Source: Escherichia coli
Lineage (GTDB): Bacteria > Pseudomonadota > Gammaproteobacteria > Enterobacterales > Enterobacteriaceae
NCBI RefSeq assembly: GCF_013315695.1
Contig: NZ_CP054353.1
DNA length: 64,000 bases
Strand: one strand, 5' to 3'
Shown here: positions 1 through 64,000 of the stretch, piece by piece
Layout of the letters: each line of letters starts with the position of its first letter
Numbering within the stretch: the stretch's first letter is position 1
The notes under the pieces: generated by a model
Told to the model about the DNA's origin: nothing
The model's input: only the letters and a program-made list of their open reading frames with translations
Database searches by the model: none
Program-made: the position numbers and the translations under genes

Positions 1-14
1 GACTGTTTTTCTGA

Positions 15-1157
<1,143 letters not shown>

Positions 1158-1179
1158 TATTAATAATGAGGGAAATTTA

Positions 1180-1512
1180 ATGAGCTTTTTTATTTCTGAT
1201 GCGGTAGCGGCAACGGGTGCACCGGCGCAAGGTAGCCCGATGTCTTTGATTTTGATGCTGGTGGTATTCGGTCTGATTTTCTATTTCATGATCCTGCGTC
1301 CACAGCAGAAGCGCACCAAAGAACACAAAAAGCTGATGGACTCCATTGCCAAAGGTGATGAAGTTCTGACGAACGGTGGCCTGGTTGGTCGCGTAACCAA
1401 AGTAGCGGAAAACGGCTACATTGCTATCGCGCTGAATGACACCACTGAAGTAGTTATTAAACGTGACTTCGTAGCTGCCGTCCTGCCGAAAGGCACCATG
1501 AAGGCGCTGTAA
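1180..1512 (+). CDS. yajC: Sec translocon accessory subunit YajC
   Basis: 110-aa product starting MSFFISDAVAA with single TM segment; start chosen inside the longer ORF 1150..1512. Confidence 0.93.
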   Translation: MSFFISDAVAATGAPAQGSPMSLILMLVVFGLIFYFMILRPQQKRTKEHKKLMDSIAKGDEVLTNGGLVGRVTKVAENGYIAIALNDTTEVVIKRDFVAAVLPKGTMKAL

Positions 1513-1539
1513 TTAAAATTTTTCCCTAAGGGAATTGCC

Positions 1540-3387
1540 GTGTTAAACCGTTATCCTTTGTGGAAGTACGTCATGCTGATCGTGGTGATTGTCATCGGTC
1601 TGCTGTATGCGCTTCCCAACCTGTTTGGTGAGGATCCGGCTGTTCAGATCACTGGTGCGCGCGGAGTCGCCGCCAGTGAGCAAACGCTGATCCAGGTCCA
1701 GAAAACGTTACAAGAAGAAAAAATAACTGCTAAGTCTGTGGCACTGGAAGAGGGCGCTATTCTTGCGCGCTTCGACTCCACTGACACCCAGCTGCGCGCT
1801 CGTGAAGCATTAATGGGCGTTATGGGTGACAAATACGTCGTGGCGCTTAACCTTGCCCCGGCAACGCCGCGCTGGCTGGCAGCTATTCACGCTGAGCCGA
1901 TGAAGCTCGGCCTTGACCTGCGTGGCGGCGTTCACTTCCTGATGGAAGTGGATATGGACACCGCGCTTGGCAAACTCCAGGAACAAAATATCGATAGCCT
2001 GCGCAGCGACCTGCGTGAAAAGGGCATCCCGTATACCACCGTTCGTAAAGAAAACAACTACGGCCTGAGCATCACTTTCCGCGATGCTAAAGCTCGTGAT
2101 GAAGCCATTGCGTATCTGAGCAAGCGCCATCCGGACCTGGTGATTAGCAGCCAGGGCAGCAACCAGCTGCGTGCGGTAATGAGCGATGCTCGTCTGAGTG
2201 AAGCGCGTGAATATGCGGTGCAGCAGAACATTAATATCCTGCGTAACCGTGTAAACCAACTTGGCGTGGCGGAGCCGGTGGTTCAGCGTCAGGGTGCTGA
2301 CCGTATCGTTGTTGAACTGCCAGGTATTCAGGACACCGCGCGTGCGAAAGAGATTCTGGGTGCGACGGCAACGCTGGAATTCCGTCTGGTAAACACCAAC
2401 GTTGATCAGGCCGCTGCGGCATCCGGCCGCGTACCGGGCGACTCTGAAGTGAAACAGACCCGCGAAGGTCAGCCGGTTGTGCTGTACAAACGCGTAATTC
2501 TGACCGGTGACCATATCACCGACTCCACTTCCAGCCAGGACGAATACAACCAGCCGCAGGTTAACATTTCGCTCGACAGCGCAGGTGGCAACATTATGTC
2601 TAACTTCACCAAGGACAACATCGGCAAACCGATGGCGACCCTGTTTGTGGAGTACAAAGACAGCGGCAAGAAAGATGCTAACGGTCGTGCGGTTCTGGTG
2701 AAACAGGAAGAGGTGATTAACATCGCTAACATCCAGTCTCGTCTGGGTAACAGCTTCCGTATCACCGGTATTAACAACCCGAACGAAGCCCGTCAGCTTT
2801 CACTTTTGCTGCGTGCCGGTGCGTTGATCGCGCCAATTCAGATTGTTGAAGAACGTACCATTGGCCCGACTCTGGGTATGCAGAACATTGAACAGGGGCT
2901 GGAGGCTTGCCTTGCCGGTCTGCTGGTTTCTATTCTGTTTATGATCATCTTCTATAAGAAGTTTGGTCTGATTGCGACCAGTGCTTTGATTGCCAACTTG
3001 ATCTTGATCGTCGGCATTATGTCGCTGTTGCCAGGCGCAACGCTGAGTATGCCAGGTATCGCGGGTATCGTCTTAACCCTTGCGGTAGCGGTCGACGCGA
3101 ACGTACTGATCAACGAACGTATTAAAGAAGAGTTGAGCAACGGACGTACTGTTCAACAGGCAATTGATGAAGGTTATCGTGGCGCATTCAGTTCCATCTT
3201 CGATGCGAACATCACCACGCTGATTAAAGTCATCATCCTGTACGCAGTGGGTACCGGGGCAATTAAAGGGTTCGCGATTACTACCGGTATCGGTGTGGCG
3301 ACGTCGATGTTTACCGCGATTGTCGGTACGCGTGCCATCGTAAACCTGCTATATGGCGGCAAGCGCGTCAAGAAGCTGTCAATCTGA
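1540..3387 (+). CDS. secD: protein translocase subunit SecD
   Basis: 615-aa ORF, GTG start, SecD sequence and position. Confidence 0.95.
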
Positions 3388-3397
3388 GGAGTGCGAT

Positions 3398-4369
3398 GTG
3401 GCACAGGAATATACTGTTGAACAACTAAACCACGGCCGTAAAGTCTATGACTTTATGCGCTGGGACTACTGGGCTTTCGGCATCTCTGGTCTGCTGTTAA
3501 TCGCCGCTATCGTTATTATGGGCGTGCGCGGCTTTAACTGGGGGCTGGATTTCACCGGTGGTACGGTTATTGAAATTACGCTCGAAAAACCGGCTGAAAT
3601 TGACGTAATGCGTGATGCATTGCAAAAAGCCGGTTTTGAAGAGCCGATGCTGCAAAACTTTGGTAGCAGCCACGACATCATGGTCCGTATGCCGCCTGCT
3701 GAAGGCGAAACCGGCGGTCAGGTGCTGGGCAGCCAGGTTCTGAAGGTGATTAACGAATCCACCAATCAGAATGCGGCAGTGAAGCGTATTGAGTTCGTCG
3801 GTCCGAGCGTGGGGGCAGACCTTGCGCAAACCGGTGCGATGGCGTTGATGGCGGCGCTGCTGTCTATCCTCGTGTACGTAGGTTTCCGCTTTGAGTGGCG
3901 ACTGGCGGCAGGGGTTGTTATTGCGCTGGCGCACGACGTTATCATTACGCTGGGTATTTTGTCGTTATTCCATATCGAGATTGACCTGACCATTGTGGCA
4001 TCGTTGATGTCAGTTATCGGTTACTCGCTTAACGACAGTATCGTGGTATCGGACCGTATTCGTGAAAACTTCCGCAAGATCCGTCGCGGTACGCCTTACG
4101 AAATCTTTAACGTGTCCTTGACCCAGACGCTGCACCGCACCTTGATCACATCCGGTACTACCTTGATGGTTATCCTGATGCTGTACCTCTTCGGTGGTCC
4201 GGTACTGGAAGGCTTCTCGCTGACCATGCTTATCGGTGTTTCCATCGGTACTGCATCTTCCATCTACGTAGCATCGGCGCTGGCTCTGAAACTGGGTATG
4301 AAGCGCGAACACATGCTGCAGCAGAAAGTGGAAAAAGAAGGGGCGGATCAGCCGTCAATTCTGCCTTAA
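3398..4369 (+). CDS. secF: protein translocase subunit SecF
   Basis: 323-aa product starting [10 protein letters not shown] at an in-frame GTG; overlaps the end of secD. Confidence 0.93.
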
Positions 4370-4392
4370 GGGTGTTTTAAATCCGTTCATTT

Positions 4393-4428
4393 AAAAAACC
4401 GTGGCGTATTTGCGCTGCGGTTTTTTTT
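4393..4428 (+). terminator. rho-independent terminator after secF
   Basis: 8-bp stem (ccgtggcg / cgctgcgg, two G-U pairs) with 5-nt loop followed by T8. Confidence 0.55.
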
Positions 4429-4490
4429 CGATTGTTGATTATTTTACTGAATACAGCTTTGGTTGTAGAAAGAGTTCTGACATATACTTT

Positions 4491-4507
4491 GTATTAATAG
4501 TTAATAC
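4491..4507. promoter_or_regulatory. perfect palindrome gtattaa-tag-ttaatac upstream of the antitoxin gene; candidate autoregulatory operator
   Basis: 17-bp palindrome 14 bp upstream of the antitoxin ATG, next to a GGAG ribosome-binding site at 4510-4513. Confidence 0.4.
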
Positions 4508-4520
4508 ATGGAGATCGCTT

Positions 4521-4763
4521 ATGCGCAAAATTACCTCAGTAAGCGTTGGCGAACAATTAGATAGTTTTATTACCCGGATGGTCCAGTCTGGTCGTTATGG
4601 CTCGGCCAGTGAAGTGATGCGTTCAGCGCTTCGTCTATTGGAACAACAAGAATCCCGGGATGAAGCTGTCAGAAATGCAGTTATTGAAGGTCTTGAGAGC
4701 GGTGAAAGTTCGATGACGCTTCGTGATATCGCAGCAGAAAGGAAGCAAAAACATCGTGTATAA
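4521..4763 (+). CDS. type II antitoxin, ParD/ribbon-helix-helix family
   Basis: 80-aa product with RHH-like N-terminus and ...SASEVMRSALRLLEQQE... motif; stop overlaps the downstream toxin start by 8 nt. Confidence 0.8.
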   Translation: MRKITSVSVGEQLDSFITRMVQSGRYGSASEVMRSALRLLEQQESRDEAVRNAVIEGLESGESSMTLRDIAAERKQKHRV

Positions 4764-5037
4764 GCTTAGCGGAAAAGCTGTTGAAGATTTCAGAGGGATC
4801 TATGACTACACGCTGGGAAAGTTTGGTGAGGAGCAGGCGGATCGCTATACCGACTCTCTCGGCATTTTTTTGGATACACTCTCTCAAATGCCCGAGATTG
4901 GTCAAGACTATGATGCGATTCCAGAGGTAAAGAAGATCGCATTTAGGTTTCACACTGTTTATTACGTTATAAGAGTCGATGACATTCTCATTGCGCGCAT
5001 TCTTCATCAGCTGATGGAACCTCGCCGTCACTGGTAA
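4756..5037 (+). CDS. type II toxin, ParE/RelE family
   Basis: 93-aa product (GTG start) with ParE-like features: YKLSGKA...DF..IYDYT N-terminus, YYVIRVDDILIARILH C-terminus; start overlaps the antitoxin stop. Confidence 0.8.
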   Translation: MYKLSGKAVEDFRGIYDYTLGKFGEEQADRYTDSLGIFLDTLSQMPEIGQDYDAIPEVKKIAFRFHTVYYVIRVDDILIARILHQLMEPRRHW

Positions 5038-5124
5038 TGTGAGAATTTCTTGACTCAGGATTGCGAAAATCCCCGCATCTTGGGAAACTGCGCGTAACCC
5101 TACATTTCATCCAGGTAACTTTTC

Positions 5125-5472
5125 ATGGCTATAATCCCAAAAAACTATGCGCGGTTAGAAAGCGGTTATCGCGAAAAAGCATTAAAAATCTATCCGTGGG
5201 TCTGCGGTCGCTGTTCTCGCGAGTTTGTTTATTCCAACCTGCGTGAACTTACCGTTCACCACATTGATCACGACCATACCAATAACCCGGAAGACGGCAG
5301 TAACTGGGAGTTATTGTGTCTTTATTGCCACGATCACGAGCATTCAAAATATACCGAAGCAGATCAGTATGGTACGACCGTTATCGCAGGGGAAGATGCG
5401 CAGAAAGATGTCGGTGAAGCGAAGTACAACCCATTCGCTGACCTGAAAGCGATGATGAACAAGAAGAAGTGA
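5125..5472 (+). CDS. yajD: HNH endonuclease-family protein YajD
   Basis: 115-aa ORF with HHIDHDHTNN and CLYCHDHEH motifs; expected position. Confidence 0.9.
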   Translation: MAIIPKNYARLESGYREKALKIYPWVCGRCSREFVYSNLRELTVHHIDHDHTNNPEDGSNWELLCLYCHDHEHSKYTEADQYGTTVIAGEDAQKDVGEAKYNPFADLKAMMNKKK

Positions 5473-5473
5473 T

Positions 5474-5505
5474 AAAAAATGCCGGATATGAAATCCGGCA
5501 TTCTC
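5474..5505. terminator. bidirectional hairpin terminator between yajD and tsx
   Basis: perfect stem gccggat / atccggc with 5-nt loop, flanked by A-run and T-rich sequence. Confidence 0.6.
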
Positions 5506-5509
5506 ACAA

Positions 5510-6394
5510 TTAGAAGTTGTAACCTACTACCAGGTAACCACCCCAGCCGGTAGAGCGAACGTTGAAGTTGCCGTTGCCGAAGTTCAGTTCTGCATCGTCG
5601 TTCCACTGACCACCGTCGTGCCAGTAACGAGCTACGACAGAGTAGTGCCAATGATCGTAGTTCAGAGCCAGAATATGGCTGGAAGCGATAGAGTTATTAG
5701 TACGGGTCTTAATACCGTTGATTGCGTTACCGCTGTCATCCCCTAAATCGGAACCCCAGTCGAAGTTGGTGAAGCCGATGTAGCTCAGCTGACCGCCCCA
5801 CAGATCGGTAATCGGCACAAAGTATTTAATTTTGAAACGGTAACCGTCCCACTCGTTTTCGTTCGCTGCGCCATAGTTCTGCCACTGGTATTTCGCATAG
5901 ACGTTCATGGACAGGCTCATCGGCAGGCCAGTATCGATATCGGTACCCAGACCCATGTACCAGGTGCTCTGGCGACCATCTTTATTACGACCCATGTCGT
6001 AAATGTAGTTGTTCGCGAAGTACCACTCTTTGAACGGACCAAAGCTAAGGTCAGTATTGGTCAGCTTGTCGATGGAGAAACGTGGTTCGATTTCCATAAA
6101 CAGCGGAGAACCGTGGTTCCAGATACCTTTTGCATCGGAGTTACCGCCGAAGAATACCGGCGCATCCGCATAACCATAGAAGTCGAACCAGTCTTTTTTA
6201 GCGAATGCTTCGTACTCAAGGTAGGTATCGTTGCGGATCTGCGGTCCGAAACGGGTGTGATAGCTTCCGACAACGTTAACGCTCTGGTGCCACCAGTCGG
6301 AAAGATACTGCGGTTTGTCGTTTTCAGCTGCGTTGACAGTAAAAGACGAAGAGAGCGCCAGTACCGCACCGGCTGCCAGTAATGTTTTTTTCAT
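5510..6394 (-). CDS. tsx: nucleoside-specific outer-membrane channel Tsx
   Basis: 294-aa product starting [24 protein letters not shown]; ORF track extends 16 codons further upstream. Confidence 0.95.
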
Positions 6395-6692
6395 ATGTAT
6401 GCCACTGTTTGAAAATCCCTTGCGGGAGTGAAAAAGGCGCAAATTGCGTTTCTAAATATTTCGTATACAGAGGAGCCTATTATAAAAATCATTGCTCACA
6501 AAAATATGTTTCGTTTCACAGTTCTATCATTTACGTAATCGATTGCGTTCACGTTTACACACATTCGGGCGGGGATTGTACTGACTTTCACCCTTGTTGC
6601 AAACTTTTACTATCAATCCAGGTGATGTAAGCGGAGTAACAAAATGACGGGAAAAGATGTTGCGGGACGCACAAAATCGCCCCGCTATACGT

Positions 6693-7099
6693 TTACTGCA
6701 TAACAGGTTGAATGTCGTGGATACGTACAAAGTCTAACTGTTCTACAGAAATCCCCTTTAACTGTAACGGAATATCAACATCGCTGGGGACGAGGACGCT
6801 GGCAGGGGCATTAATCAATTGATTCTGCAAATTGATTTCCTGAAAGTTGTCTATTGTTCCCTGAATTTGCCCATATTCAACAGTTCCGCTGAATGCGGGC
6901 AAGGGGTCATTCGACTCGCCCTGAATACGTAGCGTCAGGGTGGTGCCATCTGTATCATGCGTAATATTCACTAGCGACATACGTAAAGTACCGATCTGGC
7001 TTTCCAGTCTTGCCGGTGTTTTCGCTCCAGGCAGAAGGTAAACCCCACTGCTGGATTTTGCATTCAGCCTGTTTTGCTGAGTGATTTTGACGGTTTCTT
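6693..7099 (-). pseudogene. yajI: yajI lipoprotein gene, 3' (C-terminal) fragment separated from its 5' part by an IS insertion
   Basis: reading frame open from about 7127 to stop at 6693 (about 135 codons); no start or signal peptide; matching N-terminal piece found at 8851..8979. Confidence 0.75.
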
Positions 7100-7118
7100 T
7101 ATCCGGTGCGCCGTAAAA

Positions 7119-7138
7119 CCCCGTCCTTCAGGGCGGGG
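7119..7138 (+). repeat. left-end subterminal hairpin ccccg-tccttcaggg-cgggg
   Basis: 5-bp stem with 10-nt loop; same orientation and same loop as the right-end hairpin. Confidence 0.7.
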
Positions 7139-7159
7139 ATATAAGGCGCGGTTTTCCAC

Positions 7160-7590
7160 CTGACCAGGTGTTTGCTGTTGTTCAATGTATTGGCGGATGA
7201 CGGATATTGGCGCACCTCCGCAGCTACTGGCAAAATAGCCAGGACTCCACAAAACGCCTTTGTAGTAATACCTGACTGCAATATCTGGTCGATCTCGTCG
7301 CAGTCACCTACCCGATACGCCTTTGAGGCTGTTTACCAGACTGGATATCGCCAGTTTGGGAGGATAGTTAATTAACAAATGGACGTGATCTGGTTCGCCA
7401 TCCATTTCAACCAGTTCAGCTTCAAAATCAGCACATACATTTGAATAGTAAGTGCGTAGTTTTTCTGTCGCGTCATGGTCAAAAATCTGGCGTCGGTATT
7501 TGGGACAAAGACCAGGTGAACATGCATCAGGAAAACACAATGCCTTCCACGCCGGATATCGGTTTCTTTTTTCACAGACCAAAGTATCAT
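7160..7590 (-). pseudogene. tnpA: IS200/IS605 Y1 (HUH) transposase tnpA, inactivated by a frameshift and an in-frame TGA
   Basis: frame A gives ...HVHLVFVP, frame B gives CPKYRRQIF...DHVHLLINYPPK...LKGVSGR then TGA at 7304-7306, then WSPGYFASSCGGAPISVIRQYIEQQ in the same frame. Confidence 0.8.
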
Positions 7591-7597
7591 TTGACCT

Positions 7598-8806
7598 GTG
7601 AAACGATTACAGGCATTTAAATTCCAGTTAAGACCAGGTGGTCAACAGGAGTGTGAAATGAGGCGCTTCGCAGGCGCATGTCGTTTCGTTTTCAATCGTG
7701 CTCTGGCGCTTCAGAATGAGAATCATGAGGCCGGTAATAAATACATCCCTTACGGGAAAATGGCTTCCTGGCTGGTTGAGTGGAAAAACGCCACTGAAAT
7801 GCAATGGCTTAAAGATTCGCCCTCACAGCCATTGCAACAGTCACTGAAAGACCTTGAGCGGGCTTACAAAAACTTCTTCCAGAAGCGGGCTGCTTTTCCC
7901 CGATTCAAAAAGCGGGGACAGAATGATGCATTCCGCTACCCGCAGGGCGTTAAGCTCGATCAGGAAAACAGCCGTATTTTTCTGCCGAAACTTGGCTGGA
8001 TGCGCTACCGGAACAGCCGTCAGGTCACGGGTGTTGTGAAAAATGTCACTGTCAGCCAGTCCTGCGGTAAGTGGTACATCAGTATTCAGACAGAAAGTGA
8101 AGTATCCACTCCGGTTCACCCTTCAGCATCAATGGTCGGGCTGGATGCTGGCGTGGCTAAACTCGCCACGCTGTCAGATGGCACAGTCTTTGAGCCTGTA
8201 AACAGTTTTCAGAAAAACCAGAAGACGCTGGCGAGACTTCAGCGACAGTTAAGCCGCAAGGTCGAATTCAGCAATAACTGGCAGAAGCAGAAACGCAAAA
8301 TACAGCGACTGCATTCCCGTATCGCAAATATCCGCAGGGACTACCTTCACAAAGTCACAACGACCGTCAGCAAAAACCACGCAATGATAGTCATTGAGGA
8401 TTTGAAGGTCAGCAACATGTCAAAGTCAGCAGCGGGTACGGTCAGCCAGCCGGGGCGCAATGTCCGGGCAAAATCAGGTTTAAACCGTTCGATACTGGAT
8501 CAGGGCTGGTATGAAATGCGCCGCCAGCTTGAGTACAAGCAGCTCTGGCGTGGCGGTCAGGTGCTTGCTGTTCCGCCAGCGTACACAAGCCAGCGTTGCG
8601 CGTGCTGTGGTCATACAGCGAAAGAAAATCGCCTGTCACAAAGTAAATTCAGATGCCAGGCATGTGGATATACAGCGAACGCTGATGTAAATGGCGCTCG
8701 TAACATTTTAGCGGCGGGGCACGCCGTTCTTGCCTGTGGAGGGATGGTGCAGTCAGGCCGCCCGTTGAAGCAGGAACCCACCGAAATGATTCAGGCGACA
8801 GCCTGA
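7598..8806 (+). CDS. tnpB: IS605-family TnpB (OrfB), RuvC-like RNA-guided endonuclease family
   Basis: 402-aa ORF, GTG start; N-terminus resembles the ISDra2 TnpB N-terminus as I recall it; RuvC motifs [22 protein letters not shown] and CxxC...CxxC zinc finger all present. Confidence 0.92.
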
Positions 8807-8870
8807 ACGTAGCAGGGATCCACGTCCTTCAGGGCGTGGAGGATGTCAATGAGTTGCGTCATCTCCTGGT
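8650..8870 (+). ncRNA. predicted TnpB guide RNA (omega/right-end RNA) spanning the tnpB 3' end, the right-end hairpin and a flank-derived guide; not directly observed
   Basis: inferred from the known architecture of TnpB elements; right-end hairpin at 8820-8839 and intact tnpB upstream. Confidence 0.35.
8820..8839 (+). repeat. right-end subterminal hairpin ccacg-tccttcaggg-cgtgg
   Basis: 5-bp stem with 10-nt loop, 14 bp downstream of the tnpB stop. Confidence 0.7.
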
Positions 8871-8979
8871 TCAGTGTGCTGACGCTGTGTTTCATCTGCC
8901 GCACTTCGCTTTGCTGCACACAGGCGCTAAGGCTGAACAGGCTTCCCAGCAGGAGCAGTCGAAAAACGTTAGTATTCAT
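8851..8979 (-). pseudogene. yajI: yajI lipoprotein gene, 5' (N-terminal) fragment with signal peptide and lipobox
   Basis: ATG at 8979 then MNTNVFRLLLLGSLFSLSAC (lipobox LSAC); frame runs into the IS right end. Confidence 0.75.
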
Positions 8980-9093
8980 AGGTCGTCCCTTTCTCGTCGC
9001 AATTAGCCTAATGGTAGAGGGTAAAAGCAGTGAAAGCATCGATCCTTTATCTCAAAAGCGTTGCGCCTTTGTTGTATCGTCAGTTCAGGGTAA

Positions 9094-9579
<486 letters not shown>

Positions 9580-9582
9580 GCC

Positions 9583-10686
9583 GTGCAGGACGAGTATTAC
9601 ATGGCGCGGGCGCTAAAGCTGGCGCAACGAGGACGTTTTACCACGCATCCCAACCCGAATGTCGGGTGCGTCATTGTCAAAGATGGCGAAACTGTCGGTG
9701 AAGGTTACCATCAACGAGCGGGTGAACCGCATGCCGAGGTACACGCGTTGCGCATGGCCGGCGAAAAAGCCAAAGGCGCAACGGCGTATGTCACACTCGA
9801 ACCCTGTAGCCATCATGGTCGTACGCCACCGTGTTGTGATGCATTAATTGCTGCGGGCGTGGCGCGCGTGGTTGCTGCAATGCAAGACCCCAATCCGCAG
9901 GTCGCTGGGCGTGGACTTTACCGTCTACAACAGGCTGGTATTGACGTCAGCCACGGGTTGATGATGAGTGAAGCCGAGCAATTGAATAAAGGCTTTCTCA
10001 AGCGGATGCGCACCGGCTTTCCTTATATTCAGTTAAAACTTGGCGCATCGCTTGATGGCCGCACGGCGATGGCGAGCGGCGAAAGCCAGTGGATCACTTC
10101 GCCTCAGGCGCGGCGCGACGTACAACGACTGCGCGCACAAAGTCATGCCATTTTAACCAGCAGCGCCACGGTGCTGGCGGATGATCCAGCCTTAACAGTG
10201 CGTTGGTCTGAACTGGATGAACAAACTCAGGCGCTCTATCCGCAACAAAATCTCCGTCAGCCGATACGTATTGTGATTGATAGCCAAAATCGCGTGACGC
10301 CGGAACATCGCATTGTGCAGCAGCCCGGCGAAACTTGGTTCGCGCGTACTCAGGATGATTCTCGTGAGTGGCCGGAAACGGTGCGTACCTTGCTGATTCC
10401 AGAGCATAAAGGTCATCTGGATCTGGTTGTACTGATGATGCAACTGGGTAAACAGCAAATTAACAGCATCTGGGTGGAAGCGGGGCCAACGCTCGCTGGC
10501 GCATTGCTACAGGCGGGGTTAGTCGATGAGCTGATTGTCTATATCGCACCTAAACTATTAGGCAGCGACGCCCGTGGATTATGCTCGCTGCCAGGGCTTG
10601 AGAAATTAGCCGACGCCCCCCAATTTAAATTCAAAGAGATACGTCATGTAGGCCCGGATGTTTGCCTGCATTTAGTGGGTGCATGA
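9583..10686 (+). CDS. ribD: bifunctional riboflavin biosynthesis deaminase/reductase RibD
   Basis: 367-aa ORF, GTG start, deaminase motif HAEVHAL...[13 protein letters not shown]. Confidence 0.95.
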
Positions 10687-10774
10687 TCTCCCGGCTCGAA
10701 AGGGAAGCAGAGCACGAAATATTATGCTAAAATCCGCCCCCCTGCGGGGCCATACTCGAACCCGAAGGAAGAAA

Positions 10775-11245
10775 ATGAACATTATTGAAGCTAACGTTGC
10801 TACCCCGGACGCTCGCGTCGCCATCACCATCGCGCGTTTCAACAACTTTATCAATGACAGCCTGCTGGAAGGTGCAATTGACGCACTGAAACGTATCGGT
10901 CAGGTAAAAGATGAAAACATTACCGTTGTTTGGGTGCCTGGTGCCTATGAGCTGCCGCTGGCGGCGGGTGCACTGGCTAAAACCGGTAAATACGACGCGG
11001 TGATTGCGCTGGGTACGGTTATTCGTGGTGGCACTGCCCACTTTGAATATGTCGCTGGTGGTGCAAGCAACGGCCTGGCGCATGTTGCCCAGGACAGCGA
11101 AATTCCGGTTGCTTTTGGTGTTCTGACCACTGAAAGCATTGAACAAGCGATCGAACGTGCTGGCACCAAAGCTGGCAACAAAGGTGCAGAAGCTGCACTG
11201 ACCGCGCTTGAAATGATTAATGTATTGAAAGCCATCAAGGCCTGA
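10775..11245 (+). CDS. ribE: 6,7-dimethyl-8-ribityllumazine synthase
   Basis: 156-aa product starting [17 protein letters not shown]; also known as ribH. Confidence 0.93.
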
Positions 11246-11264
11246 AATTAGTAAGGGGAAATCC

Positions 11265-11684
11265 GTGAAACCTGCTGCTCGTCGCCGCGCTCGTGAGTGT
11301 GCCGTCCAGGCGCTCTACTCCTGGCAGTTGTCCCAGAACGACATCGCTGATGTTGAATACCAGTTCCTGGCTGAACAGGATGTAAAAGACGTTGACGTCC
11401 TGTACTTCCGTGAGCTGCTGGCCGGGGTGGCGACTAACACCGCATACCTCGACGGACTGATGAAGCCATACCTGTCCCGCCTGCTGGAAGAACTGGGCCA
11501 GGTAGAAAAAGCAGTACTGCGCATTGCGCTGTACGAGCTGTCTAAACGTAGCGATGTGCCATACAAAGTGGCCATTAACGAAGCGATCGAACTGGCGAAA
11601 TCGTTCGGCGCAGAAGACAGCCATAAGTTCGTCAACGGCGTACTCGATAAAGCAGCACCTGTGATTCGCCCTAACAAAAAGTGA
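11265..11684 (+). CDS. nusB: transcription antitermination factor NusB
   Basis: 139-aa ORF, GTG start, NusB sequence. Confidence 0.95.
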
Positions 11685-11761
11685 TATCCAGGCCGGTAGA
11701 TTCACGGAAGACCGTTCCGCGATCGCCGGCCTTTTCTTTTTTACCTGCTGAGGCATAACGT

Positions 11762-12739
11762 ATGGCATGTGGCGAGTTCTCCCTGATTGCCCGTTATTTT
11801 GACCGTGTAAGAAGTTCTCGTCTTGATGTCGAACTGGGCATCGGCGACGATTGCGCACTTCTCAATATCCCCGAGAAGCAGACCCTGGCGATCAGCACTG
11901 ATACGCTGGTGGCGGGCAACCACTTCCTCCCTGATATCGATCCTGCTGATCTGGCGTATAAAGCACTGGCGGTGAACCTAAGCGATCTGGCAGCGATGGG
12001 GGCCGATCCAGCCTGGCTGACGCTGGCATTAACCTTACCGGACGTCGACGAAGCGTGGCTTGAGTCCTTCAGCGACAGTTTGTTTGATCTTCTCAATTAT
12101 TACGATATGCAACTCATTGGCGGCGATACCACGCGTGGGCCATTATCAATGACGCTGGGTATCCACGGCTTTGTTCCGATGGGACGAGCCTTAACGCGCG
12201 CTGGGGCGAAACCGGGTGACTGGATCTATGTGACCGGTACACCGGGCGATAGCGCCGCCGGGCTGGCGATTTTGCAAAACCGTTTGCAGGTTGCCGATGC
12301 TAAAGATGCGGACTACTTGATCAAACGTCATCTCCGTCCATCGCCGCGTATTTTACAGGGGCAGGCACTGCGTGATCTGGCAAATTCAGCTATCGATCTC
12401 TCTGACGGTCTGATTTCCGATCTCGGGCATATCGTGAAAGCCAGCGACTGCGGCGCACGTATTGACCTGGCATTGCTGCCGTTTTCTGATGCGCTTTCTC
12501 GCCATGTTGAACCTGAACAGGCGTTGCGCTGGGCGCTCTCTGGCGGTGAAGATTACGAGTTGTGTTTCACTGTGCCGGAACTGAACCGTGGCGCGCTGGA
12601 TGTGGCTCTCGGACACCTGGGCGTACCGTTTACCTGTATCGGGCAAATGACCGCCGATATCGAAGGGCTTTGTTTTATTCGTGACGGCGAACCTGTCACG
12701 TTAGACTGGAAAGGATATGACCATTTTGCCACGCCATAA
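11762..12739 (+). CDS. thiL: thiamine-monophosphate kinase
   Basis: 325-aa ORF, recognisable ThiL sequence. Confidence 0.93.
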
Positions 12740-13235
12740 AGATGTCGCGAAAAGTCGCCTGAAGATGAGTAATCCGTGGCATCTGCTTGCTGTCGGATTC
12801 GGAAGTGGATTAAGCCCAATCGTTCCTGGCACGATGGGATCGCTGGCAGCGATTCCGTTCTGGTATCTGATGACTTTTTTGCCCTGGCAGCTCTATTCGC
12901 TGGTGGTGATGCTGGGGATCTGTATCGGCGTGTATCTTTGTCATCAAACGGCGAAAGACATGGGTGTGCACGATCACGGCAGCATTGTCTGGGACGAATT
13001 TATCGGTATGTGGATCACGCTCATGGCGCTGCCGACCAATGACTGGCAGTGGGTTGCCGCCGGGTTTGTGATTTTCCGTATTCTGGATATGTGGAAGCCG
13101 TGGCCGATCCGTTGGTTTGATCGCAATGTACATGGCGGCATGGGGATCATGATTGACGATATTGTCGCCGGGGTGATTTCCGCAGGCATCCTGTACTTTA
13201 TTGGACATCACTGGCCGCTGGGTATTCTGTCGTAG
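12717..13235 (+). CDS. pgpA: phosphatidylglycerophosphatase A
   Basis: 172-aa ORF overlapping thiL 3' end by 23 nt. Confidence 0.93.
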
Positions 13236-13247
13236 TTGTGCACCGAT

Positions 13248-13280
13248 GCCTGATGTGACGCTTGTCACGTCTCATCAGGC
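13248..13280. terminator. hairpin between convergent pgpA and yajO
   Basis: inverted repeat gcctgatg...catcaggc in the 53-bp convergent intergenic gap. Confidence 0.45.
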
Positions 13281-13288
13281 CTGCATAC

Positions 13289-14263
13289 CTATTTAAATCC
13301 TACGACCGGATGCGGTTTATACGGCGTTTCCAGTTCAGCAATCTGTTCCGGCTTCAAGGTGATATCCACCGCGTTCAGCAATTCATCAAGTTGTTCTTCC
13401 CGCGAAGTACCAATAATCGGCGCGGCAATGCCAGGTTTGCTCAACAACCATGCCAGCGCGACTTGTGCTCGCGTTGCCCCCAGTTCTTCACTGACGTCCG
13501 TTAAGCGTTCTGCAATCTGCGCGTCATTTTCATCGCTTTCTTGGTAGAGATTTTTCCCCACTTCATCCGACACCAGCCGCGCGGTGGTTTCTCCCCACGG
13601 ACGCGTCAGACGTCCCCGCGCCAGCGGGCTCCACGGAATCACCGCTACGCCTTCCTGATAACACAGCGGCAGCATCTCGCGCTCTTCTTCACGATAAATC
13701 AGATTGTAGTGATCCTGCATACTGACAAACTGCGCCCAGCCGTGCTGTTTTTGTAGTTCCAGTGCTTGAGCAAACTGCGAAGCGTGCATGGATGACGCGC
13801 CGATATAACGCGCTTTCCCGGCTTTTACCACGTCGTTGAGGGCTTCCAGCGTCTCTTCGATCGGCGTGTTGTAATCCCAGCGATGAATTTGCAGGATATC
13901 GACATAATCCATGCCGAGACGGCGCAGGCTGTCGTCGATAGAGCGCAAAATTTGTGCACGGGATAATCCTTCCGGTAAATCACCAACGCGATGGAACACT
14001 TTGGTCGCAACGACCACGTCTTCACGACGGGCGAAATCCCGCAGTGCGCGACCGACGATCTCTTCGCTGCTGCCATCGGAATAGCTATTGGCGGTATCAA
14101 AGAAATTTATGCCGCCTTCCAGCGCACGTTTAATAATGGGACGGCTGCTCTCTTCCGGCAGTGTCCATGCGTGATTACCGCGATCTGGCTCGCCAAAGGT
14201 CATACAGCCGAGGCAAAGTCGGGAAACGCGAAGGTCGGTTTTTCCTAAGGGCTTGTATTGCAT
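13289..14263 (-). CDS. yajO: aldo-keto reductase YajO
   Basis: 324-aa ORF with aldo-keto reductase features; conserved position. Confidence 0.93.
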   Translation of the reverse strand: MQYKPLGKTDLRVSRLCLGCMTFGEPDRGNHAWTLPEESSRPIIKRALEGGINFFDTANSYSDGSSEEIVGRALRDFARREDVVVATKVFHRVGDLPEGLSRAQILRSIDDSLRRLGMDYVDILQIHRWDYNTPIEETLEALNDVVKAGKARYIGASSMHASQFAQALELQKQHGWAQFVSMQDHYNLIYREEEREMLPLCYQEGVAVIPWSPLARGRLTRPWGETTARLVSDEVGKNLYQESDENDAQIAERLTDVSEELGATRAQVALAWLLSKPGIAAPIIGTSREEQLDELLNAVDITLKPEQIAELETPYKPHPVVGFK

Positions 14264-14317
14264 GCTGCCACTCCTACCATGAATAATTTCTTAAGCATAG
14301 CAGGAGTGGAGTAGGGA

Positions 14318-16180
<1,863 letters not shown>

Positions 16181-16204
16181 CAGGGGCCTATTAATACTTA
16201 TTGT

Positions 16205-17104
16205 TTATTTATTACGCTGGATGATGTAGTCCGCTAGCGCTTCCAGTGCCGAGGTATCGAGTGACTGTTCAGTCAGTTGTTTCAGCGACTGACGGGCATC
16301 GTCGATCAGATCCCGGGCTTTCTTCCGGGCTTGCTCAAGACCCAGAAGTGCAGGGTAGGTACTTTTACCAAGTTGCTGGTCGGCACCCTGGCGTTTTCCC
16401 AACGTTGCAGTATCTCCCACCACATCCAGGATGTCATCCTGAACCTGGAAGGCAAGGCCGATGCTCTCTGCGTACTTGTCGAGTACAGGCAGAGCACGAC
16501 GTCCTTTATCTCCGGCGCTTAATGCACCAAGGCGAACGGCGGCGCGAATCAATGCGCCGGTTTTATGACGATGAATACGCTCAAGCGCCTCCAGAGGTAC
16601 GTGTTTGCCTTCCGCGTCTAAATCTAATGCCTGACCACCGCACATTCCGGCAATACCGCTGGCGCTCGCCAGTTCAGAAATCATCGAAATTCTGTCGCGA
16701 TCCGACACTTCCGGCATATCAGCATCGCTTAAAATCGAGAACGCCAGCGTTTGTAAAGCGTCACCAGCGAGAATCGCGTTCGCTTCGCCAAACTTCACAT
16801 GGCAGGTCGGCAAACCGCGACGCAGATCGTCATCATCCATCGCCGGTAAATCATCATGAATTAATGAGTAAGCGTGGATACACTCAACGGCGGCAGCGGG
16901 TGCGTCCAGCGTGTTTGTGCTAACGCCGAACATATGACCGGTGGCATAAACCAGGAAAGGTCGCAGGCGCTTACCACCTAATAATGCGCCATACTGCATG
17001 GTTTCGACCACGGGAGTGTTCTGAAAGGGCAGTGGGGCGATAAAACGGCTCAGCGCCTGGTTGGCCTGCTTAACGCAGGCTTCGAGTTGCTGCGGAAAGT
17101 CCAT
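16205..17104 (-). CDS. ispA: farnesyl diphosphate synthase
   Basis: 299-aa ORF with two aspartate-rich motifs (LIHDDLPAMDDDDLRRG, FQVQDDILD). Confidence 0.95.
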   Translation of the reverse strand: MDFPQQLEACVKQANQALSRFIAPLPFQNTPVVETMQYGALLGGKRLRPFLVYATGHMFGVSTNTLDAPAAAVECIHAYSLIHDDLPAMDDDDLRRGLPTCHVKFGEANAILAGDALQTLAFSILSDADMPEVSDRDRISMISELASASGIAGMCGGQALDLDAEGKHVPLEALERIHRHKTGALIRAAVRLGALSAGDKGRRALPVLDKYAESIGLAFQVQDDILDVVGDTATLGKRQGADQQLGKSTYPALLGLEQARKKARDLIDDARQSLKQLTEQSLDTSALEALADYIIQRNK

Positions 17105-17346
17105 TACTCATTGTCCGGTGTAAAAGGGGTTAGAGAGGCGTCTTCATTGTCAGACAGCAGAATTTGCACGCGCTGTTCGGCTTGTTGTAATTTGGCCTGC
17201 CCCTGACGTGCCAGTTGCACGCCGCGTTCGAACTCGTTCAGCGCCTCTTCCAGCGGCAGGTCGCCACTTTCCAGACGGGTTACAATCTGTTCCAGCTCGC
17301 TCAGCGCCTTTTCAAAGCTGGCGGGCGCCTCATTTTTCTTCGGCAT
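17104..17346 (-). CDS. xseB: exodeoxyribonuclease VII small subunit
   Basis: 80-aa ORF; stop overlaps the ispA start. Confidence 0.93.
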
Positions 17347-17551
17347 AATGAATGTCTGACTCTCAATATTTTTCGCCCCGTCATGGTAACGGACTCAGGG
17401 CAAATAGCAAATAACGCGCAATGGTAAGGTGATGTGCGCAGCAAAGCGATGTTAGTGGTATACTTCCGCGCCTGGATGCAGCCGCAGGTGTGGGCTGCTG
17501 TATTTTTCCCTATACAAGTCGCTTAAGGCTTGCCAACGAACCATTGCCGCC

Positions 17552-19000
17552 ATGAAGTTTATCATTAAATTGTTCCCGGAAATCACCATCAAAAGCCAAT
17601 CTGTGCGCTTGCGCTTTATAAAAATCCTTACCGGGAACATTCGTAACGTTTTAAAGCACTATGATGAGACGCTCGCTGTCGTCCGCCACTGGGATAACAT
17701 CGAAGTTCGCGCAAAAGATGAAAACCAGCGTCTGGCCATTCGCGACGCCCTGACCCGTATTCCGGGTATCCACCATATTCTCGAAGTCGAAGACGTGCCG
17801 TTTACCGACATGCACGATATTTTCGAGAAAGCGTTGGTTCAGTATCGCGATCAGCTGGAAGGCAAAACCTTCTGCGTGCGCGTGAAGCGCCGTGGCAAAC
17901 ATGATTTTAGCTCGATTGATGTGGAACGTTACGTCGGCGGCGGTTTAAATCAGCATATTGAGTCCGCGCGCGTGAAGCTGACCAATCCGGATGTGACTGT
18001 CCATCTGGAAGTGGAAGACGATCGCCTCCTGCTAATTAAAGGCCGCTACGAAGGTATTGGCGGTTTCCCGATCGGCACCCAGGAAGATGTGTTGTCGCTC
18101 ATTTCCGGTGGTTTCGACTCCGGTGTTTCCAGTTATATGTTGATGCGTCGCGGCTGCCGCGTGCATTACTGCTTCTTTAACCTCGGCGGCGCGGCGCATG
18201 AAATTGGCGTGCGTCAGGTGGCGCATTATCTGTGGAACCGCTTTGGCAGCTCCCACCGCGTGCGTTTTGTCGCTATTAATTTCGAACCTGTCGTCGGGGA
18301 AATTCTCGAGAAAATCGACGACGGTCAGATGGGCGTTATCCTCAAACGTATGATGGTGCGTGCCGCGTCCAAAGTGGCAGAACGTTACGGCGTACAGGCG
18401 CTGGTTACCGGTGAAGCACTCGGCCAGGTGTCCAGCCAGACGCTGACCAACCTGCGCCTGATTGATAACGTCTCCGATACGCTGATCCTGCGTCCGCTGA
18501 TCTCTTACGACAAAGAGCACATCATCAACCTGGCTCGCCAGATTGGCACCGAAGACTTTGCCCGCACGATGCCGGAATATTGCGGCGTGATTTCCAAAAG
18601 CCCGACGGTGAAAGCGGTTAAATCGAAGATTGAAGCGGAAGAAGAGAAGTTCGACTTCAGCATTCTCGATAAAGTGGTTGAGGAAGCGAATAACGTTGAT
18701 ATCCGCGAAATCGCCCAGCAGACCGAGCAGGAAGTGGTGGAAGTGGAAACCGTCAATGGCTTCGGCCCGAACGACGTGATCCTCGATATCCGTTCTATCG
18801 ATGAACAGGAAGATAAGCCACTGAAAGTCGAAGGGATTGATGTGGTTTCTCTGCCGTTCTATAAACTGAGCACCAAATTTGGCGATCTCGACCAGAACAG
18901 AACCTGGCTACTGTGGTGTGAGCGCGGGGTGATGAGCCGTCTGCAGGCGCTCTATCTGCGCGAGCAGGGCTTTAACAATGTGAAGGTGTATCGCCCGTAA
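17552..19000 (+). CDS. thiI: tRNA 4-thiouridine synthase / thiazole biosynthesis protein ThiI
   Basis: 482-aa ORF with THUMP, PP-loop (SGGFDSGV) and C-terminal rhodanese-like domains. Confidence 0.95.
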
Positions 19001-19013
19001 TATGTGGTTGTAA

Positions 19014-19040
19014 CGTCGCATCTGGTCAGATGCGACGTTT
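19014..19040. terminator. hairpin terminator between convergent thiI and yajL
   Basis: perfect 10-bp stem cgtcgcatct / agatgcgacg with 4-nt loop followed by TTT. Confidence 0.6.
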
Positions 19041-19053
19041 GCCGCATCCGACA

Positions 19054-20518
<1,465 letters not shown>

Positions 20519-20560
20519 TGTTCCTCCTCACCCGCAACCACTCCGGGTGTTCAATAAGGC

Positions 20561-20608
20561 TATCCCTTAATTGTGCATGCTGTTGCGACTATGCACAATT
20601 AAGGGATA
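20561..20608. promoter_or_regulatory. 18-bp perfect inverted repeat (tatcccttaattgtgcat / atgcacaattaagggata, 12-nt spacer) in the divergent panE-yajQ intergenic region
   Basis: reverse complement of the left arm equals the right arm exactly. Confidence 0.5.
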
Positions 20609-20685
20609 CGTCCTGGTGCAGGACTGTTGGTTATTTAACTTTGCAGGTATTATGCTTCGCATCAAAAATGAAGGTAGAGGAAAAG

Positions 20686-21177
20686 ATGCCATCTTTCGAT
20701 ATTGTCTCTGAAGTTGATCTTCAGGAAGCACGTAACGCGGTCGATAACGCGAGCCGCGAAGTGGAGTCCCGTTTTGACTTCCGTAATGTTGAAGCCTCAT
20801 TTGAGCTGAACGACGCCAGCAAAACCATCAAAGTGTTGAGCGAGTCCGATTTCCAGGTCAATCAGTTGCTGGATATTCTGCGTGCCAAGCTGCTGAAGCG
20901 CGGCATTGAAGGCAGTTCACTGGATGTACCGGAAAATATCGTTCATAGCGGTAAAACCTGGTTTGTGGAAGCGAAACTGAAACAGGGCATTGAGAGCGCG
21001 ACCCAGAAGAAAATCGTCAAGATGATTAAAGACAGCAAACTGAAAGTGCAGGCGCAAATTCAGGGCGATGAGATCCGTGTAACGGGTAAATCTCGTGATG
21101 ATTTGCAGGCTGTCATGGCGATGGTACGTGGGGGCGATCTCGGTCAGCCGTTCCAGTTCAAAAACTTCCGCGATTAA
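20686..21177 (+). CDS. yajQ: nucleotide-binding protein YajQ
   Basis: 163-aa product starting [18 protein letters not shown]; ATG at 20686 inside the longer track ORF. Confidence 0.93.
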
Positions 21178-21204
21178 TCGCGACAACCTGCGCTTTGTTC
21201 ATGT

Positions 21205-21295
21205 CAGATGCGGCATGAACGCCTGATTTGGCCTACAAAGGTTTATAACTCAGGAACTTTGTAGGCCTGGTAAGCGTAGCGCAGCAGGCAATTTC
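21205..21295. repeat. REP-like palindromic units (BIME-like) between yajQ and yajR
   Basis: gatgcggc...gcctgat..ggcctac motif plus an inverted copy; 11-bp inverted repeat ggcctacaaag / ctttgtaggcc. Confidence 0.5.
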
Positions 21296-21304
21296 GCCTC
21301 GCTT

Positions 21305-22669
21305 TTATGCCTGGCGAATTGCCTGTTCAACCTCAAAGCGATTCGTCACTTTGCTGTCGATTTTCACATACGCTGAATGTTCTTCTTCTGCAATCAACAC
21401 TTCTTTGACGCCTTCAGTTTCCAGCAAACGTACTTTTAACGCTTCGTTTGCGGCAATGTCCGCCGGGATTTCAATGCGCAAGCTGCTGACATACGGCGGT
21501 TCTTTCATGGTACTGGCGACTGCCAGCCACACTGCGGCCAGCATTGCGCCAGCGAGAAATACGCCCTGACCGTCAAACATGCCGTCAATCCAGCCGCCCA
21601 GCGAACCGCCAATCGCCACGCCAAGAAACTGGCTGGTGGAGTAAACACCCATCGCCGTACCTTTGTAACCTGCTGGCGATTCTTTACTGATAAGTGAAGG
21701 CAGAAGGGCTTCCATCAAATTAAACGCCACAAAGAAAAGCTGCACGCCGACCACCAGTTGCCAGAACTGCGTTTGTGCGTTCCACAACACAATTTCCGCA
21801 ACCACGATCAACCCGACGCAAAAGACAAAGACTTGCTTCATTTTGCGCTTAACTTCAGCGTAGATAATGAAAGGCACGACCGAGCCAAAGGCGATTAACA
21901 TCGTTGCCAGGTAGACCTTCCAGTGTTCAGCCGCCGGGAACCCCGCATCAGCCATCTGTCCGGGCAGGGCAACAAAGGTCGACATCAGCAAAATATGCAG
22001 ACACATAATGCCAAAGTTGAGTTTCAGCAGCCGCGGTTCCGCCAGCACTTTACTGAAACTGCCTTTCACCATTCCGGACTCACGATTAAGTACGTGAGTG
22101 CTACTGTTGGGCACAACCCAAATGGTCAACGCAATGCCGGTTGTTGCCAGAATAGCGATCATCCAGAACAGCGCGTGCAGCCCAAGTTTGTGAGTGATGA
22201 TCGGGCCAAGTACCATCGCAATGGCAAAGGTAATGCCAAAGCTCACGCCGATAAACGCCATCGCTTTGGTGCGGTTTTGTTCGCGCGTAAGATCGGAAAG
22301 CAGCGCCATAACGGCAGCGGCAATCGCACCGGAGCCTTGTAGCGCCCGGCCCAGAATAATTCCCCAGATGGAGTCAGAGAGCGCAGCGATAACGCTACCG
22401 GCGGCAAACACCGCCAGCCCACCGACAATTAATGGTTTGCGACCAATGCGGTCTGAAAGCAGGCCAAACGGAATCTGAAAAACGGCCTGCGTCAGACCAT
22501 AAATACCAATGGCAATACCGATTAATGCTTCGCTGGCACCTTGCAGAGCCATGCCGTACGTGGTCAGAACCGGCAGAACCATAAACATGCCCAGCATGCG
22601 CAACGAGAATACGGTGCCTAAACCCCAGGTCGCGCGCCGCTCACCTGGCGTCATTTTATAATCGTTCAT
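21305..22669 (-). CDS. yajR: MFS transporter YajR
   Basis: 454-aa product starting MNDYKMTPGERRA, AAGAGG ribosome-binding site 5 nt upstream; 12 TM-like segments plus C-terminal soluble domain. Confidence 0.92.
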   Translation of the reverse strand: MNDYKMTPGERRATWGLGTVFSLRMLGMFMVLPVLTTYGMALQGASEALIGIAIGIYGLTQAVFQIPFGLLSDRIGRKPLIVGGLAVFAAGSVIAALSDSIWGIILGRALQGSGAIAAAVMALLSDLTREQNRTKAMAFIGVSFGITFAIAMVLGPIITHKLGLHALFWMIAILATTGIALTIWVVPNSSTHVLNRESGMVKGSFSKVLAEPRLLKLNFGIMCLHILLMSTFVALPGQMADAGFPAAEHWKVYLATMLIAFGSVVPFIIYAEVKRKMKQVFVFCVGLIVVAEIVLWNAQTQFWQLVVGVQLFFVAFNLMEALLPSLISKESPAGYKGTAMGVYSTSQFLGVAIGGSLGGWIDGMFDGQGVFLAGAMLAAVWLAVASTMKEPPYVSSLRIEIPADIAANEALKVRLLETEGVKEVLIAEEEHSAYVKIDSKVTNRFEVEQAIRQA

Positions 22670-23075
22670 TACCACCTCTTAAAAAAATGCCCACATAGTG
22701 TAGTGCGGAGCGCATGTTGGGTAAACAGAGTGTTAATGAGAAAATATTACAGAGGAGAATAGTTTGTGTGTCAGGTATGTTTATTTTGCATTCATAAAAT
22801 GAATGCTCTATATGTTGAAAAAATTATTCTTAAAGCTAAATAGTTTTACATCAAAAGTAATAATATTATTTCTTGATTGCTATGTGCATTTTTTATCTTG
22901 CGAACATGCTATTTTTATCTCACTAAATAAACGATTTGGTGACATCGATGATAATGTTTCAGGTTAAATGTGTGCTTATTACTTGGGCCTTTATTGTACT
23001 GTATTTATTCATTAAATGGATGTTTGGTGGTTAATTATCATGGAAATATATGACAGAGAGAGCATAAAGGTATAC

Positions 23076-24011
23076 ATGTTAACTAAAAGAATATTATTTT
23101 CTTTAATGCTAATAGTTTCACCATGCGTGGTGGCAAGCGAGAAAGCGCATGAATTGTATGACAGCATATACGGTGGTCAACCTGCGCCCGATGTTATAAA
23201 TAGACTGCATAAAATGGCTGAATTGGGAGATGTCGACGCGCAGAGCCTGTTAGGCTGGGAATATTATCAGCCTCGCTTTGATACCAAACCTGATGTTCAG
23301 GAAGCGATTAAATGGTTTGAGTTAGCCGCTAAACACGGTGATAGAGAAGCTCCGTTAGCGCTGGGGAGTATCTACTACGACGGTGAGCTGGTGCGGGTGG
23401 ATTATGCCAAAGCGTATGCACTATTTAATCAGGCCGCGCAATACGGTGTGAATTTAGCATGGTCCAGGTTGGGCATGATGTACGCCAATGGTCAGTATGT
23501 TGAGGTCGATTGTAAGAAAGCGAAGGAATATCTTGATAAAGGTGTCCACATTTATGGTGGTCCGGAAGACTTTCTGGCTACATGTCGAAAAGACATGATT
23601 GACAGAAAAATGGTTGACGATACGTTACCCGTGATCACGGTTACCCGTTCTGGGATGCGGGATAATTTTTTAGATAAAGGTTTTTCCTGCATGGATAGCC
23701 TCTTCGCCACCACCAATAAATTAGGCGAAGTGGCCAATCTTCGCGTGACATTCAGCATTCGTAGCCCATCCGGTAAGGAGATTAACCAAACGGTTGGCTT
23801 CGCGCCTTTCGGTTTAAACCGGCTGAATATTAGCTTTACTGATTACATATTTGATTCATTTACCAGTAATTCGTCTCTAATTCTTTATAAACCGGAATTT
23901 GAGCGAAAATCTTGTGCAACTGTAAGGACCACAATCGTTGCCGCAACGGCAACCATTAACGGCAAGGATGTGGAGTTGCTGAAAGCGGGGGCAATTGAAC
24001 AAAAGTGGTAA
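23076..24011 (+). CDS. secreted Sel1-like repeat (SLR/TPR-like) protein with uncharacterised C-terminal domain; absent from the K-12 arrangement as I recall it
   Basis: ATG at 23076 with AAAGG ribosome-binding site; N-terminal signal peptide (cleavage around VVA-SE); repeats of LG..Y..G.GV..D..KA..WF..AA..G; AT-rich codon usage. Confidence 0.75.
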   Translation: MLTKRILFSLMLIVSPCVVASEKAHELYDSIYGGQPAPDVINRLHKMAELGDVDAQSLLGWEYYQPRFDTKPDVQEAIKWFELAAKHGDREAPLALGSIYYDGELVRVDYAKAYALFNQAAQYGVNLAWSRLGMMYANGQYVEVDCKKAKEYLDKGVHIYGGPEDFLATCRKDMIDRKMVDDTLPVITVTRSGMRDNFLDKGFSCMDSLFATTNKLGEVANLRVTFSIRSPSGKEINQTVGFAPFGLNRLNISFTDYIFDSFTSNSSLILYKPEFERKSCATVRTTIVAATATINGKDVELLKAGAIEQKW

Positions 24012-24066
24012 CGCTGCTCAGTCCCCGGCTGAGGCAAAACTAGCCCTGGCCGGAGGCGATAATAAT

Positions 24067-24609
24067 CTAAGCCGCGAGAATATGCTGAATCGCTAAAAAC
24101 ATCGGTACAGCACCGAAAACATTGGGCCTCGCTGAAAGCTGAACAAAGCCGAGGCGAGTATAAAAGTTAATGGCGGCAGGGTCAGCATCAAGATAAACCC
24201 CTTTAATTGGTAATGCACGGTGAATTATTTTTACATGTTCAAAAAAATCACATAGTAGGTCCTGACCAAAGCCCCGCTTTTGATATTTCCGCGCTACCCC
24301 TAACATGACTAATCTGACAACACCAATCTCTGAAGGTTGTGAACCCTGAAGGACGCCAGAAACGCGTTGTTTTTCCAGCGAATATGCCGTAAAAGTACAG
24401 ATGCCAATCAGTTCACCACTTTGTCTGTCAATAAGAGCTTTAGCAGCACAGTCGCTATTACGCACACTTTTCTTTAGCGATGCGCGTACAAATTTATCGA
24501 TAACAGGGTTACCGCAATCAAACTGTTTTTGCCCAGGATAAGTAATATCAGACTGATAATTACAGGAGAGGACTATGGGCAGAGTAATCTCTTCATGCTT
24601 GTCGACCAT
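24067..24609 (-). CDS. GNAT-family acetyltransferase toxin (TacT/AtaT/ItaT-like) of a type II toxin-antitoxin pair
   Basis: 180-aa ORF with FDCG motif near the N-terminus and acetyl-CoA-binding motif QKRGFGQDLL; start overlaps the stop of the upstream antitoxin gene. Confidence 0.75.
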   Translation of the reverse strand: MVDKHEEITLPIVLSCNYQSDITYPGQKQFDCGNPVIDKFVRASLKKSVRNSDCAAKALIDRQSGELIGICTFTAYSLEKQRVSGVLQGSQPSEIGVVRLVMLGVARKYQKRGFGQDLLCDFFEHVKIIHRALPIKGVYLDADPAAINFYTRLGFVQLSARPNVFGAVPMFLAIQHILAA

Positions 24610-24904
24610 CGCTGTTTTTCCTTTTCATTAACGCCTTGAGGGCGAGCGTCGGTTGAGCAGGTTCAGCGATGAGTTGGTTCATCAGTTCCCAGCTTTGATT
24701 CGAAAGCTCACGGCGACGTTGGTTATCAAGCACACTTTCGGCGCGTTCCATAGCTGCGCTCAAAATAAAAGCGCTTAAATCTACCCCAACGGCTTGCGCA
24801 GCTTCACGAAGTTTGTTTTTGGCGTCGGGACTGGTTTTGAGTTCAACCCGCGCATTTTTCAGCGTTTTATCGATATCGGGTAGAGCGACTGTTTTTCCAG
24901 GCAT
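24593..24904 (-). CDS. DUF1778/ribbon-helix-helix antitoxin (TacA/AtaR-like) partner of the GNAT toxin
   Basis: 103-aa product from ATG at 24904 with AAGAGG ribosome-binding site; RHH-like N-terminus; 17-nt overlap with the toxin gene. Confidence 0.7.
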   Translation of the reverse strand: MPGKTVALPDIDKTLKNARVELKTSPDAKNKLREAAQAVGVDLSAFILSAAMERAESVLDNQRRRELSNQSWELMNQLIAEPAQPTLALKALMKRKNSDGRQA

Positions 24905-25009
24905 TATGACCTCTTTGATTAACTGAATGAAATCGTAGGGAGTCGATCTCATGCATAATACGGCTATCAACCGTGTGATTAATTTATGTGCATATGCTCA
25001 CTCTGTCAA

Positions 25010-25034
25010 GAGATACGGTTATTAGCCGTATCTC
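25010..25034. promoter_or_regulatory. inverted repeat gagatacgg-N7-ccgtatctc upstream of the antitoxin gene; candidate operator
   Basis: perfect 9-bp arms, about 105 bp upstream of the antitoxin ATG. Confidence 0.35.
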
Positions 25035-25046
25035 TGATCTCAGACA

Positions 25047-25076
25047 ATAAAAAAGGTGCCGTAGCACCTTTTTTAT
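25047..25076 (-). terminator. rho-independent terminator of the cyoABCDE operon
   Basis: stem aggtgc-cgta-gcacct flanked by A6 and T6, directly downstream of the cyoE stop. Confidence 0.7.
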
Positions 25077-25088
25077 AGAGAGGTTGTA

Positions 25089-25979
25089 TTACCACACAGC
25101 AGCCAGCAGCGTATGCGAGTTCGGCACCATAAAATCAACGGACATCATCACCGAGAGGGCAGTGATGGCGATGATAGAGAAGCCGAACAGCTTGCGCGCC
25201 CAGATTCGATCATCAGCAACTTTATAGCCGCGCAGAGCCATGCCTAACCACCAGACGCTCACCGCAGCGGCGACCACCAGATATTTATACCCAGCGTAGC
25301 CGCCAAGAGAGAGCATCAGCGTGGCAACGGCAAAGGCGATGATATACAGCGTGATGTGATTCTTCGCCACCGAAATGCCTTTCACCACCGGCAGTACCGG
25401 AATGTTTGCCGCCTGATAATCCTTAAAGCGGAAAATGGCGATGGCATAAGAATGAGGCATCTGCCACAGGCTGAAGATAGCCAGCAGGATCGCTGCGCCG
25501 CTATCGAACTCGCCGGTTACCGCACAGTAACCGATCACCGGAGGCGCAGCGCCGGAGAGCGAACCAATCAATGTGCCGTAGACAGAATGACGTTTCATGT
25601 ACAGGCTATAAACGCCGACATAAACCACAAAGCCCATCACCCCCAGCCAGCAGGCCAGCGGATTCGCGCCAAACCACAGCAGCATAAAGCCAGCAAAGCC
25701 TAGCAAGGTGGCGTACACCAGCGAGACAGCAGGAGAGATCAGGCCTTTAACCAGCACCCGATTCTTCGTCCTTTCCATCTTTCTGTCGATATCCCTGTCG
25801 ATGTAGTTGTTAAACACACAACCCGACGCCACAACCAGTGACACCCCAACCAGCGTGTAGATAAACAGGGGATAATCAATGCTGCCCTTTGAGGCCAGCA
25901 GGAATCCCCCAATCACCGAGATCAGGTTGCCAAAGATGATGCCTGGTTTCGTTACTTGCAGGTATTGCTTAAACATCAT
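25089..25979 (-). CDS. cyoE: heme O synthase (protoheme IX farnesyltransferase)
   Basis: 296-aa product starting [18 protein letters not shown]; track ORF extends 15 codons upstream. Confidence 0.93.
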
Positions 25980-25990
25980 AACCGCCGCTC

Positions 25991-28927
<2,937 letters not shown>

Positions 28928-28936
28928 TCAACCCCT

Positions 28937-29884
<948 letters not shown>

Positions 29885-30343
29885 TTAACGACCTCAATTC
29901 CACGGGATCTGGTGGCGTTTAAAGTGTGTGGGCATTTTACGGGAAGGTTACATTACTGTAAACATGATTAAATTCCTGTTACTTGGATTTGGCTTCCAGG
30001 TCACATATGTTGCAAAACATATCGGATTGATTTTAAGAAGCTGTTGCAAAAGGGCGTTATAACAAAAGGGGAGTGCAGAAGGAGTCTGGGCGGGCAATTG
30101 GTATAACCAATGCGAAATAAAACAATTATTTAACAAATAATTATCATTAAAGTGACAACTTGGTAGTGAGAAAATAAAGCTTCATTAGCTGAATCGTGTA
30201 AGAAAAATAGAATTCATAAATGGCGTCAATAATTTCCAAACGCTAAGCCGCACAAAAGAACAAATATTAATAAGCGATGCTGATGTTTATTTAGCCGTAA
30301 TAATTACGGCGAGTGATTACTACAGCTAAATAATATTTACAGA

Positions 30344-31819
30344 TTACGTCAGATGTGTTTTTCGTAGCGCCAGATAATCCAGTAAACCACCAAGCACGAC
30401 GCCAGAAAGGGCGACTAAAACCCCGACTTCCAGCAGAGCAGGCAGGAAAGAGAAGTGCGTCAAATCCAGCGCGTCCATCGTCAACAGCAGTAACCACACG
30501 GCCAACAGGCTGACGCCCGCCGCCAGTGTCCACATGGCAAAGGCATAACCTGCCGGATATTCGGTACGGGAGATAAAGTTGTCATTTACTCGTGTATATT
30601 CAAGCGTCTGGCGACAAATCAGCAGTAAAATAAGCCCTGGTACGGCAGCGGCGACGGAGAACAGATAGAATGTCGACCAGCCGTGTGCTTCAACAAACCA
30701 ACCCGCCACGGGGCCGACATAAACTCGCCCTACAGCAGAAAGCGCTGAGAGCAGGGCAAATTGAGTAGCGGAAAATGACTTATTACACAGCGTCATTAAC
30801 AGCGCGACAAAGGCTGATGTACCCATCCCGCCACAGAGGTTTTCGAAAAAGACGGCTGCACCCATGCTGTAGAGATGCTTATCAGTAATCGACAGCAGCC
30901 AGTAACCGGCGTTAGATGCACCTTGTAAAATGCCGAAAATCAGCAGTGCACGGAACAGCGACAGGCGCTGCATCAAAATCCCACCGTACAATGCGCCAAC
31001 AATGGTCGCCAGTAAGCCAAGCGTTTTGTTAACCACGCCTACTTCACCCGCATCAAACCCGACGCCGCGAATCAAAAACGTGGTTGTCAGGCTCATAGCG
31101 AATGCGTCGCCCAGCTTATACAGCACGATAAGAAGCAAAATAAGCCAGGCATTATTGCGACCAAAGAAATCGCGCAGAGGTGCAACAACCGCTTGTTCCA
31201 GCGTTTTGGGCACAGGAATGGTGTCGGTGGGTTCTGGTGCAAGCAACGTCGCGATAATACAGGGGATCAACAGCGCCGCCATCAACCAGTACATGCCCTG
31301 CCAGCCCAGCCATTTATCTGCCAGCCACAGGGCTAAGCCGCCGGAAACCAGCATCCCTAAACGGTAACCCAGCACGCTGATTGCCGCGCCCGCACCACGT
31401 TCTTCTGCCGGGAGCACATCGGTTTTCCACGCATCGAAGACAATATCCTGGGAGGCAGAGCAAAAAGCGATCACCACCGCCAGTGCCGCCATCCAGCGGA
31501 GCTGGGTGCCTGGTTCGAGAAAACCCATCGCCGCAATGGCGACTAATAACAGAATTTGCGTGGCGAGCAGCCAACCGCGCCGCCGCCCGAAAAATGGGGG
31601 CGTGTAGCGGTCCATCAGTGGTGACCAGAGGAATTTAAAAACGTAAGCCTGGCCTACCAGAGAGAAGAAACCAATGGTTTTGAGATCGATATTCTCGACC
31701 GTCATCCAGGCCTGTAAGGTGCCGGACGTCAGGGCGAGCGGTAGCCCGGAAGCAAAACCCAGAATCAGCAATATGGCTGAACGTGGCTGTTGAAAAATAC
31801 GTAAATATTGACTGGACAT
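30344..31819 (-). CDS. ampG: muropeptide permease AmpG (MFS)
   Basis: 491-aa ORF, AmpG sequence. Confidence 0.95.
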   Translation of the reverse strand: MSSQYLRIFQQPRSAILLILGFASGLPLALTSGTLQAWMTVENIDLKTIGFFSLVGQAYVFKFLWSPLMDRYTPPFFGRRRGWLLATQILLLVAIAAMGFLEPGTQLRWMAALAVVIAFCSASQDIVFDAWKTDVLPAEERGAGAAISVLGYRLGMLVSGGLALWLADKWLGWQGMYWLMAALLIPCIIATLLAPEPTDTIPVPKTLEQAVVAPLRDFFGRNNAWLILLLIVLYKLGDAFAMSLTTTFLIRGVGFDAGEVGVVNKTLGLLATIVGALYGGILMQRLSLFRALLIFGILQGASNAGYWLLSITDKHLYSMGAAVFFENLCGGMGTSAFVALLMTLCNKSFSATQFALLSALSAVGRVYVGPVAGWFVEAHGWSTFYLFSVAAAVPGLILLLICRQTLEYTRVNDNFISRTEYPAGYAFAMWTLAAGVSLLAVWLLLLTMDALDLTHFSFLPALLEVGVLVALSGVVLGGLLDYLALRKTHLT

Positions 31820-31862
31820 GGGCGTCTACAGGCCCGGCTTGCACCGGGCCAGAGGGCAGAAA

Positions 31863-32441
31863 TTAACGCGCGTTCTGCTTGATGAATTCGTGGATGCTGG
31901 TGTCCTGAGACATATCAGCGATGGTATCGGTCAGCACACTGTTAACCGCATCGGCGATATTTTTGTTGGAGGCCTGGAACGCACCTTCAACGTTGTAGCT
32001 GGCACGATAGTTCTTGGTCATTTTGTTGCCATTCTGCGCGGTAGCGATGATGGCGATATCCGCTTTGGTGGCGATGTTATAGCGCACGTTGCCCTGGGAC
32101 ACATCAGCATACAGTTGGCTAACGATGATTTGCAGATTAACCGGGCCATTCGGACCGACCATGTAACCACGCGCGGTCATCTGTTTTTCCAGCACTTCTT
32201 GCAGCAGGAAACGCAGATCGCGGGAGGCGGTCAGGGTAACGATTTGATTATCGCGGGTGACTTTTGCCAGCGCCTGATCGGTACGCTGATCGGCACCATT
32301 AATGCTTACGGTGACGCCCATCAGGCTTGGATCCTGCTGTGGCAGTGTAATCGTCGGGGAAACTTCAATAGTTGTTGGCGGTTTTGCGCATCCTGCAAGC
32401 ATAAACAGAGCAACTAACGGGAAGAGGATTTTTTTGAACAT
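31863..32441 (-). CDS. yajG: lipoprotein YajG
   Basis: 192-aa product starting MFKKILFPLVALFMLAGC (lipobox); ATG inside the longer track ORF. Confidence 0.92.
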   Translation of the reverse strand: MFKKILFPLVALFMLAGCAKPPTTIEVSPTITLPQQDPSLMGVTVSINGADQRTDQALAKVTRDNQIVTLTASRDLRFLLQEVLEKQMTARGYMVGPNGPVNLQIIVSQLYADVSQGNVRYNIATKADIAIIATAQNGNKMTKNYRASYNVEGAFQASNKNIADAVNSVLTDTIADMSQDTSIHEFIKQNAR

Positions 32442-32745
32442 GTTCGGGCTCTCAGAGACTCTTAAGCGTGTTTGGTAAAAATTCCCGCCATCATAACATT
32501 GCCAACGGCGAGGGGAAGTGGGTAAGGCATGTAAATTCATCATGTTGACGAAATAATCGCCCCTGGTAAAAGAAACGCTGATGCGAGGCCTGTGTTTCAA
32601 TCTTTAAATCAGTAAACTTCATACGCTTGACGGAAAAACCAGGACGAAACCTAAATATTTGTTGTTAAGCTGCAATGGAAACGGTAAAAGCGGCTAGTAT
32701 TTAAAGGGATGGATGACATCTCAGCGTTGTCGGAGGAGATATTTC

Positions 32746-33063
32746 ATGATGATACGTGAGCGGATAGAAGAAAAATTAAGGGCGGCGTTCCAACCCGTAT
32801 TCCTCGAAGTAGTGGATGAAAGCTATCGTCACAATGTCCCAGCCGGCTCTGAAAGCCATTTTAAAGTTGTGCTGGTCAGCGATCGTTTTACGGGTGAACG
32901 TTTTCTGAATCGTCATCGAATGATTTACAGTACTTTAGCGGAGGAACTCTCTACTACCGTTCATGCGCTGGCTCTGCATACTTACACTATTAAGGAGTGG
33001 GAAGGGTTGCAGGATACCGTCTTTGCCTCTCCTCCCTGTCGTGGAGCAGGAAGCATCGCGTAA
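32746..33063 (+). CDS. bolA: stress-induced morphogene regulator BolA
   Basis: 105-aa product starting [11 protein letters not shown]. Confidence 0.93.
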
Positions 33064-33397
33064 AAACGCATTTGCAACTGTCGGCGCTTTTCCAGTATGT
33101 TGCTAAAGATTTTATGAAAAACGGCCTGCGGGCCGTTTTGTTTTGTCTGGATTTTGCGCTTTTTGCCCAGCATTCAGACGAAAATTGCCCGGGAATTGTG
33201 AAAAAATACGCGACAGCGCGCAATAACCGTTCTCGACTCATAAAAGTGATGCCGCTATAATGCCGCGTCCTATTTGAATGCTTTCGGGATGATTCTGGTA
33301 ACAGGGAATGTGATTGATTATAAGAACATCCCGGTTCCGCGAAGCCAACAACCTGTGCTTGCGGGGTAAGAGTTGACCGAGCACTGTGATTTTTTGA

Positions 33398-34705
<1,308 letters not shown>

Positions 34706-34738
34706 TTTACGCAGCATAACGCGCTAAATTCGCACAAA

Positions 34739-34771
34739 GGCCCGTCACCGCCAGGTGGTGGGCTTTTTTTT
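34739..34771 (+). terminator. rho-independent terminator after tig
   Basis: GC-rich stem cccgtcacc / ggtggtggg followed by T9. Confidence 0.6.
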
Positions 34772-34840
34772 GTCATGAATTTTGCATGGAACCGTGCGAA
34801 AAGCCTCTTTCGGTGTTAGCGTAACAACAAAAGATTGTTA

Positions 34841-34872
34841 TGCTTGAAATATGGTGATGCCGTACCCATAAC
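34841..34872 (+). promoter_or_regulatory. candidate sigma-32 heat-shock promoter of clpP
   Basis: CTTGAAA at 34843-34849 and CCCATAA-like -10 at about 34865-34871, about 80 bp upstream of the clpP ATG. Confidence 0.5.
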
Positions 34873-34950
34873 ACAGGGACTAGCTGATAATCCGTCCATA
34901 AGGTTACAATCGGTACAGCAGGTTTTTTCAATTTTATCCAGGAGACGGAA

Positions 34951-35574
34951 ATGTCATACAGCGGCGAACGAGATAACTTTGCACCCCATATGGCGCTGGT
35001 GCCGATGGTCATTGAACAGACCTCACGTGGTGAGCGCTCTTTTGATATCTATTCTCGTCTACTTAAGGAACGCGTCATTTTTCTGACTGGCCAGGTTGAA
35101 GACCATATGGCTAACCTGATTGTGGCGCAGATGCTGTTCCTGGAAGCAGAAAACCCAGAAAAAGATATCTATCTGTACATTAACTCCCCAGGCGGGGTGA
35201 TCACTGCCGGGATGTCTATCTATGACACCATGCAGTTTATCAAGCCTGATGTCAGCACCATCTGTATGGGCCAGGCGGCTTCGATGGGCGCTTTCTTGCT
35301 GACTGCAGGGGCAAAAGGTAAACGTTTCTGCCTGCCGAATTCGCGCGTGATGATTCACCAGCCGTTGGGCGGCTACCAGGGCCAGGCGACCGATATCGAA
35401 ATTCATGCCCGTGAAATTCTGAAAGTTAAAGGGCGCATGAATGAACTTATGGCGCTTCATACGGGTCAATCATTAGAACAGATTGAACGTGATACCGAGC
35501 GCGATCGCTTCCTTTCCGCCCCTGAAGCGGTGGAATACGGTCTGGTCGATTCGATTCTGACCCATCGTAATTGA
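34951..35574 (+). CDS. clpP: ATP-dependent Clp protease proteolytic subunit
   Basis: 207-aa ORF, ClpP sequence including the active-site region [11 protein letters not shown]. Confidence 0.97.
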
Positions 35575-35699
35575 TGCCAGAGGCGCAACTGTGCCGCTAT
35601 ACTTATCCAGGGCGGCACAACGCTGTAAGCGGCTTGCGCCTGAGAATGGCATTTGCGTCGTCGTGTGCGGCACAAAGAACAAAGAAGAGGTTTTGACCC

Positions 35700-36974
35700 A
35701 TGACAGATAAACGCAAAGATGGCTCAGGCAAATTGCTGTATTGCTCTTTTTGCGGCAAAAGCCAGCATGAAGTGCGCAAGCTGATTGCCGGTCCATCCGT
35801 GTATATCTGCGACGAATGTGTTGATTTATGTAACGACATCATTCGCGAAGAGATTAAAGAAGTTGCACCGCATCGTGAACGCAGTGCGCTACCGACGCCG
35901 CATGAAATTCGTAACCACCTGGACGATTACGTTATCGGCCAGGAACAGGCGAAAAAAGTGCTGGCGGTCGCGGTATACAACCATTACAAACGTCTGCGCA
36001 ACGGCGATACCAGCAATGGTGTCGAGTTGGGCAAAAGTAACATTCTGCTGATCGGTCCGACCGGTTCCGGTAAAACGCTGCTGGCTGAAACGCTGGCGCG
36101 CCTGCTGGACGTCCCGTTCACCATGGCCGACGCAACCACGCTGACCGAAGCCGGTTATGTGGGCGAAGACGTTGAAAACATCATTCAGAAGCTGTTGCAA
36201 AAGTGCGATTACGACGTACAGAAAGCGCAGCGCGGGATTGTCTACATCGATGAAATCGACAAGATTTCTCGTAAGTCAGACAACCCGTCCATTACCCGAG
36301 ACGTTTCCGGTGAAGGCGTACAGCAGGCACTGCTGAAACTGATTGAAGGTACGGTTGCCGCCGTTCCACCGCAGGGCGGGCGTAAACACCCGCAGCAAGA
36401 GTTCTTGCAGGTAGATACCTCTAAGATCCTGTTTATTTGTGGTGGTGCGTTCGCTGGTCTGGATAAAGTGATTTCCCATCGTGTAGAAACCGGTTCCGGC
36501 ATTGGTTTTGGCGCGACGGTAAAAGCGAAGTCCGACAAAGCAAGCGAAGGTGAACTGCTGGCGCAGGTTGAACCGGAAGATCTGATCAAGTTTGGTCTGA
36601 TCCCTGAGTTCATTGGTCGTCTGCCGGTTGTCGCAACGTTGAATGAACTGAGCGAAGAAGCTCTGATTCAGATCCTCAAAGAGCCGAAAAACGCCCTGAC
36701 CAAGCAGTATCAGGCGCTGTTTAATCTGGAAGGCGTGGATCTGGAATTCCGTGACGAGGCGCTGGATGCTATCGCTAAGAAAGCGATGGCGCGTAAAACC
36801 GGTGCCCGTGGCCTGCGTTCCATCGTAGAAGCCGCACTGCTCGATACCATGTACGATCTGCCGTCCATGGAAGACGTCGAAAAAGTGGTTATCGACGAAT
36901 CGGTAATTGATGGTCAAAGCAAGCCGTTGCTGATTTATGGCAAGCCGGAAGCGCAACAGGCATCTGGTGAATAA
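35700..36974 (+). CDS. clpX: ATP-dependent Clp protease ATP-binding subunit ClpX
   Basis: 424-aa ORF, N-terminal zinc-binding domain (CSFCGK...CDEC), Walker A GPTGSGKT. Confidence 0.97.
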
Positions 36975-37005
36975 TTAACCATTCCCATACAATTAGTTAA
37001 CCAAA

Positions 37006-37040
37006 AAGGGGGGATTTTATCTCCCCTTTAATTTTTCCTC
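37006..37040 (+). terminator. candidate terminator after clpX
   Basis: gggggga / tctcccc stem followed by T-rich tract. Confidence 0.45.
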
Positions 37041-37049
37041 TATTCTCGG

Positions 37050-37080
37050 CGTTGAATGTGGGGGAAACATCCCCATATAC
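37050..37080 (+). promoter_or_regulatory. sigma-32 heat-shock promoter of lon
   Basis: TTGAAT at 37052-37057, 13-nt spacer, CCCCATAT at 37071-37078; matches the sigma-32 consensus. Confidence 0.65.
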
Positions 37081-37161
37081 TGACGTACATGTTAATAGAT
37101 GGCGTGAAGCACAGTCGTGTCATCTGATTACCTGGCGGAAATTAAACTAAGAGAGAGCTCT

Positions 37162-39516
37162 ATGAATCCTGAGCGTTCTGAACGCATTGAAATCCCCGTA
37201 TTGCCGCTGCGCGATGTGGTGGTTTATCCGCACATGGTCATCCCCTTATTTGTCGGGCGGGAAAAATCTATCCGTTGTCTGGAAGCGGCGATGGACCATG
37301 ATAAAAAAATTATGCTGGTCGCGCAGAAAGAAGCTTCAACGGATGAGCCGGGTGTAAACGATCTTTTCACCGTCGGGACCGTGGCCTCTATATTGCAGAT
37401 GCTGAAACTGCCTGACGGCACCGTCAAAGTGCTGGTCGAGGGGTTACAGCGCGCGCGTATTTCTGCGCTCTCTGACAATGGCGAACACTTTTCTGCGAAG
37501 GCGGAGTATCTGGAGTCGCCGACCATTGATGAGCGGGAACAGGAAGTGCTGGTGCGTACTGCAATCAGCCAGTTCGAAGGCTACATCAAGCTGAACAAAA
37601 AAATTCCACCAGAAGTGCTGACGTCGCTGAATAGCATCGACGATCCGGCGCGTCTGGCGGATACCATTGCTGCACATATGCCGCTGAAACTGGCTGACAA
37701 ACAGTCCGTTCTGGAGATGTCCGACGTTAACGAACGTCTGGAATATCTGATGGCAATGATGGAATCGGAAATCGATCTGCTGCAGGTTGAGAAACGCATT
37801 CGCAACCGTGTTAAAAAGCAGATGGAGAAATCCCAGCGTGAGTACTATCTGAACGAGCAAATGAAAGCTATTCAGAAAGAACTCGGTGAAATGGACGACG
37901 CGCCGGACGAAAACGAAGCCCTGAAGCGCAAAATCGACGCGGCGAAAATGCCGAAAGAGGCAAAAGAGAAAGCGGAAGCAGAGTTGCAGAAGCTGAAAAT
38001 GATGTCTCCGATGTCGGCAGAAGCGACCGTAGTGCGTGGTTATATCGACTGGATGGTACAGGTACCGTGGAATGCGCGTAGCAAGGTCAAAAAAGACCTG
38101 CGTCAGGCGCAGGAAATCCTTGATACCGACCATTATGGTCTGGAGCGCGTGAAAGATCGCATCCTTGAGTATCTTGCGGTTCAAAGCCGTGTCAACAAAA
38201 TCAAGGGACCGATCCTCTGCCTGGTAGGGCCACCGGGGGTAGGTAAAACGTCCCTGGGGCAGTCCATCGCCAAAGCCACCGGGCGTAAATATGTCCGTAT
38301 GGCGCTGGGCGGCGTGCGTGATGAAGCGGAAATCCGTGGTCACCGCCGTACTTACATCGGTTCTATGCCGGGTAAACTGATCCAGAAAATGGCGAAAGTG
38401 GGCGTGAAAAACCCGCTGTTCCTGCTCGATGAGATCGACAAAATGTCTTCTGACATGCGAGGCGATCCGGCTTCCGCACTGCTTGAAGTGCTGGATCCAG
38501 AGCAGAACGTAGCGTTCAGCGACCACTACCTGGAAGTGGATTACGACCTTAGCGACGTGATGTTTGTCGCGACGTCGAACTCCATGAACATTCCGGCACC
38601 GCTGCTGGATCGTATGGAAGTGATTCGCCTCTCCGGTTATACCGAAGATGAAAAACTGAACATCGCCAAACGTCACCTGCTGCCGAAGCAGATTGAACGT
38701 AATGCACTGAAAAAAGGTGAGCTGACCGTCGACGATAGCGCCATTATCGGCATTATTCGTTACTACACCCGTGAGGCGGGCGTGCGTGGTCTGGAGCGTG
38801 AAATCTCCAAACTGTGTCGCAAAGCGGTTAAGCAGTTACTGCTCGATAAGTCATTAAAACATATCGAAATTAACGGCGATAACCTGCATGACTATCTCGG
38901 TGTTCAGCGTTTCGACTATGGTCGCGCGGATAACGAAAACCGTGTCGGTCAGGTAACTGGTCTGGCGTGGACGGAAGTGGGCGGTGACTTGCTGACCATT
39001 GAAACCGCGTGCGTTCCGGGTAAAGGCAAACTGACCTATACCGGATCGCTTGGCGAAGTGATGCAGGAGTCCATTCAGGCGGCGTTAACGGTGGTTCGTG
39101 CGCGTGCGGAAAAACTGGGGATCAACCCTGATTTTTATGAAAAACGCGACATCCACGTCCACGTACCGGAAGGTGCGACGCCGAAAGATGGTCCGAGTGC
39201 CGGTATTGCTATGTGCACCGCGCTGGTTTCTTGCCTGACCGGTAACCCGGTTCGTGCTGATGTGGCAATGACCGGTGAGATCACTCTGCGTGGTCAGGTA
39301 CTGCCTATCGGTGGTTTGAAAGAAAAACTACTGGCAGCGCATCGCGGCGGGATTAAAACAGTGTTAATTCCGTTCGAAAATAAACGCGATCTGGAAGAGA
39401 TTCCTGACAACGTAATTGCCGATCTGGATATTCATCCTGTGAAACGCATTGAGGAAGTTCTGACTCTGGCGCTGCAAAATGAACCGTCTGGCATGCAGGT
39501 TGTGACTGCAAAATAG
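37162..39516 (+). CDS. lon: ATP-dependent protease Lon
   Basis: 784-aa product starting [18 protein letters not shown]; Walker [10 protein letters not shown]; catalytic-serine region PKDGPSAG. Confidence 0.97.
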
Positions 39517-39548
39517 TGACCTCGCGCAAAATGCACTAATAAAAACAG

Positions 39549-39586
39549 GGCTGGCAGGCTAATTCGGACTTGCCAGCCTTTTTTTG
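39549..39586 (+). terminator. rho-independent terminator after lon
   Basis: stem ggctggcagg / cttgccagcc followed by T7. Confidence 0.7.
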
Positions 39587-39724
39587 TCTCGCTAAGTTAG
39601 ATGGCGGATTGGGCTTGCCCTTATTAAGGGGTGTTGTAAGGGGATGGCTGGCCTGATATAACTGCTGCGCGTTCGTACCTTGAAGGATTCAAGTGCGATA
39701 TAAATTATAAAGAGGAAGAGAAGA

Positions 39725-39997
39725 GTGAATAAATCTCAATTGATCGACAAGATTGCTGCAGGGGCTGATATCTCTAAAGCTGCGGCTGGCCGTGCGTTAG
39801 ATGCTATTATTGCTTCCGTAACTGAATCTCTGAAAGAAGGGGATGATGTAGCACTGGTAGGTTTTGGTACTTTTGCCGTTAAAGAGCGTGCTGCCCGTAC
39901 TGGCCGCAACCCGCAGACCGGTAAAGAGATCACCATTGCTGCCGCTAAAGTACCGAGCTTCCGTGCAGGTAAAGCACTGAAAGACGCGGTAAACTAA
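39725..39997 (+). CDS. hupB: DNA-binding protein HU-beta
   Basis: 90-aa ORF, HU sequence. Confidence 0.97.
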
Positions 39998-40031
39998 GCG
40001 TTGTCCCCAGTGGGGATGTGACGAAGTTCAA

Positions 40032-40058
40032 GGGCGCATCTACTGATGTGCCTTTTTT
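40032..40058 (+). terminator. rho-independent terminator after hupB
   Basis: stem ggcgcatc / gatgtgcc, 4-nt loop, followed by T6. Confidence 0.6.
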
Positions 40059-40188
40059 ATTTGTATTCGGTGACTTTCTGCGTCTTGTGGGCTGACAATT
40101 GCCCCCGTTTCTTGTCACAATAGGCCTTTGCGCGCATCGATACGTTGCGTGAGGTACACAGTCATCTACAGCGGAGTGTTGTTACACC

Positions 40189-42640
<2,452 letters not shown>

Positions 42641-42693
42641 TGACCTCTGTACTTATAACAGTTTTTATAAAAACAACGTAAGGTTATTGCGCT

Positions 42694-43110
42694 ATGCAAA
42701 CACAAATCAAAGTTCGTGGATATCATCTCGACGTTTACCAGCACGTAAACAACGCCCGCTACCTTGAATTTCTCGAAGAAGCCCGCTGGGATGGGTTGGA
42801 AAATAGCGACAGTTTTCACTGGATGACGGCCCATAACATCGCTTTCGTGGTGGTGAATATCAATATTAACTATCGTCGCCCGGCGGTATTAAGCGACTTG
42901 TTAACCATTACGAGCCAGTTACAGCAATTAAACGGTAAAAGCGGCATCTTAAGCCAGGTCATTACACTGGAGCCGGAAGGGCAGGTAGTAGCGGATGCGC
43001 TTATTACGTTTGTTTGTATTGATCTTAAAACGCAGAAAGCATTAGCTCTGGAAGGAGAATTGCGCGAAAAGCTGGAGCAGATGGTTAAGGTGATGCTGCC
43101 AACTTACTGA
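42694..43110 (+). CDS. fadM: long-chain acyl-CoA thioesterase FadM with 6-codon C-terminal extension read into IS1
   Basis: 138-aa ORF; first 132 aa end ...LEQMVK; final VMLPTY* is encoded by the IS1 left end. Confidence 0.88.
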   Translation: MQTQIKVRGYHLDVYQHVNNARYLEFLEEARWDGLENSDSFHWMTAHNIAFVVVNININYRRPAVLSDLLTITSQLQQLNGKSGILSQVITLEPEGQVVADALITFVCIDLKTQKALALEGELREKLEQMVKVMLPTY

Positions 43111-43143
43111 TTTAGTGTATGATGGTGTTTTTGAGGTGCTCCA

Positions 43144-43419
43144 GTGGCTTCTGTTTCTATCAGCTGTCCCTCCTGTTCAGCTACTGACGGGGTGGTGCGT
43201 AACGGCAAAAGCACCGCCGGACATCAGCGCTATCTCTGCTCTCACTGCCGTAAAACATGGCAACTGCAGTTCACTTACACCGCTTCTCAACCCGGTACGC
43301 ACCAGAAAATCATTGATATGGCCATGAATGGCGTTGGATGCCGGGCAACAGCCCGCATTATGGGCGTTGGCCTCAACACGATTTTACGTCACTTAAAAAA
43401 CTCAGGCCGCAGTCGGTAA
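43144..43419 (+). CDS. insA: IS1 InsA (transposition repressor / N-terminal part of the transposase)
   Basis: 91-aa product [40 protein letters not shown]... Confidence 0.95.
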
Positions 43420-43841
43420 CCTCGCGCATACAGCCGGGCAGTGACGTCATCGTCTGCGCGGAAATGGACGAACAGTGGGGCTATGTCGGGGCTAAATCGC
43501 GCCAGCGCTGGCTGTTTTACGCGTATGACAGGCTCCGGAAGACGGTTGTTGCGCACGTATTCGGTGAACGCACTATGGCGACGCTGGGGCGTCTTATGAG
43601 CCTGCTGTCACCCTTTGACGTGGTGATATGGATGACGGATGGCTGGCCGCTGTATGAATCCCGCCTGAAGGGAAAGCTGCACGTAATCAGCAAGCGATAT
43701 ACGCAGCGAATTGAGCGGCATAACCTGAATCTGAGGCAGCACCTGGCACGGCTGGGACGGAAGTCGCTGTCGTTCTCAAAATCGGTGGAGCTGCATGACA
43801 AAGTCATCGGGCATTATCTGAACATAAAACACTATCAATAA
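43338..43841 (+). CDS. insB: IS1 insB reading frame, expressed as InsAB' transposase by -1 frameshifting
   Basis: 167-aa frame carrying the InsB sequence; lies in the -1 frame relative to insA. Confidence 0.85.
43393..43401 (+). promoter_or_regulatory. IS1 programmed -1 ribosomal frameshift site (A6C slippery motif)
   Basis: ttaaaaaac within the insA/insB overlap. Confidence 0.8.
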
Positions 43842-43876
43842 GTTGGAGTCATTACCGATGGTTAAGTAAACGTTTT

Positions 43877-43906
43877 GTGGTGCCGGATGCTCAAGCCGCA
43901 TCCGGC
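43877..43906. terminator. REP-like hairpin between fadM/IS1 and convergent queC
   Basis: perfect inverted repeat gccggatgc / gcatccggc with 6-nt loop. Confidence 0.5.
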
Positions 43907-43920
43907 GACACCCGGAATAA

Positions 43921-44616
43921 TTAATTCAACCCGGTTTTCTGCTTCATCGCTGCCATCACCGTCGGTTTATCGGCCAGATAATGATTCAAACCGTTGGCAC
44001 GTAAATTACACGCCGCACAATGACCGCAACCGTCGCCTTTAATGCCGTTATAACAGGTCAGCGTTTCGTTACGGACTAAATCCAGCTTGCCGTAATAATC
44101 TGCCAGCGCCCAGGTTTCCGCTTTATCAATCCACATCAGCGGCGTTTCAAAACGAATATCTTTCGCCATGCCCAAACTGACGGCATGGTTTAGTGCTTTC
44201 ACAAACTCATCGCGGCAATCCGGGTAGCCGGAGAAATCCGTTTCGCAGACGCCGGTAATTACGGCTTCTGCTTTTACCTGATACGCATATATTGCCGCCA
44301 GCGTCAGGAACAAAATATTACGCCCAGGGACAAACGTATTCGGGATGCCATCGGCTTCAGGTTCATAATCAGGCACCGGAATGCTGTCACGCGTCAGGCT
44401 GCTGACCGCCAGCTCGTTGAGCAGCGTTACATCAAGAACCTTATGCGCGCGTGCTCCCAGTTTCAGCGCCAGTTCGCGTGCCACGTCGATTTCTGCGCGA
44501 TGTCGCTGACCGTAATCGAACGTCACGCAATGGACTTCATCATATTGTTGTAATGCCTGCACCAGACAGGTGGTGGAATCCTGGCCTCCACTGAACACAA
44601 CGACAGCACGTTTCAT
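43921..44616 (-). CDS. queC: 7-cyano-7-deazaguanine synthase
   Basis: 231-aa ORF, PP-loop SGGQDS, C-terminal zinc cysteines. Confidence 0.95.
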
Positions 44617-44680
44617 AGATAATCCTGCTTGAACAATAAAAGCGTTATGGTAACGCCTGCGATGAACCCGGACCAGCTAT

Positions 44681-46381
44681 TCATTGCGACGGCGCGGGAA
44701 GCCAGGCTTCGGTAAATTCAAACCAGCCTCGCGGTGTCAGTCGCACACCGTTCACGCCGGGAGGGGCGCTAATGCGATAGTGATAGTTGAACAGCGGCGT
44801 CAGCGTCGCATCTGCCATTAACTGGCTAAAAACCGCTTTCAGGGCATTAAATCGGTTTTCCTCATCAGGCATTACTTGCACCGCGTCCAGTGTCGATTGC
44901 AAATGTGCATATGCTGGAGCGTCGAAAACATGTGGCCATAGTGGATCGCAACGCAGCCATTGCTCCAGGGTATATTCCGGTGCTTCGCCAATTAATCTGT
45001 CGCCCATCATGAGGTCTGCGTGTGCCAGTAGGGTCGTGTCGTCCCAGTTTTTTGCGTTATGAAAAATAATTGTGAGTTCACAGCCTTCCGCTGCCAGTGT
45101 CGCCTGTAGACGTTCTGCCATGGTATGAAGTTCTATCGGTAGGTGATAAACCAGCGTCAAGGTTTTCGGTAGTTTGACCTCATCCGGTACTTGCCATTGC
45201 GGAATAGTCCAGCCTGGCAGTAATGCATTACTGGCGGTGATCAGGTTTTCTCCGACTTCTAACGTTTGTAATAAACCGGATTGATGAATAATGGAGATCA
45301 CTTTTCGCGCCTGCCAGAGGGACAGTCGGGGACTTTTGCGCAACGTTAAATAGCAAAAACCTAAACTGATGCCACTACTGACCTGGCTGACCCGTTGCAG
45401 CTCCTCCGGTTTGCCGATGGTGATTTGCACGGGATGCCGACAACTGGTTCCCAAATCTTTTTCGAAAAGCGGCGGAGTTATCCAGTACTCAACCGCTTTA
45501 AGCAGCGGATGACGTAAATGGTAATAATCATGGCTTTCCAGGCGCACCAGCTCCGCTGTGAATTGTGTTAAGCGAAAAGGACCCGTGCCGATCAGTGGGA
45601 ATTGCGGATGCGCCAGATGGCTGCAATAGCTCGCCAGTCGGTGCGCAAGCCAGTAATCGGGGCGATGTAAAAAGAAGGTCAGACACTGCGGATGGGTGAC
45701 TTCAATACGCTTCACGCTAATAAATAATTGATCCAGTGCTGGCAGTTGTAACAGCAGCAATAATCGCTGGTGTAAGTGTGAGGCTTTTACTGCATCGCCG
45801 TTATGCCAGTGTAGGGTTGAACGAAGATAAAAGTCCCAGCGTAACCCGTCAGTAGAGGTTTCCCAGTGATGTGCTAAATCGCCAATCGGGCGCTGAGTAT
45901 TATTATCGAAGCGGGTCAGGCCGGAAAATATCTGCCCGGCCAGATGCTGCTCGGCACGGCCGGGCAAAAAGCCCGGTTGTAGCGGTTCGAGCGGGCGATA
46001 GTAGGGAATACGCAACGTGGGCGTATCGTTTTGCCATTGTCCGCCCATAAACGGCTGTAACAGAGTGCGCAGCTCACCTGGGGCCAGTTGCGCCAGCTCC
46101 AGCACATCTTGCTGCTTTCCGGTTTCCAGTGCCTGTTCCATCATCGCATTGCGTAGCGATTCTGGCGTGACCAGAAAGCGTAATTGTCCGCGCTTTCCGC
46201 GTCCTGACTGCGCCTGCCACTCCAGCCATCCCGCCTCCTGTGCCTGACGCAACAGCGTACGAACATGGCGTTCGCTGCAAAAACAGCGTTCGGCCAGTTC
46301 GCTGACGGTGACGGTTTGCGGCTTTCCGGCGGAAGGTTGCCACAGACGTTGATACTGGTTAAGACGGTTGAGCAGTCGCAT
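44681..46381 (-). CDS. ybaE: putative ABC-transporter periplasmic substrate-binding-like protein YbaE
   Basis: 566-aa product from ATG at 46381 (start MRLLNRLNQYQRLWQ); track ORF begins 5 codons earlier. Confidence 0.88.
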   Translation of the reverse strand: MRLLNRLNQYQRLWQPSAGKPQTVTVSELAERCFCSERHVRTLLRQAQEAGWLEWQAQSGRGKRGQLRFLVTPESLRNAMMEQALETGKQQDVLELAQLAPGELRTLLQPFMGGQWQNDTPTLRIPYYRPLEPLQPGFLPGRAEQHLAGQIFSGLTRFDNNTQRPIGDLAHHWETSTDGLRWDFYLRSTLHWHNGDAVKASHLHQRLLLLLQLPALDQLFISVKRIEVTHPQCLTFFLHRPDYWLAHRLASYCSHLAHPQFPLIGTGPFRLTQFTAELVRLESHDYYHLRHPLLKAVEYWITPPLFEKDLGTSCRHPVQITIGKPEELQRVSQVSSGISLGFCYLTLRKSPRLSLWQARKVISIIHQSGLLQTLEVGENLITASNALLPGWTIPQWQVPDEVKLPKTLTLVYHLPIELHTMAERLQATLAAEGCELTIIFHNAKNWDDTTLLAHADLMMGDRLIGEAPEYTLEQWLRCDPLWPHVFDAPAYAHLQSTLDAVQVMPDEENRFNALKAVFSQLMADATLTPLFNYHYRISAPPGVNGVRLTPRGWFEFTEAWLPAPSQ

Positions 46382-46480
46382 ATAAACCCGGAACAATATT
46401 ATTTAACTATTCACTATTACTTCCGTATATATCAGGTGATACTCAATCACCATTAACCGTGTCACAGAGTGGAGAAAGAA

Positions 46481-47299
46481 ATGGCTCGTCTGGCAGCATT
46501 TGATATGGATGGCACTTTATTGATGCCTGACCATCATTTAGGTGAGAAAACCCTCTCTACTTTGGCGCGGCTGCGTGAACGCGACATTACCCTCACTTTT
46601 GCCACGGGGCGTCATGCGCTGGAGATGCAGCATATTCTCGGGGCGCTATCGCTGGATGCATATTTGATTACCGGCAACGGAACGCGCGTGCATTCTCTGG
46701 AAGGTGAACTTTTACATCGTGATGATTTACCTGCGGATGTCGCGGAGCTGGTGCTGTATCAGCAATGGGATACCCGAGCCAGCATGCATATCTTCAATGA
46801 CGATGGTTGGTTTACCGGGAAAGAAATCCCTGCGTTGTTGCAGGCATTTGTCTATAGCGGTTTTCGTTATCAGATAATCGATGTCAAAAAAATGCCACTC
46901 GGCAGCGTCACCAAGATCTGCTTCTGTGGCGATCACGACGATCTTACACGCTTGCAGATCCAGCTATACGAAGCATTAGGCGAGCGTGCACATTTGTGTT
47001 TTTCCGCCACGGATTGCCTCGAAGTGCTGCCGGTGGGCTGCAATAAAGGCGCTGCATTGACGGTGCTGACCCAACATTTAGGTTTATCGTTGCGCGATTG
47101 CATGGCCTTTGGTGATGCGATGAACGATCGCGAAATGTTAGGCAGCGTCGGTAGCGGATTTATTATGGGCAATGCGATGCCGCAATTGCGCGCGGAGCTC
47201 CCGCATTTACCGGTGATTGGACATTGCCGAAATCAGGCTGTCTCTCACTATTTGACGCACTGGCTGGACTATCCACATCTACCTTATTCCCCCGAATAA
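46481..47299 (+). CDS. cof: HAD-family HMP-PP phosphatase Cof
   Basis: 272-aa product starting [14 protein letters not shown] (HAD motif I). Confidence 0.93.
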
Positions 47300-47451
47300 C
47301 GAGATCCCTTCCAGCACCGGGCAATTGCCCGGTTTTTTTTGCGTTGAATTTGTCATTTTGTGCCGTGGTGTTTAAACCGCACAGAATAAATTGTCGCGAT
47401 TTCACCTTTAAAATAGAATTAAAAGAGAAAAAAATTCTCTGTGGAAGGGCT

Positions 47452-47910
47452 ATGTTAGATAAAATTGACCGTAAGCTGCTGGCCTTGCTACAGCAGGATT
47501 GCACCCTCTCTTTGCAGGCACTGGCTGAAGCCGTTAATCTGACAACCACCCCCTGCTGGAAGCGTCTGAAACGGCTGGAGGACGACGGTATTCTTATCGG
47601 CAAAGTCGCCCTGCTGGATCCGGAAAAAATAGGCCTCGGCCTGACCGTCTTTGTGCTGATAAAAACGCAACATCACAGCAGCGAATGGTATTGCCGCTTT
47701 GTCACGGTGGTTACCGAAATGCCAGAAGTGCTGGGGTTCTGGCGCATGGCTGGTGAATACGATTATCTGATGCGCGTCCAGGTTGCCGACATGAAACGCT
47801 ACGACGAGTTTTATAAGCGTCTGGTAAACAGTGTACCGGGGCTGTCGGACGTCACTTCCAGCTTCGCGATGGAACAGATTAAATACACCACTTCTTTACC
47901 CATCGAATAA
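47452..47910 (+). CDS. ybaO: Lrp/AsnC-family transcriptional regulator
   Basis: 152-aa product starting [16 protein letters not shown]; HTH plus RAM domain; also called decR. Confidence 0.92.
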
Positions 47911-47939
47911 ATATCCAGAATCAGGTCAGGACACAACGC

Positions 47940-51486
<3,547 letters not shown>

Positions 51487-51666
51487 ATAGCGCAATATTT
51501 CATCGTTGGTGCAAAAATGTAACGCACTGTGCACTGTCATAGTGCGTTTTCATTTTCAATCTTCTTAACTTCCTGCTCTCTTTCTCGTTTTTCATTTCTG
51601 GCACACCGCTTGCAATACCTTCTTCGTGTAGCAGAACCATTACCGAATTCTGACCGGAGGGGATCT

Positions 51667-52005
51667 ATGAAGCTGGTGACCGTGATAATCAAACCATTCA
51701 AGCTGGAAGACGTTCGTGAAGCGTTATCTTCCATTGGTATTCAGGGCCTGACCGTCACCGAAGTGAAAGGTTTCGGGCGTCAGAAAGGACATGCCGAGCT
51801 GTACCGGGGGGCGGAATACAGCGTCAATTTCCTGCCAAAAGTAAAAATTGATGTGGCGATTGCTGATGACCAACTCGATGAAGTGATCGATATCGTCAGT
51901 AAGGCGGCTTACACCGGAAAAATTGGCGACGGCAAAATCTTCGTCGCTGAATTGCAACGCGTCATTCGTATTCGTACCGGCGAAGCCGACGAAGCGGCGC
52001 TGTAA
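51667..52005 (+). CDS. glnK: nitrogen regulatory protein PII-2 GlnK
   Basis: 112-aa product MKLVTVIIKPFKLEDVREAL...; T-loop with uridylylation-site region RGAEY. Confidence 0.97.
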   Translation: MKLVTVIIKPFKLEDVREALSSIGIQGLTVTEVKGFGRQKGHAELYRGAEYSVNFLPKVKIDVAIADDQLDEVIDIVSKAAYTGKIGDGKIFVAELQRVIRIRTGEADEAAL

Positions 52006-52034
52006 TCTCTGGCACACAGCAACAGGAACGAAAA

Positions 52035-53321
52035 ATGAAGATAGCGACGATAAAAACTGGGCTTGCTTCACTGGCGATGCTGCCGGGACTGGTAATGGCT
52101 GCACCTGCGGTGGCCGATAAAGCCGACAATGCGTTTATGATGATTTGTACTGCGCTGGTGCTGTTTATGACTATTCCGGGGATTGCCCTGTTTTACGGTG
52201 GGTTGATTCGCGGCAAAAACGTGCTGTCGATGCTGACGCAGGTGACGGTGACGTTTGCACTGGTCTGTATTCTCTGGGTGGTTTACGGTTACTCGCTGGC
52301 GTTTGGTGAGGGAAACAACTTCTTCGGCAACATTAACTGGTTGATGCTGAAAAACATCGAACTGACGGCGGTGATGGGCAGCATTTATCAGTATATCCAC
52401 GTAGCGTTTCAGGGATCGTTTGCCTGCATTACCGTAGGCTTGATAGTTGGAGCACTGGCGGAACGAATCCGTTTCTCAGCTGTGTTGATTTTCGTGGTGG
52501 TATGGCTGACGCTCTCCTACATTCCGATTGCGCATATGGTCTGGGGCGGCGGTTTGCTGGCTTCTCACGGTGCACTGGATTTTGCGGGTGGCACTGTGGT
52601 GCACATTAACGCCGCAATCGCCGGTCTGGTGGGCGCGTATCTGATAGGCAAACGCGTGGGCTTCGGCAAAGAGGCGTTTAAACCGCACAACCTGCCGATG
52701 GTCTTCACCGGGACTGCCATTCTCTATATCGGTTGGTTTGGCTTTAACGCCGGGTCAGCGGGCACGGCGAATGAAATCGCAGCACTGGCATTTGTGAATA
52801 CTGTGGTCGCAACGGCGGCGGCAATTCTTGGCTGGATCTTCGGTGAATGGGCGCTGCGTGGTAAGCCTTCACTGCTGGGAGCGTGTTCAGGCGCGATTGC
52901 CGGTCTGGTCGGCGTGACGCCAGCGTGTGGCTACATTGGTGTTGGCGGCGCGTTGATTATCGGCGTGGTAGCTGGTCTGGCGGGCTTGTGGGGCGTTACC
53001 ATGCTCAAACGCTTGCTGCGGGTGGATGATCCCTGCGATGTCTTCGGTGTGCACGGCGTTTGTGGCATTGTCGGCTGTATCATGACCGGGATTTTTGCCG
53101 CCAGTTCGCTGGGTGGCGTGGGCTTCGCTGAAGGTGTGACGATGGGCCATCAGTTGCTGGTACAGCTGGAAAGCATCGCCATTACGATCGTCTGGTCCGG
53201 TGTGGTGGCATTTATTGGCTACAAACTGGCGGATCTGACGGTTGGCCTGCGTGTGCCGGAAGAACAAGAGCGAGAAGGGCTGGACGTCAACAGCCACGGC
53301 GAGAATGCCTATAACGCGTAA
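52035..53321 (+). CDS. amtB: ammonium transporter AmtB
   Basis: 428-aa ORF with signal peptide and Amt family sequence. Confidence 0.97.
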   Translation: MKIATIKTGLASLAMLPGLVMAAPAVADKADNAFMMICTALVLFMTIPGIALFYGGLIRGKNVLSMLTQVTVTFALVCILWVVYGYSLAFGEGNNFFGNINWLMLKNIELTAVMGSIYQYIHVAFQGSFACITVGLIVGALAERIRFSAVLIFVVVWLTLSYIPIAHMVWGGGLLASHGALDFAGGTVVHINAAIAGLVGAYLIGKRVGFGKEAFKPHNLPMVFTGTAILYIGWFGFNAGSAGTANEIAALAFVNTVVATAAAILGWIFGEWALRGKPSLLGACSGAIAGLVGVTPACGYIGVGGALIIGVVAGLAGLWGVTMLKRLLRVDDPCDVFGVHGVCGIVGCIMTGIFAASSLGGVGFAEGVTMGHQLLVQLESIAITIVWSGVVAFIGYKLADLTVGLRVPEEQEREGLDVNSHGENAYNA

Positions 53322-53332
53322 CAAGCACTGCA

Positions 53333-53373
53333 AAAAACAGCCGGACGGTTTTCACCTCCGGCTATTTTTTTAA
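53333..53373. terminator. bidirectional terminator between amtB and tesB
   Basis: stem agccggacg / ctccggct followed by T8. Confidence 0.6.
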
Positions 53374-54230
53374 TTGTGATTACGCATTACCCCTTCCTGA
53401 ACGGTCGAGGCAACCAGCACGCCGTCCTGAGTATAAAACTCACCGCGCACAAAGCCGCGTGCGCTGGACGCCGAGGTGCTCTCCACGCTATACAGCAGCC
53501 ATTCATTCAAATTAAACGGGCGATGGAACCACATGGAATGGTCGATGGTCGCTATCTGAATTCCTGGTTCGAGAAAACCGATGCCGTGCGGCTGTAGAGC
53601 TACCGGCAGGAAGTTAAGATCAGAAGCGTAACCGAGCAGATACTGATGAACGCGCAGATCATCCGGCACGCTACCATTTGCGCGGATCCACACCTGACGA
53701 TGTGGTTCTGCGACGTGACCTTTCAATGGGTTATGAAATTCCACCGGACGGACTTCCAGCGGACGATCGCAGATGAATTTATCTTTCAGCACTGGCGGCA
53801 GCAGGTGCGCCAGCGATTGGGCGATTTGCGTTTCCGAAGGCAGGCCATCAGGTGCTGGCGCGGACGGCATTGTTTTTTGATGTTCGAAACCCGCTTCTGG
53901 TGCCTGGAAAGAGGCAGTCATATAAAAAATCGGTTTGCCGTTTTGAATAGCAGCAACCCGGCGGGCGCTGAAGCTGTTACCGTCACGCAGCGTTTCGACA
54001 TCATAAATAATCGGTTTCTTACTATCGCCTGGGCGAAGAAAGTAGCTGTGAAACGAATGTACCAGCCGCTCTTCAGGGACGGTCTCTTTTGCAGCATACA
54101 AGGCCTGACCCACGACCTGGCCGCCAAACACCTGGCGTAAACCTAAATCTTCACTCTGGCCGCGAAAGAGTCCTTCCTCAATTTTTTCCAGATTTAACAA
54201 TGTCAGTAAATTTTTTAGCGCCTGACTCAT
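53370..54230 (-). CDS. tesB: acyl-CoA thioesterase II
   Basis: 286-aa product starting [24 protein letters not shown]. Confidence 0.95.
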
Positions 54231-54447
54231 ATAACTCTCCAGTAACAAAGCTGCCGCAGCAAGCCAAAGTGAGTTGAGTATAACGCAAATTTGCCACTGG
54301 TCCGATGGGTGCAATGGTCTGAATTACGGGCTAATTACAGGCAGAAATGCGTGATGTGTGCCACACTTGTTGACGTTACTATTTTGTTAACCACTCTTCC
54401 GGCGAGGAAAGTTAGCCCGCTGGTGCATTGATAATAAGGAGAAGTGA

Positions 54448-55020
54448 ATGAAACTCGTGCACATGGCCAGTGGTTTAGCGGTTGCGATTGCGTTGGCGGC
54501 TTGCGCAGATAAAAGCGCGGATATTCAGACGCCAGCACCGGCTGCAAATACGTCTATTTCAGCAACACAACAACCTGCTATCCAGCAACCGAATGTCTCC
54601 GGTACCGTTTGGATCCGTCAGAAAGTCGCACTGCCGCCTGATGCCGTGCTGACCGTGACACTTTCTGACGCGTCGTTAGCCGATGCACCGTCAAAAGTGC
54701 TGGCGCAGAAAGCGGTGCGTACCGAAGGTAAACAGTCACCATTCAGCTTTGTTCTGCCATTTAACCCGGCAGATGTTCAGCCGAATGCGCGTATTCTGTT
54801 GAGTGCGGCGATTACCGTGAATGACAAACTGGTATTTATTACCGATACCGTTCAGCCGGTGATCAACCAGGGCGGAACTAAATCCGACCTGACATTGGTG
54901 CCGGTGCAGCAAACCGCCGTGCCGGTTCAGGCCAGCGGTGGCGCAACGACTACCGTACCTTCGACTTCACCAACTCAGGTGAATCCGTCTTCGGCAGTTC
55001 CAGCTCCTACGCAATATTAA
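54448..55020 (+). CDS. ybaY: lipoprotein YbaY
   Basis: 190-aa ORF with lipobox LAAC. Confidence 0.92.
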   Translation: MKLVHMASGLAVAIALAACADKSADIQTPAPAANTSISATQQPAIQQPNVSGTVWIRQKVALPPDAVLTVTLSDASLADAPSKVLAQKAVRTEGKQSPFSFVLPFNPADVQPNARILLSAAITVNDKLVFITDTVQPVINQGGTKSDLTLVPVQQTAVPVQASGGATTTVPSTSPTQVNPSSAVPAPTQY

Positions 55021-55027
55021 GCGCAGT

Positions 55028-55053
55028 TAACCCTCTCCGCCCGGAGAGGGTTA
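55028..55053. terminator. hairpin between convergent ybaY and atl
   Basis: perfect stem aaccctctccg / cggagagggtt. Confidence 0.5.
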
Positions 55054-55440
55054 GTAGTTCCAGCGATAACGCTGCAAGTCGATTTGCCCGCTTCCCGATA
55101 CCATCACACCTTCTGCCAGTAATGCCTGTCGTTGACGCTGTAAATCCGGTCCGGTTAGCGAAATTGTGCCGTGGCGATTAACCACCCGGTGCCAGGGCAA
55201 GGTGCTGCCTTCAGGGAGACGCTTTAACACACCGCCCACCTGGCGCGCGGCGCGGGGCGATCCTGCCAGTTTCGCCACATCACCGTAAGTGGTGACATAG
55301 CCTTCGGGAATAGCGGCGACGATTTGCCAGACGCGTTGGGGAAATGAATCTTCTTTTTCCATCTTTTCTTCCTGAGGTAATTTTTCAGCATAATCTGGAA
55401 AAACGCCCGAGTGAAGTCGCATTGCGCAAGAAACCAGCAT
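55051..55440 (-). CDS. atl: alkyltransferase-like DNA-repair protein Atl (YbaZ)
   Basis: 129-aa product from ATG at 55440; MGMT-like HTH region; start uncertain by 7 codons. Confidence 0.85.
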   Translation of the reverse strand: MLVSCAMRLHSGVFPDYAEKLPQEEKMEKEDSFPQRVWQIVAAIPEGYVTTYGDVAKLAGSPRAARQVGGVLKRLPEGSTLPWHRVVNRHGTISLTGPDLQRQRQALLAEGVMVSGSGQIDLQRYRWNY

Positions 55441-55516
55441 CCGGCACGCAATGGGTTGCAATTAGCCGGGGCAGCAGTGATAATGCGCCTGCGCGTTGGT
55501 TCTCAACGCTCTCAAT

Positions 55517-55630
55517 GGGGGCTCTGTTGGTTCTCCCGCAACGCTACTCTGTTTACCAGGTCAGGTCCGGAAGGAAGCAGCCAAGGCAGATGACGCGTGT
55601 GCCGGGATGTAGCTGGCAGGGCCCCCACCC
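55517..55630 (+). ncRNA. ffs: 4.5S RNA (signal recognition particle RNA)
   Basis: 114-nt sequence GGGGGCUCUGUUGGUUCUCCCGCAACGC...GGCAGGGCCCCCACCC recognised as E. coli 4.5S RNA, including the conserved domain IV motif. Confidence 0.95.
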
Positions 55631-55740
55631 ATTTCTGCCTCCCCCCGTTTCGTCAAAAAATCCCAACATGGCTAAACTTTAACCACAACTGACGTCGCAA
55701 GAATTGTCTGGCTGCGCAGTACGCTTCGGAGGTATGTCTG

Positions 55741-56094
55741 ATGAAGTATGTTGATGGTTTTGTTGTTGCCGTTCCTGCCGATAAAAAGGATGCCTATCGG
55801 GAAATGGCCGCTAAGGCCGCGCCATTATTTAAAGAGTTCGGTGCGCTTCGTATTGTCGAATGCTGGGCCAGCGATGTACCGGATGGTAAAGTGACCGATT
55901 TTCGTATGGCGGTGAAAGCGGAAGAGAATGAAGAGGTTGTCTTTAGCTGGATTGAATACCCTTCAAAAGAGGTCCGCGACGCTGCTAATCAAAAGATGAT
56001 GTCGGACCCACGGATGAAAGAGTTCGGCGAGTCCATGCCGTTTGACGGCAAGCGAATGATCTATGGTGGATTCGAATCAATCATTGACGAGTAG
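55741..56094 (+). CDS. ybaA: DUF1428-family protein YbaA
   Basis: 117-aa ORF in the conserved position. Confidence 0.9.
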   Translation: MKYVDGFVVAVPADKKDAYREMAAKAAPLFKEFGALRIVECWASDVPDGKVTDFRMAVKAEENEEVVFSWIEYPSKEVRDAANQKMMSDPRMKEFGESMPFDGKRMIYGGFESIIDE

Positions 56095-56134
56095 GTAGCG
56101 GACGGGCTGTGCGGCGTACCGTCAGCCCTAAAAT

Positions 56135-57691
56135 TCACAAATGTTGCTCGGCCCAGCGTAAGAAATCCTCTTTCGGTAATGCCTTGCTGTAGAGCCAGCC
56201 CTGGCCGTAGTGCACGCCATGCTGACGTAGCCACTCTTCTTGTTTACTGGTTTCGATTCCCTCCGCTACCATTTTCAGTTTCAGTGTTTTTGCCATTTCG
56301 ATGATATGTGGCGTGACATTTTTATATTCCAGCGCATCAACGAAAGATTTATCGATCTTCAGAATGTCGACATCCAGATCCTGTAAATAGCTTAAACTTG
56401 AATACCCCGTACCAAAATCATCGAGATAAATTTCATGGCCCGCCTCCCGGTAGCGAGAAATTATCGGGGCGCTGGTTTTCGGATCGGCAAACTCGCGTTC
56501 AGTGAGTTCAAGCGCGATCTGTCTGGGATTAACCTGATAGTGATTGATCATTTCACGCAGCAATTGCGGGATTTTTTCCGAGGTGAGCACGGTGGATTCA
56601 AGATTGATCGAAATATGCTGCTGCGGATGCTGACGCAGCCAGTCGCCCATATCTTCAAAGACACTTTTTATAATCAGTAGCGTCAACGGCTCAGAAAGCC
56701 CCGTTTGCTGTGTCAGCGGAATAAAACTATCTGGTGACAACCAACTACCGTCTGTCTGCGGCCAGCGCGCCAGTGCCTCAGCACCGACAATTTTGCCATT
56801 GGCTAAGGAGACAATCGGCTGATAGTGCACGCAAATATCACGATTTTCGATAGCATCCTGCAGCCGATGATGCGGTGACTGGATACGGCGCAAAATACGC
56901 AGCACAAACATCGCTGCCAGCAGGCCAATCACCAACCCGAACGGTAACCAAATAAAGACTTGCCGATGCCAGCCTTTCTGCAACATTTTCGTTGAAGCCC
57001 AGGTGATGATCGAAATATTCATCTCCGGTAAGGGCAGGATATCGTAAATGATTCCATTATTTTCGATATGCTCACCGGGTGTTTTTTGTAGTCTGGTAAT
57101 AATTCCCTGAGCAATTTCATCGCTGCTGGTTATCACAACGTTATGGGCATTGCCAATAATGGCGGCATCAATTTGCCATGAGCTATAGGGAATGACATCA
57201 ATAAAGGAAGCGGGGTCGATCATGACGACATAATGTGCCGTTCCCATGGCGACCATGTAACGGATAATGCCTAAATCGTTATGCGATGTTAACCAGACAC
57301 GATAACCATCTTTCGAAATTTTACCTGGCTCGGGGAAGGTATCGGGCGGGCTTTCATGCTCCAGAGACGAACACTGGGGAACGTTGTTATCGATATAAAC
57401 CACTTCCTGAATATAGCGATAACTGTAAGATACCCGACGCATTTCCATGAGATGGGCTTCGCTACAGGCAGCGCCTTGCCATCTTTCCAGCTCTTGCAGC
57501 GCATCTTTCCCTTGTGTCGCCACCTTATTGGCCCGAATAGCGACGCGGGAGGAATACGTATTCAGCTCTTCAATAAATGATGTTTCTACCTGCTGATGGG
57601 CCAGCCAGATGCTTAAGCCGACAGGCAGCAATACTGAAAGAATCAGTACTCCCGAAATAAGGCCGACCAGATGTCGTGTTCTCACCAGCAT
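56135..57691 (-). CDS. pdeB: cyclic-di-GMP phosphodiesterase PdeB (YlaB), CSS-motif sensor plus EAL domain
   Basis: 518-aa ORF with N-terminal TM/periplasmic domain and C-terminal EAL domain; start may be 2 codons downstream. Confidence 0.9.
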   Translation of the reverse strand: MLVRTRHLVGLISGVLILSVLLPVGLSIWLAHQQVETSFIEELNTYSSRVAIRANKVATQGKDALQELERWQGAACSEAHLMEMRRVSYSYRYIQEVVYIDNNVPQCSSLEHESPPDTFPEPGKISKDGYRVWLTSHNDLGIIRYMVAMGTAHYVVMIDPASFIDVIPYSSWQIDAAIIGNAHNVVITSSDEIAQGIITRLQKTPGEHIENNGIIYDILPLPEMNISIITWASTKMLQKGWHRQVFIWLPFGLVIGLLAAMFVLRILRRIQSPHHRLQDAIENRDICVHYQPIVSLANGKIVGAEALARWPQTDGSWLSPDSFIPLTQQTGLSEPLTLLIIKSVFEDMGDWLRQHPQQHISINLESTVLTSEKIPQLLREMINHYQVNPRQIALELTEREFADPKTSAPIISRYREAGHEIYLDDFGTGYSSLSYLQDLDVDILKIDKSFVDALEYKNVTPHIIEMAKTLKLKMVAEGIETSKQEEWLRQHGVHYGQGWLYSKALPKEDFLRWAEQHL

Positions 57692-57848
57692 ATCCTTATT
57701 AACACAGTGTAGGGAAAGTATATCTGATTGTGGAAAAAGGCTGGCAGGAGATAAGGAGGTAGAGCCGGGATTTCATGAAGTGATGGGTGGAAACGAACGT
57801 TGTCATTTGACCAGGCGCAGAGCTTTACGCCTGGTATGTAACCCTAAC

Positions 57849-58319
57849 TTAAGATGTTGATTCGGCGCGAGCGAGGGTAAAAATATCGTAAAAAGACAGT
57901 TCACCTTTACGGACGATCATTTTTTGCAGTTGTTCTTTATGAACATCCGCGACACGCGGAGAGTTCAAGATGGCTTCAACCAGCGCGGCAGGTACAAAGC
58001 GCGTGTTGTACCATTCGCCGTTATAGCAAACGCGGAAATCCAGCACGTCGATATCTTCATAGCGGTAGCGTGGGTAGACATCGAAAAAGAAGAAACCATT
58101 TAGCAGGATAAATAATACCACCAGTAGCCAGACAGAGCCTGAAAGCGTTTCGGACTGCAACATCACCGCCAGGGTGGCAAAAAAAGCAACATACATACCG
58201 ATAAATAGCCCCGGATGTTTACGGATAAAACTGATACTAAAGCGGGGTTTGTTGTCGCGTTTTTCGCGGGTATTCAGAGACTCAATCGTTTCGGTCAGCA
58301 GGCGTTGTATTTCGGTCAT
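57849..58319 (-). CDS. ylaC: inner-membrane protein YlaC
   Basis: 156-aa product starting [14 protein letters not shown]; two TM segments. Confidence 0.9.
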
Positions 58320-58434
58320 CGTTTGCCTTCGTGGTATCTGCAACTTTCCAGGGAACACCCTATTTTAACGTGGGAATAGTAGAGGGAAAGTAACAGATTT
58401 GCCACGATTTTGCATAACAGTTGCGAAAAACTGG

Positions 58435-58986
58435 TTACAATTTTTTAATTATTCTGGCTGGATTACCGCCCACGACAACGTTGTCCGGGACATCTTTTGT
58501 GACAACTGCACCTGAGGCTACCACGACGTTATCACCAATGGTCACACCAGGGTTAATGATCGCGCGTCCGCCAATCCAGACGTTATTACCGATGGTGACG
58601 GGTTTCCCCAGTTCAGCACCGCTATTACGTGCTACAGGGTCGATGGGATGTGTTGCCGTGTAGATATGAACGCCTGGTGCCAACATACAGTTATCACCGA
58701 TGCGAGTAGGGCAGACATCAAGCATCACGCAATCGAAGTTGGCGAAAAAATTATTGCCGAGAAAAATGTTATAGCCATAATCACAGCGAAACGTTGGCTC
58801 AATATAAGCCTCTGTCACCTGACCGAATAAATCAGCGAGAATTTGCTGGCGTAATGTGTGCTCTTCCGCCAGGGAATGATTGTATCGGTGAATAAGCTGA
58901 CGAGCGCGCAGGCGATCGCGAGATAACGTCTCATCTGCCGAGCGATACAACTCACCAGCAATCATCTTTTCTTTTTCTGTGCTCAT
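58435..58986 (-). CDS. maa: maltose O-acetyltransferase
   Basis: 183-aa ORF with hexapeptide-repeat acyltransferase sequence. Confidence 0.93.
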
Positions 58987-59157
58987 TACTGACCTCCGGT
59001 TGCTGAAAATGCGGCAACACAGTAAGACGAAAAGTCAGTGAAGAGAACGTTCCCATTACGTCTGTGTGATGAAGATCACATAGGGTATGCCTTCATGGCG
59101 ATAAAGTATAAAATTCTTAATAAACAGCTGGTTATAGCTCCGAAAGCCAATTATTTA

Positions 59158-59376
59158 TTAGCGAATAAATTTCCATACTGAGGAAGGGATCTTGTCGTAC
59201 AGTTTATTCATAGTCAATTCGGCGAGGCGGTGATCTGCGGCTGAGTAAAATACCGCCAGTTCATTATCTGATAATTCGTATTTATTTTTCTCGATAACAC
59301 GCTCCAGCGTGTCAATTGTCTGGCAACGACGTAAACGCATTAAATAATCGGTTTTCGTTAAAGGTTTTTCGGACAT
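59158..59376 (-). CDS. hha: haemolysin expression modulator Hha
   Basis: 72-aa product [35 protein letters not shown]... Confidence 0.95.
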
Positions 59377-59401
59377 ACTTCTACCCATGGTTGTAATAAT
59401 T

Positions 59402-59776
59402 CTAACAAGATAAACTCGCAGGATTCTCTTTCGTCGCATTGACAAAACAACGGAATAGTCGATTACCTGACTTCCGCCATTTCTGAAGATCCTGCATATT
59501 AATACCATAACTGCTGAACAACATAAAGGTGTCATCCAGATATTCGTCGATCTGCTCAATGAGCTTATTGTCTTCATTATACTTAATTTTGTAATTAAGT
59601 GCGAAGGTCGCAATATGCTCAATCAGTTCATTCAACTGGAGGTTGATCGCCGAGGTTGGGTCGTTAACCCAGCCATGATTGCTTTCTTCAAGGTTTGCAA
59701 GACAGTCATGATACAGGGTTTCACAGAGAAACTTAAGCTGTGCGATATCATGTCTTTTGGGTGAGTATTCATCCAT
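59402..59776 (-). CDS. tomB: Hha toxicity modulator TomB (YbaJ)
   Basis: 124-aa ORF immediately upstream of hha. Confidence 0.93.
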
Positions 59777-60320
59777 AACGCGTCCCCTTCTTAGCGGTTG
59801 AACTAACGGACACCTTTCGGGATGGAAAAAACTTACTGACCTGGACTTGCCCTCTCGTTTGTTAGCTTAACTATAAGCCACTCTTTGCAGGTTTTCATCG
59901 CATTATTACGAAAAATTACAATTAGGAGGAAGCGGGACAGGACTTACTTTTTCATACTAGCACTAACCCGCAGCAGGTAAAAGCAGTTTGCTCGAACTGT
60001 TCATAACATTTCAGGATTATCGCCAGATGAAATTGGTAACACTAATACCAGGATTGCTCTGAATATGACGTAATAACCGAGGAATGAATAAAGAATTACC
60101 GCAAATAATTAAGAATAGCCTCTAAATGATTATGGATTATTAAATCTATTAGCGCTACTTAATATAAATTAACTAACAATCAGTATTTTTTATGAATTTT
60201 ATACGTGTTTAATACTGGTTTTCGTATGAGATCCTGAGTTGGTGGTTCAATGACTCCTTAATGTTCGTAGGTTATGCATAAAAAAGGCCGCTTGCGCGGC
60301 CTTAGTGATTACACGTTGTA

Positions 60321-63473
<3,153 letters not shown>

Positions 63474-63492
63474 TTAACGGCTCCTGTTTAAG

Positions 63493-64000
63493 TTAAGACT
63501 TGGACTGTTCAGGCTGAGCACCGCTTGCGGCTTGCTGGTTATTATCAGCGGTAACTTCTTGTGCTTTTACTTGGACACCAGGACGCACTTTCTGCAGCCC
63601 ACTTATTACTACGCGATCGCCTGCTTTCAGACCTTCTGTCACCAGCCACTTATCGCCGATAGCCTGGCTTGCAACGATCGGACGGGTTTCCACTTTGTCA
63701 TCCGCGCCAACCACCAGTACGGTGGCATCGCCACGCGGCGTACGGGTTACGCCCTGTTGCGGGACTAAAATAGCGTTTGGATTAAGCCCTTCTTCCAGAC
63801 GCGCACGTACGAACATACCCGGCAGCAGAGTGTGATCCGGGTTCGGGAAGATAGCGCGTAGGGTGATAGACCCGGTGGTCTGATCAACGGTAACGTCAGA
63901 GAATTCCAGCGTACCGTCCTGCGGGAACTTAATGCCGTCACTGGTGATCAGCGACACTTTGGCTTTGCCGTTCTCTTGTTTCAGCGTGCCATTTGCCAGT
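63493..64000 (-). CDS. acrA: RND efflux membrane fusion protein AcrA, 3' part only (gene continues past the window end)
   Basis: C-terminal AcrA sequence ending ...QQAASGAQPEQSKS; frame open to the window edge. Confidence 0.95.
   Translation of the reverse strand, partial: LANGTLKQENGKAKVSLITSDGIKFPQDGTLEFSDVTVDQTTGSITLRAIFPNPDHTLLPGMFVRARLEEGLNPNAILVPQQGVTRTPRGDATVLVVGADDKVETRPIVASQAIGDKWLVTEGLKAGDRVVISGLQKVRPGVQVKAQEVTADNNQQAASGAQPEQSKS

Follow-up and report, generated by a model that had tools for sequence, protein, structure and literature searches.

Genomic context of the yajQ-yajR intergenic region

In the 64,000-nucleotide stretch of Escherichia coli DNA analysed here (the window), the region of interest has the gene order panE (minus strand), yajQ (plus strand) and yajR (minus strand), and the open reading frames match the annotated E. 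coli genes. The left open reading frame, which ends at 21177, is 100% identical to annotated yajQ, and the right one, on the minus strand and ending at 21305, is annotated yajR. The two genes converge on a gap of 127 nt between the yajQ stop codon (21175-21177, plus strand) and the yajR stop codon (21305-21307, minus strand). Two REP units lie in this gap, both of them extragenic. An earlier note on this DNA had described two REP-like units in opposite orientation in the convergent gap, including a perfect 11-bp pair, and this description holds: the GTAG/CTAC ends of the units face each other, and the arms of the pair are 100% complementary and 16 nt apart. The cluster had been placed at 21205-21295, where it is indeed found, but this span is slightly short, as the homologous element extends from 21180 to 21299 (Table 1).

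Table 1. Features of the convergent yajQ-yajR gap and its borders (positions are those of the window)
Feature	Position	Strand	Sequence and remarks
Weak terminator-like hairpin	21168-21183	-	CGCGATTAATCGCG followed by a T-run; yajR-sense; overlapping with the stop codon of yajQ
Left flank of the BIME-1 mosaic	21180-21202	+	GCGACAACCTGCGCTTTGTTCAT; aligned to profile positions 28-50 (ctgacaaagtgcgctttgttcat) with high posterior probability
Unit 1, degenerate Y-type palindromic unit	21203-21236	-	GTCAGATGCGGCATGAACGCCTGATTTGGCCTAC; GTAG on the minus strand; identified with the Y query and the Y-partner HMM
Tail-to-tail hairpin/cruciform	21230-21267		11-bp perfect arms GGCCTACAAAG (21230-21240) and CTTTGTAGGCC (21257-21267); 16-nt loop
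Shortened L linker	21237-21260		24 nt vs canonical 35; IHF core deleted
IS621 target-like site	21261-21271	-	ACCAGGCCTAC; differs at one position from ATCAGGCCTAC, the natural target
Unit 2, short-Z (Z1) palindromic unit	21261-21289	+	GTAGGCCTGGTAAGCGTAGCGCAGCAGGC; GTAG on the plus strand; identified with the Z1 query
Right flank remnant	21290-21299	+	AATTTCGCCT vs canonical aattttgcgt; profile positions 149-158
Extra inverted repeat	21285-21325		CAGGCAATTTCGCC (21285-21298) with GGCGAATTGCCTG (21313-21325); yajR stop codon in the loop

Family membership of the two units

A REP unit is defined as an imperfect palindrome of 30-40 nt that forms a hairpin with mismatched bases in its stem (PMC3333891), and Durrant et al. 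(PMC11208160) have printed the three query sequences that the field uses for REPs (Y, short-Z and Z2). The published Z1 query matches unit 2 from 21289 to 21261 with 27/29 identities (E = 2.7e-7), the sole such match in the 64 kb, and the Z2 query gave no match at the yajQ-yajR locus. Unit 1 is identical to the published Y query at 28 of 35 positions, and the 7 mismatches are too scattered for blastn-short, which with this query did not reach the unit at E <= 1. A profile HMM of 68 Y units, chosen solely for adjoining a Z1 unit elsewhere and not on their own sequence (the Y-partner HMM), does match 21236-21202 over its full length (E = 1.5e-5), and this is the top match of that HMM within the window. 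The conserved tetranucleotide GTAG, which in REPs is found on the 5' side of the palindrome's foot, stands at 21261-21264 on the plus strand of unit 2, and its complement CTAC at 21233-21236 in unit 1. A generic scan for GTAG with at least 10 Watson-Crick pairs, which picked up about 40 REPs of canonical form in a 152-kb part of K-12, missed both units because they are degenerate or short.

Copy numbers were counted across 5426 complete E. coli genomes. Per genome, the median number of similar places is 34 for unit 2 alone (an undercount), 7 for unit 1 alone and 20 for the 96-nt element comprising the pair; the 46-nt tail-to-tail linker junction occurs at exactly one place per genome. The units are therefore repeats dispersed over the genome, and the linker is peculiar to this locus. 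Both units thus show the traits of REPs, namely an imperfect palindrome (weakened in unit 1), GTAG, a match to the Y or Z1 class, dispersed copies and an extragenic position, which for REPs is mostly a 3' UTR.

BIME-1 architecture of the element

When species-representative genomes were searched for exact copies of the Z1 core CTGATAAGCGTAGCGCATCAG, 120 loci were returned, and E. albertii, Pseudocitrobacter faecalis, Citrobacter and E. coli supplied most of them. The contexts of these loci are strikingly uniform: a left flank (..CTGACAAAGTGCGCTTTGTTCAT) precedes the Y unit, which is joined to the Z1 unit by a 35-nt linker (AAAATCGTGCAAATTCAATATATTGCAGAAACCTT), and a right flank (AATTTTGCGTTTGTCATCAG) follows. 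This arrangement is the BIME-1 architecture, as it fits the definition of BIME-1 as a Z1 and a Y unit in single copy with a long conserved linker (L) that frequently carries an IHF site (PMC3333891).

A profile HMM built from 127 independent short-Z (Z1) REP contexts matches 21180-21299 of the window with 91.7 bits (E = 6.2e-28), which is its only significant match in the 64 kb; the profile is independent of the locus, since none of its core matches comes from a yajQ-yajR gap. The left flank, visible in most of 130 Z1 contexts, is aligned here, and about 10 nt of the right flank are alignable, the remainder being mostly replaced. We take the left flank to be the 'A' motif and the right flank the 'B' motif of the older literature.

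The element resembles BIME-1 (also named RIB or RIP when it binds IHF) in its inverse Y and Z1 units with facing GTAG/CTAC ends, in its single, non-tandem copy, in its left flank, part of its right flank and a recognisable 3' half of L, and in its extragenic location at transcription-unit 3' ends; the gap contains one Y and one Z1 and no further units. It departs from BIME-1 in that L measures 24 nt instead of 35 with the IHF-like core deleted, in that Y has diverged at 7/35 positions with a weakened hairpin, in that most of the right flank has been replaced, and in that the perfect tail-to-tail stem is 11 bp long, against 7-10 bp in canonical copies. BIME-2, in which Y and long Z2 units are repeated in tandem with short linkers, does not describe the element, whose unit 2 is of the short form and shows no tandem repetition.

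The same distinction separates the locus from REP325/naRNA (Rfam RF02564), a BIME-2-type element between yjdM and yjdN. The two share the REP superfamily and a 3'-UTR location, and unit 1 has a weak match of 17 bits to the REP325-derived Rfam model naRNA4, which is far under the gathering score of 59.5 bits. REP325, however, is composed of 12 units, with Y and long Z2 in tandem and short linkers, and the yajQ-yajR gap has one Y and one short Z1. Beyond this sub-threshold match on unit 1, Rfam gave nothing at the locus, a result that counts as uninformative and not as negative.

To check its reading, the earlier note had suggested scanning with a REP consensus model, and the significant matches obtained with the Z1 query, the Y-partner HMM and the whole-element profile bear that reading out. 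Its description of a REP/BIME-like cluster, of a kind ordinary in E. coli intergenic regions, was likewise correct: both units and the whole mosaic match the family, and the repeat is a catalogued one. In a K-12 transcriptome paper, the REP adjoining yajQ is named REP40a (PMC10100675), and since yajQ is listed there with REP40a, the element was already catalogued; the name REP40 rests on one paper's table, as the RefSeq K-12 copy is without REP features. The RefSeq annotation of K-12 has no REP features at yajQ-yajR, nor at the yaaX-yaaA element. The yaaX-yaaA element is presumably the one annotated as RIP1. Because it is likewise left without REP features in RefSeq, the lack of such features at yajQ-yajR means nothing. 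In the accessible part of the supplements of a recent preprint on REPs (bioRxiv 10.64898/2026.03.23.713779), yajQ, yajR and REP40 are not mentioned.

Shortened linker and IHF site

In the nhmmer alignment, the linker has an 11-nt gap opposite cgtgcaaattc, the IHF-like core of canonical L, while its 3' half aligns (TATAACTCAGGAACTTT vs tatattgcagaaacctt); the 11 nt are absent relative to the canonical modal length of 35 nt. Even at its best position the linker shows 3 mismatches to WATCAANNNNTTR, the same as random 24-mers of the window, whereas 58/98 canonical linkers have 1 mismatch. Judged by its sequence, the linker would thus not carry the IHF site that marks the BIME-1/RIB subclass, and it appears to be best described as a deletion derivative of the BIME-1 L. 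Because its linker has 3 mismatches where canonical linkers mostly have 1, we regard the element as a BIME-1 derivative that probably lacks the IHF site.

Predicted secondary structure

The 11-bp pair is made up of the two REP tails (GGCCTAC / GTAGGCC, 7 bp) and 4 bp contributed by the linker ends. The window has 7 loci with a short-looped perfect inverted repeat whose arms are 11 bp or longer (shuffled sequences gave 0-3 seeds), and an 11-bp inverted repeat alone is not remarkable, so the case for the element rests on family membership. As RNA, the tail-to-tail hairpin has a predicted stability of -18.4 kcal/mol on the plus strand and -17.1 kcal/mol on the minus strand, more than is predicted for either of the REP units here; the RNA folds of the whole gap are likewise dominated by this hairpin, which appears in the single-stranded DNA fold too. 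The gap as a whole is predicted to fold more stably than its shuffles (plus strand, z = -3.9; minus strand, z = -3.3). With perfect tail-to-tail stems of 7-10 bp in canonical BIME-1, the 11 bp found here are slightly above the usual length, and they are not conserved, the O157 and RM14723 alleles having one mismatch each.

The individual units are predicted to be weaker. Unit 1 (34 nt) folds with -12.2 kcal/mol on the plus (yajQ-sense) strand, using G-U pairs and leaving an internal mismatch, and with -4.7 kcal/mol on the minus (yajR-sense) strand, and unit 2 (29 nt) folds with about -9.4 to -10.8 kcal/mol; the published consensus folds are -21 kcal/mol for Y and -11.5 to -13.2 kcal/mol for Z1. 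The REP hairpin starts 15 nt past the yajR stop codon, presumably close to the distance reported to stall terminating ribosomes.

In the extra inverted repeat (CAGGCAATT[T]CGCC / GGCGAATTGCCTG), the Z1 head and right flank are paired with the final five codons of yajR. It has a 9-bp perfect core, which in the K-12 version is 11 bp, and minimum-energy folding of the 3' regions predicts the extended stem for both the window and K-12. It may have arisen by chance from the codons CAG GCA ATT, or by quasi-palindrome correction. The weak terminator-like hairpin at the yajQ stop codon is the only such site in 20900-21600 (shuffle mean 0.6) and lies outside the element.

Distribution and divergence in E. 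coli

A 181-nt region containing the element was found in 5296 of the 5426 complete genomes, at an identity of at least 99% in only 32 of them and of 90-95% in 3529. Both flanks are adjacent in 5284 genomes, with a spacing that was always about 121 nt in the sampled rows, and the linker is present in 5286 genomes, in agreement with this number. A search for empty sites, i.e. alleles without the element, across the E. coli genomes detected none, and the element occupies the site in every E. coli genome with adjacent gene ends. We conclude that the element is fixed in E. coli and that it evolves fast. In almost all genomes its coding flanks have an identity of at least 95%, and it is far more polymorphic than a second non-coding sequence 600 nt away, a palindrome in the panE-yajQ region (at least 99% identical in 32 vs 5351 genomes). 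This fast divergence argues for weak constraint on the element.

The panE-yajQ palindrome itself, in the divergent promoter region at 20558-20608, has perfect 18-bp arms (TATCCCTTAATTGTGCAT and ATGCACAATTAAGGGATA) around a 12-nt loop and is identical in K-12; the genomes in which it is at least 99% identical are counted out of 5424. It was counted at 2 places per genome, which we take to be one locus whose palindrome matches on both strands. Possible identities are an operator and a hairpin of the 5' UTR.

Outside E. coli, a Y-like unit and a Z-like unit are likewise present in the yajQ-yajR gap of Pseudocitrobacter faecalis (9096-9194 of the stretch from that species). Their GTAG/CTAC ends face each other across a linker of 17 nt, and a BIME-1 flank is absent. 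The stem of the Z-like unit has paired changes (CCCGAT/ATCGGG vs CCTGAT/ATCAGG), and the pair of units may have been inherited from a common ancestor or acquired independently. Canonical E. coli-type BIME-1 elements were also seen on contigs labelled as Oscillospiraceae, Bacteroides and Bacteroidales metagenome-assembled genomes, which are most likely mis-binned enterobacterial contigs.

IS621 at the tail of the Z1 unit

IS621 belongs to the IS110 family and uses a bridge-RNA recombinase. Its natural target is ATCAGGCCTAC (PMC11208160), and this sequence is present as a perfect match in the K-12 allele and in most alleles of the Z1 tail; the window allele differs from it at target position 2. 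In strain cS108a, homology to the window stops directly after CTTTGTAG (window position 21264) and is followed by an IS621 transposase gene (401-915 of the cS108a stretch). The same junction, at the GTAG tail of Z1, was found in 46 of the 5426 complete genomes. The locus is therefore like the natural IS621 target sites in REPs in that its Z1 tail carries the target and has received the insertion, and unlike them in that the target here is a passive property of the REP tail and the window allele has one mismatch. As a natural landing site that is occupied in these 46 genomes, it could serve as a strain marker.

Origin and possible role of the element

The palindromes between yajQ and yajR are an already catalogued, ordinary E. 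coli repeat and no new feature. The analysis refines the earlier reading: the element is of the BIME-1 type and spans 21180-21299, its Y unit has decayed, its IHF core is deleted, and its Z1 tail is used as an IS621 target. Taken together, the evidence makes us confident that the element is a fixed, decaying copy of BIME-1 architecture, belonging to the E. coli REP/BIME family and situated in the 3' region that yajQ and yajR, as convergent genes, have in common.

Such an element would have arisen through the RAYT/TnpA-REP system and would no longer be mobile. The convergent yajQ and yajR transcripts would both run into it, and its hairpins would then hinder 3'-to-5' exonucleases and possibly also provide a partial, Rho-assisted stop to convergent read-through. 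The main hairpin at the locus would be the tail-to-tail stem, which at a predicted stability of about -17 to -18 kcal/mol should be equally stable on both strands. We infer that the element likely acts as a stable 3'-end hairpin for both convergent mRNAs. This proposal is consistent with the report that REPs block exonucleases and act as partial Rho-dependent terminators, that about 60% of them lie between convergent genes, and that in this position their presence is correlated with raised expression of the two genes (bioRxiv 10.64898/2026.03.23.713779). Several points count against an RNA role. The same preprint found no general effect of REPs on mRNA half-life, unit 1 is predicted to be weak on the yajR-sense strand (-4.7 kcal/mol), the 11-bp stem varies between alleles, and the element diverges fast. 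The locus was also considered as an independent sRNA gene, a candidate that was dropped because no sigma-70-like promoter site was found in 20900-21600 and no Rfam family is present.

The strong predicted hairpin on both strands between convergent genes is also what would be expected of a bidirectional intrinsic (Rho-independent) terminator that merely resembles REPs, and some 78 REPs have been placed inside predicted bidirectional terminators (bioRxiv 10.64898/2026.03.23.713779). However, the tail-to-tail stem is not followed by a U-run on either strand (plus, GGCCUGGUAAGCG; minus, GGCCAAAUCAGGCG), and the terminator scan of 20900-21600 returned nothing on the plus strand and on the minus strand only the weak site outside the element, and the homology to the repeat family is overwhelming, which together make a terminator very improbable. 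We consider it equally improbable that the element is a functional BIME-1/RIB whose main role is the binding of IHF at transcription-unit 3' ends: the Y-linker-Z1 architecture with BIME-1 flanks would agree with this, as would the frequent IHF site of the BIME-1 L (PMC3333891), but the linker has 24 nt and not 35, the 11 nt opposite the IHF-like core are gone, and the match to WATCAANNNNTTR is at the random level, where most canonical linkers come within a single mismatch.

A REPIN-like doublet that is still moved by a RAYT would have the expected form, because two inverted REP units with GTAG tails are cleaved by TnpA-REP in vitro (PMC3333891), and GTAG and stem mismatches, the sequence prerequisites for binding and cleavage of a REP by TnpA-REP as single-stranded DNA, are present. 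Current mobility is nevertheless exceedingly improbable for a single orthologous copy that occupies the same site in more than 5280 genomes, with no empty site detected, a linker that is unique in the genome and a unit 1 that has 7/35 mismatches. A chance palindrome unrelated to any repeat family, which the frequency of perfect 11-bp inverted repeats in the window (7 loci) might suggest, is refuted by the profile match and by the multiple similar copies of each unit per genome, and its probability is practically nil. We also see a slim chance, somewhat better than that of any of these alternatives, that the loss of the IHF core, the 11-bp stem and the approximately 13-bp stem around the yajR stop codon together form a selected, symmetric 3'-end module that tunes translation termination or mRNA decay of yajR.

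For the preferred reading, a decaying BIME-1 copy, the significance lies mainly in annotation, since a correct assignment keeps the palindromes from being taken for a new regulatory element, sRNA or terminator, and it has little importance beyond this. The element is, in addition, a clear example of a BIME-1 copy without an IHF site that is yet fixed at one site across the species, and an example of such elements evolving much faster than neighbouring non-coding DNA.

Other features of the window

Further REP-like sequences occur elsewhere in the window. In a cluster at 13245-13333, a Y-like head (CCGGATGCGG...) comes after a Z2-like unit that has diverged (GCCTGATGTGACGCTTGTCACGTCTCATCAGGCCTGC), both with only weak scores. 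In the thiI-yajL gap, a perfect hairpin with 13-bp arms (19012-19057, ACGTCGCATCTGG/CCAGATGCGACGT region) overlaps a REP-like unit on the minus strand (GTAGTGTCGGATGCGGCAAACGTCGCATCTGAC).

Next to yajR in the window, at about 22800-24100 (open reading frame 23016-24011, plus strand), lies a gene for a tetratricopeptide/Sel1-repeat protein. In the matching genome NZ_CP033635.1, a GNAT acetyltransferase gene is next after the Sel1-repeat gene, and in K-12 cyoE directly follows yajR; the Sel1-repeat region beside yajR is a strain-variable insertion. The Rfam matches at gathering level in the window, the sraA sRNA (36995-37090, minus strand) and the 4.5S (small SRP) RNA (55525-55621, plus strand), are as expected for this part of the E. 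coli chromosome. A textbook bidirectional intrinsic terminator, AAAAAAGGTGCCGTAGCACCTTTTTT, is located at 25047-25076.

Follow-up and report, generated by a model that had tools for sequence, protein, structure and literature searches.

The accessory segment between yajR and cyoE in Escherichia coli: the ItaRT toxin-antitoxin pair beside a gene for a predicted exported Sel1-repeat protein

Among the type II toxin-antitoxin modules of the GNAT/DUF1778 family (TacAT, AtaRT, KacAT), ItaRT of E. coli HS is the closest described system to the pair considered here. ItaT of the HS allele acetylates Ile-tRNA and its toxicity is neutralised by the antitoxin; the module is also reported in BL21(DE3) (PMC6125619, PMC7367177). 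Tyr150 is catalytic, toxicity being lost with Y150A, and cloned ItaRT works as a self-contained pair whose promoter region is active and repressed by the toxin-antitoxin complex, while its biological role is stated to be unknown (PMC6125619). The ItaRT papers give locus tags rather than neighbouring genes, and the present analysis adds the genomic and evolutionary context of the module.

The second gene at this locus encodes a Sel1-repeat protein, for which two relatives are relevant. EsiB of uropathogenic E. coli (c5321) is a Sel1-repeat protein, and IrmA (C1275; PDB 5EK5), also of uropathogenic E. coli, is an interleukin receptor mimic that forms a stand-alone 13-kDa domain-swapped dimer. 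The dimer binds IL-2, IL-4 and IL-10 (PMC4807369). IrmA is a vaccine candidate, and the C-terminal domain of the Sel1 protein described below resembles it. No relevant publication emerged from literature searches on this locus, on the Sel1 protein accessions or on how itaRT is distributed over phylogroups.

Layout, distribution and base composition of the segment

We analysed a 64-kb stretch of E. coli DNA (the window), in which yajR and cyoE lie 2,413 bp apart. The distance is 148 bp in K-12 and Nissle, bearing out the adjacency in K-12 given in the original prediction, and the net gain relative to K-12 is about 2.27 kb. The interval contains the genes originally predicted, at the predicted positions: a secreted Sel1-repeat protein gene and a GNAT/DUF1778 pair within roughly 2.4 kb. 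The features are as follows.

21305-22669, minus strand: yajR, core flank
22670..22765, no strand: yajR-proximal spacer, allele-specific (sequence alignment)
22766..23075, plus strand: AT-rich non-coding block, presumed sel1 promoter and leader (GC and homology to strain E4694)
23076..24011, plus strand: sel1, predicted exported Sel1-repeat protein, 311 aa (PGAP start)
24012..24066, no strand: spacer between the convergent sel1 and itaT genes, 55 bp, 60% GC
24067..24609, minus strand: itaT, GNAT aminoacyl-tRNA acetyltransferase toxin, 180 aa (PDB 7BYY match)
24593..24904, minus strand: itaR, DUF1778/TacA1 antitoxin, 103 aa (17-nt overlap with itaT)
24905..25046, minus strand: candidate itaRT promoter/operator region (consensus and inverted repeats)
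25047..25076, no strand: perfect 13-bp hairpin 3' of cyoE, presumed cyoE terminator
25089-25979, minus strand: cyoE, core flank

A longer sel1 open reading frame starting at 23016 was set aside as a caller artefact in favour of the PGAP start at 23076. The hairpin near cyoE is also present in the empty allele and forms the right border of the islet.

All three islet genes occur in 1,367 of 5,426 complete E. coli genomes (25%) and a partial islet in only 2; the remainder have an empty site spanning 628-630 bp. The segment is thus absent from 75% of genomes, K-12 and B2 strains among them, and the yajR-cyoE junction is accessory rather than occupied in most lineages. The Sel1 gene and the toxin-antitoxin pair, whose co-occurrence had been proposed as a check, are found together in 1,367/1,369 genomes. 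F-type carriers (IAI39, SMS-3-5, CE10) share 99.6-99.7% identity with the window, and A/B1 carriers (BL21, O104:H4, O26, O111) about 96.2%.

Base composition in the islet (22766-25045) is 42.7% GC against 51.0% for the whole window, and 0.6% of 2,280-bp intervals across the 64 kb are as low, so that the islet is atypical, as predicted, and outside the normal range. The first 1.3 kb, singled out in the original prediction as visibly AT-rich, does have a low GC content (40.2%), but strong AT-richness is confined to the 310-bp non-coding block at 22766-23075 (28.1%), and the toxin-antitoxin half is low too: itaT has 43.5% GC with a GC3 of 36.5%, and itaR 49.4% GC. The sel1 coding sequence stands at 44.4% GC, with a GC3 of 44.9% compared with 59-67% in yajR and cyoE. 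The yajR-cyoE interval is therefore a real accessory, AT-rich segment.

No sign of a mobile element was found. As originally noted, the islet lacks an integrase or transposase in its ORF list, a tRNA scan of 15000-33000 was empty, and direct repeats at the borders did not exceed chance level in a repeat search; the 11-nt pair at 22793/25128 was rejected as a chance match, one copy lying inside cyoE. An Rfam search of 22000-25600 (E<=1) returned no match, and PADLOC none of meaning. In a plasmid collection the Sel1 gene was never found on true plasmids, where only distant itaRT-like pairs occur; its three full-length E. coli 'plasmid' matches are in records of 1.2-4.8 Mb, too large for ordinary plasmids and probably misfiled chromosomal DNA. 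In a phage collection the Sel1 gene was not found, and only two short unannotated records carry host-like itaRT at one end.

The ItaRT pair and the Sel1-repeat protein

Pfam and PDB matches confirm the GNAT/DUF1778 assignment of the pair, whose identity with a published module the original prediction had missed. As judged by sequence, the pair is ItaRT. The toxin aligns end to end with PDB 7BYY (175/180 residues, 97% identical, E=1.3e-115) and keeps the catalytic Tyr150 in the context AAINFYTRLGF; the five substitutions, given from 7BYY to the window, are D115G, Q131R, A151T, T161R and A164V. Its Pfam domains are Acetyltransf_7, _10 and _1 (GNAT). The antitoxin matches TacA1 (E=1.3e-17) and, in the PDB, KacA and AtaR chains; its gene lies immediately 5' of itaT in the same operon. 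Upstream of itaR, a scan gave a sigma-70-like TTGACA-17-TAAATT at 25009..24981 on the minus strand (10/12 consensus), a candidate promoter, together with inverted repeats at 24958-24974/25015-25031 and 25009-25021/25023-25035 that form a candidate operator.

From its N-terminus, the Sel1 protein comprises a signal-like segment and Sel1 repeats, which a linker helix connects to the C-terminal beta-sandwich (about residues 185-311). Its N-terminus, MLTKRILFSLMLIVSPCVVA followed by SEK, is signal-peptide-like by eye and of a type conserved across the family, and the protein is predicted to be exported by Sec; the majority of bacterial Sel1-repeat proteins are periplasmic or secreted. Pfam Sel1 (PF08238) gives three matches over residues 54-155 (best E=2.4e-06), and the best hit in a PDB sequence search is EsiB (E=3.5e-39 summed over repeats), with Oxalobacter Sel1 proteins and SEL1L also retrieved. 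NCBIfam yielded only repeat matches far below cutoff (MerG, AlgK), and the UniProt name 'zinc-dependent hydrolase' finds no support from Pfam or fold. AlphaFold2 models have a mean pLDDT of 85.6, with paired helices forming an alpha/alpha solenoid over residues 17-155 (pLDDT mostly >85), and the top Foldseek matches are Sel1 structures, EsiB among them.

The closest solved fold to the beta-sandwich is E. coli IrmA, and the comparison places the two in the same fold, an IrmA-like fibronectin-III domain; a profile of the domain against all PDB sequences (E<=10) did not retrieve IrmA 5EK5. Four cysteines are conserved in the domain across the family, which suggests disulfides. The beta-sandwich family is rare, with only 33 cluster representatives among 1.84 billion proteins, and the domain is C-terminal in every longer representative; the family also has members in BL21(DE3) and in numerous pathogenic E. 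coli and Salmonella. The dN/dS of sel1 is 0.2-0.3, which indicates a gene under selection. On the strength of the models, the Sel1 protein would most likely be a periplasmic or secreted binding protein.

Age, origin and probable exchange of the segment

Beyond E. coli, the slot between yajR and cyoE holds Sel1 orthologues in E. albertii, cryptic Escherichia clades, Escherichia sp. E4694, Pseudocitrobacter and Salmonella Cerro. The toxin-antitoxin pair is missing beside the Sel1 genes of E. albertii, strain R32_14_1F and Salmonella, and two tandem Sel1 genes are present in Salmonella, Pseudocitrobacter and E4694. A four-gene form, consisting of a long Sel1 gene, a short Sel1 gene, itaT and itaR, is carried by a cryptic Escherichia clade and by Pseudocitrobacter. 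A scan of species-representative genomes listed 80 loci, of which about 8 are true full-length relatives; one of its search patterns fell within a repeat and drew in mostly generic Sel1 matches. Conserved linkage of Sel1 gene and toxin-antitoxin pair in Pectobacterium was considered and dropped, the pair being nearby in 1/6 loci.

Alignment with E4694 makes the origin of the E. coli form readable. Window positions 22600-23052 align upstream of the 499-aa Sel1 gene of that strain, and 23076-25100 align from the short Sel1 gene onward, with the deletion junction readable at base level at about 23048-23060. Judged from these alignments, the form in E. coli arose from the four-gene form by a deletion, which would have taken out the long paralogue, beginning at the start codon and ending about 20 nt short of the stop codon. 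Given that the upstream region of the long paralogue is fused to the short one, the block at 22766-23075 is presumed to be the sel1 promoter and leader.

The divergence of the segment matches that of its surroundings. Between the phylogroup-F-like window and BL21, dS is 0.071 for sel1, 0.126 for itaT and 0.044 for itaR, compared with 0.098 for yajR and 0.122 for cyoE, and per-segment nucleotide identity agrees, islet and flanks being alike. Low GC3 of the islet genes recurs in E. albertii, cryptic Escherichia clades, Pseudocitrobacter and Salmonella. The genes themselves thus have low GC3 as a lasting trait; since GC and GC3 are low in every taxon that has them, low GC here is no sign of recent arrival. 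The step from AT-richness to horizontal acquisition, taken in the original prediction, is therefore unsupported.

The spacer next to yajR suggests how the two forms have been exchanged. Over the final 450 nt of yajR, as far as its start codon, the K-12 and BL21 sequences agree at every position; beyond it their spacers differ by 39% (about 61% identity). The yajR-proximal spacer of the window (22670..22765) likewise has about 61% identity with K-12, compared with 82-98% among all Sel1-occupied Escherichia, and a clean insertion point at about 22765 was rejected, since allele-specific sequence fills the entire spacer as far as the start codon of yajR. In one four-sequence comparison, 9 spacer sites group by occupancy and 3 by species; with a Salmonella pair, 6 group by occupancy, 4 by species and 2 otherwise. 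From this spacer of some 90 nt, we propose that the empty K-12 spacer represents an old allele in its own right. A purely vertical history would be too simple: against the cryptic-clade copy, dS is 0.03-0.08 for itaRT of the window but 0.16-0.20 for the flanks, which indicates some exchange between lineages. Homologous recombination within the flanking genes has probably exchanged the occupied and empty alleles. Exchange through yajR and cyoE homology would explain the lack of integrase, tRNA and repeats, and with 450 identical nt giving way to 39% difference it is the simplest answer to the mechanism that the original prediction had left unclear.

Competing explanations and comparison with known systems

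We think it likely that the segment is an old alternative form of the yajR-cyoE spacer, derived by deletion, exchanged by homologous recombination and carrying two independent convergent units, itaRT and the gene for the exported Sel1 protein. The segment would not have been recently inserted but would descend from the four-gene form, with occupied and empty forms coexisting in E. coli. In the first unit, ItaR would bind and neutralise ItaT, and both together would repress their own promoter; free ItaT would transfer the acetyl group of acetyl-CoA to the amino group of Ile-tRNA (and likewise of Val- and Met-tRNA), so that translation would stop. In this chromosomal setting the pair is probably an addiction module that makes losing the segment costly. 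The second unit would be expressed from the 28%-GC upstream region and would yield a short Sel1 alpha-solenoid with a disulfide-containing IrmA-like beta-sandwich, exported via Sec.

Low GC and absence from K-12 would ordinarily suggest recent transfer, and itaRT-like pairs on Citrobacter freundii plasmids (71% nucleotide identity) indicate that this toxin-antitoxin family moves; together with absence from 75% of E. coli, B2 strains included, these are the grounds for supposing that a mobile mechanism recently put foreign AT-rich DNA into the spacer of some strains. Here, however, the segment has diverged with its flanks between deep E. coli lineages and is common to several genera, with orthologous occupation and low GC in E. 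albertii, the cryptic clades, Pseudocitrobacter and Salmonella alike. Its borders lack integrase, tRNA, repeat or IS, and the Sel1 gene is on no plasmid or phage record searched, which makes such an insertion very unlikely. The near-perfect linkage in E. coli (1,367/1,369 genomes) could instead mean that the three genes are one system, for example with ItaT being triggered when the exported Sel1 protein senses a signal from the envelope or from a phage. The same neighbours in Pseudocitrobacter and a cryptic clade fit this, as does one Pectobacterium carotovorum genome with an unrelated GNAT/DUF1778 pair 2 kb from a Sel1 homologue, but no such pair lies close by at four other loci, in Pectobacterium and Affinibrenneria. 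The genes are convergent and in separate transcription units, each part is found alone (Sel1 genes in E. albertii, R32_14_1F and Salmonella; the pair on plasmids), and PADLOC gave no meaningful match. Given also that ItaRT is self-contained when cloned (PMC6125619), we give a joint system hardly any credence.

A further reading concerns the Sel1 proteins themselves, which might be orphan immunity proteins against periplasm-delivered lipase effectors of competitors' type VI secretion systems. In Pseudomonas, periplasmic Sel1-repeat proteins of the Tli5 family, which occur as tandem paralogues, provide immunity to such lipase effectors. Predicted export, tandem paralogues in Salmonella, Pseudocitrobacter and E4694, patchy presence and fast evolution relative to the flanks (dN/dS 0.2-0.3) would all agree with this role. 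No effector gene is adjacent at any locus examined, however, no solved immunity protein is among the sequence or fold matches, and to our knowledge the extra beta-sandwich is not a feature of Sel1 immunity proteins; we regard the role as quite improbable.

With the old, recombining spacer form as the preferred reading, current understanding is unchanged and only details are of interest. A broader conjecture, which we consider unlikely, is that the Sel1 and IrmA-like proteins at yajR-cyoE are an unrecognised exported binding-protein family of Enterobacterales, capturing host immune factors as IrmA does or giving immunity to competitors' effectors, and that occupied and empty states are a long-lived cross-species polymorphism under balancing selection, with itaRT guarding the occupied form from deletion.

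Compared with known systems, the pair shares with ItaRT of E. coli HS and BL21(DE3) a near-identical toxin with Tyr150 and an overlapping upstream TacA1/DUF1778 antitoxin gene, and with BL21(DE3) the identical chromosomal site adjoining cyoE. It differs from the BL21-type allele in belonging to the F-type class, with 3.7% DNA divergence, and in its five toxin substitutions relative to 7BYY. The Sel1 protein resembles EsiB, HcpC, LpnE and the Oxalobacter Sel1 proteins in its N-terminal repeats, which form an alpha-solenoid; unlike EsiB, it has about 3-4 repeats rather than about 11, lies at another locus and is not known to bind IgA in the EsiB manner, and unlike the solved Sel1 proteins among its matches it adds the C-terminal beta-sandwich. 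That domain has 17% identity with IrmA in structural alignment and, unlike IrmA, is fused to Sel1 repeats. As a whole, the segment shares atypical GC, patchy presence and a fixed site between core genes with classical genomic islands and with spacers exchanged by recombination; unlike classical islands, it is 2.3 kb long, lacks integrase, tRNA and direct repeats, diverges with its flanks, and has both its occupied and empty states in other genera.

Gene content and occupancy of the yajR-cyoE site

The core genes yajR and cyoE are 2,413 bp apart in the window, in contrast to 148 bp in K-12 and Nissle 1917. The original prediction described this correctly: the two genes, adjacent in K-12, are here some 2.4 kb apart, and the accessory segment between them (the islet, 22766-25045) is real and carries a Sel1-repeat gene and a GNAT/DUF1778 toxin-antitoxin pair, arranged as follows.

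21305-22669, minus strand: yajR, core gene on one flank
23076-24011, plus strand: Sel1-repeat gene (sel1), 311 aa
24067-24609, minus strand: itaT, GNAT toxin, 180 aa
24593-24904, minus strand: itaR, DUF1778 antitoxin, 103 aa, overlapping itaT by 17 nt
25089-25979, minus strand: cyoE, core gene on the other flank

The AF3 blood isolate (NZ_OZ547117) is 100% identical to the window across the region, and the islets of IAI39, SMS-3-5 and CE10, which we take to be phylogroup F reference strains, are 99.6-99.7% identical to that of the window. The full islet is present in 1,367 of 5,426 complete E. coli genomes and is partial in 2; the remainder are empty at the site, where the query flanks span 628-630 bp. 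The site is essentially two-state in E. coli, 25% occupied and 75% empty. By identity to the window, carriers split into two main sequence classes, one of 85 genomes at 99% or above and one of about 1,265 genomes near 96.2%, including BL21(DE3), O104:H4, O26:H11 and O111. In some F-type strains, including CREC-544 (L006:2307-3151), sel1 is annotated as frameshifted with ~90 bp missing, the B1/A-type strain PK8276 has an IS1 inserted within the islet, and Shigella members of the Sel1 protein family are fragments; sel1 is therefore dispensable and decaying in some lineages.

GC computation confirmed the AT-richness that had been ascribed to the first 1.3 kb, the islet falling in the lowest 0.6% of same-size windows, but the toxin-antitoxin half is low in GC too, and composition is extreme only in ~300-400 bp of non-coding DNA. 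The 310-bp non-coding block has the lowest GC for its size anywhere in the window. As in the original prediction, no tRNA, integrase gene or meaningful border repeat was found for the islet, and likewise no Rfam match. The two other low-GC stretches in the window lie at 29700-30200 and 58900-60100 (37-41% GC), the latter spanning ORFs adjoining a large acrB-like gene, presumably hha/tomB, ordinary K-12 genes.

Base composition, and synonymous divergence (dS) between the window and BL21
Entire window: GC 51.0%
Islet, 22766-25045: GC 42.7%
Non-coding block, 22766-23075: GC 28.1%
sel1: GC 44.4%, GC3 44.9%, dS 0.071
itaT: GC 43.5%, GC3 36.5%, dS 0.126
itaR: GC 49.4%, dS 0.044
yajR: GC3 59%, dS 0.098
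cyoE: GC3 67%, dS 0.122
yajQ: dS 0.080

The toxin-antitoxin pair and the Sel1-repeat protein

The toxin-antitoxin pair of the islet is ItaRT. The window toxin aligns with PDB 7BYY (ItaT) from end to end, with 175 of 180 residues in common and the 5 differences from the crystallised sequence leaving Y150 intact, and contains Pfam GNAT domains; for the antitoxin, matches were to chains of KacA and AtaR and to Pfam TacA1. Wilcox et al. 2018 reported the pair from E. coli HS and a nearly identical one from BL21(DE3) (PMC6125619). ItaT is toxic, which requires Y150, acetylates Ile-tRNA and is neutralised by ItaR, and the ItaR-ItaT complex represses the itaRT promoter (PMC6125619); the targets were widened to Val- and Met-tRNA by Zhang et al. 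2020 (PMC7367177). Upstream of itaR lie two inverted repeats and, at 25009..24981 on the minus strand, a sequence that fits the sigma-70 consensus well (TTGACA-17-TAAATT), all of them candidates at the level of consensus only. Position 115, Asp in crystallised ItaT (7BYY), is Gly in the window allele, inside KRGFGQ, which we take to resemble the acetyl-CoA-binding Q/R-x-x-G-x-G/A motif of GNAT enzymes. E. coli itaRT also lies at one end of two short, unannotated 'phage' records at 97-98% identity (OR845150.1, 1-1081, 6.5 kb; OR844664.1, 1567-2270, 2.3 kb), where it seems to be host sequence included in the record rather than a phage-borne toxin-antitoxin pair.

By eye, the N-terminus of the Sel1 protein is signal-like; the protein contains three Pfam Sel1 repeats, and its best PDB sequence match is EsiB/c5321. 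Its C-terminal region of ~150 residues has no Pfam match and contains four cysteines conserved family-wide. Searched with a profile of this region, 1.84 billion proteins yielded just 33 cluster representatives, and in all but one of those of at least 250 residues the match was at the C-terminal end, the exception being a 3,584-aa protein with weak matches at several internal sites. Family members in AFDB50 come from E. coli, Shigella, many Salmonella, Pectobacterium, Affinibrenneria, Morganella, Proteus, E. fergusonii and Achromobacter. AlphaFold2 models of the full protein and of the lone C-terminal domain each had a mean pLDDT of 85.6, and the closest solved fold to the C-terminal beta-sandwich is IrmA, to which the domain has no detectable sequence similarity. 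Uropathogenic E. coli secrete IrmA, a fibronectin-III-like protein that binds IL-2, IL-4 and IL-10 (PMC4807369), and from the modelled fold we infer a possible binding role for the Sel1 protein. The dN/dS of sel1 (0.2-0.3, versus 0.03-0.05 in the flanks) fits a functional but fast-evolving, predicted exported protein. This IrmA-like domain family is a lead worth a small follow-up.

Age and derivation of the islet

The AT-rich composition had been read as a sign of horizontal acquisition by an unclear mechanism. This reading did not survive comparison with other genomes, and the islet did not enter by a recent horizontal insertion whose mechanism is missing. In the comparison of the window with BL21, dS is similar in islet and flanks, identities per segment agree, and several further taxa carry Sel1 relatives in the slot. 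GC3 is low (0.36-0.54) for the islet genes in every taxon, against 0.66-0.71 in the flanks; because this is typical of these genes in all taxa, low GC does not date the segment's arrival. Judged by these sequence comparisons, the islet appears to be old.

Contents of the yajR-cyoE slot
E. albertii and strain R32_14_1F: short Sel1, unrelated 325-aa predicted exported protein
Escherichia sp. E4694: long Sel1 (499 aa), short Sel1, itaT, itaR
Pseudocitrobacter: long and short Sel1, itaRT
Salmonella serovar Cerro: two long Sel1 paralogues
Citrobacter: DUF1493/DUF8209 genes, or nothing

The C-terminal domain is common to all Sel1 proteins at the slot in these taxa. Pseudocitrobacter itaT is truncated in one contig and intact in a second (L016), which does not include yajR. 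The 325-aa protein occupies the place of itaRT in E. albertii (L008:6048-7025), in the divergent E. coli-like goat isolate R32_14_1F (L005:5167-6144) and probably at L015:4812-5759; it has a predicted signal peptide, with no Pfam hit on record and no NCBIfam or PADLOC match. The slot's second position is therefore itself interchangeable. Another Salmonella contig has an empty site, and the Citrobacter spacer holds two DUF1493 genes, or DUF8209 and DUF1493 (L097:2900-3750, L101:2995-3803), or is empty (L100, L096). That Citrobacter and Salmonella spacers vary too suggests that yajR-cyoE is a variable spot common to the family Enterobacteriaceae.

The empty form is a separate allele rather than a scar. 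Over the first ~90 nt upstream of yajR, all Sel1-occupied Escherichia, E. albertii included, share 82-98% identity; identity is 76-80% with Pseudocitrobacter and only ~61% with K-12/Nissle. The K-12 spacer shares ~70% identity with the empty spacers of Salmonella and C. farmeri. K-12 and BL21 show no difference over the last 450 nt of yajR, and divergence starts at the start codon. It is well supported that the two alleles differ across the entire spacer and are swapped via the flanks. We also compared the spacer in four-sequence sets, counting informative sites that grouped by state, by species or in the third way. The counts were 9, 3 and 0 for the window, K-12, Pseudocitrobacter (occupied) and C. 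farmeri (empty), and 6, 4 and 2 for the window, K-12, occupied Salmonella and empty Salmonella. These data are suggestive only, and would be consistent with both spacer alleles being old; possible sharing of the two alleles across species is a lead for a small follow-up.

Comparison with the cryptic-clade strain E4694 indicates that the E. coli islet is a deletion derivative of a form with long and short Sel1 genes. Window 22600-23052 matches, at 77%, the start of yajR together with the sequence preceding the 499-aa gene, and 23076-25100 aligns at 93% from the short Sel1 gene onward. At base level, E. coli reaches the ATG of the long gene, then its last ~20 nt and a short spacer; the AT-rich block therefore once lay upstream of the long paralogue and now precedes the short one. 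Between the window and E4694 (L013), dS is 0.08 for itaT and 0.03 for itaR, versus 0.20 for yajR and 0.16 for cyoE, and the window itaT and itaR are nearer to the E4694 copies than to those of BL21, although the genes are short and the numbers noisy. This hints that the toxin-antitoxin part may have been exchanged between lineages. With itaRT of the window less diverged from the cryptic-clade copy than its flanks, purely vertical inheritance is too simple an account.

One system or separate units

Linkage of sel1 and itaRT is near-perfect in E. coli (1,367 of 1,369 genomes), which is explained by descent of the 2.3-kb block from a common ancestor. The two probably do not form a single system: they are convergent and each has its own upstream region, E. 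albertii and Salmonella have Sel1 genes but lack the toxin-antitoxin pair, and plasmids of Citrobacter, Rahnella and Serratia carry ItaRT-like pairs by themselves. In one Pectobacterium carotovorum genome (L017:10760-11485), a GNAT toxin of 150 aa with 24% identity to ItaT and a DUF1778-like antitoxin of 89 aa do lie ~2 kb from the Sel1 homologue, but no such pair is present at four related loci, three from Pectobacterium that extend through the region (L018, L019, L022) and one from Affinibrenneria (L020), and its proximity is probably coincidence.

The islet is thus a published toxin-antitoxin module beside a protein of the well-known Sel1-repeat class whose C-terminal domain is unusual and uncharacterised, in an old two-state locus.

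Follow-up and report, generated by a model that had tools for sequence, protein, structure and literature searches.

Sequence evidence for an itaRT toxin-antitoxin operon in an Escherichia coli genome and a predicted two-box operator at its promoter

Identity and family of the gene pair

Two overlapping genes in an E. coli genome (RefSeq assembly GCF_013315695.1, contig NZ_CP054353.1) very probably form the chromosomal itaRT type II toxin-antitoxin operon of this species, in the allele typical of IAI39/CE10-like strains. Judged by sequence identity, the pair is already known: it is an allele of the itaRT operon first described in E. coli HS and no new GNAT toxin. Our analysis covered a stretch of 64,000 nucleotides, hereafter the window, and all positions refer to it unless stated otherwise. 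The two genes and the ribosome-binding site of the first are as follows.

24067-24609 (stop codon included), minus strand: itaT, predicted GNAT aminoacyl-tRNA N-acetyltransferase toxin, 180 aa (open reading frame list, Pfam, PDB match)
24593-24904, minus strand: itaR, predicted DUF1778/TacA-type ribbon-helix-helix (RHH) antitoxin, 103 aa (open reading frame, Pfam TacA1)
24910-24916, minus strand: itaR ribosome-binding site AAAGAGG, 5 nt before the ATG (sequence inspection)

The itaR gene lies upstream and shares 17 nt with itaT (24593-24609), giving the bicistronic antitoxin-then-toxin order. The itaT product begins with MVDKHEE and carries QFDCG at residues 29-33 and QKRGFGQDLL at residues 110-119. 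The latter contains QKRGFG (residues 110-115), an instance of the acetyl-CoA motif Q/RxxGxG/A as defined for GNAT toxins (PMC7367177). The initial annotation of this locus had described a 180-aa toxin with FDCG and QKRGFGQDLL, preceded by a 103-aa protein with a 17-nt overlap. The toxin was found where that annotation had placed it, and the second gene and its overlap were confirmed from the open reading frames and the sequence.

A mechanically generated list of open reading frames offered a longer antitoxin of 125 aa, starting from a TTG at 24970, which we rejected in favor of the 103-aa form with an ATG start. The shorter form was accepted because its ribosome-binding site, the position of the promoter, and the published mass of the protein agree: the TTG would fall at the predicted transcription start, and the mass of ItaR computed from the ATG (11.37 kDa) agrees with the published 11.4 kDa.

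The toxin matched PDB chain 7BYY_A over residues 1-180 (E=1.3e-115), an entry that represents ItaT(G115D) of E. coli HS (Zhang et al. 2020, PMC7367177). Relative to HS ItaT, 176 of 180 residues are identical (97.8%), the differences being Q131R, A151T, T161R, and A164V. The antitoxin shares 100 of its 103 residues with HS ItaR, and its three substitutions (A6V, T7A, V11I) all lie N-terminal to the RHH domain. The chromosome of E. coli HS also carries itaR-itaT in the slot between yajR and cyoE, beside the same Sel1/TPR-repeat gene. The two loci are alike in gene order, the 17-nt overlap, the yajR-cyoE site, the promoter, and both candidate operator boxes described below, but differ by 8 substitutions within 196 nt upstream. 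The initial annotation had listed ItaT among the relatives of the toxin; this kinship was right, but it missed that the protein, by residue identity and locus, is ItaT itself.

Both proteins are identical to those of IAI39, and the region is 100% identical to NZ_OZ547117. More broadly, of 5426 complete E. coli genomes, 1372 (~25%) carry the locus, BL21 derivatives among them, and in about 85-100 genomes the region is at least 99% identical. RefSeq gives the two products only generic labels, namely "GNAT family N-acetyltransferase" for the toxin and "DUF1778 domain-containing protein" or "TacA family antitoxin" for its partner.

Profile searches agreed with the earlier reading of a GNAT toxin beside a DUF1778 antitoxin. 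Pfam placed the toxin in GNAT (Acetyltransf_7/10/1) and the antitoxin in TacA1/DUF1778 (PF08681, E=1.3e-17, residues 19-96). Among solved structures, the antitoxin matched KacA (5ZGN, E=3.5e-11) and AtaR (6AJM, E=8.6e-9). The toxin's next matches after 7BYY were far weaker and comprised KacT, AtaT, and TacT (5FVJ, E=8e-4). Hence the solved structures closest to the pair are those of toxins that acetylate tRNA and of the antitoxins that go with them, consistent with the kinship to TacT, AtaT, ItaT, and KacT that had been proposed. NCBIfam held no specific family for either protein, and the antitoxin drew only sub-threshold MobA and RelB matches. PADLOC matched neither the toxin nor the antitoxin, and its sole hit, to PtuA at 17 bits for the neighboring Sel1-repeat protein, is meaningless; therefore, there is no support for classing the surrounding island as a known defence system.

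Homology to housekeeping acetyltransferases, which the initial annotation had named as an observation that would count against its reading, was also looked for. Weak NCBIfam matches to RimI, PaiA, and MshD do extend across the acetyl-CoA-binding segment, as they might if the 180-aa protein were an ordinary enzyme of one of these kinds that stands beside a small DNA-binding protein by chance. However, at 17-19 bits these matches fell short of the curated cut-offs, which range from 86 to 250 bits, and the protein shares 97.8% identity with a toxin for which both toxicity and tRNA acetylation have been demonstrated. We rejected the housekeeping reading, to which we assign virtually no probability, as already refuted by the identity to ItaT.

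Conservation of functional residues

Every residue probed experimentally in the HS allele is kept in this pair. The acetyl-CoA loop residues Q110, G113, and G115 are unchanged relative to HS ItaT, as are all four residues of the aminoacyl pocket (V36, I37, F40, M102) and L133 of the dimer interface. The catalytic Y150 is present and invariant in an alignment of relatives, and the basic tRNA-binding patch (K39, R42, K46, K47, R50, K80, R82) is conserved. The four substituted positions correspond to variable columns in the alignment, which includes relatives from Citrobacter, Rahnella, Serratia, and Klebsiella. Between this allele and that of HS, pN/pS was 0.09 for itaT and 0.29 for itaR, and both genes are under purifying selection.

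Chromosomal toxin-antitoxin loci often degenerate, and this allele departs from the tested HS toxin by four substitutions, one of them next to the catalytic Tyr150. On these grounds the pair might be a decayed, inactive itaRT allele, that is, a non-toxic remnant retained by linkage alone. We regard this as very improbable. Both open reading frames are intact and full length, the residues whose mutation lowers toxicity are all unchanged, and the substituted sites vary freely among relatives. The low pN/pS of itaT also speaks against decay, as do the intact promoter, ribosome-binding site, and both boxes, and the presence of the identical allele in IAI39 together with its near-identical copies in other genomes. 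For an operon that is most likely intact, a subtler effect is conceivable: A151T adjoins the catalytic Y150 and Q131R lies close to the dimer-interface residue L133, and from these positions a quantitative change in activity relative to the HS allele may result.

Predicted toxin activity and tRNA target

The biochemistry of the HS allele has been described extensively. Induction of HS ItaT leads to growth arrest, with translation blocked within minutes, and co-expression of ItaR rescues the cells (Wilcox 2018, PMC6125619). ItaR binds ItaT tightly and neutralises it, the two proteins co-purify, and the Y150A mutation abolishes toxicity (PMC6125619). Y150 is the general acid of the enzyme, a role shown by mutating it to Ala and to Phe (Y150A, Y150F) in the HS allele (PMC6125619, PMC7367177). 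The toxicity of this GNAT enzyme requires the dimer interface (HS allele; PMC7367177). The enzyme acts chiefly on Ile-tRNA(Ile) and secondarily on Val- and Met-tRNA, both in vivo and in vitro (PMC6125619, PMC7367177, PMC9177977), and a hydrophobic pocket selects the aminoacyl side chain (Ile/Val/Met; Zhang 2020, PMC7367177). Ribosome profiling in the presence of ItaT revealed pausing at Ile codons, with AUU and AUC affected more than AUA (Bikmetov 2022, PMC9177977). Peptidyl-tRNA hydrolase (Pth) counteracts the toxicity (PMC9177977).

Given 97-98% identity to the HS proteins, we infer that this allele would also act mainly on Ile-tRNA(Ile) and then on Val- and Met-tRNA. The initial annotation had held that the target could not be deduced from sequence, a view superseded by the experimental determination of the HS ItaT target. 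Growth arrest by the toxin and rescue by the antitoxin would likewise be expected from the 97.8%-identical HS allele. By the route shown for HS, ItaT would acetylate Ile-tRNA(Ile), ribosomes would stall at Ile codons, and growth would stop.

Genomic context

The operon resides in a variable island that it shares with one other gene, as listed here.

22680-25045, no strand assigned: variable island, 2.37 kb, from yajR to the cyoE terminator, carrying itaRT and a Sel1-repeat gene (breakpoints relative to a K-12-like chromosome)
23076-24011, plus strand: Sel1-repeat gene, 311 aa, three Pfam Sel1 hits, convergent with itaT

K-12-like strains have ~95 unrelated bp at the island site. The cyoE terminator (25047-25076) is not part of the island. 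The G+C content of the island is below that of its flanks. We saw neither direct repeats flanking the island nor mobility genes. This strain and HS differ by ~3% across the island, by 3.0% in cyoE, and by 2.4% in yajR. Because the island has diverged about as much as the flanking core genes, it appears to be an old resident that is missing from some lineages rather than a recent transfer; these values suggest an old species resident with lineage-specific absence.

Several other features of the island were noted. Its left end, between yajR and the Sel1-repeat gene, contains an AT-rich stretch (22700-23099) with a G+C of 0.29. The Sel1-repeat protein has a signal-peptide-like N-terminus (MLTKRILFSLMLIVSPCVVASE). 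Relative to the HS copy, it shows 17 residue differences from 32 nucleotide changes, a far larger non-synonymous share than that of itaT. Between the stop codons of the convergent itaT and Sel1-repeat genes is a G+C-rich hairpin at 24023-24055 (76-nt fold of -27.8 kcal/mol, z=-2.2), which is at best a weak bidirectional terminator because neither strand has a T-run.

Predicted promoter and candidate operator boxes

Upstream of itaR we identified a predicted promoter bracketed by two inverted repeats with a common core.

24981-25009, minus strand: predicted sigma-70 promoter of itaRT, TTGACA (25009-25004), 17-nt spacer, TAAATT (24986-24981); a strong match, 10/12 in a consensus scan
25009-25035, no strand assigned: box 1, candidate operator, a perfect 10+7+10 inverted repeat with core ATACGG-N7-CCGTAT at 25013-25031, abutting the -35 hexamer
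24958-24976, no strand assigned: box 2, candidate operator, ACACGG-N7-CCGTAT in gene orientation, 5 nt past the -10 hexamer on its downstream side, with the transcription start predicted inside it, near 24972-24975

The boxes are spaced 55 bp start to start and bracket TTGACA-17-TAAATT. To gauge how often such repeats arise by chance, we generated 5000 dinucleotide-preserving shuffles of the 141-nt region upstream of itaR. Perfect repeats whose arms reached 9 nt or more around a 3-12 nt loop appeared in 35 of the 5000 shuffles, and one or more copies of the core ACGG-N7-CCGT in 2 of 5000. By this measure the two boxes are strongly non-random. Across the 64-kb window, this core has only two copies, both of them upstream of itaR.

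The initial annotation had proposed the perfect repeat gagatacgg-N7-ccgtatctc at 25010-25034 as a candidate operator. The repeat is present and its arms even extend to 10 nt. As a candidate it stands, and its core is conserved, but the outer arm bases are not, and the second box had been missed. In E. coli HS, box 1 has one outer arm base changed, so that the perfect arms are longer in the present allele. Conversely, the left arm of box 2 has one mismatch here (ACACGG), whereas E. coli HS has a perfect ATACGG-N7-CCGTAT. The conserved unit is thus the inner 6+7+6 rather than the 9-nt arms, because the outer base of box 1 differs in HS and box 2 matches the core.

Relatives of the operon on plasmids of other genera provided an independent view of the upstream region. 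ItaR is 79% identical in C. freundii, 66% in Rahnella, and 61-65% in Serratia. Each of these loci contains exactly two RTACGG-N7-CCGTAY boxes, which are 55, 57, and 61 bp apart. Between the boxes are the promoters TTGACG-17-TAGATT (C. freundii), TTGACC-17-TAGATT (Rahnella), and TTGACT-17-TAATAT (Serratia). Four divergent loci retain the hexamers TTGAC and TA..(T)T with a spacer of 17 nt between them, and box 2 is found at the equivalent place in each of the four relatives (E. coli HS, C. freundii, Rahnella, Serratia), 55-61 bp from box 1. When the upstream regions were aligned, conservation was confined to the boxes and promoter hexamers, with the remainder unconserved. The DNA-reading beta-strand of the RHH domain, ARVELKT, is identical in every locus that bears the boxes. 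A distant plasmid relative in K. pneumoniae (ItaR 47-56% identical; strand RVELRT) has no box upstream, and therefore the motif is specific to the ItaR clade rather than common to all DUF1778 antitoxins. As a phylogenetic footprint, the conserved box-promoter-box layout points cleanly to a two-box operator, at which binding is predicted.

The repeat at 25010-25034 is 11 bp from the island border, on the inner side, and a 12-bp gap separates it from the cyoE terminator; as RNA, it could fold into a hairpin. It might accordingly be no operator at all, and instead a second cyoE terminator hairpin or a leftover of the island insertion junction. This seems quite improbable, since no T-run follows the stem and the true cyoE terminator is a separate element that is kept in K-12-like strains without the repeat. 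Moreover, the same box, with a second copy across the promoter, recurs on plasmids of three other genera with unrelated flanks. An operator function for the repeat is the preferred reading.

The plasmid loci had some further peculiarities. In C. freundii (locus L004, 811-861) and Serratia (locus L006, 708-776), a leader of ~170-180 nt separates box 2 from the antitoxin start and contains a short open reading frame, of 16 aa in C. freundii and of 22 aa in Serratia, where a GGAG-like site precedes it. By sequence reading, E. coli and Rahnella have no leader of this kind. The C. freundii module is directly downstream of a gene labeled 'baseplate protein' (L004, 97-591), which hints that the plasmid is a phage-plasmid or the carrier of a tail-like element. 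A few records labeled 'plasmid' of 1.2-4.8 Mb that contain itaRT (CP061270.1, NZ_OL790696.1, CP099174.1) are probably mislabelled chromosomes or chromosome fragments.

A model for autoregulation

For the HS allele, a 172-bp upstream fragment, described as -183 to -11 with an ambiguous reference point, had promoter activity that was repressed ~40-fold by the ItaR-ItaT complex (PMC6125619). ItaR alone does not repress the itaRT promoter, and repression is independent of acetyltransferase activity (PMC6125619). As the promoter and both boxes are kept, this allele would be expected to undergo the same autorepression by ItaR-ItaT. The text of Wilcox et al. (PMC6125619) does not use the terms operator, palindrome, or inverted repeat. 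Our literature search for a mapped ItaR operator found nothing, although its coverage was incomplete and so this is no proof of absence. The two-box operator is the only part of our results not already in the searchable literature, and it is a modest new element.

In KacAT and AtaRT, a toxin-antitoxin heterohexamer sits on a palindrome at the promoter (PMC6698736). By analogy with these systems, ItaRT repression would act through the two ATACGG-N7-CCGTAT boxes, each of which would bind two RHH dimers of one T-A2-A2-T heterohexamer (ItaR4-ItaT2). Occupancy of box 1 would occlude the -35 side, while occupancy of box 2 would cover the transcription start. The toxin would be needed to bridge two ItaR dimers, which would explain the lack of repression by ItaR alone. 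Extending this model, the ItaR clade could use a bipartite operator in which two palindromes lie 5-6 helical turns apart and full repression needs either two ItaR4-ItaT2 complexes or one bridging or looping higher-order complex, a proposal for and against which we consider the chances evenly balanced.

Comparison with related systems and implications

Two groups of characterized systems resemble ItaRT. KacA-KacT of Klebsiella pneumoniae and AtaR-AtaT of E. coli O157:H7 likewise pair a GNAT toxin with a DUF1778 RHH antitoxin, and have FDCG and Q/RxxGxG motifs in common with ItaT. They are nevertheless distant in sequence (toxin E=1e-5 to 1e-6, antitoxin E=1e-8 to 1e-11), and AtaT favors Gly-tRNA(Gly) rather than Ile (PMC9177977). 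They also appear to differ in operator layout: KacAT and AtaRT are described with one palindrome that spans the transcription start (PMC6698736), whereas in the ItaR clade a pair of boxes 55-61 bp from each other flanks the promoter. The Salmonella enterica systems TacA-TacT, TacAT2, and TacAT3 share aminoacyl-tRNA acetylation that is reversed by peptidyl-tRNA hydrolase, and the Pfam family of ItaR is named after TacA. Unlike ItaT, TacT and TacT3 prefer Gly-tRNA(Gly) in vivo (PMC9177977). TacT also acetylates its antitoxin TacA; no such modification of ItaR by ItaT was observed (PMC6125619). The sequence similarity between TacT and ItaT is weak, as the 5FVJ match indicates.

The gene pair itself adds little, as ItaRT has been the subject of detailed genetic, biochemical, and structural study since 2018 and the allele described here is a common natural variant of it. 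The practical value of the assignment is correct annotation, with a tRNA target that can be assigned from identity. What the comparison contributes is evidence for the binding site of ItaR-ItaT, and with it a two-box operator model that is cheap and directly testable. If true, a bipartite operator would set the ItaR clade apart from the single palindrome of KacAT and AtaRT, and could explain why ItaR alone fails to repress.

Follow-up and report, generated by a model that had tools for sequence, protein, structure and literature searches.

IS1 transposase makes staggered cuts 9 bp apart in its target, and their repair produces a target duplication. The closest known relatives of the IS1 copy considered here are IS1A and IS1E of Escherichia coli K-12, which are consensus IS1 elements classed as type I (PMC12428005). 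They share with this copy the same 768 bp, the inverted repeats, insA, the A6C motif, insB' and the 9-bp length of the duplication, and they differ from it in one base (position 444) and in chromosomal location. When transcription enters IS1 from upstream, both insAB' transcription and transposition go up, and identical copies differ in activity depending on their flanks (PMC12428005). The copy of IS1E inside yrhA illustrates this: in that context its insAB' transcription and transposition lie above those of the identical IS1A (PMC12428005). The literature on read-through is contradictory, however, since this stimulatory effect stands against a repressive one announced by Machida et al. 1983 (among the references of PMC12428005), whose title has read-through from flanking regions repressing IS1 cointegration. 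The copy described below resembles IS1E in yrhA in that it is also co-directional with, and downstream of, host promoters with no terminator between. In contrast to IS1E, its upstream gene is the FadR-regulated fadM, and the reading frame of that gene is kept.

The window analysed here is a 64,000-nucleotide stretch of an E. coli contig (NZ_CP054353.1, assembly GCF_013315695.1). Positions 43089-43856 hold a complete IS1 of exactly 768 bp and of the IS1A/consensus type, with insA co-directional with fadM. The features of the locus are as follows.

42623-42639, minus strand: FadR-box-like site AACTGGTATGACCTCTT upstream of fadM, a 14/17 match to a FadR consensus.
42694-43110, plus strand: fadM open reading frame, 138 aa / 417 nt, from the ORF list and its translation, ending in a new TGA stop (43108-43110) that lies in the left inverted repeat.
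43080-43088, no strand: left copy of the target-site duplication GATGGTTAA, running from the third base of codon 129 through codons 130-131 to the second base of the Lys132 codon.
43089-43111, plus strand: IRL, the left terminal inverted repeat of IS1, found by its end pattern.
43096-43123, plus strand: sigma-70-like promoter match (CTGCCA, 16-nt spacer, TATGAT) from a consensus scan, overlapping IRL.
43144-43419, plus strand: insA, 91 aa with a GTG start, matching Pfam Zn_ribbon_InsA and HTH_Tnp_IS1.
43338-43841, plus strand: insB' reading frame, matching Pfam DDE_Tnp_IS1 with E = 2.3e-78 over the full profile.
43393-43401, plus strand: A6C programmed -1 frameshift motif TTAAAAAAC.
43834-43856, minus strand: IRR, the right terminal inverted repeat of IS1, found by its end pattern.
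43857-43865, no strand: right copy of the target-site duplication GATGGTTAA.
43866-43869, plus strand: orphaned G, the third base of the original Lys132 codon, and after it the native fadM stop TAA (43867-43869), from frame analysis and reconstruction.
43872-43918, no strand: REP-like hairpin in the intergenic space where fadM and queC converge, with a perfect 9-bp stem GCCGGATGC/GCATCCGGC at 43882-43906 and a 7-nt loop.
43921-44616, minus strand: queC, oriented towards fadM and not altered by the insertion, matching Pfam QueC with E = 3e-83.

Structurally, the element carries the expected parts of IS1. It ends in 23-bp imperfect terminal inverted repeats, GGTGATGCTGCCAACTTACTGAT (IRL) and GGTAATGACTCCAACTTATTGAT (IRR), both beginning GGT, and the end pattern finds 2 matches in the 64-kb window, namely these two repeats, where 0 are expected. 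End-to-end alignment with IS1A of K-12 MG1655 gives 767 identical bases out of 768; the element had been called complete in the initial annotation, and comparison with this reference revealed no truncation. The sole difference lies at position 444, with G here and T in MG1655, and it changes one InsB' residue from Ser to Arg in the stretch ...YAYD-S/R-LRK.... In the computed translation, a -1 shift at TTAAAAAAC yields an uninterrupted InsAB' of 232 aa, and PGAP places the label 'programmed frameshift' on the matching IS1 gene in related genomes. The sigma-70-like match at 43096-43123 occupies what we take to be the expected place of IS1's own insA promoter. The promoter scan of 42560-44000, which is weak when taken alone, gave 1 promoter-like site, where shuffled sequence gave 1.9 on average. 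Read inward, IRL contains stops in all three frames within 27 nt, after 8, 6 or 0 codons. All the defining features of IS1 that can be read from a sequence are present, and the copy is a standard, apparently active-type element with every part intact.

The two ends of IS1 are abutted by a perfect 9-bp direct repeat, as the initial annotation had reported; a 9-bp match at that fixed position would arise by chance with a probability of about 4e-6. A repeat-finder gives 10 bp instead, because the first base of IS1 is a G, the same base that follows the right-hand copy. In the fadM frame the left junction reads cag atg gtt aa-G gtg atg ctg cca act tac tga, and the right junction reads g atg gtt aag taa. 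This places the insertion point inside the last sense codon, AAG, a single base before the native fadM stop. The element had been described as sitting exactly at the stop codon, but the insertion point is not in that codon; nor does the duplication include the first two bases of the stop, as had also been claimed, since its final AA is the start of the Lys132 codon AAG and the TAA follows separately. The native end of the gene, ...ATGGTTAAGTAA, is present in strain MS 21-1 and in K-12, with the same hairpin following it in K-12.

The insertion extends the predicted protein at its C-terminus. The reconstructed, uninterrupted fadM encodes 132 aa, and the 138-aa product consists of these native 132 residues plus VMLPTY, so that it ends ...EQMVK-VMLPTY, the tail being read from IS1 bases 2-19. 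Lys132 is kept because IS1 starts with G, which restores AA to AAG, and the tail is limited to six residues because IRL holds stops in every frame. This extended product had been predicted beforehand; translation bears it out, and so does PGAP, which in the carrier genome MSB1_4I annotates a 138-aa FadM (WP_001571026.1) adjoining an 'IS1A family transposase'. FadM matches Pfam 4HBT_2 with E = 6e-20, its residues 1-132 differ from PDB 1NJK (YbaW) by one substitution, and fadM lies between ybaV and queC in the same gene order as in K-12. By these comparisons the gene is assigned to FadM, thioesterase III, with a 4HBT hotdog fold. The six-residue tail is probably tolerated, by analogy with the YbaW construct crystallised as 1NJK, which has two extra C-terminal residues of its own, and in view of the retention of all native residues. 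Upstream, the FadR-box-like match is the only one in the window, against 0.08 expected with the consensus used; it is a putative FadR site and suggests that the fatty-acid-responsive promoter region of fadM is intact. The fadM gene is under FadR repression, and long-chain fatty acids induce it (PMC9329746, PMC4259882).

Comparison with other genomes provides the empty site. When IS1 and one copy of the repeat are deleted from the window, the resulting 433-bp sequence is 100% identical to that of strain MS 21-1, the nearest named relative at the locus, followed by CE10 and IAI39 at 99.3%. When the window is aligned by BLAST to 50 kb of MS 21-1, the alignment is interrupted exactly at 43089 and 43857, and the subject segments overlap by 10 bp. 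The uninterrupted fadM-queC site occurs in 5420 of 5426 complete E. coli genomes. The remaining 6 comprise 2 clonal carriers, 1 low-quality assembly (P276M), 1 record with less than 80% coverage, which was left out of the examination, and 2 without a match. P276M was considered as a possible second rearrangement at the hairpin (45% coverage) and discarded, its locus being full of frameshifted pseudogenes and the assembly error-prone.

The 2 carriers among the 5426 complete RefSeq genomes are MSB1_4I (Australia, rectal swab) and AF3 (UK, blood). Beyond complete genomes, the exact 138-aa FadM is found on 344 contigs, in 740 index blocks, across NCBI, ENA, JGI and Logan assemblies. Left and right junctions are identical in all eight carrier loci examined (MSB1_4I, AF3 and six further assemblies), the older draft scaffolds among them having N-gaps only inside IS1, and the 5.5-kb flanks show 0-1 substitution relative to the window in every carrier examined. 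Over the full 64 kb, the window and MSB1_4I differ at 21 positions, 17 of them in an unrelated IS605-family element and 4 in the roughly 62 kb elsewhere; the window and the non-carrier MS 21-1 show 20 differences in 48.6 kb. A 6-bp length difference in ybaV among carriers was rejected as a phylogenetic marker, for it reflects (CCCTGT)2 versus (CCCTGT)3 in a tandem repeat that is prone to slippage and recurrent change.

The IS1 copies themselves are equally uniform. The window copy is 100% identical to the copy in MSB1_4I, to both copies at the AF3 locus and to the copies in three further closed carrier assemblies. The exact variant is also carried, at 100% identity, by many plasmids from Escherichia, Klebsiella, Salmonella and Citrobacter: among 5000 scored plasmid records, 4971 reach 99% identity or more to it, and the best 15 plasmid copies listed are 100% identical. 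Both complete carriers contain at least 40 IS1-matching places each, compared with a median of 10 per genome.

Collectively, the simplest history would be one insertion event that followed the divergence from the MS 21-1 branch and predated the carriers' common ancestor. The insertion is evolutionarily young, because the site is empty and otherwise identical in the close relative MS 21-1 and because the IS1 copies are 100% identical. As a rough figure, commonly assumed E. coli clock rates give an age of decades to centuries. The initial annotation had called the insertion recent on the grounds that its duplication is perfect. That logic is weak: the perfect 9-bp repeat is uninformative on age because its 18 bases would be expected to stay the same for a very long time, far beyond decades to centuries. 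Youth itself survives on the other evidence, the empty MS 21-1 site and the identical IS1 copies, and the idea of a fresh event private to one strain does not, given the 344 contigs. The event is of an ordinary kind and already catalogued, since RefSeq annotates both the IS1 and the 138-aa FadM. Literature searches returned, within the library covered, no paper pairing fadM with IS1; they found MSB1_4I named only in an unrelated Salmonella paper and no account of the phylogroup of MS 21-1.

The hairpin beyond the insertion resembles REP elements in several respects. It shares with them a GC-rich palindrome with a GCCGGATGCGGC head, an extragenic location and a distance of 12-14 nt from both stop codons; its stem starts 12 nt past the native fadM stop and lies 14 nt from the queC stop. 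It differs from a classical REP in its shorter stem of 9 perfect pairs and in its 13/14 match to the REP head consensus GCC(G/T)GATGCG(G/A)CG(C/T), a consensus that is matched on the minus (queC-sense) strand only. The fold energy is -23.9 kcal/mol on the plus strand (z = -3.6) and -21.9 kcal/mol on the minus strand (z = -2.9), and the hairpin is identical in K-12. Within the 64-kb window, a second copy of this form was not found. An Rfam scan of 42500-44700 at E <= 1 returned no RNA family, so that the hairpin is not a curated RNA. The RefSeq annotation of MG1655 lacks REP features altogether; it lists none at the hairpin, an absence that is uninformative, as it likewise has none at the control position, about 5565-5669 in K-12, where we presume REP1 to lie.

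A role for the hairpin as a Rho-independent terminator of fadM is unsupported. The GC-rich stem-loop is present, but no U-tract follows the stem on either strand, the plus strand continuing with GACACCCGGAAT and the minus strand with ACCACAAAACG, and the terminator scan did not report the hairpin at 43882-43906. Of the earlier proposal that a REP-like hairpin probably terminates fadM, the REP likeness is retained and the termination lacks support. The claim that the insertion separates fadM from this hairpin is borne out, with 777 bp now placed between the end of the fadM coding sequence and the hairpin. The queC gene, unlike fadM, keeps its stop-proximal hairpin, and QueC WP_000817228.1 is annotated in both complete carriers and in the non-carrier. 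REPs reportedly reduce the translation of an upstream gene only if they lie less than 16 nt from its stop codon (Liang et al. 2015, as summarised in PMC12306157). Neither fadM nor queC is mentioned in the accessible parts of the REP survey's text and supplements. As a whole, the earlier description of the locus is largely correct, apart from one codon-level error, an unsupported claim of termination and a weak argument for recency.

We consider it highly probable that the locus records a single ordinary IS1 transposition into the last sense codon of fadM, near-neutral in effect and spread with an IS1-rich clone. The transposase would have made cuts staggered by 9 bp, and repair would have duplicated GATGGTTAA. 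This would have happened once, in an IS1-rich clone related to MS 21-1, and the insertion would then have been inherited by the hundreds of isolates sequenced. Most probably it did little harm and hitchhiked with the clone without being selected itself, although its presence in hundreds of isolates is equally expected under selection.

What the insertion does to expression, FadM activity and transposition we infer from the sequence. On the plus strand, no terminator-like site lies between the new fadM stop (43110) and the insA start (43144), which are 33 nt apart. Because such a site is missing there, fadM transcripts from the FadR-controlled promoter would be expected to run on into IS1 and would no longer end near the REP-like hairpin. 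Read-through over IRL and insA could alter the output of transposase and InsA from this copy. It could increase insA and insAB' transcription, as with K-12 IS1 copies whose upstream flanks are transcribed (PMC12428005), or it could disturb the left end, in line with the title of Machida et al. 1983. The fadM stop would also no longer be within 16 nt of the hairpin. One speculative combination of these consequences, which we regard as a long shot, is that an IS1 behind the FadR-controlled fadM promoter would tie its transposase to fatty-acid availability and act as a condition-dependent donor for the IS1 expansion of the clone, while fadM translation would be freed from the stop-proximal REP-like hairpin.

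Other explanations account for parts of the same evidence. Selection through fadM itself, in which a stop moved away from the REP-like hairpin, a new 3' UTR or a hydrophobic tail alters FadM abundance or stability, is unlikely. It draws on the position of the native hairpin 12 nt after the fadM stop, a distance at which REPs reportedly lower translation (PMC12306157, in summary), yet this hairpin is REP-like rather than classical, with a 9-bp stem and a 13/14 REP head on the opposite strand, and the accessible REP survey material is silent on fadM and queC. The hundreds of contigs that carry the insertion would suit selection, but the spread of a successful clone explains that frequency without it. 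The second hit to fadM in AF3 can also be read as a sign of selection on the gene, yet this hit destroys fadM and so speaks against any advantage of a modified FadM. A reading centred on IS1, in which the copy behind a fatty-acid-inducible promoter became a highly expressed donor and helped the IS1 expansion of the lineage, appears decidedly improbable. It is consistent with the co-directional insA 33 nt past the new stop with no terminator-like plus-strand site between, with the reported increase of transposase transcription and transposition by upstream transcription (PMC12428005), with the 40 or more IS1-matching places in carriers against a median of 10, and with the gain of an identical copy 1.1 kb away in AF3. 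Against it, the compared copies are all identical to one another and to the commonest plasmid form, so that the source copy is not identifiable; the title of Machida et al. 1983 has read-through repressing IS1 activity; and read-through would raise InsA, the repressor, too.

Two further readings concern whether the insertion is real and whether it happened once. An error of repeat resolution that placed IS1 here during assembly would be conceivable in genomes with so many IS1 copies, a known source of assembler trouble, but both junctions are identical in eight independent assemblies that include closed chromosomes and older scaffolds, and the perfect 9-bp duplication together with the exact empty site is a signature of transposition; an artefact is accordingly almost inconceivable. 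Independent hits on several carriers at an IS1 hotspot are very improbable. The two IS1 insertions within 1.1 kb in AF3 would fit such a hotspot, whereas the carriers share position, orientation, duplication and near-identical flanks, and among the 5426 complete genomes IS1 is found here only in the two clonal carriers, the other four exceptions being the low-quality assembly, the record with less than 80% coverage and the two without a match. Nor did the junction turn up in an unrelated phylogroup or beside clearly divergent flanking haplotypes among the carriers examined, which also counts against a hotspot. The single near-neutral transposition that we favour has little significance beyond bookkeeping; it would gain more if the fadM promoter drove IS1 transposition or if uncoupling from the hairpin altered FadM output. 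In practical terms, the insertion can serve as a handy marker, by PCR or in silico, of one E. coli clone, and it explains the 138-aa FadM variant in RefSeq. It also offers a natural example of how stop codons within the end of IS1 limit the damage from an insertion near the end of a gene.

A separate observation concerns AF3. In this genome a second, identical IS1 lies in the same orientation inside codon 14 of fadM, flanked by a separate 9-bp duplication, CTCGACGTT. It disrupts the gene, and two direct IS1 copies, 1.1 kb apart, flank the remaining 362 bp of the gene. This second copy indicates that fadM is dispensable in this background and that IS1 is still moving in the clone. It could hint that loss of fadM is tolerated or even favoured there, which fits neutrality or selection. 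As in Tn9-type composite transposons, identical direct copies of IS1 flank a gene segment in AF3. In contrast to Tn9-type elements, the window has one IS1 copy only, and the composite-transposon-like arrangement of AF3 encloses a truncated gene. Recombination between the direct IS1 copies in AF3 could delete fadM.

Isolate AF3 carries a second IS1 in fadM (NZ_OZ547117.1 locus, positions 2070-2837), close to the IS1 shared by the carriers at the fadM 3' end (3200-3967 on the same locus). The two AF3 copies are 100% identical and lie in the same orientation, and the second has a 9-bp duplication of its own, CTCGACGTT. This insertion breaks the AF3 fadM after codon 14 and leaves 362 bp of the gene between two direct IS1 copies, which is a composite-transposon-like arrangement and a potential deletion substrate. 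PGAP nonetheless annotates a 129-aa 'FadM' in the disrupted gene, with its start inside the IS1 end.

In MS 21-1, a close relative with an uninterrupted fadM site, an IS4 lies between the MGMT-family gene and ybaY, whereas the window has no IS4 there. The two branches of the clone can thus be distinguished by reciprocal IS insertions. At this site the BLAST segments of the window against MS 21-1 share 12 bp of window sequence, which fits a target duplication made by IS4. Coordinates for this IS4 insertion, and for a separate IS200/IS605-family element in the window, are:

MS 21-1 locus (L016) 7542-8888, annotated IS4 transposase gene
Window 55035-55046, empty IS4 site
Window 7104-8850, IS200/IS605-family element, interrupting a DUF3251-domain gene
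Window 7166-7590, tnpA pseudogene of this element
Window 7598-8806, tnpB of this element

The window and the carrier MSB1_4I differ at 21 positions over 64 kb, and 17 of these fall within the IS200/IS605-family element. This clustering points to paralogous copies having exchanged sequence, or to a difference in assembly, more than to point mutations of the ordinary kind. In strain P276M, the lon-ppiD-fadM-queC-ybaE region (NZ_CP044293.1) is full of frameshifted and partial genes although the genome is designated 'complete', and no recognisable fadM was found in it; this state looks like uncorrected long-read assembly, not biology.

A REP-like hairpin (window 43872-43918) lies between two convergent genes and within 16 nt of the stop codon of each: 12 nt separate it from the native stop of fadM, and 14 nt from the stop of queC. 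At such stop-proximal distances (<16 nt), REPs are reported to lower translation of the upstream gene (Liang et al. 2015, as summarised in PMC12306157).

The signal-peptide region of ybaV contains a tandem CCCTGT hexamer (window 42241-42258), with three copies in the window, MSB1_4I and MS 21-1 and two in K-12, AF3 and CM127771.1, so that YbaV has 125 or 123 aa, respectively. The length difference looks like repeat slippage, and copy number varies even between IS1 carriers.

Annotation of the matching MSB1_4I record also places two small toxin-antitoxin-like gene pairs in the window, both presumably absent from the K-12 gene order at these positions:

Window 4521-5037, ParD and RelE/ParE pair, between yajD and secF
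Window 24067-24904, DUF1778 and GNAT acetyltransferase pair, adjoining cyoE
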